A stretch of 40,286 nucleotides of DNA. Source: Enterococcus phage EFC-1. Numbering within the stretch: the first letter of the stretch is position 1; the number at the start of each line of letters is the position of its first letter. Made by a program: the position numbers and the translations under genes. Below the pieces are notes generated by a model. That model had not been told where the DNA came from and did no database searches. It worked only from the letters and a program-made list of their open reading frames with translations. Positions 1 through 40,286 of this stretch are shown one piece after another. The DNA lies in the sequence record KJ608188.1; one strand, written 5' to 3'.

Positions 1-39
1 AACATCATATTTATTCATAGTATAGTTCCTTTCGAATGT

Positions 40-83
40 ATGTTCTTACTTTTTGAAAAAGAAAAGCCCTAAGGCTATTCCTT
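40..83 (-). terminator. weak putative rho-independent terminator after the 84..293 gene (short AGCC/GGCT stem followed by T-rich tract on the minus strand)
   Basis: Reverse complement reads aaaaggaatAGCCttagGGCTtttctttttc directly downstream of the stop codon at 84-86. Confidence 0.25.
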
Positions 84-293
84 TTACTTGAACAAATCCC
101 AAAAGCTAAAAGTTGTTTTATTATACACTTTATTATACATAGCCTTTTTGGGGTTCTTAATGAAACCAGTTCCTTTTTGCCCATAACCAGGAATTACTGC
201 TTTTTTAAGCTTACGTTTAGCTTTTCCAGTAGTACGAGCACTTATTGATTTTTTTATACTTGGTTTACGCATTCCTACTTTCATGTAAAACAC
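84..293 (-). CDS. small basic hypothetical protein (69 aa, Lys-rich), at or near the left prophage boundary
   Basis: Intact ORF in the six-frame track; no recognisable domain; origin (phage or host) uncertain. Confidence 0.3.
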   Translation of the reverse strand: MFYMKVGMRKPSIKKSISARTTGKAKRKLKKAVIPGYGQKGTGFIKNPKKAMYNKVYNKTTFSFWDLFK

Positions 294-299
294 GTCCTT

Positions 300-1184
300 T
301 TATATATGGTTTAAGGCATAAGTTATTTCTGAATCGGTAAAACCTTCATATAACAACTGGTCTTTTAATTTTTCTTTAGAGATATCCATACTTTCCATAT
401 ACTCTTTAGCCTTATTTACTGCTTGTTTATTCCAATTGGTAGATATATTTTCTACTGCAAAGTTTGCTGCTTCATCAGAAAATTTTTCATACTGAAGTTG
501 TTTATATAAGCTAATTTTTGAAAAAGAGCTGTGGTTAATATACTCTTCAGCTTTTATCTTTGCATTTGTGTATTCCAGAGGAACTTTACTAGATTGTGAG
601 GAAGAAGCAGTTGTTTCTTGCGCCTTTTTATCCTTACCAGCTAGTACATCTGCTAATAATTCGTCTAAATCATTACTATTTAAATCACTGTTAAAAACAA
701 AAGTGACAAATTTATTCTCATCTATTGAATTTTCAGATTTACTAGTATATTTTTTTGAATTATCTGGAATACTATTTTCTAAAACAAGAATTAAATCATC
801 AAACTTTTTTTCTACTACGCTATTTGCAAGTCTCATAGTAGAAAAAATGGTTAGCGCAGAAGGGTGTTTTTCATTGGTTTTTGTGAACAAAGCAAAAGCA
901 ATCGGTGACAAACTTTCTTTAAATATTTCAACTTTTAGATTTTTTGATGTCAGATAGGAATCATACTTATTAGTAAGTTCATATTTACTTTCGGTCAATT
1001 CATTTAAATTAGATTCTATTACTTTTTTTGAATCTATTCCCAATTTATTTTCAGGTATTTTGGTAGTTTGTTTTTTTTCATACGTTTCCGCTTCTTTTGT
1101 TTTATCATCGTTACCACTGGCACTACAACCTGATATAAAAATAATAGGTAGTAGTAGTGAAGTTAAAATAACCCTTTTTTTCAT
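300..1184 (-). CDS. Ltp-family surface lipoprotein (superinfection exclusion-type), two C-terminal Ltp repeats
   Basis: Signal peptide with lipobox (LLLPIIFISGC). Two C-terminal repeats, ...SKISLYKQLQYEKFSDEAANFAVENI and SKEKLKDQLLYEGFTDSEITYALNHI, match the Ltp helix-hairpin-helix repeat of temperate streptococcal phage Ltp proteins. Position next to the repressor is typical. Confidence 0.55.
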   Translation of the reverse strand: MKKRVILTSLLLPIIFISGCSASGNDDKTKEAETYEKKQTTKIPENKLGIDSKKVIESNLNELTESKYELTNKYDSYLTSKNLKVEIFKESLSPIAFALFTKTNEKHPSALTIFSTMRLANSVVEKKFDDLILVLENSIPDNSKKYTSKSENSIDENKFVTFVFNSDLNSNDLDELLADVLAGKDKKAQETTASSSQSSKVPLEYTNAKIKAEEYINHSSFSKISLYKQLQYEKFSDEAANFAVENISTNWNKQAVNKAKEYMESMDISKEKLKDQLLYEGFTDSEITYALNHI

Positions 1185-1273
1185 TTTTAAAACTCCCCAT
1201 TTCTGATATAATGTATTTATTGAATAATTCTCATAAATGAGGAAAGAGTTCCGTGTTGTAGCACGGGGCTTTT

Positions 1274-1747
1274 TTATTGTAAATTTGTATTTAAAATCAT
1301 GACTGATAAATCATTAAACTCAAAAATTCTTCCTTTATAAAAATGGGTATCACCAAATTTTTGTCGATAATAGGCGAGTACATTTTTTAGCGTTTCAACG
1401 TCTACTCCTAAAAATTCAGCACACGTGTAATGATTACTGAATCCTGATTCTGAACACTTAATTAAATCATCTAAAGTGACTAGTTGTTCTAAAGCATATT
1501 GTCTAGCTTTTAATTCTTGTTTGCGATTTTCTAAACAATCCTGGTTTAATATATCGCCAAACGAAGTATAGTGATGGCCAAGTTCTTCAGCTAACACATT
1601 TCTTTTTTCAACTAGACTCAACGATTTTTCAATATAAATTCTACCATCACGGTACAATCCATAGCATCCAGTATTTTGAAACAAATCTGTTTCAATAACT
1701 GGTGCTTTTTTCTGTACCTCTGACACCAACAGTTCATATTCGTTCAT
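1274..1747 (-). CDS. ImmA/IrrE-family metallopeptidase-like protein (anti-repressor protease partner of the XRE repressor)
   Basis: Track ORF 1274..1834, trimmed to the ATG at 1747 (MNEYELL...) which has an AGGAG RBS and does not overlap the repressor gene. Motif LAEELGHHYTS lies at the position of the HEXXH zinc motif but the first His is replaced by Glu (EELGH). Gene order Ltp-ImmA-XRE is typical. Confidence 0.5.
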   Translation of the reverse strand: MNEYELLVSEVQKKAPVIETDLFQNTGCYGLYRDGRIYIEKSLSLVEKRNVLAEELGHHYTSFGDILNQDCLENRKQELKARQYALEQLVTLDDLIKCSESGFSNHYTCAEFLGVDVETLKNVLAYYRQKFGDTHFYKGRIFEFNDLSVMILNTNLQ

Positions 1748-1763
1748 AAAATACTCCTGAAAA

Positions 1764-2288
1764 TTATTCTTTATCATCTGATTCATCATCAAAAAGATGT
1801 TTACATTCTTTTTGCTTTCTATCATAATCAGCATCCACTTTATCTAGAAATTGATTAATTTTAAGTTTCTCTTCATCAGTAAATATTTTATCAGGATCTG
1901 GTGAATGCGCAGCTAAAGTATCGTATTTTTTCTTGTTAATGTTAACCACATTATTAGAAGATTTATTTTGTTGTGCTAATTGTTCTTTCGCAGTATCATA
2001 TACAATTTTTTGTCTTTCTGGTTCTAAAATACTATAGATAGACTCTATAGACGAAGGGTCGCTGTTTTCTTTATAAGTTGTATCTATATCACTTTTTTTA
2101 ATTTTAAAATAATCAGCTATTCTTTGGATTACACCATGGGAAGGATTTGATCTAAGATTCATATAATCGCTCATAGTTGATGGTGATATTCCTATTTCTT
2201 CAGCTAATTTTTTTTGTGTGATATTACTTTCTTTAAGATACTTCTTTATATTAGTTGCTATTATAAAGTTACGTTGTTTGTCTTCCAA
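1764..2288 (-). CDS. CI-like phage repressor, XRE-family HTH with C-terminal acidic oligomerisation region
   Basis: HTH_XRE signature ITQKKLAEEIGISPSTMSDYMN. TTG start codon at 2286-2288 preceded by GGAGGTG. Divergent from the cro-like gene. Confidence 0.7.
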   Translation of the reverse strand: MEDKQRNFIIATNIKKYLKESNITQKKLAEEIGISPSTMSDYMNLRSNPSHGVIQRIADYFKIKKSDIDTTYKENSDPSSIESIYSILEPERQKIVYDTAKEQLAQQNKSSNNVVNINKKKYDTLAAHSPDPDKIFTDEEKLKINQFLDKVDADYDRKQKECKHLFDDESDDKE

Positions 2289-2311
2289 GATTACACCTCC
2301 TTATATTTCAT

Positions 2312-2340
2312 ATTATACGAAAAGATAGTAAGAATGTAAA
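2312..2340 (-). promoter_or_regulatory. leftward promoter for the repressor gene (PL/PRM-like): -35 TTTACA (2335-2340, minus strand), 17-nt spacer, -10 TATAAT (2312-2317, minus strand)
   Basis: Reverse complement reads TTTACA-17 nt-TATAAT. Operator-like site O3 overlaps the spacer and -10. Confidence 0.5.
2315..2331. promoter_or_regulatory. operator-like site O3 (13/17 match to O1), overlaps the PL -10
   Basis: ATACGAAAAGATAGTAA; shares the ATACGAAA half-site with O1 and O2. Confidence 0.35.
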
Positions 2341-2347
2341 TAGAAAA

Positions 2348-2364
2348 ATACGAAAAAATCGAAT
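2348..2364. promoter_or_regulatory. operator-like site O2 (14/17 match to O1), between the divergent -35 elements
   Basis: ATACGAAAAAATCGAAT. Confidence 0.4.
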
Positions 2365-2371
2365 TTTGTTG

Positions 2372-2400
2372 TTGACAATACGAAATAATCGTATTATAGT
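2372..2400 (+). promoter_or_regulatory. rightward early promoter PR: -35 TTGACA (2372-2377), 17-nt spacer, -10 TATAGT (2395-2400)
   Basis: Consensus -35 and near-consensus -10 with exact 17-nt spacing. The spacer is entirely the palindromic operator O1. RBS GGGAGG and the cro ATG follow at 2427. Confidence 0.55.
2378..2394. promoter_or_regulatory. operator O1: perfect 17-bp palindrome ATACGAAATAATCGTAT filling the PR spacer
   Basis: Perfect inverted repeat (ATACGA A ATAAT C TCGTAT pattern). Two degenerate copies lie 30 and 63 bp upstream. Confidence 0.5.
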
Positions 2401-2426
2401 TGTTGCATAGAAGGGAGGTATAATTT

Positions 2427-2690
2427 ATGAAAACATTGAAAGAATTAAGGATTGAATACGGATTAACACAAGAGGAGTTGGCTGACCTGTTTAAAGTAAC
2501 TTCTAGAACTATTCAAAATATGGAAAAAGATTCATCAAATATAAAAGACAGTTTGCTAAAAAAATATATGGATGCATTTGCTGTTAAATACGATGATATT
2601 TTTTTAGGTAACGAATACGAAAATTTCGTACATTTGGAAGAGAAGAAAAAATCTATCATATTAACATTTAAAAATAAGCAGCTAACATAA
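2427..2690 (+). CDS. Cro-like XRE-family HTH regulator
   Basis: HTH_XRE motif LTQEELADLFKVTSRTIQNME. Strong RBS AGGGAGG. First gene of the rightward early operon. Confidence 0.65.
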   Translation: MKTLKELRIEYGLTQEELADLFKVTSRTIQNMEKDSSNIKDSLLKKYMDAFAVKYDDIFLGNEYENFVHLEEKKKSIILTFKNKQLT

Positions 2691-2711
2691 CAGGTATTCA
2701 ATTGAAAGGAT

Positions 2712-2906
2712 GTGTTCTATTTGCCAAAAGAAATAAAAGTACGATCATTTTTAGCTGACGGTACAGAAATTTTTGTTAATCCAAAAACAGGAATGTACGA
2801 TCCGCCAGTATCACCGCCTATTGAAAGTCAGAAGCGTGTGCTAGACATTATCAATAATAGACGAATTGCAGATGCAGAACGAGCGAATATCACGAAGGTT
2901 GTCTGA
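2712..2906 (+). CDS. hypothetical early protein (64 aa)
   Basis: Track ORF with GTG start at 2712; a TTG at 2721 is an alternative start. No recognisable domain. Confidence 0.35.
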   Translation: MFYLPKEIKVRSFLADGTEIFVNPKTGMYDPPVSPPIESQKRVLDIINNRRIADAERANITKVV

Positions 2907-2908
2907 TT

Positions 2909-3097
2909 ATGGGGTATAGCGAAAGACAACAAAAACAAATTCTAAAGTGGATTCAAAATGATAGAAGGGCTATTCAAGAAGATCGTGAAGCCTTAAAAAA
3001 AGCTGACATGTTGACTAGTAGGAAAATGGAGCAATTTCAAAGTGAATTAGAATTCTTAAGGGAAATGGAGTTAGAGAATAAGGGGCAACGTCTATGA
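2909..3097 (+). CDS. hypothetical early protein (62 aa)
   Basis: Track ORF, ATG start; basic/acidic, helical-looking. Confidence 0.35.
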   Translation: MGYSERQQKQILKWIQNDRRAIQEDREALKKADMLTSRKMEQFQSELEFLREMELENKGQRL

Positions 3098-3237
3098 GAG
3101 CTTTAACGATAATAACCACGACAGTATTTAGTCTGATAGCATTAGTTGATATATTTACTGGTCATTTTATTCAAGCCGGAATGTTTGGTGTCATAGCATT
3201 GTTTGCCAGCGTTGCTTACAGGAGGCGGTTGTGATGA
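3094..3237 (+). CDS. small hydrophobic protein (47 aa, two predicted TM helices)
   Basis: ATG at 3094 overlaps the upstream stop (ATGA). MRALTIITTTVFSLIALVDIFTGHFIQAGMFGVIALFASVAYRRRL. Its stop overlaps the next start (ATGA). Not in the ORF track because shorter than 60 aa. Confidence 0.3.
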
Positions 3238-3437
3238 AAGAGTTGTATAAATCACGCTTACTAGGCGCTTTCATATGGTTAGCTATAGTTGGGGCAATAT
3301 TAGCACTAAGTACTCCTGTGGGGTGGTTAGTGGCTATAGCTGGTAGCGCAAGTCTTACATGGTTTGCAAATGATACAGAAGTCCAGTGGGATTTATATGA
3401 AAAAACGATTGAAAGGAAAGAAAAAGATGTTGAATGA
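3234..3437 (+). CDS. small membrane protein (67 aa)
   Basis: ATG at 3234 with GGAGG 8 nt upstream. Hydrophobic stretch AFIWLAIVGAILALSTPVGWLVAIAGSASL. Confidence 0.4.
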   Translation: MKELYKSRLLGAFIWLAIVGAILALSTPVGWLVAIAGSASLTWFANDTEVQWDLYEKTIERKEKDVE

Positions 3438-3621
3438 AAATGAGGCTTTCTTAGTGCGTGAAACCGTCCGAGAAAAGGTTGAATCATTGCAAGACACAGT
3501 ACGCCATGAAAGTGCTAAACACCCAATGAAACAAGATATCCATACGTTAAAACATTTTCAAAAAGAATTGGATTGTTATGAAATAATCTATCAAAAAATG
3601 CTAAACGAAGTGGGATGTTAA
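3427..3621 (+). CDS. hypothetical protein (64 aa)
   Basis: Track ORF 3364..3621, trimmed to the internal ATG at 3427 to avoid overlapping the previous gene. Confidence 0.35.
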   Translation: MLNENEAFLVRETVREKVESLQDTVRHESAKHPMKQDIHTLKHFQKELDCYEIIYQKMLNEVGC

Positions 3622-3725
3622 ACAATGAATGAAATCGAAAAAAGAGCCTACCTCGTTTGCAGACGAAGTAAGCCACTAAGCAAAATTATACAAGTAAATT
3701 ATATCACGGAAAGCAGGGTTTTTAA

Positions 3726-4304
3726 ATGGCAAAATATTACCACGTTAAAAAGCATGAAGATTACGAAAGTTTAATGGAATTTTTAGAGTTTCAAGGGTAT
3801 AGATGGTATGGTGGTGGACTCCCAACTCAGAATAACTTTTGGGAGGTTTACAAGACGAAAACGGTCATAAAAGCTGATGTAAATAAATTGTTGACTTACG
3901 GAGAAAAGCGTTATTTTGAAGAGTTTGAAAAGCTAAAATCTACTGATTTTCTTGATTGGGAATCCACTATGCTTTATTCAATGGCTAATATGGCTAATGG
4001 TGCAACTGCTATTATGCTCGCTGCTAGCAAACGTACGGTTCAAATAACAACTGACTCACTTCGACGATTGTCTGATGCATTGAACAGAATGCAAAAAGAA
4101 AAGAAATTTGTAATTTCATTACCTGATTTAAAAACAACCGATGGTGAAACGCAATATTTAAGTTTGAAAAATGGCTGTTGGTTTGCTAGTCGAAAAAATA
4201 CTCGGTTGAAACAACGATTTACAGAATCAGAATTACATGAGATTGTTCCTAGATTTTATCAGAGCTTGGCGATAGAGGTGAAAGAACATGACAGTGAAGA
4301 TTAA
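3726..4304 (+). CDS. hypothetical phage early protein (192 aa)
   Basis: Long intact ORF; no family recognised. Confidence 0.45.
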   Translation: MAKYYHVKKHEDYESLMEFLEFQGYRWYGGGLPTQNNFWEVYKTKTVIKADVNKLLTYGEKRYFEEFEKLKSTDFLDWESTMLYSMANMANGATAIMLAASKRTVQITTDSLRRLSDALNRMQKEKKFVISLPDLKTTDGETQYLSLKNGCWFASRKNTRLKQRFTESELHEIVPRFYQSLAIEVKEHDSED

Positions 4305-5595
4305 CAGTTTAGAAGTAGAAAACGTTAAACGAGTCAAAGCAGTAGTAATCCAACCTAATGAAAATGGATTGACAATTCTTGGTGGGAATAATAACCAAGG
4401 AAAGACAAGTGTCTTAGATGCAATTGCATGGGCTTTGGGTGGAAATAAGTATAAACCTTCAAATCCCTATCGTGAAGGCTCTGTGAATCCACCAAACTTA
4501 AAAATAACCATGAACAACGGTCTAGTAGTAGAGCGAAAAGGTAAAAACAGCTCTCTCACCGTTCTGGATCCAGAAGGAAATAAAGGCGGACAACAATTGC
4601 TCAATAGCTTTGTAGAAGAATTAGCCATTGATTTACCTAAATTCATGGAATCAACAAGCAAAGAAAAAGCGAACACTTTATTACAGATTATTGGTATTGG
4701 TGATCAATTAATGTTGCTAGATCGAAAAGAACAAGAAATATATAACGAACGCTATCAAGTTGGTCGTATTGCAGATCAAAAGAAAAAGTTCGCTGAAGAA
4801 CAAATTCATTATGCTGATGCACCAAAGGAATTAGTGTCAACTTTTGATTTAATTCAACAACAGCAAACTGTGCTAGCTAAGAATGGTGAGAATCAAAAAA
4901 AGAGAGAAAATGTTCAACGCCTACAAACACAGTTTGATTATGAAACGCAGGAAGTTGAAAGAGTCCGTCAGCAGTTAGCTCAAATGGAAGAAAAGCTCAA
5001 AATCACAGAAAGTGATTTAGCAACAGCGAAAATGTCCGCTCAAGATTTGCAAGATCAATCAACTACTGAATTAGAACAAAATATTCAAAATATTGACGAA
5101 ATAAATCGTAAAGTTCGAGCAAATCTTGATAAAGAAAAAGCTGAACAGGAAGCTGAAGACTATTTAAATCAGTACAAAGAATTATCTGATGCAATTGATC
5201 TTGTACGTGAAGAGCGTATGAAGTTATTAGAGAATGCTGACTTGCCATTACCTGAATTGTCAGTAAAAGATGGTGAGTTGGTTTATAAAGGACAGCAGTG
5301 GGACAACATGAGTGGTTCAGATCAATTAAAAGTTTCAACTGCAATCGTACGCAAACTAAAACCTCAATGTGGCTTTGTTTTGTTAGATAAATTGGAACAG
5401 ATGGATATGATTACACTGAATGAATTTAGTCAGTGGCTGCAACAAGAAGGATTACAAGCCATTGCTACCAGAGTGTCTACTGGGGAAGAATGTAGCATCA
5501 TTATTGAAGATGGATATGTAACTGAAAATAAATTAGTTGGGGGCGGAACCCCACCTCAACAAGCAAAACCAACATGGACGAAAGGAGCATTCTAA
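4288..5595 (+). CDS. SMC/RecF/SbcC-like AAA ATPase with central coiled coil (recombination-associated)
   Basis: N-terminal Walker A LTILGGNNNQGKTSVLDAIAWALGG. Long Q/E/K-rich coiled-coil middle. C-terminal region like ABC-type signature/Walker B (FVLLDKLEQMD). RBS AGGTGAAAG. Confidence 0.55.
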   Translation: MTVKINSLEVENVKRVKAVVIQPNENGLTILGGNNNQGKTSVLDAIAWALGGNKYKPSNPYREGSVNPPNLKITMNNGLVVERKGKNSSLTVLDPEGNKGGQQLLNSFVEELAIDLPKFMESTSKEKANTLLQIIGIGDQLMLLDRKEQEIYNERYQVGRIADQKKKFAEEQIHYADAPKELVSTFDLIQQQQTVLAKNGENQKKRENVQRLQTQFDYETQEVERVRQQLAQMEEKLKITESDLATAKMSAQDLQDQSTTELEQNIQNIDEINRKVRANLDKEKAEQEAEDYLNQYKELSDAIDLVREERMKLLENADLPLPELSVKDGELVYKGQQWDNMSGSDQLKVSTAIVRKLKPQCGFVLLDKLEQMDMITLNEFSQWLQQEGLQAIATRVSTGEECSIIIEDGYVTENKLVGGGTPPQQAKPTWTKGAF

Positions 5596-5598
5596 TTT

Positions 5599-6645
5599 AT
5601 GAACATTACACGTGGAGTAATTGCGAAAGCACAAAAATCAGTGATTTATGGACCCGAAGGAATTGGGAAATCCACTTTGGCAGCCGAGTTCCCAGATCCA
5701 CTATTTATTGATACTGAAGGAAGTACTAATAATATGAACGTTGCCCGAATGGATAAACCAACTAGTTGGAGTATGTTGATGCAGCAGATTGAATTTGTTA
5801 AGCAAACAATGCCATGTAAAACATTAGTTATAGATACAGCAGACTGGGCAGAACGGTTGTGTATTGAGTTTATAACTAGCAGTGCAAATAAAACAAGTAT
5901 TACCCAATTTGGTTATGGAGAGGGCTTTATAAAATTAGAAGAAGAATTTGGGCGTTTCTTAAACAAGCTATCAGATTTAACGGAACTAGGAATTAACGTT
6001 GTTCTTACAGCTCATGCCAAAATTGTAAAGTTTGAACAGCCAGATGAAATGGGTGCTTATGATCGTTGGGAATTAAAATTAGGTAATAAGACGACGGCTA
6101 AAACAGCCTCAATAACTAAAGAATGGGGAGATATGGTTTTATTTTGTAATTACAAAACTTTATCTATTGCTGCGGATGATAAAGGAAGTAAGTTTAAAGG
6201 TCAAGGTGGAAAACGAGTTATTTATACGACACATCATCCAGCTTGGGATGCTAAGAATCGTTTTAGTTTACCCGATGAAATGGACATGAGCTTCGCTGGA
6301 TTAGCACATATTTTTGCGCCCAAGAATCCTTTGCCAGTGCAACAACCAGTAATGGAACCGCAAGTACAAGAGAATCATCAAGAATTACAGTCAGAACCAC
6401 AAGTACAATCTATTAACGATTCATCGGTTGACTATACAGGTATTCCACAAAACTTAGTCGATTTAATGAAAGCTAACAACGTTTTACCAGAAGAAATTAT
6501 GGCAGCTACAGAGTCTAAAGGTTATTACCCAACAGGTACCCCAATTCAGAATTATGATCTTGGTTACATTGATGGCGTATTGGTTGCAGCTTGGCCAGAT
6601 GTGTTTGCGATGATTCAAGAAATTAGAAAACAAAAAGTAAACTAG
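5599..6645 (+). CDS. Sak4-like RecA-fold ATPase (AAA_24-type, putative single-strand annealing/recombination protein) with a Q/P-rich C-terminal tail
   Basis: N-terminal Walker A VIYGPEGIGKSTLAAEF and Walker B-like LVIDTADW, typical of phage AAA_24/Sak4 proteins. About 100 aa low-complexity Q/P/E tail. Confidence 0.5.
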   Translation: MNITRGVIAKAQKSVIYGPEGIGKSTLAAEFPDPLFIDTEGSTNNMNVARMDKPTSWSMLMQQIEFVKQTMPCKTLVIDTADWAERLCIEFITSSANKTSITQFGYGEGFIKLEEEFGRFLNKLSDLTELGINVVLTAHAKIVKFEQPDEMGAYDRWELKLGNKTTAKTASITKEWGDMVLFCNYKTLSIAADDKGSKFKGQGGKRVIYTTHHPAWDAKNRFSLPDEMDMSFAGLAHIFAPKNPLPVQQPVMEPQVQENHQELQSEPQVQSINDSSVDYTGIPQNLVDLMKANNVLPEEIMAATESKGYYPTGTPIQNYDLGYIDGVLVAAWPDVFAMIQEIRKQKVN

Positions 6646-6654
6646 GAGGAAAAA

Positions 6655-7242
6655 ATGATGACACAACAATTTCAACAAGAACGTGAATTAGGATGGGACG
6701 ATACTATCCAACAAGATAATGATGGAGGCTTATTGTTAGAGCCAGGAGATTATATTTTTGAAGTAGTTAAATTCGAAAGATCTCGTTATACACCTAGAAG
6801 TGGGGATGCAAAACTTCCAGCTTGTAATATGGCTAAATTAGAATTGAAAATCCAAACAGCTCAAGGGACAGCCATCGTCTTCAATAATTTATATTTGCAC
6901 ACTTCTACAGAAGGGTTATTGTCCGCTTTCTTTGCTTCAATTGGCCAAAAGAAAAAAGGAGAGCCATTACAAATGAATTGGACTTTAGTTCCTGGATCAA
7001 AAGGTGCAGTGAAAATTAAACATCGTTCATATAATAACAACACATACAACGATGTAGATCGTTTCTATCCAAGTGACGACAGCTACTATCAAACAAAAGA
7101 AATGCCTGAGATTGTTAAACAGTTACAACAGCCAATTCAAGGAACTCAACCAGGAATGCCACAACAAAACAATTGGCAAGCACCACAGGCACCACATCCA
7201 GCTCAACAGCCAACTCAGGGATATCAACCAGGAGCATTTTAG
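6655..7242 (+). CDS. hypothetical protein with Q/P-rich C-terminal tail; possibly the DUF669-like partner found next to Sak4-type genes
   Basis: RBS AGGAGG. Position immediately downstream of the Sak4-like gene. The family call is a guess from gene order. Confidence 0.35.
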   Translation: MMTQQFQQERELGWDDTIQQDNDGGLLLEPGDYIFEVVKFERSRYTPRSGDAKLPACNMAKLELKIQTAQGTAIVFNNLYLHTSTEGLLSAFFASIGQKKKGEPLQMNWTLVPGSKGAVKIKHRSYNNNTYNDVDRFYPSDDSYYQTKEMPEIVKQLQQPIQGTQPGMPQQNNWQAPQAPHPAQQPTQGYQPGAF

Positions 7243-7254
7243 GAGGAAAATACT

Positions 7255-7683
7255 ATGAGCAAAGAAATCGAATTAAATTTATCCAAATTAGCTAATGGAG
7301 CAATTCAAGAAAAATTAGATGGTGAATTAAAAAAGTTGTTTGAAAATATTCATGATCCGAATACTTCTCCAGTTGCTAAGCGAGCAATCACTATTAAGTT
7401 AGAATTTAAACCAGATGAAAATCGTCAAGTAGTTTCAATGACAAGTGATTTTAGTTTGAAATTAGCACCAGTTGATGGAGTGAATACAACGGTATTAACA
7501 GGGAAAGATTTAAATACAGGACAGATTGAGGCACATGAGCTTCAATCTTCAGTCCCTGGTCAAACGTATATGGATCCAGAAACAGGGGAACCCAAAACAG
7601 ATATTGGTGAACCAATTGATGTAATTGAAAAAGAAGAAGCAAAGCAAAAACAAATCATAGACTTACAAGAGAAAAGAGGATAA
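7255..7683 (+). CDS. hypothetical protein (142 aa)
   Basis: RBS AGGAGGAAAA; no recognised domain. Confidence 0.4.
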   Translation: MSKEIELNLSKLANGAIQEKLDGELKKLFENIHDPNTSPVAKRAITIKLEFKPDENRQVVSMTSDFSLKLAPVDGVNTTVLTGKDLNTGQIEAHELQSSVPGQTYMDPETGEPKTDIGEPIDVIEKEEAKQKQIIDLQEKRG

Positions 7684-7687
7684 TTAA

Positions 7688-8437
7688 ATGACAATGACTA
7701 AAGAAGCAATTCAATATTTAATGGAACAAGGAATCAAACCAGAAAATCGATTGATTAATTTCGATAACGACGAACGTTGGATTTTAGTAGATGCTGCAGG
7801 ACAAGGAAAAGAAATTTTACCTCGTGTCTACACTGCAGAGGAACCGCTAAGAATTAATACACTAAGTGGATTAGTGAATTATATTAAAGCAAATTTAGAG
7901 AGAGAATCAAAAAAACTAATTGTGCATATTAAAAATGAAGCGACAGTTTCAGTAAAAGGTTTGCTTGAAGTAAATGGAGAACGTGAAACATTAGCTGTTG
8001 CTCAAGCGATTATCCCGACTTTCAATTTTGATTGTTTCATGGATACTGAAACCTTCAATATTGCTTTGCAGTCAAAATTTGTCAATAACAAGGACCGTGG
8101 CATTCTTTTAAAAGTTGTTGGCAATATTGCTGAAGAAAATGTAAAAACTACAGGAGATGACGGTGTTAGCCAAGCAGTCACTATTAACCAAGGTGTGGCT
8201 TCAAAAGCAGATGTTCGTGTTCCAAACCCTGTAGAACTTGCACCGTATCGAACATTTTTAGAAGTCGAACAACCTGAAAGTCAATTTATTTTCCGTATGA
8301 AAGATGGCCCTCGTTGTGCAATCTTTGAAGCAGATGGTGGGGCATGGAGAAATCAAGCAATTACAAATATTCGAGAGTATCTAAAAAATGAACTATCTGA
8401 AGAAATTGATTCTAGTCGTATTACGATCCTTGCATAG
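7688..8437 (+). CDS. hypothetical protein (249 aa)
   Basis: Intact ORF translationally coupled to neighbours; no recognised domain. Confidence 0.4.
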   Translation: MTMTKEAIQYLMEQGIKPENRLINFDNDERWILVDAAGQGKEILPRVYTAEEPLRINTLSGLVNYIKANLERESKKLIVHIKNEATVSVKGLLEVNGERETLAVAQAIIPTFNFDCFMDTETFNIALQSKFVNNKDRGILLKVVGNIAEENVKTTGDDGVSQAVTINQGVASKADVRVPNPVELAPYRTFLEVEQPESQFIFRMKDGPRCAIFEADGGAWRNQAITNIREYLKNELSEEIDSSRITILA

Positions 8438-8449
8438 AAGGTGACGGTA

Positions 8450-10054
8450 ATGAAGCTCAGACCATATCAAGAGGAAGCACGTTCTGCTGTTCAAAATGAA
8501 TGGCAGAATAACAAAAAGAAAACATTATTAGTTTTGCCTACAGGCTGTGGTAAAACGATAGTATTTAGCAAAATAATTGAAGACCGCGTAAGGGCAGGCG
8601 AGCGTGTGCTCGTCCTTGCTCATCGTGGTGAATTATTAGATCAAGCCTCTGACAAATTAGAAAAGTCAACAGGGCTAAAAACAGCAACTGAAAAAGCAGA
8701 ACAGACTAGTCTAGGCAGTTTTTTAAGAGTAGTTGTTGGTTCTGTGCAAACCATGCAACGAGAAAAACGTTTAAGTAAGTTTCCACCAGATTATTTTGAC
8801 ACTATAGTAGTTGATGAAGCTCACCACTGTATCAGTGAAGGGTATCAACGAGTATTAAAACATTTTGATGAATCGAATGTGTTAGGCGTAACCGCAACGC
8901 CAGATCGTGGAGACATGAGAAATCTAGGTTCTTATTTTGAAAGTTTAGCTTATGAATATTCATTAGTGCAAGCTATCAAAGAAGGGTATCTATCACCAAT
9001 AAAGGCCCTAACTATTCCTTTAAAATTAGATTTATCAGGTGTAAAACAGCAAACTGGCGATTTCTCTACTAAAGATTTAGGAACGGCATTAGATCCATAC
9101 TTGGAACAAATTGCTGAAGAAATGGTTAAACACTGCATAAACAGGAAAACAGTTGTTTTTTTACCATTAGTTAAAACTTCCAAAAAATTTAGAGACATTT
9201 TAAATAGTAAAGGTTTTAGAGCTGCAGAAGTAAATGGAGATTCAAAGGATCGTCAAGAAATTTTAGAAGATTTCGACAATGATAAATATAACGTACTCTG
9301 CAACTCGATGTTACTAACAGAAGGCTGGGATTGCCCTTCGGTGGATTGTGTAGTCGTTTTAAGACCAACAAAAGTTCGGTCCTTATATTCTCAAATGATA
9401 GGACGTGGCACACGTTTATTTCCTGGAAAGGAAGAATTATTGCTTTTAGATTTTTTATGGCATACAGAAAGACATGAGTTGTGCCATCCAGCGCATTTGA
9501 TAGCAAATAGTGATGAAGTAGCTAAAAAAATGACTGAGAACATTGAAGAAGCAGGTGCTCAAGGTTTCGCTATGGATATTGAAGAAGCTGAAGTTCAAGC
9601 AGAAAAAGATGTTATTGCAGAAAGAGAAGAAGCATTAGCAAAGCAGCTTGAAGAAATGCGTAAGCGTAAACGAAAATTAGTTGATCCTCTTCAATTTGAA
9701 ATGTCTATCCAAGCGGAAGATTTAACTGGTTATGTTCCTAGTTTTGGATGGGAAATGGGGCCGCCTTCAAGTCAACAAGTTTCAGCATTAGAAAAATTAG
9801 GAATATTACCAGATGCAATTGATAACGCTGGTAAAGCTAGTCTAATACTTGATCGATTACAAAAAAGAAAAGAAGCTGGGTTGGCAACACCTAAGCAAAT
9901 CAGATTATTGGAACAGCGTGGATTTAAGAATGTCGGTACATGGTCCTTTGATGGTGCAAGTAAAATGATTAATCGCATTGCTGCAAATGGATGGAGATTA
10001 CCAAATGGTATTAATCCAAAAACATATCAAGAAGGTGGTACGCATGCCGTTTAA
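8450..10054 (+). CDS. DEAD/DEAH-box (SF2, ResIII/SNF2-like) DNA helicase
   Basis: Motif I LVLPTGCGKT and motif II VVDEAHH, TAT motif (VTATP). C-terminal helicase-C region (LLTEGWDCP, QMIGRGTR). ATG at 8450 with GAAGGTG RBS. Confidence 0.7.
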   Translation: MKLRPYQEEARSAVQNEWQNNKKKTLLVLPTGCGKTIVFSKIIEDRVRAGERVLVLAHRGELLDQASDKLEKSTGLKTATEKAEQTSLGSFLRVVVGSVQTMQREKRLSKFPPDYFDTIVVDEAHHCISEGYQRVLKHFDESNVLGVTATPDRGDMRNLGSYFESLAYEYSLVQAIKEGYLSPIKALTIPLKLDLSGVKQQTGDFSTKDLGTALDPYLEQIAEEMVKHCINRKTVVFLPLVKTSKKFRDILNSKGFRAAEVNGDSKDRQEILEDFDNDKYNVLCNSMLLTEGWDCPSVDCVVVLRPTKVRSLYSQMIGRGTRLFPGKEELLLLDFLWHTERHELCHPAHLIANSDEVAKKMTENIEEAGAQGFAMDIEEAEVQAEKDVIAEREEALAKQLEEMRKRKRKLVDPLQFEMSIQAEDLTGYVPSFGWEMGPPSSQQVSALEKLGILPDAIDNAGKASLILDRLQKRKEAGLATPKQIRLLEQRGFKNVGTWSFDGASKMINRIAANGWRLPNGINPKTYQEGGTHAV

Positions 10055-10370
10055 AAACAAACAAATTGAACGGTTAGTTTATATAGTAGAAAACATTCCT
10101 GATTGGGAAAATAATCCTACACTTGTTGAAGAGGTAAAAAAGCTACGTAAGCCTTCACAAGAAGGCATTCATAAGTCGAAGACCAGAATAAGAAACAGGG
10201 CAATGGCAAGATATCGTTTATATGAAAATGGTAGTTATGTTACTACCCAGTCGATTAATATGCTATCGGAATACACTGGTCTTTCAGAAATATCATTATA
10301 TCAAATGCTGGATGTTGAGAGAGTAAACCGTGATGGTGTGCGCAGAAAAATTGAAAGATTGAAAAATTAA
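10044..10370 (+). CDS. hypothetical protein (108 aa), possible HTH
   Basis: Track ORF 9978..10370, trimmed to the ATG at 10044 with GAAGGTGG RBS just after the helicase stop. Confidence 0.35.
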   Translation: MPFKNKQIERLVYIVENIPDWENNPTLVEEVKKLRKPSQEGIHKSKTRIRNRAMARYRLYENGSYVTTQSINMLSEYTGLSEISLYQMLDVERVNRDGVRRKIERLKN

Positions 10371-10426
10371 CCAGAAAGGAGTGGAGTTTGTGGCCACAGT
10401 AAAGAATTCTTTACTCCTTTGAAATT

Positions 10427-10909
10427 ATGAAAAGAATACTTGATGCCTGTTGTGGTAGCAGAATGTTTTGGTTTGATAAGCAAAACGAACAAGTTTTGTT
10501 TATGGACAACAGAGAACATTACGAAAAATTAGACAGCGGGCATGTTATCGATGTTAATCCTAATCTAGTTGCAGATTTTAGAAATATGCCTTTTGAGGAT
10601 AATTCGTTTTATCATGTAGTATTTGATCCTCCACATTTATTGAGAGCTGGTAGTAACAGCTGGCTGTCCAAAAAATATGGAAAGCTGAATGAGCAAACTT
10701 GGAAAGAAGATATTCAAAAAGGTTTTTCGGAATGTATGAGAGTCTTAAAACCTAACGGGACATTAGTTTTCAAATGGAATGAAGACCAAATCAGGCTATC
10801 TGAAATATTAAGCATAATTGACTATGAGCCATTATATGGCAATAAAAGAGCGAAAACGCACTGGTTAGTGTTTATGAAAGAGAGTGAAGAAGATGATTCC
10901 AAAGTTTAG
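10427..10909 (+). CDS. small orphan DNA methyltransferase (amino-methyltransferase, N6-adenine or N4-cytosine type)
   Basis: Motif I-like ILDACCGSRMFWF (SAM-binding G-rich loop) followed about 55 aa later by VVFDPPHL (catalytic DPPY/DPPH motif IV). No adjacent restriction endonuclease. The ATG at 10427 has no SD but lies 4 nt after a 10-codon uORF (GTG 10390, stop 10420-10422) that is preceded by AAAGGAG. Confidence 0.5.
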   Translation: MKRILDACCGSRMFWFDKQNEQVLFMDNREHYEKLDSGHVIDVNPNLVADFRNMPFEDNSFYHVVFDPPHLLRAGSNSWLSKKYGKLNEQTWKEDIQKGFSECMRVLKPNGTLVFKWNEDQIRLSEILSIIDYEPLYGNKRAKTHWLVFMKESEEDDSKV

Positions 10910-11375
10910 AGCATATTCAGTAGAAGAAAACATAATGTATTATCCAGATGAAGATAAAAATGTAGAATGGACTATTGATGATGATACAGGGTTTATAGCG
11001 CCTCTTATCAATCTAGAAAATGGCATGTGGGGAATGATTGATAAGTATGTTCTCATGCAATCAACAGGGTTTAAAGATGATAACGGAGTTGAAATTTTTG
11101 AAGGAGACGTGGTCAACATTCATTGGTTTTATATTGATTATGATCCTGAAACTCTCGGAGCTATTGAAAACGAAGCGACAGCAGAAAAAGTAGTGATAAC
11201 AAAAGAATTTGGAAATCTTGGATTCTGGTGGAATAGCGGTGATGATTGGGTTGATTTGGCAACGTTGGCACTTACTGTCCAATTGCACGAAGAATCATTT
11301 GAGCTTTTAGGCAATGTCCACGAGAACCCAGAGCTATTGGAGAAAGCGAGTGAAGAAGATGATTCCGAAGTTTAG
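10893..11375 (+). CDS. YopX-family phage protein (paralogue 1)
   Basis: N-terminus MIPKFRAYSVEE matches the YopX N-terminal signature (KFRAW/Y). The ORF track starts at GTG 10884; the ATG at 10893 is preferred. Confidence 0.55.
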   Translation: MIPKFRAYSVEENIMYYPDEDKNVEWTIDDDTGFIAPLINLENGMWGMIDKYVLMQSTGFKDDNGVEIFEGDVVNIHWFYIDYDPETLGAIENEATAEKVVITKEFGNLGFWWNSGDDWVDLATLALTVQLHEESFELLGNVHENPELLEKASEEDDSEV

Positions 11376-11769
11376 AGCAAGAGATGAACGAGGAAGCTGG
11401 CATATTGGACTTTTAACTTTTATGTTTGGCCAGTATGCCATCGTAAATGAATCAGATGAAAATTCGGTTTATCTGATTGATAAGGAAACAGTCGGACAAT
11501 CAACAGGGTTGAAAGACAAGAACGGCGTTGAAATTTTTGAGGGTGATATTTTGAAAATAATAGAAGTAACAAATGAAGGTATTTCAGAATACATCACTGA
11601 TGTTATTTGGGAAGACTGTTCATTCGTGTTTAAAAGTGAGGGTGTAGATTACTATGACTCTTTTTTAGGGGCATTTTCAGGAGATCCAAATAAGACATAC
11701 CCACTTTTTGAACTATTAGTCATCGGAAATGTATGGGATAACTCAAAACTATTGGAGGAAGCGGAATGA
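11359..11769 (+). CDS. YopX-family phage protein (paralogue 2)
   Basis: N-terminus MIPKFRARDERG. Shares the GxEIFEGD block with paralogue 1 (GVEIFEGDVV vs GVEIFEGDIL). Track ORF 11314 trimmed to the ATG at 11359, which sits in the same repeated junction sequence as paralogue 1. Confidence 0.55.
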   Translation: MIPKFRARDERGSWHIGLLTFMFGQYAIVNESDENSVYLIDKETVGQSTGLKDKNGVEIFEGDILKIIEVTNEGISEYITDVIWEDCSFVFKSEGVDYYDSFLGAFSGDPNKTYPLFELLVIGNVWDNSKLLEEAE

Positions 11770-11933
11770 AACGATTAAAAATAAGCTATATAGATTTAGC
11801 TGTAATAATTGAAAGCATCTATTACGGAGAAGATGAAGATGTTTCTGATATTGAGGACTTATTGAAATATTTGCGTAATAACGGACATCTGTCTACTGTT
11901 TTAACAGTTTCAAGGGGGATTAGCGATGAATAA
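11766..11933 (+). CDS. small acidic hypothetical protein (55 aa)
   Basis: ATG overlaps the upstream stop (ATGA) and its stop overlaps the next start (ATGAATAA), so it is translationally coupled. Below the 60-aa cutoff of the track. Confidence 0.35.
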   Translation: MKRLKISYIDLAVIIESIYYGEDEDVSDIEDLLKYLRNNGHLSTVLTVSRGISDE

Positions 11934-12663
11934 ACAAGAATTGATTGAAAGAATAGATAGCAAAATGTTCGCATATCCCTCGATAGAGCCAGAAACAGAA
12001 GATGACACAACAGTAGAGTTTAAAAAAGGTTTTAACTGTGCATGTGAAAATATTAAACGTTTAGCAGATCAGAAACTAGACGAACCAGAAAAAGTAGTGG
12101 TGCCGAAGTTCGTTGCGAAAAAAATTGAATCATACGGTTCTGCGCTTGAAATGTTGGCAAATGAGTATTTTGACCAATCATCTGAAGAAGTTGACAGTGA
12201 TGAGTTGGCGTGTTGGATCGATGGAAATGCTGATTTGTTTTTTAATGCTTGGGTTTGCGGCTACGAAGTCGAGAAAGAGCAATTGTATTGGGCGGTCAGA
12301 GGTGTTACAGATTATTTTAGATGCGACGAGAAAATTATTGTTTTTAAAAAGGAAGAAGAAGCGTTGGAAGTTGCTAATCTCATTGGTATAAATACAGAAG
12401 TTAAAAAAATGGATAGTATCGATTGCTCAGAATGCATATCAATTGAAGAGTTAAGGAATGAAAATGAAGAACCTCTATTTTATGTTGCTTTACCAAAAAT
12501 CGGTGACACAGAGTTTTGTTATCTTTGGACTGATACCGATGGAGCTGTATATACACAAGGCAATAAAGGGTTATGCATCGGAAGACTGAAACATACAGAA
12601 CAAGAAATCAAAGCAATTGATGAGCGTTACTGGCCGTTTGCTGTGAAAGTTGATGGTGAATAG
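11926..12663 (+). CDS. hypothetical acidic, Cys-containing protein (245 aa)
   Basis: Intact ORF; several Cys pairs; no family recognised. Confidence 0.45.
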   Translation: MNKQELIERIDSKMFAYPSIEPETEDDTTVEFKKGFNCACENIKRLADQKLDEPEKVVVPKFVAKKIESYGSALEMLANEYFDQSSEEVDSDELACWIDGNADLFFNAWVCGYEVEKEQLYWAVRGVTDYFRCDEKIIVFKKEEEALEVANLIGINTEVKKMDSIDCSECISIEELRNENEEPLFYVALPKIGDTEFCYLWTDTDGAVYTQGNKGLCIGRLKHTEQEIKAIDERYWPFAVKVDGE

Positions 12664-12849
12664 ATGAAACGCAACTGGAAAAGAGTAATAAATAAATTTA
12701 GTGGCATTGCAATAATGATTCTTGTAGCAAAAGCAACCGTGAGCTATTTCGTGTATGGAAATTCCATAACAAACAGTGACCTAGTTTATTTCCTTTCATG
12801 CTCGTTTATTTTGGGATTAGGACTATATTTAGGAGGTTCCAGCGTATGA
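12664..12849 (+). CDS. small membrane protein (61 aa)
   Basis: ATG immediately after the upstream stop; two hydrophobic helices. Confidence 0.35.
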   Translation: MKRNWKRVINKFSGIAIMILVAKATVSYFVYGNSITNSDLVYFLSCSFILGLGLYLGGSSV

Positions 12850-13049
12850 GTTATCCAGAAGTTTATATCTTAGGGCGACAAGTCGATGGCGTTTATGTTG
12901 AGTATCTGAGAAGAACGTTTTACACATTATCAGATGCTAAACGTAATGCAGATTTTTATAACAAACACTATAATGGCGAATGGAAAATTTTAAAATACGG
13001 TAGACCAATAACGGTCGAATTAAACAACAAAATTAAAAAAGAGAGCTGA
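12846..13049 (+). CDS. hypothetical protein (67 aa)
   Basis: Track ORF 12798 trimmed to the ATG at 12846, preceded by GGAGG. Confidence 0.35.
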   Translation: MSYPEVYILGRQVDGVYVEYLRRTFYTLSDAKRNADFYNKHYNGEWKILKYGRPITVELNNKIKKES

Positions 13050-13057
13050 ACATACAA

Positions 13058-15277
13058 ATGGAGAACAAGTTAGATTTAATTGAGTTACTAGAATACATTG
13101 ACCCAGCTTCTCTTGGTTACCAGGAGTGGGTCAATGTTGGAATGGCGCTAAAACAAGAAGGGTACACAGCTGTCGATTGGGATCAATGGAGCCAATCAGA
13201 TAGCCGATATCACTCAGGAGAATGTTTTAAAAAATGGGAGTCTTTTCAAGGAACCTCTTCACCAATTACGGGTGCTACAATTACACAGTTGGCCAAAGAA
13301 AACGGATGGACTTCGCTATTCAAATCAGGAGATGGTGGCCATGAGCTGGATTGGAATGATACTTTACAAAAAGATGACCTGGTTATCATTGACCGAAATT
13401 GGATTGAAGGAAAAGAAATTCAGGAACCTAAGAAGTGGGAGCCAGCGAAAGAAATTATTCGCTATTTAGAAACATTGTTTGAACCGTCTGAAACAGTGGC
13501 TTACAATGTCCAGTCGTGGCAAGACGAAGATGGAAAGTGGAAACCTTCTAACAAAGGTGCATATGACAGAACTGCCGGTCAGTTAATCGAAGAATTGACC
13601 CATTGCGGGGATGACATTGGAGCAGTACTAGGGGACTATAATGAAGAAGCTGGGGCTTGGATTCGTTTTAATCCTATGGATGGAAAAGGCGTAAAAAATG
13701 ACAATGTAACAGAATTTAGATATGCATTAGTAGAGTCTGACAATATGGGGCTTGAACAACAAAATGCTATCATGCGAGAACTAGAGCTTCCTATTGCTGC
13801 CATGCTGTATAGCGGAAAGAAATCAATACATGCTATCGTTCGAGTAGATGCAGATAACTATGCTGAATATAGAAAGCGTGTTGATTACTTATATGATGTC
13901 TGCAAAAAGAATGGGTTAACGAATGATAATCAAAATAGAAATCCTTCTCGTTTAAGCAGAATGCCTGGGGTACTGCGTGGAGACAAAAAACAATTTATCA
14001 TCGATACCAATATAGGGAAATCTACTTGGGACGAGTGGAAAGAATGGATTGAAAGCGTTAATGACGATTTGCCTGATCCAGAAAGCCTAGAAGATTTGTT
14101 CGCAAAGCCAATTGAATTAGCACCAGAACTAATTAAAGGCATGCTAAGACAAGGCCATAAGATGCTTATAGCTGGTCCATCAAAAGCTGGAAAGTCTTTT
14201 TCATTGATACAATTAGCTATTGCAATTGCTGAAGGTCGCCAATGGTTCGGTTTTGATTGCGAAAAGGGGAAGGTATTATATGTAAACCTTGAGTTAGATG
14301 AACGGTCCGCAAAAGTTCGTTTTGTTGATATCTATGAAAAATTAGGTCAGGGCCACTCCAATGTATCAAATATTGATATATGGAATTTACGTGGAAAGAC
14401 AAGTCCAATGGATAAATTGGCGCCTAAGTTGATTAGACGTGCACAGAAATCTAATTACATGGCTGTGATTATTGATCCAATCTATAAAGTTCTGACTGGT
14501 GATGAAAATAGCGCCCATGAAATGGCTAAGTTTACCAACCAGTTCGATAAAATAGCTACGGAATTAGATTGTGCAGTAATCTATTGCCATCATCATTCAA
14601 AAGGATCGCAAGGAGGTAAAAATTCAATTGATCGTTCAAGTGGTAGCGGAGTATTTGCCAGGGATCCCGATGCGATTTTAGATCTAATCGAGTTGCCTAT
14701 TACAGAAGATAGGTATATGGCTTTAGAGAATGAAGCAATTTGTCAGACTTATGAACAAGCAATAAAAAAATATAATCCATCATATAACGCCATTAGCCAA
14801 GATGATGTGTTTAGTACAAAACAAATGGGAATGCACTTAATGAGTGCAATTAAATCTCAAGCTATTTTACAGGAAGTTGAATTAGAAAGACAAAAGGCAG
14901 TTCGTGCAGCTCGACAATGCACGGCTTGGAGAATTGATGGCACGCTTCGGGAATTCCCTAAGTTTGATCCTATCAATGCATGGTTCCAATATCCTATTCA
15001 TGTCCTCGATGATTCATTGAAAGATATTTCGCTAGAAGACAATCCTAAAGAAAACTGGAAAAAAGGCGTCAGCAAGTCTAATCAATCGAGAAGTGAAAAA
15101 TCTAAGCAAGAACTAGAAACAGCGTTCAGTGCATTATCTATAGATGGTGGACCAGTAGAAGTCCATGAGTTAGCAGAGTATTTAGATATGTCTAGGCAAT
15201 CAATCTATAACAAGGTAAAAAAACATGGTGGCTATAAAATAATAGAAGGATATGTCGAAAAAATGAAAAAAGATTAA
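13058..15277 (+). CDS. phage DNA primase/replicative NTPase fusion: PriCT_2-like N-terminus, AEP/prim-pol-like core, RecA/DnaB-like P-loop NTPase C-terminal half
   Basis: N-terminus ELLEYIDPASLGYQEWVNVGMALKQEGY resembles the primase C-terminal 2 (PriCT_2) domain. Walker A GPSKAGKSFSLIQLAIAIAEG and Walker B-like MAVIIDPIYK are typical of phage/plasmid primase-helicases. 739 aa. Confidence 0.65.
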   Translation: MENKLDLIELLEYIDPASLGYQEWVNVGMALKQEGYTAVDWDQWSQSDSRYHSGECFKKWESFQGTSSPITGATITQLAKENGWTSLFKSGDGGHELDWNDTLQKDDLVIIDRNWIEGKEIQEPKKWEPAKEIIRYLETLFEPSETVAYNVQSWQDEDGKWKPSNKGAYDRTAGQLIEELTHCGDDIGAVLGDYNEEAGAWIRFNPMDGKGVKNDNVTEFRYALVESDNMGLEQQNAIMRELELPIAAMLYSGKKSIHAIVRVDADNYAEYRKRVDYLYDVCKKNGLTNDNQNRNPSRLSRMPGVLRGDKKQFIIDTNIGKSTWDEWKEWIESVNDDLPDPESLEDLFAKPIELAPELIKGMLRQGHKMLIAGPSKAGKSFSLIQLAIAIAEGRQWFGFDCEKGKVLYVNLELDERSAKVRFVDIYEKLGQGHSNVSNIDIWNLRGKTSPMDKLAPKLIRRAQKSNYMAVIIDPIYKVLTGDENSAHEMAKFTNQFDKIATELDCAVIYCHHHSKGSQGGKNSIDRSSGSGVFARDPDAILDLIELPITEDRYMALENEAICQTYEQAIKKYNPSYNAISQDDVFSTKQMGMHLMSAIKSQAILQEVELERQKAVRAARQCTAWRIDGTLREFPKFDPINAWFQYPIHVLDDSLKDISLEDNPKENWKKGVSKSNQSRSEKSKQELETAFSALSIDGGPVEVHELAEYLDMSRQSIYNKVKKHGGYKIIEGYVEKMKKD

Positions 15278-15332
15278 CGTAAACAGCTATTAGGTATTTA
15301 CTAGCTTAATACAAAACGTTCTATCCGTTGTA

Positions 15333-15359
15333 AGCTATTTAGCTATTTAAAGCTATTTA
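15333..15359. repeat. three direct iterons AGCTATTTA (15333, 15341, 15351)
   Basis: Tandem 9-mers with 8- and 10-bp phasing, immediately downstream of the primase gene. Confidence 0.5.
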
Positions 15360-15393
15360 CAGTCAAAAAACATTGTTATACCGCTGTCCGCTA

Positions 15394-15438
15394 CCCTTAT
15401 CAATAGCTCCCTTCCAGGGATAGCTATTGATAAAAGGG
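15394..15438. repeat. large imperfect hairpin (about 18 paired bp, 5-nt loop) built from inverted iteron-like AGCTATTGA motifs
   Basis: CCCTTATCAATAGCTCCC ttcca GGGATAGCTATTGATAAAAGGG. Together with the iterons this is a candidate replication origin. Confidence 0.45.
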
Positions 15439-15520
15439 TGGAGCGTGACAAAAATAGAATTTGAAAGAATGAAAAATATTGGACTATACCAAAATAAAAT
15501 AACAAGAAATGAGGATTATT

Positions 15521-15748
15521 ATGGTTAAGAATGAAAAGCTTGAAATTATACACAAGCAGGTAGATGAAGCTGCGAAAAGCATGTTGAATGATATAAAAAA
15601 TGAATGTGATAACTTTGGGGAAGTTAAAGTTGAACTCAACAAAAGATTGAAAGGTACAAAGTGGGAAAATAATGATGCGATTTATATTGAAGTTGTTTTA
15701 AGAAGTATAAAATTGTTTGAAAAAGAAATTGACACAATTAGTTGCTAA
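15521..15748 (+). CDS. hypothetical protein (75 aa)
   Basis: Track ORF 15509 trimmed to the ATG at 15521 (GAGGA 5 nt upstream). Confidence 0.35.
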   Translation: MVKNEKLEIIHKQVDEAAKSMLNDIKNECDNFGEVKVELNKRLKGTKWENNDAIYIEVVLRSIKLFEKEIDTISC

Positions 15749-15767
15749 ACTAACTGTGTCAGATAGA

Positions 15768-16037
15768 TTATAAAAGTTCAAATTTAACAATAGAGTTTGA
15801 AGAATATATGATATCAGGTTTCTCAATATCATAAAAATACTCAGAGTTAGCCAATAACTCAACAAAGCTAGGAGTCAAATGGTTGTGATGGTGTCTCCAT
15901 AATGAGTAATTAGCTGATAAAGATGGATAAAAAACATCATTATCTTTATCTTTTAATTTTACAATTGAAGTAAACGTTTGGTCTTCGTGGAATACTTCAG
16001 TAGAACCATCAGCAAATGTTACCTTGATTTCTGGCAT
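15768..16037 (-). CDS. hypothetical protein (89 aa) on the opposite strand inside the + strand replication module (moron-like)
   Basis: Strong RBS GGAGGTG 7 nt upstream of the ATG on the minus strand. His cluster RHHHNH. No family recognised. Confidence 0.45.
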   Translation of the reverse strand: MPEIKVTFADGSTEVFHEDQTFTSIVKLKDKDNDVFYPSLSANYSLWRHHHNHLTPSFVELLANSEYFYDIEKPDIIYSSNSIVKFELL

Positions 16038-16091
16038 AATAATTCACCTCCTTTAAAAGGAGTATATCAAATTGCAGAATAGGATGATATT

Positions 16092-16487
16092 ATGATTGAA
16101 TTTTTTCTAAATATAATTCCGCCAGAAACTACCCATCAGCAGAAGAAAGTCCACGTAGTGAAAAACAAGCCAGTATTTTATGAGCCAGACGATTTGAAAA
16201 AGGCACGTGCTAAGTTGATGGCTCACTTATCGAAACATGTACCGAACGAAAAATTTGAGGTGCCTGTTCGGATGATGGTGAAGTGGTGTTTCCCAGTTGT
16301 GGGCAATCATAGTAATGGTGAGTACAAATATACAAAACCCGACTTAGATAATAGTAATAAGCTGTTGCAAGACTGTATGACAAAACTGAATTTCTGGAAA
16401 GATGACAGCTATGTTGTCAGTTTAATCACTGAAAAGTTTTGGGCAGATGTTCCAGGGATTTATATCAAAGTGGAGGCGATTGAATGA
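16092..16487 (+). CDS. rusA: RusA-family Holliday junction resolvase
   Basis: 131 aa. Acidic catalytic pattern KPDLDNSNK...KDDSYV (D-x-D-N ... DD) typical of RusA. Position before the late regulator is typical. Confidence 0.55.
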   Translation: MIEFFLNIIPPETTHQQKKVHVVKNKPVFYEPDDLKKARAKLMAHLSKHVPNEKFEVPVRMMVKWCFPVVGNHSNGEYKYTKPDLDNSNKLLQDCMTKLNFWKDDSYVVSLITEKFWADVPGIYIKVEAIE

Positions 16488-16717
16488 ATTGGTCCAATGT
16501 ATTTATAGATATTCAACAATGGATGGCTGATTCTAACCATATATCTAAAAAATATCCAATCACTTCAGATAAATATTGGGATTGGTTAATACAGTCAATC
16601 GGAGAATTAGGAAATCGCTATAACAATCATCCAGTTGTATTAGCATTCTTAACGGTATTGATCAAAATTCAAGAAGATAGTTATAAACAGGTTGTGGGAG
16701 GTAATGCCAATGGCTGA
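16484..16717 (+). CDS. hypothetical protein (77 aa)
   Basis: Coupled ORF (ATGA overlap). Confidence 0.35.
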   Translation: MNWSNVFIDIQQWMADSNHISKKYPITSDKYWDWLIQSIGELGNRYNNHPVVLAFLTVLIKIQEDSYKQVVGGNANG

Positions 16718-17243
16718 AGGACTAAGCAAGCATCAAATTGAGATTATCACAGCTAAAGTTCTTGAAATTCAAGAAAAGAAAAAGAAAGAAACAAAAAGAG
16801 AAAAAAGAGACTGGAAATTAAGAAATACAAATTTACTATTGAAAAATTATCGTATGTTAAAAAAACATTGCGATAGCATTGTTCCGACTATTCAAGATTA
16901 CGAAATAAGCGTATTTGATTCAGAAGCTTTAAACTTAGATACATTAATGAAATATAAAGCTCGGACAAAAGAAATGCTTGATTATTTTGATTTAATGTTT
17001 TCGTCCTACAATAATTATTGCAGAAGTAATGGCGATGCAGCGGAGAGAAGATTCGATATTATAAAATCAGTTTATATAGAAGATGGTAATTTCAGAAAAT
17101 CTAAATCAGAGATGGCCTCTTATTATGCTATCGATTTTCGAACGGTTGATCGAGATATCAAGAAAGCGACGGATGAGTTATCTATATTCTTGTATGGAAT
17201 CGATAGCTTGGATGATTTAGCAAATGTCTTAAAGTTGTCTTGA
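16710..17243 (+). CDS. putative ArpU-family late transcriptional regulator
   Basis: Size and position (last gene before a strong terminator and the terminase small subunit). Charged, helical N-terminus. No strong motif recognised, so the family call is tentative. Track ORF 16692 trimmed to ATG 16710 after GGGAGG. Confidence 0.35.
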   Translation: MAEGLSKHQIEIITAKVLEIQEKKKKETKREKRDWKLRNTNLLLKNYRMLKKHCDSIVPTIQDYEISVFDSEALNLDTLMKYKARTKEMLDYFDLMFSSYNNYCRSNGDAAERRFDIIKSVYIEDGNFRKSKSEMASYYAIDFRTVDRDIKKATDELSIFLYGIDSLDDLANVLKLS

Positions 17244-17298
17244 ACATGCCCTATTCAAGATGTTACTATGGTAGCGTGAAATAAATACGTAAAAACAA

Positions 17299-17326
17299 AG
17301 ACATCTCTTTCGAGGTGTCTTTTTGC
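17299..17326 (+). terminator. rho-independent terminator (10-bp stem with one G-U pair, UUUC loop, U5 tail)
   Basis: AAGACATCTC tttc GAGGTGTCTT TTTTG between the ArpU-like gene and terS. Confidence 0.65.
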
Positions 17327-17346
17327 ATTGAAAGAAGGTGAATATC

Positions 17347-17892
17347 ATGGCTGAATCAAAGCAAAGCCAGTTGATTAATGAAATAGCTGATTTAGCATCA
17401 GATCTTATGAGTGAGTGGCCATCCACTCGAAATAAGCAAAAAGAATTCGTGTTAGCATATGTTTCAAATGGTTTTATCAATGGAACAGAGGCTGCAAAAA
17501 AAGCAGGGTATAGCGCTAAAACGGCAGGAACTATTGCTTCTAACCTATTAACAGGAATGAAAAAGTATGAACACATCCCTCCTGTTATTGAAAAACTGAA
17601 GAATGCTTATGATGAAAGAGCGATAGAATTATCTATAGCATCAGGAACTGAAGTTCTGCAATATCTCACTTCTGTAATGCGTGGATCTCAAAAAGAGCAA
17701 ACCTTAATCGGTCTGGGCGAAGGGGCTCAAGGATTAACTGATATTGATGTTGGAGCCAAAGAAAGGCTAAAGGCTGCTGAATTACTGGGCAAACGTCATG
17801 CGCTGTTCACTGATAAACAGGAGATTTCAGCGACTGTAAGAACAGATAAACTTGATAGTATCTTACAGCAATTAGGTGATGCAGATGACTGA
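17347..17892 (+). CDS. terS: terminase small subunit
   Basis: KQKEFVLAYVSNGFINGTEAAKKAGYSAKTAGTIASNLL matches the HTH DNA-binding N-terminus of Terminase_2-type small subunits. Immediately upstream of terL. ATG 17347 with GAAGGTG RBS. Confidence 0.65.
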   Translation: MAESKQSQLINEIADLASDLMSEWPSTRNKQKEFVLAYVSNGFINGTEAAKKAGYSAKTAGTIASNLLTGMKKYEHIPPVIEKLKNAYDERAIELSIASGTEVLQYLTSVMRGSQKEQTLIGLGEGAQGLTDIDVGAKERLKAAELLGKRHALFTDKQEISATVRTDKLDSILQQLGDADD

Positions 17893-19273
17893 GTTGGTTT
17901 TGTCACCTAAGTATAAAAGATTTCTGAAATATGACACAGATGTTGAATTTCTCGAGGGGACCACAGCAGCCGGGAAGACCACTGTAGGTGCTGTAAAATT
18001 TCTTTTTAAAGTTGCTGAATCAGATAGGAAACTGCACATCATTAGCGGTTTAGATTTAGGTACAATCGAAAAAAATATTATACAATCCGAATTGGGAATT
18101 ATAGATATATTTGGAGATCTGGTAACCTACCATTCCAAAGGGAATAAAGATCATAGTTTACCACATTTAAAATATAAAACATCTAACGGTGAAAAAATAA
18201 TCTATGTTCTTGGTTATGACAATAAAGCTCGTTGGAAAAAGGTTCTTGGTGGCCAATATGGTTGTTTGTACATTGATGAAATAAATATCGCAGACATGGA
18301 ATATGTACGAGAAATTTTTATGCGTGCCGATTATGTAATGGCCACTCTAAATCCAGATGATCCTGAATTACCAATTTATCATGAGTACATAAACCATTCT
18401 AGGCCATTACCTGAGTATGAAAATGATGCACCTAGAGAGATTAATGATCAGTTGAACCAGTCTCCCAAAGCAGGGTGGGTTCACTGGTTTTTTGGTTTTT
18501 CTCATAATGATGGATTAACTGAAAAAAAGAAACAGAAAATAATATCTGCTGTACCGACAGGAACTAAATTATATAAAAATAAAATTCTAGGTATTAGAGG
18601 TCGAGCGGAAGGCCTTGTGTTCTCTAATTTCGAATACAAAAATAACGTGATTACAGAACAGAAAGCGATGAGTAAGAACTATGTTCATTTTTCTTGTGGC
18701 GTAGATACATCTTATTCAGCGCAATCGAATGATACAATTTCGTTTATATTTCAAGGAATCACAGATGTTGGAGAATTAGTGATACTCGAAGAAGAAGTTA
18801 AAAATAATAAAGACGAAAATATACCTTTTTCCCCAAGTGATGTAGCAGCTAATCTTATTCAATTTCTTGATAGGTGTAGAAAAAAGTGGGGCTTTTCTCG
18901 AATGGTCTATGTTGATAATGCCGATCAAGCTACTATTACAGAACTAAATAAGTTGAAACGACTTAAACCTAATGCATATACAATTGTTGGTTCTGATAAG
19001 CGTATGAAGATTATTGATCGTATTAATTTAATGTTAGGTTGGATTAATTCAGATGGAAAAGCCCCTATATACTTAGTCGTAGACACTTGTAATGTCCACA
19101 TACATGAGTTAAACACATACGCTTATGATGGAGATCAGCCAGAAGACAAGAACGACCATACTATAAACGCTAGTCAGTATGGGTTTTTACCGATAAGAGA
19201 AAAAATAGGATACGCATACAAGAAATCTGATACAAAGAAAAAAATTAAGCGCATCAAAGAATTAGGATTATAA
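17885..19273 (+). CDS. terL: terminase large subunit (PBSX/SPP1-like)
   Basis: Walker A GTTAAGKTTVGAVKFLF and Walker B LYIDEIN. C-terminal nuclease-like acidic residues. Track ORF 17876 trimmed to ATG 17885. Confidence 0.8.
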   Translation: MTELVLSPKYKRFLKYDTDVEFLEGTTAAGKTTVGAVKFLFKVAESDRKLHIISGLDLGTIEKNIIQSELGIIDIFGDLVTYHSKGNKDHSLPHLKYKTSNGEKIIYVLGYDNKARWKKVLGGQYGCLYIDEINIADMEYVREIFMRADYVMATLNPDDPELPIYHEYINHSRPLPEYENDAPREINDQLNQSPKAGWVHWFFGFSHNDGLTEKKKQKIISAVPTGTKLYKNKILGIRGRAEGLVFSNFEYKNNVITEQKAMSKNYVHFSCGVDTSYSAQSNDTISFIFQGITDVGELVILEEEVKNNKDENIPFSPSDVAANLIQFLDRCRKKWGFSRMVYVDNADQATITELNKLKRLKPNAYTIVGSDKRMKIIDRINLMLGWINSDGKAPIYLVVDTCNVHIHELNTYAYDGDQPEDKNDHTINASQYGFLPIREKIGYAYKKSDTKKKIKRIKELGL

Positions 19274-19286
19274 AGGAGGAGAAGCA

Positions 19287-20825
19287 ATGGAAAATGAAGA
19301 AGTCCTAAAAGTTAATGAATTTGAACATGGATCGGACATCAGCTATTCAAGTGATGTGAATGAAAATTTTGTTAGCTTTGGCGTAGAATCCAATATTCAT
19401 TATAGATATAGCTCTGCGGATGAATTGTTGGAGAATGTTGATGTTTTAGCAAAAATGATTGCGCACCATAATGAACACCAAGTTCCACGTCTACAGGTTT
19501 TGGATGATTATTATAAAGCAAAGAATACAAACATCATCAAAAATCGTCGACGTAAGGAAAAAGAAAAAGCAGACCATAGAGCTGCTCATAATTTTGGAAA
19601 AGTTCTTGCAACGTTTGATGTTGGATACAATACAGGCAATCCAATAAAAGTCCAAATTAATAATAAAGCTAGTCAAGAGGCCATTGATAATTTCAATCAA
19701 GATAATGACATTGACGGATTGAATGGAGAATTGTGGTTAGATATGGATAAATACGGCCGAGCTTATGAAATCATATATCGAGATGAAGATGACGTTGATT
19801 ATGTTGATTTATGCAATGTTTTTGAAACGTTTGTTGTTTATGATACAACGGTCAAGCGTAGACCAATACTTGCTGTTCGTTATCCTAAAACTAAATTTAC
19901 TATAGATGCAGACAAACAGTATATTCAACCGATAATTTACACAAAAGACAAAATCATTACTTACGCTGAAACGACTCTTGCTACGATTAAACTAAGTGAT
20001 CCAAAAGAGGATTCGCATGATTACAAAGAAGTTCAGATAACTGAGTTCTCTCCTAATCGTTTTAGAATGGGATTGTATGAAGATATTTTATCTCAAATCG
20101 ATTTGTATGATGCTGGACAGTCTGACACTGCTAATTACATGACGGATTTAAACGATGCGCTGTTAGTGATTAGTGGAGATATCGAAGCAGCGGGTCTATC
20201 GACCGAAGATGCTATTAAGCAAAAAGAAGCGAACATGCTTTTACTTGAATCTGGTACAGATATCAACGGTAACAAAACCTCAGTGAATGCTAACTACATC
20301 TATAAACAATACGATGTAAACGGCGTTGAAGCATACAAAGAACGAGTGAGGAAAGGAATACATGAAATATCTATGATTCCAGATTTGACAGATACAAATT
20401 TTTCTGGTGTTCAATCAGGAGAAGCAATGAAGTATAAAATGTTTGGTTTCAATCAAATGACGGCAGTAAAGCAAAGACTATTTAAAAAAAGTCTTGTGCG
20501 GCGCTATCGTCTTTTATTTAATCTGAAATCAAGTGTTTCTGAGATTGATAACTCCGATTTAAAAGGATTGCGAATTATCTTTACTCCTAATCTTCCGAAA
20601 GCAATTCTAGAAGAATTAAAAACATTGATTGACTCTGGAGCGGAGTTAAGCCAAGAAACAATTTTAGGTCTAGCTTCGTTTGTTGATGATGTTCAAGCTG
20701 AATTAGAACGTGTAAAAAATGAAAATAAACCATTAGATATTACTGATGAAGAAGTAGCCAAAACGAAAGTAAATCAGGCAAAATTTTTAGCTAAACAATC
20801 GGAAAAGGAAACCGAGGAGGAATGA
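19287..20825 (+). CDS. portal protein (SPP1 gp6-like)
   Basis: 512 aa ORF directly after terL with AAGGAGGAG RBS; size, position and acidic C-terminus typical. Confidence 0.7.
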   Translation: MENEEVLKVNEFEHGSDISYSSDVNENFVSFGVESNIHYRYSSADELLENVDVLAKMIAHHNEHQVPRLQVLDDYYKAKNTNIIKNRRRKEKEKADHRAAHNFGKVLATFDVGYNTGNPIKVQINNKASQEAIDNFNQDNDIDGLNGELWLDMDKYGRAYEIIYRDEDDVDYVDLCNVFETFVVYDTTVKRRPILAVRYPKTKFTIDADKQYIQPIIYTKDKIITYAETTLATIKLSDPKEDSHDYKEVQITEFSPNRFRMGLYEDILSQIDLYDAGQSDTANYMTDLNDALLVISGDIEAAGLSTEDAIKQKEANMLLLESGTDINGNKTSVNANYIYKQYDVNGVEAYKERVRKGIHEISMIPDLTDTNFSGVQSGEAMKYKMFGFNQMTAVKQRLFKKSLVRRYRLLFNLKSSVSEIDNSDLKGLRIIFTPNLPKAILEELKTLIDSGAELSQETILGLASFVDDVQAELERVKNENKPLDITDEEVAKTKVNQAKFLAKQSEKETEEE

Positions 20826-20829
20826 TTGA

Positions 20830-21768
20830 ATGTCCTACTTGAAAAATCGTGAAGAATCTTGGATCAAAGAACAGATGAAGCTAGATCGCAATAGAGAAAA
20901 AGAAATTGTTCAACAGCTTCAAAATGCTATTGATGCGATTCAAACCGAAATTGAAGCTAACTGGGATAGATTTTCCAATGGCCAAAAGATTACAATTAGC
21001 GAAGCAAGAAAAATGGCTAATAAGATGGACGTAAAACGCTTTGAGAGAAAAGCGAAGGAGTATGTAAAAAATAAAGACTTTAGTCCACAGGCCAATAAAG
21101 AATTGAAAATCTATAACTTGGTAATGCGAGTGTCTAGATTAGAGCTATTAAAGTCTCAAATTGGTTTAGAACTAATCACGTTGTTTGATGAGCTAGATAA
21201 GTGGGGATATTCTCAGTTATCTGAAGCAGCAAAAGATGAGTATTTAAGACAGGCGGGAATATTAGGCGAAACCGTTAAAGAAAATTATTCGTCTAAGGTT
21301 AGAAAAATTGTTAATGCATCATTCAAATCAAGTGAATTCCCTTCGTTTAGTGATAACATTTGGCAAAATTTTGTTGAAATGAAAGCTGATTTAGAAAAAA
21401 TAATCACTCAGGCAATCACTCAAGGTAAAAATCCAAGAGCAGTAGCAAAAGAGATGGTAAAATTTTTAAAGCCTAACCAATTAAATATAAGATACAAGCT
21501 AAATAGGCTAATGATGACTGAAATATCTGGTGTTCAAACAGATATTCAAAAGCAAAGTTACTTGGATGCAGATATCGAAGAATATGATTACATTGCAGAA
21601 CCGTTTGCCTGTGAAATATGTAAAAAAGTAGCTAAGGGTAGTCCTTATAAAGTACTAAAGATGAAAAAAGGAATTAATGCTCCTTATATGCATCCTCATT
21701 GTAAGTGCTCTACTGTCCCTAAAGTTAGTGAAGATTATGAAAAGTCGCTGAAAGAAAGAGGTTTGTAA
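20830..21768 (+). CDS. minor head / head morphogenesis protein (SPP1 gp7 / Mu F-like) with a C-terminal Cys cluster
   Basis: Position after the portal, 312 aa. C-terminus CEICKK...HPHCKC is a putative zinc site. Confidence 0.55.
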   Translation: MSYLKNREESWIKEQMKLDRNREKEIVQQLQNAIDAIQTEIEANWDRFSNGQKITISEARKMANKMDVKRFERKAKEYVKNKDFSPQANKELKIYNLVMRVSRLELLKSQIGLELITLFDELDKWGYSQLSEAAKDEYLRQAGILGETVKENYSSKVRKIVNASFKSSEFPSFSDNIWQNFVEMKADLEKIITQAITQGKNPRAVAKEMVKFLKPNQLNIRYKLNRLMMTEISGVQTDIQKQSYLDADIEEYDYIAEPFACEICKKVAKGSPYKVLKMKKGINAPYMHPHCKCSTVPKVSEDYEKSLKERGL

Positions 21769-22038
21769 ATGGATAATCTATATAAATGTAATCAATGCAA
21801 TAAATACACTCCGTTAGTTAGAAAATCTGAAAACATCACGAAGGATATTGAACACCATTATGCTGAATGTGCCAATTGTGGGTATAAATCGACAATAATG
21901 TATATGAATACCGAAATTAAGCTATTAATGCATGAACAAAGAAAAACAAACTTTGGCACAAAAAAGAAAGGTAAATTGACAGAAAAGCTAAACAGACTAA
22001 TTTCTAAATTAAGAAAAGAAGTCGAGGGATCAAGTTGA
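21769..22038 (+). CDS. small zinc-ribbon protein (CxxC...CxxC)
   Basis: CNQCNKY...CANCGYKS. Confidence 0.4.
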   Translation: MDNLYKCNQCNKYTPLVRKSENITKDIEHHYAECANCGYKSTIMYMNTEIKLLMHEQRKTNFGTKKKGKLTEKLNRLISKLRKEVEGSS

Positions 22039-22256
22039 AAAGTTATTCTTTAGTTTATTGGTCAGGTGTTGACGATGAAACTGGTGCGTTTAAGCAAATA
22101 GATTGTCTCATTAATGATGAAACAGTTCAGAAATTGCTTGAAGGCAAACCTAAATTTATCTCAATTATTGTTGATGATGGTGAACAAATGTTAATTCAAA
22201 CGGATAATATCAATCAGATAAAACAAGTTTATGAAAAATACGGCAGAAAGGCGTGA
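22035..22256 (+). CDS. hypothetical protein (73 aa), TTG start
   Basis: GAGGGA 5 nt upstream of the TTG. Confidence 0.35.
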   Translation: MKSYSLVYWSGVDDETGAFKQIDCLINDETVQKLLEGKPKFISIIVDDGEQMLIQTDNINQIKQVYEKYGRKA

Positions 22257-22450
22257 TTCTATGAATGACGATCCTTACGATTACTTAGATGCTGATTATG
22301 AAGAATATTTAAAGAGAGAAGAGTCTAACAAACGTTAGGCTTTTTATATTGCCTTCTTACTGCTTACAGGCACTAAAGAGAAAGCTGTTTCGATTGATAG
22401 GCGTAACTTATCAAATATATCGGGTAGCGGCGTAACCGTGGAGGATAATC

Positions 22451-23050
22451 ATGAAAACAAAAAAACTATTATTGCCAATGCATTTACAATACTTTGCTGA
22501 TAATCCAGATACTGGCGCTGGAGATACGGACCAACCGGCCGGAGGTCAAGAGCAAACACCGCCAGGAGATAGCGGCAAAGATAAAGGTAATGAAAAAACG
22601 TTTTCTCGTGGTGAAGTAGCAAAAATGATCGCTGCTGAAGTATCAAAAACAAAAGAAGCTTGGGAAAAAGAGCAACAAGAAAAACAAGCAGAAGCAGAAA
22701 AACTGGCAAAAATGAATGCTCAGGAAAAAGCTGAACATGAAAAGAAACAGCTAGAAGCAAAAATTGCGGAATTGGAACGTAGTCAAGCGTTAGTTTCCAT
22801 GTCAAAGGAAGCTTCTAAAATGCTTTCAGAGGCTAGTTTGCCGCATGACGATGATTTGCTAGGATTGATTGTTTCAGATGATGCGGAAGCTACAAAAAAA
22901 GCTGTCGCTATTGTTACGAACTATGTATCAATGATTAAGAAAGAAAATGCTCGCCAAAAAACACCAGGTGAGGGCGGACAATTTTCAACTGATAAAAAAG
23001 AAACCGAATCAGTTGCAGCTCTTGCAGCAAGTAAACGAATTGTAAAATAG
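22451..23050 (+). CDS. head scaffolding protein
   Basis: E/K/A-rich helical 199-aa protein immediately upstream of the major capsid gene. N-terminus carries an L27-like Prp cleavage motif HLQYF|A. Confidence 0.65.
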   Translation: MKTKKLLLPMHLQYFADNPDTGAGDTDQPAGGQEQTPPGDSGKDKGNEKTFSRGEVAKMIAAEVSKTKEAWEKEQQEKQAEAEKLAKMNAQEKAEHEKKQLEAKIAELERSQALVSMSKEASKMLSEASLPHDDDLLGLIVSDDAEATKKAVAIVTNYVSMIKKENARQKTPGEGGQFSTDKKETESVAALAASKRIVK

Positions 23051-23062
23051 GAGGAAATATAA

Positions 23063-23995
23063 ATGAAGAAAAAACAATTAATGAAAATGGATATTCAAAT
23101 GTTTGCTCAAACATGGAATCCAGACAACGTCACAGTATTAGAGAAAAAGGATGGAACAATTCCAGATAAGTACAACACTTTAATTTTAAAAGATGTGATG
23201 GAAAACTCTAAATTAATGCAATTAGCTAAATATGAAGAAATGGACAGCAAAGAAAAGAAATTCGAATACTTTGCAGAAGGTCCCGGAGCATACTGGGTTG
23301 GTGAAGGTGATAAGATTAAAACGTCTAAACCTAAATGGTTAAACGTAACAATGACTGCGAAAAAAATCGGTGTTATTATCCCAGTTTCTCGGGAATATTT
23401 AACTTATAAGATGTCTGATTTCTTTACTCAAATGCAACCAAAAATCGCAGAAGCATTTTATAAGAAAATTGATGCGGCTACTATCCTTGATAAAGAAAAT
23501 CCATTCTCTCAATCTATTGAAAAATCTGTCATTGCAGCTAGTAATGTAATTGAGGGCGACTTGACATATGACAACATTTTAGCATTAGAGGATTTGCTTG
23601 GAGAAGGTGAATACGATCCGAATGCTTTCATTTCTAATCGTAAGAATCGTACAGTGTTACGTGAAGCAAGTAAAAAAATTGGTGACACAACTCAATTTAT
23701 TTATGATCGTGTCAGCAATACTATTGATGGACTACCTGTAGCAGATCTAAAATCTATGGATAAGGGAAACCTTTATACTGGTGATTTTGATTACTTGCGC
23801 TATGGTATCCCATTTAACATTAATTTCAAAATTTCAGAAGAAGCTCAATTATCTACTCTAACGAATGAAGACGGTACGCCTGTCAACTTGTACGAACAAG
23901 AATTGGTTGCTTTACGAGCTACAATGGATATTGGTTTCATGGTCATCAAAGATGAAGCATTTGCTAAGATTCAACCAAAAGCTGCGGGGGAGTAA
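23063..23995 (+). CDS. major capsid protein
   Basis: 310 aa, follows the scaffold, RBS AGGAGGAAA. N-terminus carries an L27-like Prp cleavage motif DIQMF|A. Confidence 0.7.
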   Translation: MKKKQLMKMDIQMFAQTWNPDNVTVLEKKDGTIPDKYNTLILKDVMENSKLMQLAKYEEMDSKEKKFEYFAEGPGAYWVGEGDKIKTSKPKWLNVTMTAKKIGVIIPVSREYLTYKMSDFFTQMQPKIAEAFYKKIDAATILDKENPFSQSIEKSVIAASNVIEGDLTYDNILALEDLLGEGEYDPNAFISNRKNRTVLREASKKIGDTTQFIYDRVSNTIDGLPVADLKSMDKGNLYTGDFDYLRYGIPFNINFKISEEAQLSTLTNEDGTPVNLYEQELVALRATMDIGFMVIKDEAFAKIQPKAAGE

Positions 23996-24057
23996 CTAGC
24001 CCTGTTGTCGGAAAAGTAACACCGACAACAAATGGGGCGACAATCGAACTAACTTAG
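23968..24057 (+). other. conserved -1-frame peptide (…SPVVGKVTPTTNGATIELT) overlapping and following the capsid gene 3' end; candidate programmed frameshift extension
   Basis: The -1 frame is open from 23968 and ends with TAG at 24055-24057. It is 68% nt-identical to the corresponding element after the major tail gene, with six purely synonymous codon differences in this frame. Confidence 0.4.
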
Positions 24058-24068
24058 GTGGTGTTTTG

Positions 24069-24401
24069 ATGTCAGAGATAGCAAATGATGTAAAAAAATT
24101 ATTAAATGGCAGTCTTGATGAAAAATTAGAAATCATTGAAAGACGTACAAAAGATCGGCTTCAAAATATATTGAATGTCACTGAGTTACCAAAAAGTTTT
24201 GATTCAGTTGTATATGAAGTCACTTTAAAACGATTTAATCGTATTGGCCAAGAAGGAATGCAATCTTATTCTCAAGAAGGTTTATCTATGGCATTTCCAG
24301 ACTCTGATTTTTCTGAATATCAAGATGAGATTGAAGAGTATAAGAATAAGGAAATAGAAGAACTTTATAAGCCTAAACGTGGGAGGTTTACATTTTCATG
24401 A
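24069..24401 (+). CDS. head-tail connector (gp6-like adaptor)
   Basis: About 110 aa, position after the capsid gene, RBS AGGTGGTG. Confidence 0.5.
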   Translation: MSEIANDVKKLLNGSLDEKLEIIERRTKDRLQNILNVTELPKSFDSVVYEVTLKRFNRIGQEGMQSYSQEGLSMAFPDSDFSEYQDEIEEYKNKEIEELYKPKRGRFTFS

Positions 24402-24733
24402 GATATTTAGATGAAATTGCCTTTGTAAAAAAATCTTCAGAATCGCATTATGATCCAAATTCAGGTGAATGGATTGAAGAAGAACCGTTTAGAAAAACTG
24501 CTGATGTCAATGTAACTGATATTGGTACAGATCGTTCTATTACTATTTTCGGAAGCATTAAAGAAGGGGCTAAGGTCATTAGGACACAACCCCTTTTTGT
24601 TATTCCAGAATTTGATTACATTGAGTTTGAAGGTAAAACTTGGGAAGTTATTACAAGTAGAGTTCCTGCATTAAGAAATAGTTTGATTGTTCAGGAAGTG
24701 ATTATTGATGGCAAGAAATCAAGTGAGAATTAA
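24398..24733 (+). CDS. head closure / head-tail joining protein
   Basis: 111 aa, coupled (ATGA overlap), position. Confidence 0.45.
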   Translation: MRYLDEIAFVKKSSESHYDPNSGEWIEEEPFRKTADVNVTDIGTDRSITIFGSIKEGAKVIRTQPLFVIPEFDYIEFEGKTWEVITSRVPALRNSLIVQEVIIDGKKSSEN

Positions 24734-25088
24734 TGGACTAGCTGGAATTTCTAAAAAACTAAAGAGAAATGCTCAACTTGATGATGTGAAAAAAGTTGTT
24801 AGAAATAACACAGCAGAATTAACCGCTAATATGCAAGCCGAAGCCGGAAAAGTGTTAACTGGACACTGGGAAGGTAAAAAGTTTGTTAAACCAACTGGGG
24901 CAACAAAAAGAAGTATCGTTATGAGGCTTTCGAACAATGGTTTTTCTGGACATACAGGACCAGGAACAGAATACGCACCATACTTAATACATGGAACAAG
25001 ATTCATGGTGAAACGTGATTTCTTTTTACCACCGCTGAAACAACAAAAAGTGAAATTTAGAACGGATTTGGAAAGGTTGATGAAATGA
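24705..25088 (+). CDS. HK97 gp10-like tail-to-head joining protein
   Basis: 127 aa; N-terminus [26 protein letters not shown]; position. Confidence 0.45.
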
Positions 25089-25474
25089 TTAAAACAAGAG
25101 ATCAATCAATCTTCGATGAAGTGTATAAGAAGTGTCAATCACTGGGCTATGAAACCTACGATTATAAACCTATGAATGATGTAGGTTATCCATTTGTCGA
25201 ATTAGAAGATACTCAGACACTGCACCAAGCCAACAAAACTGATATTAAAGGTTCGGTTACATTGAATCTATCTGTATGGGGATTGGCAAAAAAACGTAAA
25301 CAAATATCGGATATGGCTTCAGCAATTTTTGCTGAGGCTCTATCTATTTCTGAAACGGAAGGTTATTATTGGTCGCTAAATATCCAATCAAGCGGTATTC
25401 GGTTAGTAGATGACATTTCGACTAACACAACATTGAAGCGGGCAATGATATCTTTAGAATTCAAAATACTATAG
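25085..25474 (+). CDS. tail completion / tail terminator-like protein
   Basis: 129 aa, coupled, position before the major tail gene. Confidence 0.4.
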
Positions 25475-25489
25475 AGAGAAGGAATATAA

Positions 25490-26020
25490 ATGGCTAATGA
25501 AGCAAAAGTAGCGGCTAAAGGTATTGATATTATTTTACTTTTCCGTTTGTTAAAAAAATCAAAAGAGGAACCAGCATGGAAATTAGCTTTCCAGACAGAA
25601 CATGAAAATACAAAAACCAAAGATAGTGACTCTGTGGCCACTAAAGATGGTCCGATTCGCATCCCAGGATCATTGGAAATTGATTTTTCGGCAACATCTA
25701 TTCTATCAGTCGGTGATCCGTATGTTGACCAGCTAGAAGAAGCTTTAGACAATGACGATATTATTGAAATCTGGGAAATCAACAAAGCAGAAAAAGGCAC
25801 AGGAGATAATGCTGACAAGTACAAGGCAACCTATTACCAAGGATATGTAACATCATTTGGTAAATCGCCTAATGCTGAAGACACCGTAGAAGTTTCATTA
25901 GAATTTGGTATCAATGGTAAAGGCGCAAAAGGATTTGCAACATTAACTGCTGATCAAGAAGAAGTAGTTCAATATGTCTTCAAAGATACGACTATTGAAA
26001 CAGCTGATCCGGGAAAGTAG
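25490..26020 (+). CDS. major tail (tube) protein
   Basis: 176 aa, strong RBS GAGAAGGAA, position. A GGGAAAG slippery heptamer overlaps its last codons. Confidence 0.6.
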   Translation: MANEAKVAAKGIDIILLFRLLKKSKEEPAWKLAFQTEHENTKTKDSDSVATKDGPIRIPGSLEIDFSATSILSVGDPYVDQLEEALDNDDIIEIWEINKAEKGTGDNADKYKATYYQGYVTSFGKSPNAEDTVEVSLEFGINGKGAKGFATLTADQEEVVQYVFKDTTIETADPGK

Positions 26021-26082
26021 ATAGCCCTTCTGTGGGAAGTGTAACTCCTACAGTCGATGGGGCTTCTATTGAATTAAGCTAA
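26008..26082 (+). other. conserved -1-frame peptide (…SPSVGSVTPTVDGASIELS) following the tail tube gene, reached via GGGAAAG (26011-26017); in frame with the downstream Ig-like gene across a single TAA
   Basis: G GGA AAG in the correct register (0-frame codons gga/aag). The -1 frame opens at 26008. TAA at 26080-26082. The ATG at 26098 of the Big_2 gene is in the same frame. Confidence 0.45.
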
Positions 26083-26097
26083 GAAAGGAAAATAAAT

Positions 26098-26556
26098 ATG
26101 GTGGATACTTTTAAAATTTATAAAGGCCAAACCGAAGTTGTTTCTGGCACATCACCTTTAACTATAACAGGAATGGAACCTAACACCTCTGCGCCAGTTG
26201 GTGAGTACCAAGTAACTCGTGTTGTTAATGGGAAAGAATCAGAGCGAGTAGATATTCCAGCTTTTAAAACATTGTCTATTGCTGTAACTGGCTTAGAGTT
26301 TTCTCCTAAAACATCAACAGCAGATGCGGGTACTGCAGGTAGCCGACAAATCACAGCAACTGTCTTGCCTGAAAATGCAACCAACAAAAAAGTAACCTAT
26401 AAGATTACGCCTGAAACAGAAGGTCTTGCTGTCTCTGAAACAGGAAATATTACTTGGACAGAAGCGGTACCGTCTGGTGTTTATACCACAACAGGAACAA
26501 CAGAGGATGGTAAAAAAACAGCTCAACACACCTTAACATTGAATAATCAAGCTTAA
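26098..26556 (+). CDS. Ig-like (Big_2-type) domain protein, probable tail tube decoration
   Basis: SIAVTGLEFSPKTSTADAGTAGSRQITATVLPENATNKKVTYKI is a Big_2-like bacterial Ig fold signature. Confidence 0.55.
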   Translation: MVDTFKIYKGQTEVVSGTSPLTITGMEPNTSAPVGEYQVTRVVNGKESERVDIPAFKTLSIAVTGLEFSPKTSTADAGTAGSRQITATVLPENATNKKVTYKITPETEGLAVSETGNITWTEAVPSGVYTTTGTTEDGKKTAQHTLTLNNQA

Positions 26557-26570
26557 AATATAAATTTAGA

Positions 26571-26597
26571 GGGCAGCTTAGCGGCTGTCCTTTTCTT
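26571..26597 (+). terminator. intra-operon stem-loop/terminator (7-bp stem GGGCAGC/GCTGTCC, T-rich tail)
   Basis: GGGCAGC ttagcg GCTGTCC TTTTCTT between the Ig-like gene and the tail chaperone gene. Confidence 0.4.
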
Positions 26598-26611
26598 ATG
26601 GAGGAAAAGAC

Positions 26612-26962
26612 ATGCAAATCGAAATTAAAGGAAAAAAATATAACTGTATTTTTGGAGTCAAGTTTATTCGTGAATTGGATAAGCAGCATGGGGTAGTTCG
26701 TAATGATGTGAATCTTGGAATGGGGTTAACAACATTATTACCGCAGCTAGTAAGTGGAAATATCGTTGTTCTATCTGATGTACTTTACACAGCTACTATT
26801 ACAGAAAAAAGTAGACCTTCTAAGGATGAAGTAGATGAGTTTGTTGAAACTGTTGATGATATTGAGGCGTTATTTGATGAAACGTTGAAAAACTTAGAAG
26901 AAAGCAATGCGGGAAAGTTAACGGTCAGAAATTTCAAGAAAGCTCTGATGGAGAACAAGTAA
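26612..26962 (+). CDS. tail assembly chaperone (gpG-like)
   Basis: 116 aa directly upstream of the tape measure. Contains G GGA AAG at 26911-26917 in the 0-frame register. Confidence 0.6.
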   Translation: MQIEIKGKKYNCIFGVKFIRELDKQHGVVRNDVNLGMGLTTLLPQLVSGNIVVLSDVLYTATITEKSRPSKDEVDEFVETVDDIEALFDETLKNLEESNAGKLTVRNFKKALMENK

Positions 26963-27312
26963 GAGAGGAACTAAGCTCAGCTGAAGCTTATGAAAATATT
27001 CTTATTAATTGTTTTCGTTACCTAGAAATTACTGATTTATCAGAAATCGAACGAATGACTTTGTATGAATATGAAGTTAGGCTATTGGCGTTTCAGTTAA
27101 AAAGACTTGACCATGAAAGAGACCTCTATCTCCAATCTTGGCTAAATAACCAAATTAAGGCGACTAAAGGTAAAAAATCTGAACCTTATTATAAGGAATT
27201 CAATAAGTTTTTCAATTATGAAGAACGAGAGAAGCTTATTTTGGGTAAATCATTAATTGATGAAAAAGTTGATATAGGAGCAATTGATTTATTAAGAAAA
27301 GCAAATAAGTAG
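26612..27312 (+). CDS. tail assembly chaperone frameshift fusion (gpGT-like) via -1 slip at GGGAAAG 26911-26917
   Basis: The -1 frame is open from 26881 through the track ORF 27055..27312 to the stop at 27310-27312. Classic G/GT arrangement. The internal ATG at 27055 is probably not an independent start. Confidence 0.5.
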
Positions 27313-27327
27313 GAAAGGAGGAAAATA

Positions 27328-30300
27328 ATGGAATCATATTCAGTCGAAGCAATACTTACTGCCACTGATAGAACGTTTAGTAGCACGATGAGTAGCGCTG
27401 AACGTTCTATGGCTGGTGTAAACAAGCAATCTGGTGAACTAGGGGATGGATTGGATAAAAGCACCACTAAAGGTAATCAATTAGGCAAGTCAATTCTTAG
27501 TATTGGAGCAGGTGTGGGTGCAGTAAAATTAGTATCTACGGCCGTAAATATGGTTAAGGATTCTGTTGAAGGAGCTATTAACCGTTTTGATACGTTGAAT
27601 AAGTATCCTGTAGTTATGAAGGCTCTAGGTTACTCAACAGAAGATGTTGATCGGTCCATGAACAAACTATCTGATGGGATTGATGGATTACCAACATCCC
27701 TCGATGAAATTGTGTCTAGTACGCAACAACTATCGATTTCAACTGGTAGCTTGAGTAAAGGAACTGACACAGCTATTGCATTAAATGATGCCTTTCTTGC
27801 TTCTGGAGCTTCAACTGCTGATGCAACTCGTGGTATGCAACAATATATTCAAATGCTCGGTAAGGGTGAAGTTGATATGCAGTCTTGGCGAACATTACAA
27901 GAAACAATGCCGATTGCGATGGATAAAGTTGCTAAGTCTTTCAAAGAACAAGGTGTAAACTCAGTTAACCAATTATACGATGCCTTAAAAGAAGGAGATA
28001 TTACATTTAATGAGTTCAATAATCGTTTGATTGAGTTGGACAAAGGCGTAGGTGGTTTTGCGGATTTAGCCAAGAAAAACTCAAAAGGTATCAAGACCTC
28101 ATGGGCAAATATTAAAACAGCCACCGTTAAAGGTGTAACTACAGTTATTAAATCATTTGATGAATTATCCAAAGCAGTGACAGGAAAAAATATTGCCGAA
28201 AATTTGGACTCTTTAAAAAATGTAGTGAATATAACTTTTAAGGCAATTGATGCAGCGATTCAATCAACTATTCCATTGATGAAACTATTCGGAAAAGCAA
28301 TTACGTCAATAGGTACAGCCTTAACACCATTACTACCAACAATTGCCAGTTTTGCTGCTACCTTCACAGCATTGAAAGTAATTCAGCAAGTGACAGGCTA
28401 TATAAAGCAATCTGAATTGGCAATCAAAGCTTATACAACCGCAATAAGTTTATACAATGGAATATCAAAACTGGCTACGTTATCTACTACAGCACTCGGA
28501 AGAGCATGGATGTTAAACTTAGCAGCCGATAAAGCCAATTCTGCAGCAATAGCAATAAAAACTGGTCTTTTAGTGGCGCAAAATACAATCGTTGGTGTTT
28601 TGACGGGAACAATTAGTTTAGCTACAGTAGCTACAACTGTTTTTAGTACCGCTATGAAATTGTTATTGGGCCCTATTGGTTGGGTAACAGCCGCAATAGG
28701 AGGACTAGTAGCTGTAGGGGTAAACTTGTGGAAGTGGTTAAATAAGGAAACTGAATCAACTAAGGCAGTTAAAAAAGAACAAGAAAACCTTATGAAAACC
28801 ACAGATGACCTGATTAAAAAGAATCAAGAACATACCCAATCACGAAAAGATGAAGCTATTGAATTGGATAATACTAAAGAAAAATTCCAATCTATGATTT
28901 CTGAAATGGAAATGCTCTCTGCTAAAGAAAAATTAAGCAACAGCGAGAAAAAACGTATGGTGGAAATTGTAGAGGAATTGAACGGTAAAATGACAGGTTT
29001 AAACTTAGTTTATGACGATCAAAAAAATATTTTATCTGAAATGCCTGGAACAATTCAACAACAAGTTGATGCCTATAATGCTTTAGATGAAGCTTCTCAA
29101 GCTCAAGAAAACATTAATCAAATGTTAAAAGAACGAAATGATAATGAAGCGAAGCTGATGGAAATCAATGCCGCTAGAGAAAAATGGAATCAGACATTAA
29201 AAGAATCTGGCGGGAATACAAAAGAAGCTCGTGAAAATATTGAAAAGTTGGGCGAGCAAGAGCAAGTGTTAAAGGGCGTTCAACAGGAATTAACGAATGA
29301 AATTATAAATACAGCTAATGCCCATGAACAATCAATGCAGCGTGCAAGCCAAGCTGTGGAAAATGGTGTGTTAAATCAAACAGTTTCATACAATGCTTTA
29401 AGTGGTAAGACGAAAGAAACAATGGATGCAATGCGTTCAGAATATTCATCACTTGAAGAAAAAGTAGGGAGTGCCTTTGATGTTATCCAGCAAAAACAAG
29501 CTATTTCAGTTGATCAAATGGCTGAAAATTTACAAAAAAATCAAGAAGCTGTTAGCCAATGGAGCACTAACATTGCTGCGTTAGCACAGCGAGGAGTAGA
29601 TGAAGGGCTTTTAGAGCAACTACGGAAAATGGGTCCTGAAGGTGCTGCTCAAGCGGCAGAATTAGTTAATTCTTCAGATGAACAATTACAACGCTTAAAT
29701 GATGTTTATCGTAATACAGGCGAAACTTCCATGAACGCAATGAAAGAAGGTTACCAGTTAGGTAAAAATGGTGTTAATGAGGAAATAGCGAGCTTAATCC
29801 CAACTCAAAAAGAAACGTTGATGACTCAAATTAAGAATACAGACTTTAACAGCGTGGGTCTAAGTGTAACCGAAAACTTTAAAGCAGGTATTGAGAATGG
29901 ACGTACAGCAGTCGAAGAAATGACCAAAGGAATTGTTCCTAAAGTCGGGGAAGACATGAAAAGCGAAGTCCAAAAAGCTGATTTCAGAGGTATTGGTAAG
30001 TCCATTCCTCAAGGATTAGAAAAAGGTGTTGACGACGGCAAAGGAGTTCCTGTAAAAACATCTAATCAAATGATTGATGATATTGTTTCTGGTGCCAGAA
30101 AAGGTTTAGATTCTCACTCTCCTTCTCGTGTATTTCACTCAATTGGTGAAGATGTTGATTCTGGATTATCAAACGGTATCGAACAAAACGCAATGAATCC
30201 AGTAAGAGCTGTGGAGGCGATTGTTGATAAAATAATTTCTGCAATGGATAAATTGCCATCAGAAATGAATTCTATTGGTGCAAATGCAATTGATGGATTG

Positions 30301-30735
30301 ACTAATGGCATTAATGCTAATGCTAATAGCGCTTTAGCCGCAGCAAGAGGTGTGGCAGATCAAATTGTAAGTACAATGAAAAGCGCTATGGATATTCATT
30401 CTCCATCACGTGTAATGCGTGATGAAGTAGGTAAAATGATTCCAGCAGGAGTAGCGGTTGGTATTGATAAATATTCAAACTTTGTAGAAAAATCCATGCA
30501 ACGACTAAGTAAAAAGGTAGCCATGCCAGCGCTAGATAATTTAAATTCAAATCTGTCATTTAGTGGAGGATCACAAAGCTTAGCATTTGCTGGAGATGTA
30601 TCTTCAAAATTCACTGTAGAGGTACCTGTTATTTTCGATAGTTCAGAGGTTGCAAGGGTTATTGCTAAACCAATGAGTAAAGAATTACAGAATCAACAAG
30701 ATAAAAAGAATGTTTCTTTAGGAAGGAGGCGCTAA
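27328..30735 (+). CDS. tape measure protein
   Basis: 1135 aa. Hydrophobic mid-section. Long coiled-coil region. C-terminal repeated HSPSRVF/HSPSRVM motifs. Position. Confidence 0.85.
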   Translation: MESYSVEAILTATDRTFSSTMSSAERSMAGVNKQSGELGDGLDKSTTKGNQLGKSILSIGAGVGAVKLVSTAVNMVKDSVEGAINRFDTLNKYPVVMKALGYSTEDVDRSMNKLSDGIDGLPTSLDEIVSSTQQLSISTGSLSKGTDTAIALNDAFLASGASTADATRGMQQYIQMLGKGEVDMQSWRTLQETMPIAMDKVAKSFKEQGVNSVNQLYDALKEGDITFNEFNNRLIELDKGVGGFADLAKKNSKGIKTSWANIKTATVKGVTTVIKSFDELSKAVTGKNIAENLDSLKNVVNITFKAIDAAIQSTIPLMKLFGKAITSIGTALTPLLPTIASFAATFTALKVIQQVTGYIKQSELAIKAYTTAISLYNGISKLATLSTTALGRAWMLNLAADKANSAAIAIKTGLLVAQNTIVGVLTGTISLATVATTVFSTAMKLLLGPIGWVTAAIGGLVAVGVNLWKWLNKETESTKAVKKEQENLMKTTDDLIKKNQEHTQSRKDEAIELDNTKEKFQSMISEMEMLSAKEKLSNSEKKRMVEIVEELNGKMTGLNLVYDDQKNILSEMPGTIQQQVDAYNALDEASQAQENINQMLKERNDNEAKLMEINAAREKWNQTLKESGGNTKEARENIEKLGEQEQVLKGVQQELTNEIINTANAHEQSMQRASQAVENGVLNQTVSYNALSGKTKETMDAMRSEYSSLEEKVGSAFDVIQQKQAISVDQMAENLQKNQEAVSQWSTNIAALAQRGVDEGLLEQLRKMGPEGAAQAAELVNSSDEQLQRLNDVYRNTGETSMNAMKEGYQLGKNGVNEEIASLIPTQKETLMTQIKNTDFNSVGLSVTENFKAGIENGRTAVEEMTKGIVPKVGEDMKSEVQKADFRGIGKSIPQGLEKGVDDGKGVPVKTSNQMIDDIVSGARKGLDSHSPSRVFHSIGEDVDSGLSNGIEQNAMNPVRAVEAIVDKIISAMDKLPSEMNSIGANAIDGLTNGINANANSALAAARGVADQIVSTMKSAMDIHSPSRVMRDEVGKMIPAGVAVGIDKYSNFVEKSMQRLSKKVAMPALDNLNSNLSFSGGSQSLAFAGDVSSKFTVEVPVIFDSSEVARVIAKPMSKELQNQQDKKNVSLGRRR

Positions 30736-31665
30736 ATGTTATACAACTTTATTGATGTAAATGAACAACAAACAAAAGCCTCTTTGCCTTCGGAAGCCAT
30801 GAATTTTAATGGTTTTTTTTTAGAAGATTTAGTTCCAGGTTATAGAACATTATCTGTTGTTGGAAGAGAGTTAGCTCCTACTGAGATACAAAGCTACCAG
30901 TTGGGAATTCGTGATGGAATGCGACATGTTTATGCTCGTATTCCAGAAAGAGAATTAACGGTTAAATTCAAAGTTGAGGCTAACTCTAACGAAGCTTTTA
31001 GGGATTCTTTTAATAGACTAAATGTTGCTTTGTTCACAGAAAAAGATGTACAGATTTGGTTTAATGATGAACCAGAAATGCTTTGGTCAGGTAGCAAGTC
31101 AGACATTGATGCAGTTCCTGAAGGATTGAATCGTGTCGTTGGTACATTTACAATCTTGTTGAATAATCCATATAAATATACTCGAAGCGATGCTACTAGT
31201 GTTATGTGGGGTTCTACAGAAATAACGTTTCAGGCTAACTATCTTATGGGTAATACTGGATCAGGGGCTGTTGACTTACCTATTGTTATCGAAGGTGGGG
31301 CTTATTGGGGTTCTACCATGATTACTTTTCAAAACCGTTCCTATCTAATGGGCGATAATGGTCAAGAAGTGAAGCCTATTGAAATATATCCAACTGTCGA
31401 AGGGTTAAAAGTAAAACCGATTATTACTATAAAAGGTACTGGTAGAGGCGTGTGGATAAAAACTAGAAGCGATACTATTGATATTGGTGATTTTGATAAG
31501 TCAGAAATAGTAATAGATACAGAACAGTTTAATATTACGAAAAATGGGAAGCCGATGATTCGTCCTATGAACGATTTTTATATTTATCCAAATGAGCCAC
31601 TATACATCCAAGCGAAAGATAGTACTTTTAATCTAACTATTCGATATCCAAATCGTTTCTTATAG
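30736..31665 (+). CDS. distal tail protein (Dit)
   Basis: 309 aa immediately after the TMP; siphovirus tail component order. Confidence 0.6.
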   Translation: MLYNFIDVNEQQTKASLPSEAMNFNGFFLEDLVPGYRTLSVVGRELAPTEIQSYQLGIRDGMRHVYARIPERELTVKFKVEANSNEAFRDSFNRLNVALFTEKDVQIWFNDEPEMLWSGSKSDIDAVPEGLNRVVGTFTILLNNPYKYTRSDATSVMWGSTEITFQANYLMGNTGSGAVDLPIVIEGGAYWGSTMITFQNRSYLMGDNGQEVKPIEIYPTVEGLKVKPIITIKGTGRGVWIKTRSDTIDIGDFDKSEIVIDTEQFNITKNGKPMIRPMNDFYIYPNEPLYIQAKDSTFNLTIRYPNRFL

Positions 31666-31681
31666 GAGGTGTTACTAAAAT

Positions 31682-33700
31682 ATGTTGATGGCAATGGATT
31701 TAAAAAGAGAATATACGGCAGTTTTAGATAACGCTTATAATGTTGGATATGAAAAAATTGAAAACCAAATAGGTAATCTAGAATTTTCAATGCCGTTGGA
31801 TGATCCTAAAAATGAATTTTTGCAAGAAATGTTATGGGTTGAGCTAACAGATAATGAGAATGAATATATAGGGTTATACCGGGTTATGCCTTCAACTGTT
31901 CGCAAAGATGCTAGTAACAATTTAATCACGTATACGGCAAATGAAGCCCTGTGTACTTTGCTAGACACAGTTCTTTTTGGTTATCATGAACTAGTGAATC
32001 GAAAAACGGTTGATGTTATTAACTATCTTTTGAATAAACAAAGGACAAAACACTGGGTTTTAAAAAAATGTGAATTCACTCGGTATTTTAGTTATGCATG
32101 GGAAAATGAAAATGGTCTCGCTGATGCCTTGTTTAGTATTCCTCAAGCATTTGACGAAGACTATATGTGGCAATGGAATACCAAAGTTTATCCATTCGAA
32201 TTATCCTTAGTGAAGCCACCAAAAGAACCTGTTGCTCGTATTCAAGAAGGATATAATATGCAAGGGTTTGAGATTGAAAGAGATCCTAACAATTTAGTTA
32301 ATCGAGTTTATCCTTTAGGTGCTGGTGAAGGCGTCAATCAGATAAATATTAAATCGGTAAATAAAAATATTCCTTATGTAGAAGATGCAAAGTCTATAAA
32401 AGAACATGGGTTAGTTGAATATGTTTGGGTAGACCAACGATTCACAGTTCCACAAGCTTTAAAAGACAATGCAATCAACATGTTAAAAAAATGGGCACAA
32501 CCTAAAATTTCTTGGGATGTGACTGCGGCTGATTTATTGAAATTAACAGATGAACCTTTGAGCATTGATAAGTTAAGACAAGGAACTGTGATTATGATTA
32601 ACACCGATGATTTTGGAAGTATAAATTTGCGTATTAAAAAAGAAACAAAACAGGATGTATTTGGCGCCCCACAAGATATTCAGTTAGAGCTTGGTAACTT
32701 ATCTGACGATTTTACCACGACAATGTCTGATTTGAAACGCAAACAGGAAATAAATGAGACATACTCGCAAGGTGCAACGAATATTTTGAACTATAGTTAT
32801 CAAGATAACTGCGAAAAGGCATACCCAGCAGAAATTGAATTCTTCTTAGATGATGATGTATTTCATGTAAATACTGTGGAACTGACTTTTAAAACTAAGC
32901 GCTATCGTGGTTATACAAAAGCCGTAAAAGGCGGTGGAGCTACAGTAAAAAGTACGTCAGCAGGTGGAGCTTCAACACAAACGAGTTCAGCCGGTGGTGG
33001 AAGTGTCGTTTCAAGTTCAGCTGGAGGAGGCTATTCTAGCGGATCCACCACAGGCGGCGGAGGAGGTAGTATTCAATCTAGTTCCGTAAATGGTCAAAGT
33101 TCACAAACAAGTTCAGCAGGTGGAGATCATAATCACCTAGTTGCATCTAATAATGGTAGCACTGAATCAAGTGCATTTTATCGAGAAATGGATGCGGGAT
33201 CAGGTATGAGATTTAGACTGATGTCGACTGCATCAACAGATTGGTACACAAAGACGAGCTCAGGTAATCATACTCATAATGTAACTACACCAGCGCATTC
33301 CCACACTGTAAATACGCCTAATCATAGTCACAATTTTAATATTTCTATACCAAATCACACGCATAGTATATCGGTTCCTAGCCATAGTCACCAAGTAAGA
33401 ATACCGGCACATACACACCAAATTACTTTGCCTGATCATAGTCATCCATTAGAATGGGGAATTTATGAGGCACCAAGTAGCGCAACTAGTGTTGATATAG
33501 TTGTAGATGGTACCACCATTCCAGTACACGATACTAGCCAACAAAGACTCAACATTGTTAATTACCTTAGGAAAACTAGTGGAGGTAAGATTTCTAGAGG
33601 TAATCATACAATCAAGATAATACCTAACAAACTTGCACGAATCGAAGCGCAGGTTATTTGTCGTGTCTTTATACAATCACAATTAGGAGGACAATTTTAA
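31682..33700 (+). CDS. tail-associated lysin / tail tip protein (Tal) with Gly/Ser-rich linker and C-terminal H-x-H repeat fibre region
   Basis: 672 aa after Dit. G/S-rich stretch (aa ~415-470). Seven H-x-H units at ~9-aa spacing: HTHNVTTPA HSHTVNTPN HSHNF... HTHSISVPS HSHQVRIPA HTHQITLPD HSHPL. Confidence 0.6.
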   Translation: MLMAMDLKREYTAVLDNAYNVGYEKIENQIGNLEFSMPLDDPKNEFLQEMLWVELTDNENEYIGLYRVMPSTVRKDASNNLITYTANEALCTLLDTVLFGYHELVNRKTVDVINYLLNKQRTKHWVLKKCEFTRYFSYAWENENGLADALFSIPQAFDEDYMWQWNTKVYPFELSLVKPPKEPVARIQEGYNMQGFEIERDPNNLVNRVYPLGAGEGVNQINIKSVNKNIPYVEDAKSIKEHGLVEYVWVDQRFTVPQALKDNAINMLKKWAQPKISWDVTAADLLKLTDEPLSIDKLRQGTVIMINTDDFGSINLRIKKETKQDVFGAPQDIQLELGNLSDDFTTTMSDLKRKQEINETYSQGATNILNYSYQDNCEKAYPAEIEFFLDDDVFHVNTVELTFKTKRYRGYTKAVKGGGATVKSTSAGGASTQTSSAGGGSVVSSSAGGGYSSGSTTGGGGGSIQSSSVNGQSSQTSSAGGDHNHLVASNNGSTESSAFYREMDAGSGMRFRLMSTASTDWYTKTSSGNHTHNVTTPAHSHTVNTPNHSHNFNISIPNHTHSISVPSHSHQVRIPAHTHQITLPDHSHPLEWGIYEAPSSATSVDIVVDGTTIPVHDTSQQRLNIVNYLRKTSGGKISRGNHTIKIIPNKLARIEAQVICRVFIQSQLGGQF

Positions 33701-33874
33701 ATGAGATTAACAGTAAAACTAATTAGCAAACAAGAAGAATTTATAATTAATGATGAATCAGGTAAAACGTTAGATGATTATTTTGCAGAACTGATTGATA
33801 ATAGTTCGCCGTTCATCAAGATAGGAAATCGTATTTTACAAAAAGCCACGATTGAATACATTAATGCAGAATAG
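33701..33874 (+). CDS. small hypothetical protein (57 aa) between Tal and the receptor-binding protein
   Basis: ATG at 33701 with AGGAGG 10 nt upstream: MRLTVKLISKQEEFIINDESGKTLDDYFAELIDNSSPFIKIGNRILQKATIEYINAE. Below the track cutoff. Confidence 0.35.
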   Translation: MRLTVKLISKQEEFIINDESGKTLDDYFAELIDNSSPFIKIGNRILQKATIEYINAE

Positions 33875-33885
33875 GAGTGATGGAT

Positions 33886-35604
33886 ATGGCTATTGAACAA
33901 ATCAAAGAAACAGATACGCTAAATCAAGGTCGAATTAAAATTAATGCGATCTTGGATCAATCAAATGCTTCTGTAGAAAAAATAAAGGACTATCAAGATC
34001 AATTAACAACAGGGATTAATGACGCCAAAAAAATTGCTGCTGATGCTGGAAAAGAAGCCGTAAATATTGCAGAACAAGCAGGAAATAAAGCGAATGAAAC
34101 AGCGAATCAAGCAATGGCAAATTCACAAACAGCCATTAACACCTCTAATCAAGCGGTATCTACAGCAAACAACAATAAACAAGAATTTGATGCGCTACGA
34201 AACGATTTTGACAAACTTGTAGGTGAAGCAGGGGACAGTAATCCAGAAATCGTTCAAGCTCGAACTGATACGCAAGGAGTCACTCAGCCTACGTTAGCTA
34301 CTCGGTTACAGGTTGACTTTAATGACCGCATGACAAAATCTGAAGGTGTATCGTTACTTTCTGGAACAACAAACGTAAAAATACCTATGGATTTCACTGG
34401 AAAAACAGCGGGTAATACGGCAACAAATGCAAATCAATATTTTACCGATGTAACAGCTAAAGTACTAAAAAAACCAAAAGATACATGGAATGAGATTTCT
34501 CAATCTGATTACAACAAATTAGTAAGTCGTGATGATTCTGGCGTAAGCAGTGGTTCAACACAAAATGGCGTTATCCCACAACAGTTAGGTGTATTTAATG
34601 CTTTAGAAGCTGCAAAAAAAATAATTCCTCAAAATTTTGAAGGATTAAGTCAAGATGAAGCGGTAACTTTATTAAAAGATAGCTTTATCGCCTTTACTAT
34701 TAGTGAACGTGTTAAAGCCACTTCGCCTAATAACAAAACAATTAAAGTTTCTACTTATGTTGAATCAACGGACTCATGGACAACGCAAATTCAAGAAAAT
34801 GTTGGTGAATACAAAGATTTATCAGTACAAGTAACTGATAAAAATTTCATTACTAGGGAAGGTCTTATCTATCTAATTAGTTATACAGATCCATCAAATG
34901 GAGTGACAACAGCTAACTTGGATGTAGACTATTCAGCTATTCAATTAGAAATTAGTATTAATGCACAAGATGTTTTAGCAAAAAGTGGGTTTGTAAAAGG
35001 GGAACAATTAAAGGCGCATACGGAAAATCAAGAAAATCCACATAAAGTCACAGCAAATCAAGTTGGATTAGGTAATGTGAAAAATTATAGTTTCGCTTTA
35101 GATAGCGAAGCAGTTGCAGGGACATCAACGAGTAAATATATGCATCCTAAAAATGTTTCAGAAGCTATTAGTGGACAAGCGGTGACTCAAACTGGAGATC
35201 AAGAAATATCTGGAATAAAGGATTTTAAAGATGGAATTCAAGTAAAAGGAAAAGAGCCAGTCCTTACAAATGCTAAAGCAGATTATGCAATGGTAGATAA
35301 GGATAACAACGCTTCTGTGATGTCAGGTGGTTCTCTAAAATTATACCGACGGGGAGATCTGGTATATCTCACAGGATCATTCCAATTATCTGCTTTAAAA
35401 GATAACCAAGCGGTGTGGTTCAACATTCCGGCATGGGCATACCCGATTGAACCCGTTAGAATGTATGGGAGAACGAGTGGCGATAAAATGTGCTTAATTT
35501 ACATGAACCCAGCAGATAATGCAAATATCGTGTGCGTTGATAGTGTTTCAAAAGGAACCTGGATTACTATTTCAAGTTGTTGGATGGCTAAAAACCCATA
35601 CTAA
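33886..35604 (+). CDS. receptor-binding / baseplate upper protein (BppU-like tail fibre)
   Basis: N-terminal Q/N/A-rich helical region resembling the BppU N-terminal domain. Last structural gene before the lysis cassette. Track ORF 33877 trimmed to ATG 33886 (AGGAG spacing). Confidence 0.5.
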   Translation: MAIEQIKETDTLNQGRIKINAILDQSNASVEKIKDYQDQLTTGINDAKKIAADAGKEAVNIAEQAGNKANETANQAMANSQTAINTSNQAVSTANNNKQEFDALRNDFDKLVGEAGDSNPEIVQARTDTQGVTQPTLATRLQVDFNDRMTKSEGVSLLSGTTNVKIPMDFTGKTAGNTATNANQYFTDVTAKVLKKPKDTWNEISQSDYNKLVSRDDSGVSSGSTQNGVIPQQLGVFNALEAAKKIIPQNFEGLSQDEAVTLLKDSFIAFTISERVKATSPNNKTIKVSTYVESTDSWTTQIQENVGEYKDLSVQVTDKNFITREGLIYLISYTDPSNGVTTANLDVDYSAIQLEISINAQDVLAKSGFVKGEQLKAHTENQENPHKVTANQVGLGNVKNYSFALDSEAVAGTSTSKYMHPKNVSEAISGQAVTQTGDQEISGIKDFKDGIQVKGKEPVLTNAKADYAMVDKDNNASVMSGGSLKLYRRGDLVYLTGSFQLSALKDNQAVWFNIPAWAYPIEPVRMYGRTSGDKMCLIYMNPADNANIVCVDSVSKGTWITISSCWMAKNPY

Positions 35605-35650
35605 TATGGAGATACATTGTTAAATTATTTAATTGAAAAAATTGTGGAGA

Positions 35651-35680
35651 ACCGTCTAGCAAAAGCTAGGCGGTTTTTAT
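35651..35680 (+). terminator. rho-independent terminator (10-bp stem ACCGTCTAGC/GCTAGGCGGT, AAAA loop, T-run)
   Basis: ACCGTCTAGC aaaa GCTAGGCGGT TTTTATTATT after the fibre gene. Confidence 0.6.
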
Positions 35681-35698
35681 TATTGGAAGGTGGAAAAT

Positions 35699-36103
35699 AT
35701 GGTGATTATTGATAATCAAGCGTTGATACTAGAATTCAAGAATATGATTTCTAACGGTTTTATTCAGGTGTTTGTCTGGATTGTGTTAGGGGATATCTTA
35801 ACAGGATTATGTAAAGGTATTTTCATTAAGGAAGGAAATAGCACAAAAGGATTGCTAGGATTAGTAAAACATTTATTAGTGGTCTGCTTAATAAGCGTTG
35901 CTTATCCATACTTGAAAATCATGGGTCTAGAATCAATCGCTACTGGATTTGTCTTATTTTATATAGCAGTGTATGGCATTTCCATTATTGAAAACTTAGG
36001 GCAGTTAGGCGTTCCCTTTCCTTCATGGGTTAAGGAGCATTTAAGTAAATTAAAAGATGAAAATGATAAAGGTGGTGAACCTAAAGATGGTGCAAGTGAT
36101 TAA
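35699..36103 (+). CDS. holin (three predicted TM helices)
   Basis: 135 aa. Hydrophobic segments FIQVFVWIVLGDILTGL, LLVVCLISVAYPYL, ATGFVLFYIAVYGISII and a charged C-terminus. Immediately upstream of and overlapping the endolysin. Confidence 0.65.
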   Translation: MVIIDNQALILEFKNMISNGFIQVFVWIVLGDILTGLCKGIFIKEGNSTKGLLGLVKHLLVVCLISVAYPYLKIMGLESIATGFVLFYIAVYGISIIENLGQLGVPFPSWVKEHLSKLKDENDKGGEPKDGASD

Positions 36104-36920
36104 TCAATCTGTTTGCGATGGGATTGCCGGGAGACGTCCCAATGCAACGCCAAAAGGTGTTGTCATTCATAATGATGCCGGAAGTATTTATGCTACAGCT
36201 GCACAATATGTCAATGCCTTGGCTGTAATGTCTCCTACACAACTGGCGAATGGTTTTGCTCATTATTATATTGATCGAAATACAATTGCACGTGTAGAAG
36301 ATACATTCAATGCAGCATGGCACACAGCGAATCCAGAGGGGAATTTGAACTATGTTGGCTATGAAGTATGTCAATCAATGGGTGCTAGCGATGCCGATTT
36401 CTTAGCGAATGAACAAATGACATTTAAACAAGTTGCTGAAGATATGAAGTTTTGGGGAATGTACCCTAATAGAGATACTGTAAGATTACACAAAGAATTT
36501 GTTCCTACGGCATGTCCTCACCGTTCCTGGGAATTGCATGGAAAAGAAACAAATGCCGTAAAAGACTATTTTATTAGCCAAATAAAAAAATATATGGGCA
36601 ATCCAAACGAAGGCAATGGCGATTCAAATAATAACAATCAAAATAATATAAAAGGTGGAGAAACGACTATGCAATGTTTATACGAAAGACCAATTAATTC
36701 AAAAACAGGTAAACTAGAATGGAATGGAGATGCTTGGACGGTAATGTTTTGCAACGGAGTTAACACAAGACGTGTGTCTCATCCAGATGAAATGAAAGTC
36801 ATTGAGGACCTATACAAGAGAAACAATGGAAAAGATATTCCTTTCTACGGACAAGATAAATGGAACAAAAACGCTCCTTGGTATAATCGCTTAGAAGCTA
36901 TGTTTCCAGTAGTGAAATAA
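36087..36920 (+). CDS. endolysin: N-acetylmuramoyl-L-alanine amidase (Amidase_2/PGRP-type) with C-terminal cell-wall-binding domain
   Basis: N-terminal block VVIHNDAGSIYATAAQYVNAL ... AHYYIDRNTIARVED ... AWHTANPEGN ... PTACPH fits the zinc amidase_2 fold (His/His/Cys ligands). Track ORF 36057 trimmed to the ATG at 36087 after AAAGGTGGTG. Confidence 0.7.
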   Translation: MVQVINQSVCDGIAGRRPNATPKGVVIHNDAGSIYATAAQYVNALAVMSPTQLANGFAHYYIDRNTIARVEDTFNAAWHTANPEGNLNYVGYEVCQSMGASDADFLANEQMTFKQVAEDMKFWGMYPNRDTVRLHKEFVPTACPHRSWELHGKETNAVKDYFISQIKKYMGNPNEGNGDSNNNNQNNIKGGETTMQCLYERPINSKTGKLEWNGDAWTVMFCNGVNTRRVSHPDEMKVIEDLYKRNNGKDIPFYGQDKWNKNAPWYNRLEAMFPVVK

Positions 36921-36979
36921 AGTATAGTAAAATATTTATAGGTAGTGTAAAATAATAACACACTTATTAAATTTCACTT

Positions 36980-37008
36980 GAGTCGCCTTTCTAAGGTGGC
37001 TCTTTTTA
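36980..37008 (+). terminator. rho-independent terminator after the endolysin (8-bp stem with two G-U pairs, U5)
   Basis: GAGTCGCC tttctaa GGTGGCTC TTTTTAGG. Confidence 0.45.
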
Positions 37009-37018
37009 GGACCATTAG

Positions 37019-37092
37019 CTCAGTTGGTTAGAGCAAACGGCTCATAACCGTTCGGTCACAGGTTCGAGTCCTGTATGGTCCACTTAAAAAAT
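37019..37092 (+). tRNA. tRNA with CAU anticodon (elongator tRNA-Met or tRNA-Ile2 that needs lysidine modification)
   Basis: Cloverleaf: acceptor GGACCAT/ATGGTCC, D-arm GCTC-AGTTGGTTA-GAGC, anticodon stem AACGG/CCGTT with loop CTCATAA, T-arm ACAGG-TTCGAGT-CCTGT, discriminator A; CCA not encoded. The G1:C72 pair argues against an initiator. Confidence 0.8.
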
Positions 37093-37108
37093 AAAAAAAG
37101 AAACCCCA

Positions 37109-37160
37109 ACACTGTTGAAACTATAAAACATTGTGCGGGTTTCTTTTATTTAGGTTTATA
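37109..37160 (+). terminator. long imperfect hairpin plus T-tract downstream of the tRNA (putative terminator)
   Basis: AGAAACCC ...30 nt... GGGTTTCT TTTATTT; the loop itself contains CAACA c TGTTG. Confidence 0.35.
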
Positions 37161-37175
37161 AAGTGAGAGGGTGTA

Positions 37176-37412
37176 ATGATGGAACAAGAAAGAAAATTGA
37201 TAGAGCTTGAGAATAAAATAAAAAAATTAGAATTTCAACAAAATATTTTAGTCAATGTGGTACTCAGCAAAAAACAACCTTGGGCAGAAAAAGCTTTATC
37301 AAATGCTAAAGATAAAGGGTTAATTGAGATGCCATATATGGGCATTAACAGTGAGGGATCTTATGATTTTTACAGAATTATAGATTTGTTAGATAAATTA
37401 GGCTTACTCTAA
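37176..37412 (+). CDS. hypothetical protein (78 aa) in the accessory region, convergent with the TIR gene and overlapping it by 9 nt
   Basis: RBS GAGAGGGTG; helical N-terminal half (LIELENKIKKLEFQQNIL). Confidence 0.4.
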   Translation: MMEQERKLIELENKIKKLEFQQNILVNVVLSKKQPWAEKALSNAKDKGLIEMPYMGINSEGSYDFYRIIDLLDKLGLL

Positions 37413-38246
37413 TAGAGATTTAAAAGCGTTTATAATGTCATTTGTTGAGTTTATTCTTGTATCTAATGCTAGTCGGTTTGATAAAGAAGGACTTTTCTTA
37501 TCAATTTCATCTTTTGTAATATTATGCCAAAGTGGGAGAATCATTTGTCTACCAGTAGCACTTTCTTTATTTAATATTCCGTCCAATTCATAGTTTGTCC
37601 AGAACTTTTCAATATATTTGGAGGAAAGTACTACCAAGCCAAACTTCGAATTTGAAAGGCCTGCATCAATGGATTGACGTATAGATTGTCCCCAAGCAAT
37701 ATCACTTTTATCTCTCCAGATTGAAAAGCCTTCATTAGTGAATGCTTGGGTCAATTTATCTACGTATTCTGAATCATCAGATGCATATGAAATGAAAAGA
37801 TCATAAGTTTTATTAACTAATGAAGGATCGTTTGGTAGTTCGGATTGTACATTTTGTAATGCTGCAGTCTGGGTTTCTTTTATCTTCATTATCTGAGTGT
37901 CGTAAGTTTTTTTTAGATTCTTTTGGAACTGTGTATTTTCTATAGTACGCTGTTTACTTAGCTTTACTTGAATATCACCTAATTCTTTTCTTTTTTTTGC
38001 TAACTTAGAAGAAATAGTAGCTGATTTTTCTTTAGATGCTAAAGATTTTTTAGTTTCTGATTCTTTGATTCTGCTTTGAGATCTTATGGTGGATATTGAC
38101 TTAGAACTTTCTATTTTTTTAGAACTATCAGCTATCTTTTTCTCTGAATTAGCTATTTTCTTTTGTTCTCGAGCATAGTCTCCTTCAAGTTTTGTTATAT
38201 CTGATAATAGAGACTTTTCTTTTTGTTGTAAACTATTGATTGACAA
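37404..38246 (-). CDS. coiled-coil + TIR-domain protein (candidate NAD+-cleaving defence/abortive-infection effector or host immune-modulating TIR protein)
   Basis: C-terminal 140 aa: YDLFISYASDDSEY (TIR beta-A/alpha-A), SIWRD, KFGLVVLSSKYIEKFWTNYELDGIL (S-x-W...E-L alpha-C with conserved Glu). N-terminal about 140 aa Lys/Ser/Glu-rich heptad coiled coil. TTG start with AAAGGAGGA RBS. Location between the lysis cassette and the integrase. Confidence 0.65.
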   Translation of the reverse strand: MSINSLQQKEKSLLSDITKLEGDYAREQKKIANSEKKIADSSKKIESSKSISTIRSQSRIKESETKKSLASKEKSATISSKLAKKRKELGDIQVKLSKQRTIENTQFQKNLKKTYDTQIMKIKETQTAALQNVQSELPNDPSLVNKTYDLFISYASDDSEYVDKLTQAFTNEGFSIWRDKSDIAWGQSIRQSIDAGLSNSKFGLVVLSSKYIEKFWTNYELDGILNKESATGRQMILPLWHNITKDEIDKKSPSLSNRLALDTRINSTNDIINAFKSLLE

Positions 38247-38339
38247 ATCTGGTCCTCCTTTAAAATATATAATTAATATTGGTTTAATTATACCATTCTA
38301 TAGGTAAGAACAGTAATATGACCAAATTTAAATATCTTT

Positions 38340-38588
38340 TTATGCACTAATCAAAGTTTTCCTTACAAGCATTTTTTCAATTACAAGTTGATTTCTTTTA
38401 TTCAAATGACCATAGACAGCTAGTTCAGATTTTTCGGGTAGCATTAGTAACATATTTGCTAATTCGTATTTGGAGACGATACAGTTTATAGTTTCGTCCT
38501 GTGTTACTAATGAGAATCGAACTAGCATTTTTGGGTACATACTTAACATTCTAATCTTTTCAACTACTCCTACATAATTAGTTTTCAT
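38340..38588 (-). CDS. hypothetical protein (82 aa) between the integrase and the TIR gene
   Basis: ATG with AGGAGG 8 nt upstream; no recognised domain. Confidence 0.45.
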   Translation of the reverse strand: MKTNYVGVVEKIRMLSMYPKMLVRFSLVTQDETINCIVSKYELANMLLMLPEKSELAVYGHLNKRNQLVIEKMLVRKTLISA

Positions 38589-38702
38589 AATATCGGCCTC
38601 CTAGTAATACAATTATACCGAATGCATGTTCGTATTGTCTATAGGTTTGTATAAATGTAATATTTTAGGTATATGATTTTGTTTATTAGTGTAAATAACA
38701 CT

Positions 38703-38714
38703 ATGTACCTAAAA
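38703..38714. promoter_or_regulatory. one arm of an 11-bp inverted repeat (TTTAGGTATAT ... ATGTACCTAAA, partner at about 38656-38666) overlapping the integrase stop codon
   Basis: Imperfect palindrome with about 30-nt spacer immediately 3' of the integrase on the minus strand; no U-tract, so probably not a canonical terminator. Confidence 0.25.
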
Positions 38715-40103
38715 TTTATATTTAATAATTACCTCATCATCAAATAGTTCTATACGTTCAACAAACTCTTTGATGATAAGGATTTTATTTTCTGTAGTTT
38801 CAGTTTCCCAATTAAAAGTTTTTAACGTTTCAAGCTTATTAATTAATGACTCACTTTTGGTACCTTCTAAGTTTGCTATATTGGCAGTTAACGCATTTAT
38901 TTCATTATCAATTTTTTTCATACGTTCATTAAGCATTGTGACATCAAATGTACCATATTGATACAAATCTAGAATTTTTTGTTTTTCGTTATGCTTCTTG
39001 GAAATTTGGTTATTAATAGTGGTGATTTTTGATTTTGTTTTATTTTCAACTTGTTTTAATTCACGTTCGATTTTTTTGAAGTCCAATGATTTAAGTGAAT
39101 CTATTACTTTCTTTTCAACTACTTCTTGTCTGAGACTAGGTTGTTTGCAGTTCCAATCTTTTACTAGCGAAGGTAGCATTTTCTTTACTGATCTACACAT
39201 ATAATAATTATATCGATATTTTTTGCCTCCTGATACATAACGAAATACTTTAGCTCCGCATTTACCACAATAAGTAATCCCTAATAAAAGCCCTAATTGA
39301 TTTCCATGCTGTTCGCCACCTTTTTGAGCCATTCTGGCAATAATTTCTTGAGCTTTATCGTACATAGATTTATCAATTATAGGTGAGTGATGGCCATCAT
39401 ACACTTTGCCGTCCCAACTTATTTTGCCAATATATAATGGATTGGTTAAGGCATACTTTACTATGGTTAATGTTTTTACCTTATCTGGGTATTTTGCAAC
39501 CATACGTTTTGTTATATATTGCTGTCCTTTACCTTGGTTCACATATAAATCATAGATTTCTTGAATAATTTGCGCCTCGTAATCATTGATAATTAATTCT
39601 CCATGCACATAATCGTAACCTAAGGGAACAATGCCACTTCCGTGATAGTATCCTTGTTTTGCACGTTCTGTTCTTCCCATGTGCATTCTTTCTGTAATTG
39701 TGTCTCGCTCTAATTGTGCAAAAACGGATAACATTCCTATCGTCGCACGGCCAAAAGGTGTTGATGTGTCAAAGCTTTCTTGCATGCTGATAAAGTCTAC
39801 ATTATTTTTTAGAAATACATCTTCAATTAAATACAATGTATTCTTTTGTGAACGTGAAAGCCTGTCTAATTTGTAGACTAGAACCACATCAATTTTTTTA
39901 TTTTGAATATCAGATATCATTTCTTGTAATGCAGGGCGCTCCATTTTTGCTCCTGAAAACCCTGGATCAGTATATACTTTTGCAACTGCCATATCTTTTG
40001 CTTTTGCAAAAGCTTTTAGTTTATCTGTTTGTGCGGGAATGCTGTATCCTTCCTTGGCTTGTTCCATTGTGGATACACGTATATACAATGCTGCACGTTT
40101 CAT
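38709..40103 (-). CDS. large serine recombinase (prophage integrase)
   Basis: N-terminal resolvase catalytic domain AALYIRVSTMEQ (Ser nucleophile), YKLDRLSRS, recombinase domain, zinc-ribbon CGKCG...C and C-terminal coiled coil; 464 aa. AAAGGAG RBS. Confidence 0.85.
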   Translation of the reverse strand: MKRAALYIRVSTMEQAKEGYSIPAQTDKLKAFAKAKDMAVAKVYTDPGFSGAKMERPALQEMISDIQNKKIDVVLVYKLDRLSRSQKNTLYLIEDVFLKNNVDFISMQESFDTSTPFGRATIGMLSVFAQLERDTITERMHMGRTERAKQGYYHGSGIVPLGYDYVHGELIINDYEAQIIQEIYDLYVNQGKGQQYITKRMVAKYPDKVKTLTIVKYALTNPLYIGKISWDGKVYDGHHSPIIDKSMYDKAQEIIARMAQKGGEQHGNQLGLLLGITYCGKCGAKVFRYVSGGKKYRYNYYMCRSVKKMLPSLVKDWNCKQPSLRQEVVEKKVIDSLKSLDFKKIERELKQVENKTKSKITTINNQISKKHNEKQKILDLYQYGTFDVTMLNERMKKIDNEINALTANIANLEGTKSESLINKLETLKTFNWETETTENKILIIKEFVERIELFDDEVIIKYKF

Positions 40104-40130
40104 ATAAAATTGCTCCTTTCAAAATAAATA

Positions 40131-40286
40131 CTAGTTGTTTTCATCAATATTTTCTAACTGTAAAAACAATTTGGCGTAGTCGGATTTCAACTCCTGATAT
40201 TCTTCTTCGGTAAATATATAGCTAGGTCCAGTGCGAAGGTTTAAATTTATATATTCGATATTTAGTTCATCGCATAGTCTTTTTTC
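40131..40286 (-). CDS. partial ORF (C-terminal 51 codons shown; N-terminus beyond window), co-oriented with and 27 nt upstream of the integrase
   Basis: Reverse-strand frame ...RTGPSYIFTEEEYQELKSDYAKLFLQLENIDENN* is open to the window edge. Could be a disrupted or 3'-remodelled host gene at attR, or a phage gene. Confidence 0.3.
   Translation of the reverse strand, partial: EKRLCDELNIEYINLNLRTGPSYIFTEEEYQELKSDYAKLFLQLENIDENN

Follow-up and report, generated by a model that had tools for sequence, protein, structure and literature searches.

The window, which is the whole 40,286-nt stretch of Enterococcus phage EFC-1 DNA that was analysed (KJ608188.1), contains the genes for the major capsid and the major tail protein on the plus strand. 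The major capsid protein gene (23063..23995) encodes an HK97-type protein of 310 aa in its zero frame (Pfam Phage_capsid PF05065, E = 1.6e-31) and at the DNA level is 97.5% identical to Enterococcus phage vB_EfaS_IME197. Its last codons are GCG GGG GAG TAA, and the run G GGG GAG with the stop codon TAA directly 3' of it (23986..23995) is a candidate shift site, based on the sequence and its conservation across genera. A putative -1 extension, here termed tag, spans 23989..24057 on the same strand, reads (G)VTSPVVGKVTPTTNGATIELT followed by a stop codon, and carries a coding signature described below. A head-tail connector gene follows. The major tail (tail tube) protein gene (25490..26020; zero frame, 176 aa; Pfam Phage_tail_2 PF06199) ends in CCG GGA AAG TAG and thereby contains the canonical heptamer G GGA AAG with a TAG directly 3' (26011..26020). 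Its putative -1 extension or tag, VDSPSVGSVTPTVDGASIELS followed by a stop codon, spans 26017..26082. Further downstream on the plus strand, an ORF of 152 aa (26098..26556) encodes the proposed 'receptor' protein, for which a Big_2 match, homologues and AF2 models are the basis. It is followed by a tail assembly chaperone G/GT pair (26612..27312; Pfam Phage_TAC_12, PF12363). The chaperone gene carries an identical G GGA AAG at 26911-26917 in the same X XXY YYZ register as the heptamer at 26011-26017, as had been noted before, and its -1 frame is open from 26884 to 27312. With this heptamer, three -1 sites lie within 3 kb; the chaperone pair is mentioned as context only.

The original prediction held that both structural genes are followed by related peptides in the -1 frame, and direct inspection of the sequence confirmed it in all details given. 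The segments 23998-24057 and 26023-26082 are identical at 41/60 nt (68.3%; reported before as 68%) and encode the near-identical 19-residue peptides SPVVGKVTPTTNGATIELT and SPSVGSVTPTVDGASIELS, each followed by a stop codon. Both are in the -1 frame, as the genes lie at 2 mod 3 and the peptide segments at 1 mod 3. For the capsid gene the -1 frame is open from 23968 onwards, past TAA 23965-67, and for the tail gene from 26008 onwards, past TGA 26005-07. All six codon pairs listed earlier as synonymous were correct; the stop codons of the two tags also differ (TAG/TAA). The best ungapped match of each segment in the 40-kb window is the other segment (z ~7.5), with the runner-up reaching 30-31/60. 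A scan of all six frames of the window for the peptide motif gave two sites only, namely the capsid tag and the tail tag.

Translation of the tags was examined by comparison with related phages. Among 58 distinct tag sequences, no stop codon was present in the tag frame, whereas stop codons occurred in the other two frames in 53-55/58. The codon-position entropies of the tags are 0.77, 0.64 and 1.42, and synonymous changes make up 71% of the single-base codon differences in the tag frame vs 18% and 9% in the other frames. The coding constraint expected for the -1 frame of relatives is therefore present as a third-position and synonymous bias, and in the tag frame only. The peptide was found in all relatives which possess the Ig-like ORF. 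Stop codons or frame-disrupting indels in related phages had been named as evidence against translation; the only indels seen are of a single base, lie at the shift site and place the tail tag in frame. This is the case for phiEf11 and four independent metagenomic loci, plus a separate case (L001, L028-L031 and L021, respectively). Capsid proteins of two unrelated families and tail-tube proteins of two families are followed by this tag (PF05065, the phiEf11-type capsid, PF25209, PF06199 and PF04630). In-frame capsid-tag fusions were also sought and yielded a single 86-aa fragment from one genome (P0205), which was not counted, as it probably reflects damage to the prophage or faulty assembly. 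Taken as comparative data, these results show that the tag peptides are translated.

Each tag is also predicted to fold into an RNA hairpin. The hairpin in the capsid tag (23999..24038, plus strand) starts 6 nt past the shift site and has an MFE of -19.5 kcal/mol (z = -4.5; 0/200 shuffles as stable), and the one in the tail tag (26023..26064, plus strand) starts 5 nt past the heptamer with an MFE of -19.3 kcal/mol (z = -3.1). Both predicted structures fall within the spacing of 5-9 nt used as a criterion for stimulatory RNA structures. The inner stems, CUGUGGGA/UCCUACAG in the tail and GUUGUCGG/CCGACAAC in the capsid tag, differ in sequence but share the pairing register. The in-frame tail copy of phiEf11 has a weaker hairpin (-14.1, z = -1.6); this copy needs no shift. 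For 43 sequences of the family, pairing in a fixed two-helix structure was retained in 69.8% of cells vs 33-48% in slid controls, and covariation within this structure was modest, with one slid control scoring higher. No consensus structure emerged when RNAalifold was applied to 54 tags together with their slip sites; the register of pairing is variable, and CCCC can serve as an alternative partner of the G-run. A search of the tags against Rfam gave no relevant match. RNA pairing explains part of the conservation of the 'peptide', the Gly codon being almost always GGG and the Pro codon CCC being fixed. According to these folding predictions, the hairpins 5-6 nt downstream probably stimulate frameshifting.

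Stable hairpins in both copies, and pairing which fixes some codons (GGG for Gly and the third base of the codon before Pro), would also be seen if the segments were untranslated RNA elements. Such elements would stabilize the transcripts of the two structural genes with the highest expression or control the gene that follows, and pairing would leave the -1 frame open as a by-product. We regard this as very improbable. Only one frame shows the synonymous bias, which continues 3' of the hairpin, in-frame variants retain the peptide while their hairpin is weakened, and protein homologues exist in which tag and ORF are contiguous. In addition, slippery run and stop codon are always in register, and a search for intrinsic terminators at the tags found none and no T-tract.

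With translated tags, the question is how the ribosome enters their frame. In the tail gene, the heptamer conforms to X XXY YYZ in the zero-frame register, and because the -1 frame opens at 26008 only, the shift is confined to the 10 nt of 26011..26020. GGGAAAG is not over-represented in the window (4 found vs 4.4 expected); its weight derives from position, register and conservation. The predicted tail product (..DPGK-VDSPSV..) agrees residue for residue with the in-frame phiEf11 sequence (..DPEKVDSPSV..). The capsid sequence G GGG GAG departs from the canonical X XXY YYZ heptamer, and -1 re-pairing needs one G.U pair. The proposal that this G-run is the capsid shift site gained support from homology and from the late opening of the -1 frame in relatives: many capsid and tail genes of other genera terminate in NCG GGG GAG TAA/TAG, and several of the relatives with this end have a -1 frame that is open from just 2-3 codons ahead of the G-run. 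In all relatives compared, the shift site abuts the zero-frame stop codon. At some loci of the family, the -1 shift is replaced by a +1 shift at a CCC-stop, with the signal CCC_UAA/UAG. Transcriptional slippage was considered as well; the A7 run of phiEf11-type capsids could conceivably permit it, but it is unlikely for the G5 and GGGAAAG runs of EFC-1. From this anatomy we infer frameshifting in EFC-1, which appears to take place at the stop codons of the capsid and the tail-tube gene and to tag some of the subunits. The predicted junction peptides are KAAGEVTSPVVGK or KAAGGVTSPVVGK for the extended capsid protein and DPGKVDSPSVGSVTPTVDGASIELS for the extended tail-tube protein.

An extension of 21-23 aa with a stop codon conserved in 58/58 variants is too short for a complete domain of about 80-100 aa. 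By homology, the tag is the counterpart of FN3 β-strands A and B, and strand C coincides exactly with the start of ORF 26098-26556. Residues 1-58 of this ORF (26098-26271) are assigned to an FN3 domain without strands A and B, and a Big_2 Ig-like domain takes up residues 62-144. The ORF possesses an RBS (AAAGGAAA) and an ATG of its own, and its homologues all begin 1-4 residues ahead of the FKIYKG motif. In the homologue P0031, the N-terminal domain matches positions 32-83 of 84 of the fn3 profile (PF00041). When tag and ORF of the relatives L095, L090 and L122 were joined, the match extended over fn3 positions 2-83 of 84 with 31-34 bits, whereas the ORF part alone covered only positions 39/46-83 with 25-29 bits; the tag thus represents profile positions of about 2-38. 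The joined tag and ORF of EFC-1, which are too divergent, had no Pfam fn3 match, and weak matches to an FN3-like β-sandwich covered positions 34-80 of 86. Since its own sequence remains below Pfam fn3, the assignment for EFC-1 is made via homology to the clearer relatives. Unsplit natural proteins (P0171, P0192, P0154) contain a tag-like segment, a loop of 7-9 residues and an FKIYKG-type segment in succession. In the AF2 model of P0171, the tag-like part folds as FN3 strands A and B, and the best Foldseek matches are FN3. P0018 is a split protein, and its AF2 model assigns no strand to the conserved segment SPLxITG, which represents strand E, the one that pairs with B. Profiles and models together show that the acceptor is incomplete and that the donor is homologous to the missing part.

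The arrangement at the EFC-1 tail gene would also fit a domain that is not really split, if a -1 shift were followed by passage of the TAA of the tag through read-through or re-initiation, giving a tail-tube-FN3-Big_2 fusion. Tag and ORF 26098 share a frame in EFC-1, with one TAA and five sense codons between them, and unsplit frameshift extensions are well known (SPP1 gp17.1*, A118 Tsh-L). However, the frame of the ORF differs from that of the tag at the Listeria locus L083 and at L122, and the ORF has a strong RBS and a Met start conserved in about 62/85 family representatives. TAA is an efficient stop, and the gene after capsid tags, including that of EFC-1, is the head-tail connector gene instead of an FN3 remainder. 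Such a fusion is therefore judged highly unlikely.

As the tag represents the missing strands of its FN3 domain, it probably anchors the Ig-like protein to the virion. Tag and 'receptor' ORF co-occur without exception at about 165 loci in phages of Enterococcus, Listeria, Staphylococcus and Bacillaceae, although these loci are phylogenetically non-independent and many are near-identical E. faecalis prophages. Receptors of class I were found with class I tags at 101 loci, of which 89 have two tags, and receptors of classes II and III with tags of their own class at 7 and 4 loci, respectively; 52 loci had neither, and mixed classes did not occur. A reverse-strand control gave 1 match in 1.49 Mb. 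The receptor gene always lies directly 3' of one tag, which is the capsid tag in Bacillaceae phages and the tail-tube tag in Enterococcus, Listeria and Staphylococcus phages. A decoration protein or the Ig-like protein encoded next door had been suggested as a common ligand of the two tags; with two halves of one FN3 domain and perfect co-occurrence, the latter is the best-supported idea, and we infer binding between tag and protein from these sequence relations.

Alternatively, the tags may be made by frameshifting without binding the Ig-like protein. They would then be remnants of FN3 extensions that were once complete, short strands added to neighbouring capsid or tube subunits, or weak adhesins, linked to the ORF by co-inheritance of the module. 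This would agree with the fact that the co-occurrence stems largely from related prophages, and with the AF2 model of P0018, a receptor protein which bears a tag at its own C-terminus: the tag was not docked on the N-terminal domain of the same protein but came out as coil (pLDDT 63-71), and confidence was high for the truncated domain by itself. With regard to docking, this model is either negative or uninformative. Yet the existence of a receptor with its own C-terminal tag is hard to explain without an interaction of tag and receptor. Furthermore, the class of the tag always equals that of the receptor, no tag occurs without a receptor gene, and orphan tags with no FN3 remainder downstream (the EFC-1 capsid tag, Bacillaceae tail tags) are still under coding constraint across genera. 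Tags without binding function are thus considered unlikely, with a clearly better chance than either of the two alternatives discussed above.

The mechanism we propose combines frameshift tagging with docking. Where a purine run directly precedes the stop codon, as G GGG GAG-TAA in the capsid and G GGA AAG-TAG in the tail-tube gene, a fraction of the ribosomes would slip by -1, probably assisted by the hairpin 5-6 nt downstream. Each shifted ribosome would append about 21-23 residues, the A-B β-hairpin of FN3. Strands C to G would be supplied by residues 1-58 of the protein of ORF 26098-26556, which is translated separately and has Big_2 after these residues. This Ig-like protein would dock on tagged head and tail subunits by having its own FN3 fold completed by the tag (fold or strand complementation). 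In this way, a single decoration or adhesin protein could cover both head and tail, and the efficiency of frameshifting would determine its density. As a whole, the explanation by frameshift tagging of both subunits and docking through FN3 complementation is given a somewhat better than even chance. A more general form, to which we assign even chances, is a natural 'tag and catcher' in tailed phages of Firmicutes. Here, the FN3 domain would be split, with the 20-residue A-B tag placed on a frameshift-limited fraction of capsid and tail-tube subunits by a -1 or +1 shift at the stop codon. A strand-deficient FN3-Big_2 adhesin would be recruited non-covalently to two unrelated lattices. Occupancy would be tunable through frameshift efficiency, full where the tag is in frame (phiEf11 tail), and extended to chains where the catcher itself is tagged (P0018). 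A covalent (isopeptide) link was also considered but found no support: an adduct would be expected at ~37 kDa, and the size seen for the phiEf11 tail protein is 28 kDa.

Completion of a fold by a foreign peptide is known from donor-strand complementation in chaperone-usher pili and from the engineered split Ig-like domain of SpyTag/SpyCatcher. The likeness is that an Ig-like fold lacking strands would be completed by a short peptide of another polypeptide; there is no sequence relation, no sign of a chaperone or a covalent bond was seen here, and the interaction is putative. Paired frameshift extensions as such are already known (A118, PSA, A2, SPP1), and the new point is the split-domain design. 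Among full-text literature on frameshift-extended capsid and tail proteins, decoration proteins, FN3 and strand complementation in phages, this design was not described. In Listeria phages A118 and A500, cps is shifted by -1 and tsh by +1, in PSA both are shifted by +1, and capsid and tail protein occur in minor, C-terminally extended forms (PMC5009743). This precedent, cited in the original prediction, is real with regard to the paired 3' frameshifting and differs with regard to the content of the extensions. As in EFC-1, the two most abundant virion proteins are extended by a shift at the last codons with the stop codon adjoining the shift site, and the A118 capsid protein is homologous to that of EFC-1 and shifted at the same place (..QPKAGN followed by the stop codon, G GGA AAC). 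However, A118 Cps gains a HeH/SAP domain, A118 Tsh a full Big_2 domain and PSA Tsh an acidic tail, all mutually unrelated, whereas both EFC-1 extensions are one 20-residue fragment of a single domain.

In Bacillus phage SPP1, a +1 shift at CCC_UAA adds an FN3 domain of 87 residues to about 1 in 4 tail-tube subunits (gp17.1*). An FN3 module is likewise placed on a subset of the tail tube via a 'shifty stop', and this signal is common to the +1 class of the family. The difference is that a whole FN3 domain is fused in SPP1, while here the tag comprises strands A and B only, strands C to G and Big_2 are separate, and the capsid is tagged too. Ig-like domains added to phage structural proteins by frameshifting are summarized in PMC5009743 (Fraser et al. 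2006; Lactobacillus phage A2 gp5B/gp10B; T3 10B). These are also accessory Ig-superfamily modules on capsid and tail, for which the direction of the shift is immaterial and in-frame versions exist, but they are complete domains in cis, in contrast to a fragment in cis and the remainder in trans. A further known system is phiEf11, a direct relative with 93% identity over the tail module, the capsid tag of which is the same module; its capsid belongs to another family than that of EFC-1. For phiEf11 ORF10, a -1 shift at AAAAAAA-TAG, adding 21 aa, and a stem-loop were proposed, and two sizes (bands) of the major head protein were found in virions, whereas peptides of the extension were undetected by mass spectrometry (PMC5221750). 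The capsid extension was treated as isolated and speculative by the authors; the in-frame peptide at the end of ORF15, and its FN3 domain with ORF16, were not remarked. Going beyond the original prediction, the testable parts of which were all borne out, the sequence comparisons indicate that the tag is a domain fragment, that each tag contains a potential hairpin, and that the system is widespread and has +1 variants.

The family offers a large natural set of signals consisting of slippery run, stop codon and hairpin for studies of recoding in Gram-positive bacteria, including the non-canonical G GGG GAG and interchangeable +1 CCC-stop sites. If the proposed mechanism holds true, it would constitute an undescribed way of attaching decoration proteins, in which a domain split between genes is re-formed on the particle and the copy number is given by recoding efficiency. 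It would account for short 'extensions' that have been puzzling, among them the phiEf11 proposal, and for the 150-residue ORFs termed 'major tail protein' or 'Ig-like', which follow capsid or tail genes in hundreds of phages of Enterococcus, Listeria, Staphylococcus and the Bacillus group. The annotation of these ORFs would be corrected accordingly, and a phage-native pair of peptide tag and binder would become available for phage display and engineering.

The paired segments belong to the head-tail module of a siphophage of Enterococcus faecalis. Over 5 kb this region shares 97.5% identity with vB_EfaS_IME197; identity with phiEf11 is 93%. The gene order is scaffold (DUF4355), major capsid (23063-23995, PF05065), connector and neck genes, tail tube (25490-26020, PF06199), a Big_2 protein of 152 aa (26098-26556), tail assembly chaperone (26612-26962, with a -1 partner reaching 27312) and tape measure. 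Three -1 frameshift signals (capsid, tail tube and G/GT chaperone) are found inside 3 kb (23986-26917). The scaffold and capsid proteins also begin with similar peptides (MKTKKLLLPMHLQYFAD.. at 22451-22510 and MKKKQLMKMDIQMFAQ.. at 23063-23122), underlain by the 39-nt repeat D5, which is 74% identical. We take the motif ..LQ(Y/M)FA to resemble the one at which the N-terminus of ribosomal protein L27 is cleaved. The host protease Prp cuts this L27-type motif also in the capsid and scaffold proteins of staphylococcal phage 80alpha. If the likeness holds, a host protease may trim both proteins here.

The segments following the capsid gene (23998-24057) and the tail-tube gene (26023-26082) are identical at 41 of 60 nt, and each is the best match of the other in the whole window (runner-up 30-31/60; z ~7.5). 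They encode SPVVGKVTPTTNGATIELT and SPSVGSVTPTVDGASIELS, respectively, each followed by a stop codon, and are called tags below. The original prediction had taken them for paired programmed -1 frameshift extensions. The finding of paired tags is real, and this interpretation is supported: six codon pairs differ synonymously only, both tags are in the -1 frame of the preceding gene, and this frame opens at 23968 (capsid) and 26008 (tail). The proposed tail heptamer G GGA AAG is present at 26011-26017 in X XXY YYZ register, and the identical heptamer in the same register forms the G/GT site (26911-26917).

In all -1 cases, including the relatives, a purine run immediately precedes the stop codon of the zero frame, i.e., the frame of the upstream gene. 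Besides the commonest combination of run and stop, CG GGG GAG TAA/TAG, there are G GGA AAG TAG, G GAA AAG TAG, G GGG AAG TAG and A AAA AAA TAG. In several relatives the -1 frame is open from merely two or three codons upstream of the run, which confines the shift to the run; by homology, the site in the capsid gene of the window is 23986-23992. We infer that both tRNAs could re-pair in the -1 frame on all these runs when one G.U pair is tolerated. At the tail site, slippage would give the junction peptide DPGKVDSPSVGSVTPTVDGASIELS; at the capsid site, a tandem slip on G GGG GAG would give KAAGEVTSPVVGK and a P-site slip on GGG would give KAAGGVTSPVVGK.

A predicted hairpin starts five to six nt downstream of the run, with the outer stem (G)CCC(Y)/GGGG(C). 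The inner stems of the two window copies are unlike but keep the register (GUUGUCGG/CCGACAAC vs CUGUGGGA/UCCUACAG), and minimum free energies are -19.5 and -19.3 kcal/mol (z = -4.5 and -3.1). Over 43 distinct sequences, 69.8% of cells are paired vs 33-48% with the partners slid. The covariation score exceeded all 500 shuffles but did not beat one slid control, hence comparative support for the hairpin is moderate. A terminator check ruled out the tags as terminators, and an Rfam search of the tags matched no family. The slip-site G-run is complementary to the CCCC of the 5' arm of the downstream hairpin (window 23985-24003; also many relatives), and two mutually exclusive hairpins, slip site/CCCC or CCCC/downstream GGGG, are possible.

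This hairpin speaks for the alternative that the segments are conserved as an RNA element only, and RNA clearly fixes some codon choices (the GGG of the invariant Gly and the base preceding the Pro codon). Coding constraint in the -1 frame, as originally proposed, is borne out nevertheless by two sets of 80 loci each, one with relatives of the tail tube and one with relatives of the Big_2 protein: of the codon differences between tags that involve a single base, 71% are synonymous in the tag frame vs 18% and 9% in the other frames. Entropy at codon positions 1, 2 and 3 is 0.77, 0.64 and 1.42. None of 58 distinct tag sequences contains a stop in the tag frame, while the other two frames have stops in 53-55 of the 58; since tags were collected with a peptide motif, the stop count is biased and the wobble pattern is not.

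The strongest single item for translation is the tail gene of phiEf11 and four metagenomic relatives, which has 197 codons, carries the tag in frame and ends in ..DPEKVDSPSVESVTPTFDGASTELS before the stop. A difference of one base, located precisely at the heptamer, accounts for this arrangement, and every tube subunit of phiEf11-type phages would thus carry the tag. A standard tandem slip at the tail site of the window predicts ..DPGK-VDSPSV.., matching the in-frame phiEf11 protein residue for residue. In this phiEf11 copy the peptide is kept and the hairpin is weaker (-14.1 kcal/mol, z = -1.6), as expected if RNA and peptide are selected separately. The gene is ORF15 of phiEf11 (4078-4671 of locus L001), whose protein migrates at 28-30 kDa vs 21.5 kDa predicted (PMC5221750). 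One metagenomic contig (L021, about 3500-3595) brings the tail tag in frame by a different one-base insertion (GAT CAC GGG AAA GTA).

Tags also follow unrelated genes. The phiEf11-type capsid, which is unrelated to that of the window, ends TCA AAA AAA TAG, and the -1 frame thereafter encodes IEAPKVESV(T/I)PTTDGASIVLS and a stop. In Listeria prophages the tag is found behind a PF05065 capsid and a PF04630 tail tube, in Oceanobacillus and further Bacillaceae phages behind a PF25209 capsid and behind the tail tube. In one ENA genome, an 86-aa ORF (P0205) joins a capsid C-terminus in frame with the tag, but this gene appears to be damaged or mis-assembled. Two close capsid relatives (P0216 and P0218) have an in-frame C-terminal extension of ~90 residues with the Pfam domain PF18316, occupying the place of the frameshift tag in the window phage; the C-terminus of the capsid protein is thus used for display repeatedly.

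The same kind of tag is reached by +1 shifts at ACN CCC TAA/TAG in classes II and III, in capsid and tail-tube genes alike (L089, L090, L095, L115, L117, L122, L134, L136, L140). Tags of these branches resemble canonical FN3 starts, and some end in a conserved Trp (..TVKLTWE before the stop). Staphylococcus aureus Triavirus phages such as phiIPLA35 have TTA CCC AGC TAA on head gp41 and tail gp46 (+1 shifts, tag sites at 2230-2310 and 4390-4470 of locus L168) and gp47 as the homologue of ORF 26098-26556. Relatives of this ORF occur in 248 phage records, 232 of them staphylococcal.

The ORF itself appears to encode the remainder of an FN3 domain. Its homologues all start one to four residues ahead of a conserved FKIYKG, and of 85 matches to its first 60 residues, from an exhaustive HMMER search of 1.84 billion representatives, about 62 begin at protein residues 1-5. 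The N-terminal domain of one homologue scores above the gathering threshold against the Pfam fn3 profile, covering positions 32-83 of 84, so that the family begins at FN3 strand C. In the less diverged loci L090, L095 and L122, the peptide preceding the ORF resembles a textbook FN3 start, e.g., NPPVNLTGDPTETTVKLTWE followed by a stop. Conceptual joins of tag and ORF from these loci match fn3 positions 2-83 with 31-34 bits, whereas without the tag the match begins at position 39-46 and scores 25-29 bits. A natural unsplit protein, P0171, reads VDTLSATTDGAVVSF-KNVNVGD-TFRIYTD..SPVTITGL, and P0192 and P0154 have the same layout. In the AlphaFold2 model of P0171 the tag-like part forms strands A (2-8) and B (11-16) with pLDDT 85-96, and the best PDB matches are FN3 modules. 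The profile search gave no direct fn3 match for the window's own sequences, which are too diverged; the FN3 assignment for this phage is thus by homology.

Products of the ORF family are called receptors here, and their occurrence is linked to the tags. Counted with class-specific motifs, class I receptors and tags occur together in 101 loci (two tags in 89), class II in 7 and class III in 4; 52 loci have neither, and classes are never mixed. Three loci have tags without a receptor call, and in two of these (L029, L096) the fetched DNA ends at the receptor gene. The reverse-strand control gave one match in 1.49 Mb. Among the tail-tube relatives, both tags are present in every locus with the ORF and no tag in 41/41 loci without it.

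A read-through fusion of tag and receptor would be an unlikely alternative where the two adjoin. The receptor ORF is always directly 3' of one tag, and which tag varies: the receptor gene directly follows the capsid in Bacillaceae phages including Oceanobacillus (e.g., L085 5001-5498) and the tail tube in Enterococcus, Listeria and Staphylococcus phages (window 26098-26556). The remaining tag of each pair is an orphan with no FN3 remainder downstream. Furthermore, the complete gene of P0018 (L086 284-1060) encodes a truncated FN3, two Ig-like domains and an in-frame C-terminal tag, ..DPPVVESITSTTDGASINLE before the stop. The AlphaFold2 model leaves this tag unstructured (pLDDT 63-71). The SPVTITG segment, a strand in the P0171 model, has no strand assignment in that of the split P0018, which would fit a strand E without its partner B. 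P0018-like proteins could in principle bind each other head to tail. A translated tag might serve another role; the linkage, the orphan tags and P0018's own tag are hard to explain unless the tag acts in trans with the strand-deficient domain. The common annotation of the receptor gene as 'major tail protein' is probably wrong.

Listeria phages A118, A500 and PSA are established cases of 3'-terminal frameshifting in both the capsid and the tail gene, and Ig-like domains appended by frameshift are common (PMC5009743). The precedent of extended A118 and PSA proteins invoked originally is therefore confirmed (PMC5009743). The A118 capsid shifts at a position homologous to that of the window capsid. 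A direct check of the A118 and PSA extensions, however, showed a HeH domain, a complete Big_2 domain and unrelated tails instead of this tag. SPP1 gp17.1* carries a whole FN3 domain on about a quarter of tube subunits through a +1 shift at CCC_UAA (PMC6316719) and is the unsplit counterpart. For phiEf11, Stevens et al. saw the head protein as two bands and proposed a -1 shift at AAAAAAA with a 21-residue extension and a stem-loop; the extension was undetected by their mass spectrometry, and no connection was drawn to ORF15 or ORF16 (PMC5221750). A full-text literature search of incomplete coverage turned up no account of phages with a split FN3 or with attachment by fold complementation.

Taken together, the tags are very probably translated by frameshifting, and tag and ORF N-terminus are with the same high confidence two parts of one FN3 domain. 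That both parts re-associate on the virion is a reading we favour by a little. Paired frameshift extensions are of a known kind; re-association of a split domain is plausible and, if true, would be new in kind.

Follow-up and report, generated by a model that had tools for sequence, protein, structure and literature searches.

In phage SPP1 a +1 frameshift at the end of the major tail (tube) protein (MTP) gene gives rise to gp17.1*, a sub-stoichiometric form of gp17.1 that bears an FN3 domain on the outer face of the tube (PMC8718954). Lactobacillus phage A2 (gp5A/5B and gp10A/10B) and the Listeria phages A118, A500 and PSA extend both their major capsid protein (MCP) and their MTP by frameshifting, either -1 or +1, the extensions being Ig-like (PMC5009743). 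The survey of Ig-like domains by Fraser et al. 2006, as it is cited in PMC5221750 and PMC5009743, found Big_2 domains with MTP or MCP, often by frameshifting, and presumed weak carbohydrate adhesion to be their role. T4 Hoc and T5 pb10 are Ig-like decoration proteins of the capsid that are encoded separately (PMC5292684 and PMC7602432), and a review of decoration proteins makes no mention of frameshifting or strand complementation. Finally, the gpG/gpT shift of phage TP901-1 uses the heptamer GGGAAAG (PMC4493119).

Here we analysed a window of 40,286 nt, the whole stretch of Enterococcus phage EFC-1 DNA presented above, in which all features located below lie on the + strand. The MTP gene (25490-26020) encodes 176 aa and was identified by profile searches (PF06199, E 1.5e-17; phrog_238, E 3.4e-65), its product being 97-99% identical to the counterparts in phiEf11 and IME197. 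The gene ends with GAT CCG GGA AAG TAG, the 0-frame stop TAG occupying 26018-26020, and directly abutting this stop we read from the sequence the -1 slippery heptamer G_GGA_AAG (26011-26017), which is of the X_XXY_YYZ type and in the correct phase, GGA and AAG being 0-frame codons. The heptamer is retained in 32 of 37 close-clade members, which are independent assemblies, and the codon in front of it varies (CCG, CTG or TCG). An identical heptamer directs the tandem-slip -1 shift of gpG/gpGT in lambda and of gpG/gpT in TP901-1, where it also has a ratio-setting role; there, however, a tail assembly chaperone gene pair is concerned and the extension is long. Translated in the -1 frame from 26011 the sequence reads GK VDSPSVGSVTPTVDGASIELS, followed by a TAA at 26080-26082, by ERKIN and by the ATG at 26098 of the gene for an Ig-like protein (Ig gene), which thus begins 15 nt past the TAA. 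The earlier note on this DNA had placed the extension, the TAA and the ATG in one reading frame, and its coordinates and frames were all confirmed. The extension, termed tag in the following, is encoded at 26017-26082 (21 codons, VDSPSVGSVTPTVDGASIELS, plus TAA) and would yield a 197-aa MTP-tag product.

A frameshift-stimulating hairpin is predicted at 26016-26070 (core stems 26023-26037 with 26046-26064), its core beginning 5 nt 3' of the heptamer. Its dG is -24.8 kcal/mol (z -2.94), and none of 200 shuffled sequences was equally stable. According to RNAalifold and pair counting the CCC/GGG clamp of the hairpin is invariant in 22 tag regions and the inner stems are lineage-specific; covariation in these 22 regions is only suggestive, with 10 of 500 shuffles attaining the observed score and equally high scores in slid controls. 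The codons of the conserved Pro (CCC) and Gly (GGG) of the tag coincide with the arms of the hairpin, and a constraint on the RNA could account for part of their conservation. In an AF2 model of the 197-aa product residues 162-197 have a pLDDT of ~30 and adopt no secondary structure, the tube core reaching 70-86; the low tag values may partly stem from a shallow alignment.

A second recoding site was located at the end of the MCP gene (23063-23995 in the ORF list, 310 aa), whose counterpart in IME197 is annotated as major capsid protein. The gene ends with GCG GGG GAG TAA, and from the G-run at 23986-23990 the -1 frame continues as GG VTSPVVGKVTPTTNGATIELT up to a TAG at 24055-24057, site and tag together spanning 23986-24057 and corresponding to an MCP-tag product of 331 aa, as counted from the sequence. 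The slip motif, G_GGG_GAG, is not a canonical tandem-slip heptamer, and a hairpin (z -2.3) is found downstream. When the 40-kb window was searched with the tag HMM exactly two matches were obtained, the MTP tag (41.3 bits, E 7e-12) and the MCP tag (37.0 bits, E 1.6e-10), the next-best score being 3.9 bits. An Ig gene follows the MTP tag but not the MCP tag. Recoding at the 3' ends of both the MCP and the MTP gene is a feature that the locus shares with A2 and the Listeria phages. Those phages, however, possess a complete extension for each gene, whereas here two short paralogous tags are found, both of which would be served by a single downstream gene.

This Ig gene comprises 26098-26556 and encodes 152 aa, phrog_341 spanning the whole ORF (1-150 of 154). 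Its Shine-Dalgarno sequence (SD), AAGAAAGGA (26081-26089), overlaps the tag stop, with 8 nt between its end and the ATG, and 8 bases of AGAAAGGA agree with the Firmicute consensus AGAAAGGAGG, so that the description of this SD as weak in the earlier note does not hold. The Ig homologues all begin identically (M-x-FKIYKG) after an SD of their own. Of the three options in the earlier note, the first, in which the decoration protein has its own start and the frameshift adds only a short tail, proved right as far as it goes. The second domain of the protein (residues 62-144; 26281-26556 including the gene end) is Big_2-like, PF02368 scoring 19.9 bits and hence slightly below the Pfam cut-off of 22.8 bits. 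PF02368 is also listed in precomputed Pfam data for relatives, and the AF2 model (pLDDT 93.8) has as its top Foldseek match (E 1.6e-6, 37% identity) the crystal structure 7quz of Big_2-CBM56. The Big_2 assignment is thus supported by the predicted fold. The Foldseek search of the PDB returned mostly Big_2 and tandem Ig proteins and nothing specific to the N-terminal domain. In the model of Fraser et al. 2006, as far as it is cited, the domain is fused covalently to a C-terminus, whereas here the Big_2 protein is free-standing and has its own start in every lineage. The locus differs also from T4 Hoc and T5 pb10, in which a dedicated capsid-binding domain attaches to the folded lattice and no recoded capsid tag is involved.

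The N-terminal domain of the Ig protein (N-domain; residues 1-60, 26098-26277) is FN3-like, but would lack strands A and B. In the window it matches positions 34-80 of the 86 positions of an RGI_lyase beta-sheet domain, and in the relative L072 the N-domain alone matches only positions 32-82 of 84 of Pfam fn3 (27.5 bits). Concatenation of tag and N-domain gave matches to fn3 positions 2-82 in L072 (31.1 bits) and 2-83 of 84 in L073 (49.0 bits, E 7e-13), and a profile built from 17 such concatenations matched the consensus FN3 structure FN3con (4u3h) over profile positions 4-72 (E 2.6e-4). In the alignment to 4u3h the tag takes the place of strands A-B and strand C is matched by FKIYKG, so that the two parts have the form of an incomplete beta-sandwich (N-domain, fn3 32-82) and a partner holding the missing strands (tag, fn3 2-31). 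The tag and N-domain sequences of the window itself did not reach Pfam fn3, and their FN3 assignment is therefore based on homology to the clearer relatives together with the modest profile match. In the AF2 model, calculated without the tag, the N-domain has a pLDDT of 86-94, residues 18-36 are strandless except for a two-residue bridge (31-32), and the segment that corresponds in the alignment to FN3 strand E (SPLTITG), the partner of strand B in a complete FN3 domain, is likewise without an assigned strand. Extension and N-domain together appear to form one FN3 domain. A search with the tag plus N-domain profile revealed no unsplit homologue, the best 120 of 283 matching proteins covering the Ig part only. 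In chaperone-usher pili, by donor-strand complementation, and in the engineered SpyTag/SpyCatcher splits an incomplete Ig-type fold is completed by a short peptide. The arrangement proposed here would likewise combine an incomplete Ig-type fold with a strand-forming peptide from another chain, but the peptide would contribute two strands (A-B) instead of one, it is delivered by frameshifting, it has no conserved isopeptide residues, and the interaction itself is a putative one.

We compared the locus with relatives down to 42% identity. The tag has ~21 residues with the consensus ..P.V..VTPT.DGA.I.L[ST]*, and in all lineages its frame is open and has the same end point, recoding beginning at the final codons of the structural gene. 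Among the relatives the -1 motifs are G_GGA_AAG, G_GGA_AAC, G_GGA_AAA, C_CCA_AAA, A_AAA_AAA and G_GGG_GAG, of which C_CCA_AAA, found in L037-L059, is presumably the slip motif of phage A2. Some lineages have +1 sites instead, namely TTA_CCC_AGC_TAA in S. aureus Triavirus and CCC_TAA in L072 and L073, which thus resemble SPP1 in the direction of the shift as well as in the recoding of the last MTP codons. SPP1, however, has a whole FN3 domain in one chain with the MTP, whereas here strands A-B (21 aa) are separated from the rest of the domain, which together with Big_2 forms a product of its own. No shift is needed in the phiEf11-type MTP, in L009 or in Kayvirus Gp155, which carry the tag in frame. 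As the tag lies in the shifted frame at the last codons of the gene in the relatives despite their differing slip motifs, recoding onto the tag is, on comparative grounds, under selection.

Tag and Ig gene also proved to be linked in their occurrence. Siphovirus loci with enough flanking sequence contain two tag matches 2-2.5 kb apart, behind the MCP and the MTP gene, and this layout is independent of which tag the Ig gene follows, one Ig gene adjoining either tag. In a myovirus prophage, the tube of which is sheathed, the tag is present on the MCP only. When loci were sought in the opposite direction, by a DNA pattern of the tag, a truncated-FN3 gene was present in 39 of 39 two-tag loci, and no strong tag was without such a gene where the downstream flank sufficed. 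Moreover, the type of the tag tracks that of the N-domain, TLTWD occurring with YNVYRN, GVIIDM with EYIVYKG and SAxVSAE with LKVYKG. Kayvirus has a chain of proteins that each end in a tag, followed by a gene opening with a truncated FN3. Some MTP tags precede a terminator-like hairpin and a spacer, without a coupled gene. The tags of S. aureus phages are too diverged for the tag HMM, which misses them, and were found by their reading frames. The host range was obtained by tblastn against phage records and by a search for contigs encoding homologues; a back-translated pattern of the Ig alignment, applied to genome contigs, had generic Bacteroidota Big_2 sequences among the matches listed and was of no use for this purpose.

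A frameshift tag accompanied by an independent Ig gene is well supported by these sequence comparisons, and the tag probably anchors the Ig protein to the virion, by a docking step that we infer. Overall we lean slightly towards a three-part decoration system, rather than a broken fusion gene, in which the free Ig protein would be captured in trans by the tag, through complementation of its fold. Some of the ribosomes that end the MTP gene would slip by -1 on G_GGA_AAG, stimulated by the hairpin 5 nt downstream, and add the 21 residues VDSPSVGSVTPTVDGASIELS before they stop at TAA 26080, and a like slip on GCG_GGG_GAG_TAA at the end of the MCP gene would add the paralogous tag. The 152-aa Ig protein would be a separate translation product with an SD and ATG of its own, the 60 N-terminal residues representing an FN3-type domain that starts with strand C. 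These three steps are supported by the sequence itself and by the comparison with relatives. The tag would then represent the missing strands A and B, and the free Ig protein would dock non-covalently on tagged tube and capsid subunits, the tag completing the FN3 fold. Docking would display Big_2 on head and tail, with an occupancy set by the frameshift efficiency.

The earlier note had seen in the locus the design of an MTP-Ig fusion that seems to be split by one stop codon. The extension, however, has 21 aa and is closed by a stop in all lineages, and no complete Ig or FN3 domain is fused to the MTP. The expectation that 26080-26082 might correspond to a sense codon elsewhere was not borne out, since a stop always separates the extension from the Ig gene, in Enterococcus, Staphylococcus and Bacillaceae phages. 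Extension and Ig ATG are in frame in only four of 20 representatives (three of the clade of the window, and L074) and out of frame in the other 16, with one in three expected to coincide by chance. With respect to the extension, the Ig gene of the relatives can occupy any of the three frames, a result that had been named in advance as speaking against a fusion; between the two lie 1 to 40 nt of spacer, and an SD precedes the Ig ATG in all 20 representatives. By this comparison the in-frame TAA between extension and Ig ATG is a coincidence and has no role. Low-level readthrough of TAA 26080, giving a covalent MTP-tag-ERKIN-Ig protein of ~38 kDa as the functional long form, would fit the coinciding frames and the single intervening stop of this phage clade. 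We nevertheless regard it as highly improbable, given the 16 representatives with differing frames, the three in-frame stops in S. aureus, the presence of the stop in all lineages next to a conserved SD and ATG, and the occurrence of the same tag behind the capsid gene, where no Ig gene follows. In addition, TAA is the least leaky bacterial stop, and the need for a frameshift and then readthrough would make the yield tiny. It is scarcely credible, and refuted by the comparative data, that a recent nonsense mutation or a sequencing error split an ancestral MTP-linker-Ig gene and that the arrangement is now decaying. The FN3 domain is indeed broken at the junction of extension and Ig protein, but the same break, with stop, SD and ATG, recurs in the Enterococcus, Staphylococcus and Bacillaceae phage lineages, its exact site is common to 32 of 37 independent close-clade assemblies, the Ig ORF is intact and conserved, and no unsplit form occurs among the best 120 of the 283 profile matches.

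The tag might also be made and be functional without binding the Ig protein, acting instead in the assembly or stability of tube and capsid or on another partner. Its resemblance to half an FN3 domain would then be a relic of the ancient splitting of a gene, with the Ig protein attached elsewhere or not virion-bound. All of the evidence that the tag is made fits this possibility just as well, and the N-domain is modelled confidently without the tag, but the strict co-occurrence of tag and truncated-FN3 gene in both search directions, the correspondence of tag and N-domain types, the untagged sheathed tube of the myovirus and the Kayvirus chain of tags and truncated FN3 all argue for a connection between the two, and a half-domain of 21 residues would have kept the A-B pattern of FN3 for no structural reason. 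We therefore consider the absence of binding unlikely. A by-product role of the peptide, with slip site and hairpin serving translational control, for example coupling by ribosomes delivered to the next SD, is decidedly improbable in our view. In most lineages 1-16 nt separate the tag stop from the next start, in the window the stop overlaps the SD, and the conserved codons coincide with the hairpin arms; however, the peptide is kept in the +1 lineages, which have other nucleotide contexts, as well as in the phiEf11 MTP, L009 and Kayvirus Gp155, which encode it in frame, a terminator-like hairpin and spacer take the place of a coupled gene after some MTP tags, and the spacer measures 33-40 nt in L072, L073 and S. 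aureus.

If the Ig protein does dock on the tag, the principle may extend beyond this locus. We find the balance even for a portable decoration system that would be built on a natural split FN3 domain and be widespread in Bacillota phages, a range comprising Enterococcus, Staphylococcus (PVL-type Triavirus, Kayvirus) and Bacillaceae prophages. The A-B tag would be placed on exposed proteins by frameshifting or in-frame fusion, one free Ig protein would snap onto any tagged subunit, slippage would set the dose on head and tail, and in Kayvirus several such proteins may be linked to one another, head to tail, in a chain. Docking would explain the second "major tail protein" gene in hundreds of Gram-positive phage genomes and the unannotated gaps of 60-90 nt behind capsid and tail-tube genes. 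It would be a new mode of attaching a viral accessory protein, with a split domain rejoined in trans and a stoichiometry set by recoding, and would offer a natural peptide-tag/catcher pair for the display of cargo on phage heads and tails. The system is relevant to therapeutic Enterococcus and Staphylococcus phages, whose Ig-like domains are presumed to serve in adhesion to surfaces or mucus. Should docking be wrong, the paired conserved recoding sites of MCP and MTP would still be a solid annotation result.

Virion data are available for phiEf11, a 96%-identical phage, in which two MCP bands of 38 and 41 kDa were observed and a 21-aa -1 extension was proposed (PMC5221750); we find that this extension belongs to the same tag family. 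The 197-aa MTP of phiEf11 ran anomalously, at 28-30 kDa instead of 21.5 kDa (PMC5221750), and as this MTP is the in-frame form it is uninformative on a two-product frameshift. The proteomic analysis resolved only species of at least 27 kDa and did not cover the Ig protein, ORF16 (PMC5221750). Covalent SpyTag-like isopeptide capture was weighed and dropped, the candidate Asp/Asn of the tag being Thr or Gly in some lineages and the phiEf11 bands not fitting the masses of MTP + Ig or MCP + Ig adducts. We found no published description of the split tag/Ig arrangement, but many papers in subscription journals lay outside the search, so that an earlier mention is possible. The slippery heptamer, the tag of the capsid gene and the formation of FN3 from the extension and the Ig start were all absent from the earlier note. 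No frameshift is annotated here in the records of IME197, phiEf11 and S. aureus phage phiSa2wa_st5, which lack both frameshift products and would have to be corrected. As candidate marker peptides for mass spectrometry of virions we name VDSPSVGSVTPTVDGASIELS (after ...ADPGK), VTPTTNGATIELT and AAGGVTSPVVGK.

The stretch derives from a temperate Enterococcus faecalis siphovirus, and the 1.3 kb from 25400 to 26700 share 98% identity with vB_EfaS_IME197 and 96% with phiEf11. The gene for the major tail protein (MTP; 25490-26020, + strand, 176 aa; PF06199, phrog_238) ends with GAT CCG GGA AAG TAG and harbors the slippery heptamer G_GGA_AAG (26011-26017, + strand), a canonical X_XXY_YYZ motif in the correct phase, which the earlier note had left unnamed. 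The same heptamer is used in the gpG/gpT shift of TP901-1 (PMC4493119). Downstream of the heptamer a hairpin is predicted whose core begins 5 nt away (dG -24.8 kcal/mol, z -2.9, 0/200 shuffles being equally stable); covariation support for it is suggestive only, and its arms overlap part of the conserved positions of the encoded peptide, termed tag here. From 26011 the -1 frame (+ strand) reads GK VDSPSVGSVTPTVDGASIELS, followed by the TAA at 26080-26082, ERKIN, and the ATG at 26098 of the 152-aa ORF encoding the Ig protein, confirming that extension, stop and start codon share one frame. The Shine-Dalgarno (SD) sequence of this ORF, previously described as weak, turned out to be good (AGAAAGGA, 8 nt from the ATG).

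For 80 IMG/VR loci encoding relatives of the Ig protein the upstream DNA was read. In the close clade (93-98% identity) the exact GGGAAAG-TAG is found in 32 of the 37 sequences, with a variable preceding codon (CCG, CTG, TCG), and in five of the 37 the extension is in frame with the MTP gene, giving a 197-aa MTP. This form arose via two distinct changes, the phiEf11 type (GATCCAGAAAAAGTA) and that of locus L009, and makes up the database cluster P0001 with 159 sequences; as such in-frame forms occur, the extension is real coding sequence. The single TAA had been interpreted in three ways, i.e. as the end of a short frameshift tail preceding an independently initiated gene, as a site of low-level readthrough, or as a recent nonsense mutation of a long fusion, and it had been asked whether related prophages carry a sense codon at 26080-26082. 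In relatives down to 42% identity, however, the extension is terminated by a stop every time, and the Ig gene invariably carries an SD of its own and starts from its own ATG at the same residue (M-x-FKIYKG), after a spacer of 1-40 nt. Extension and Ig gene are in frame in 4/20 representatives, of which three belong to the clade of the window, and out of frame in 16/20, an outcome that the earlier note itself had named as counting against its reading. As the frame is arbitrary while the stop and the separate SD/ATG are kept, a functional readthrough fusion is not the conserved design and appears very improbable, and the ubiquitous stop excludes a recent nonsense mutation, which we rate as the least probable reading. 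Comparative sequence data thus support neither of the two, and the separately initiated gene behind a short frameshift tail is the reading that stands.

The first 60 residues of the Ig protein, which precede its Big_2 domain, resemble an FN3 (fibronectin type III) domain beginning at strand C. Pfam fn3 does not match the sequences of the window itself, which have diverged too far. In the clearer relative L072, the N-domain alone matched positions 32-82 of the 84 fn3 positions (27.5 bits), and the tags of L072 and L073 (PKQPVNLEASTTTDTVTLTWD, PKKPVNLKASDTTETSITLTWD) are patterned like FN3 strands A-B, with the conserved Trp present. Joining tag and N-domain extended the match to positions 2-82 for L072 (31.1 bits) and 2-83 for L073 (49.0 bits, E 7e-13). 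A profile of 17 such concatenations, headed by that of the window, gave the consensus FN3 4u3h as best PDB match (E 2.6e-4), with the tag on strands A-B and FKIYKG on strand C, placing the gene boundary in the B-C loop. A profile search across the database yielded 283 proteins; the best 120 of the 283 (68-163 aa, mostly 145-165) cover the Ig part alone (66-75% of the query), and no unsplit tag-Ig version is among them. In the AlphaFold2 model of the Ig protein (pLDDT 93.8) residues 18-36, which align with FN3 strand E, contain no strand except a two-residue bridge at 31-32. Strand E pairs with strand B in a complete FN3 domain. The last 36 residues of the modeled 197-aa MTP-tag protein lack secondary structure (pLDDT ~30). 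These predictions fit an FN3 domain split between two genes. A natural in-frame fusion, P0012 (233 aa), joins MTP, an acidic linker and the distal portion alone of the FN3-like N-domain (..ISVTGVAEGASPLAITGLEPES..), the Big_2 domain being absent. Locus L075 (IMGVR_UViG_3300012836_000003) exhibits the classical cis arrangement, a long capsid-like ORF continuing directly and in frame into Big_2 at its C-terminus, with no match to the truncated-FN3 N-domain.

A paralogue of the MTP tag follows the major capsid protein (MCP) gene (23063-23995, + strand), which ends with GCG GGG GAG TAA. Its -1 frame (23986-24057, + strand) encodes GG VTSPVVGKVTPTTNGATIELT and stops at the TAG at 24055-24057; the next gene codes for a head-tail adaptor, not for the Ig protein, and the tag is absent from the annotation of IME197 and phiEf11. 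Searching the 40-kb window with a tag HMM returned exactly these two sites (MTP and MCP, 41.3 and 37.0 bits; next-best 3.9). Siphovirus loci with enough flank likewise have two sites, 2-2.5 kb apart, after MCP and after MTP, both where the Ig gene comes after the MTP tag (window, L037-L057, L078-L082) and where it comes after the MCP tag (L058-L077). A reverse search with a degenerate DNA pattern for VTPTTDGA gave 96 loci, 17 being chance matches; the Ig gene was present in 39/39 two-tag loci, and strong tags without a detectable Ig gene all lay near the downstream locus end, where its presence is undecidable.

The tag family comprises ~21 residues (..P.V..VTPT.DGA.I.L[ST]*), conserved despite unrelated upstream genes and differing recoding signals: G_GGA_AAG, G_GGA_AAC, G_GGA_AAA, C_CCA_AAA, A_AAA_AAA and, most commonly, G_GGG_GAG for -1 shifts, and CCC_TAA (L072, L073) or TTA_CCC_AGC_TAA (S. 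aureus Triavirus) for +1 shifts. In that Triavirus (L163; phiSa2wa_st5, NC_055046.1; locus 1700-1830 and 3860-4015) MCP and MTP genes share the end cassette GGTTCNTTACCCAGCTAA, the +1 frame behind it encodes the tags ..PAKPQKVNVTAKAKSAVISAE and ..PANPQNVEVAVNSKSATVSAE, and the Ig gene has 152 aa. The slip is likely CCC_AGC to CCA, which to our knowledge is not among the described shifty stops. The system also occurs in Bacillaceae prophages, L272 having two tags. In L273 (Geomicrobium sediminis prophage, Logan SRR18706634_10), a myovirus with a sheath around its tube, an Ig gene and a capsid-gene tag are present, but neither the sheath gene nor the tube gene is followed by a tag. In Kayvirus 812 (L164; NC_029080.1 114215-115624) three consecutive genes encode Gp155, ending with an in-frame tag (..SAPKNVQVTPKEDGADVSAE), Gp156, which joins truncated FN3 to Big_2 and carries a tag at its C-terminus (..APADVTVEPGENSADITV), and Gp157, a truncated FN3 alone, which suggests a chain complemented head to tail.

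It is well supported by sequence and comparison that two programmed frameshifts place the tag on some of the MTP and MCP subunits and that the Ig protein, an FN3 lacking strands A-B plus Big_2, is translated independently. The free Ig protein would then complete its own FN3 fold with the tag and be anchored on head and tail, occupancy being set by slippage efficiency and complete for in-frame tags such as that of the phiEf11 MTP. We regard this mechanism, including docking, as somewhat favored. The main rival, in which the tag serves some other purpose and the half-domain appearance is a relic, is rather unlikely. That the tag is a by-product of translational coupling is improbable. Data on phiEf11 virions are consistent with the favored mechanism, if limited: two MCP bands of 38 and 41 kDa were observed, for which a -1 extension of 21 aa has been put forward (PMC5221750); its sequence, IEAPKVESVIPTTDGASIVLS, is a member of the tag family. 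The Ig protein counterpart in phiEf11 is ORF16. The 197-aa phiEf11 MTP (21.5 kDa) runs anomalously at 28-30 kDa, for which the authors found no explanation (PMC5221750); this mass also mismatches an MTP-Ig adduct (~38 kDa). The in-frame phiEf11 tag (L002:2100-2185, compared with 26030-26053) carries GGGAAG to GGAAAG and ACAGTC to ACATTC substitutions, which, aligned with the predicted fold, break two inner-stem pairs of the hairpin. In this single case the loss fits relaxed constraint once the shift is unneeded.

Ig-like domains on phage structural proteins were reportedly surveyed by Fraser in 2006. In SPP1 a +1 shift at the end of the MTP gene appends an FN3 domain, giving gp17.1* (PMC8718954), and phage A2 and the Listeria phages A118, A500 and PSA have frameshift extensions on both MCP and MTP (PMC5009743). 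In these closest systems the Ig-like or FN3 domain added in cis is complete, whereas in the window the structural protein does not run on into a complete domain: it gains just two strands, and a single gene acting in trans serves both sites. In function, this layout would resemble donor-strand complementation in pili and engineered split-domain tags. We found no description of it in the literature, including reviews on MTPs and decoration proteins, of which our coverage is incomplete so that an earlier mention is possible; it is apparently a conserved, undescribed variant of frameshift-mediated Ig decoration. Downstream, no obvious canonical heptamer was identified within 26612-27312 for the tail assembly chaperone gene (26612-26962; PF12363), over which an open -1 frame extends into an 85-aa ORF (27055-27312), the usual gpG/gpGT layout.
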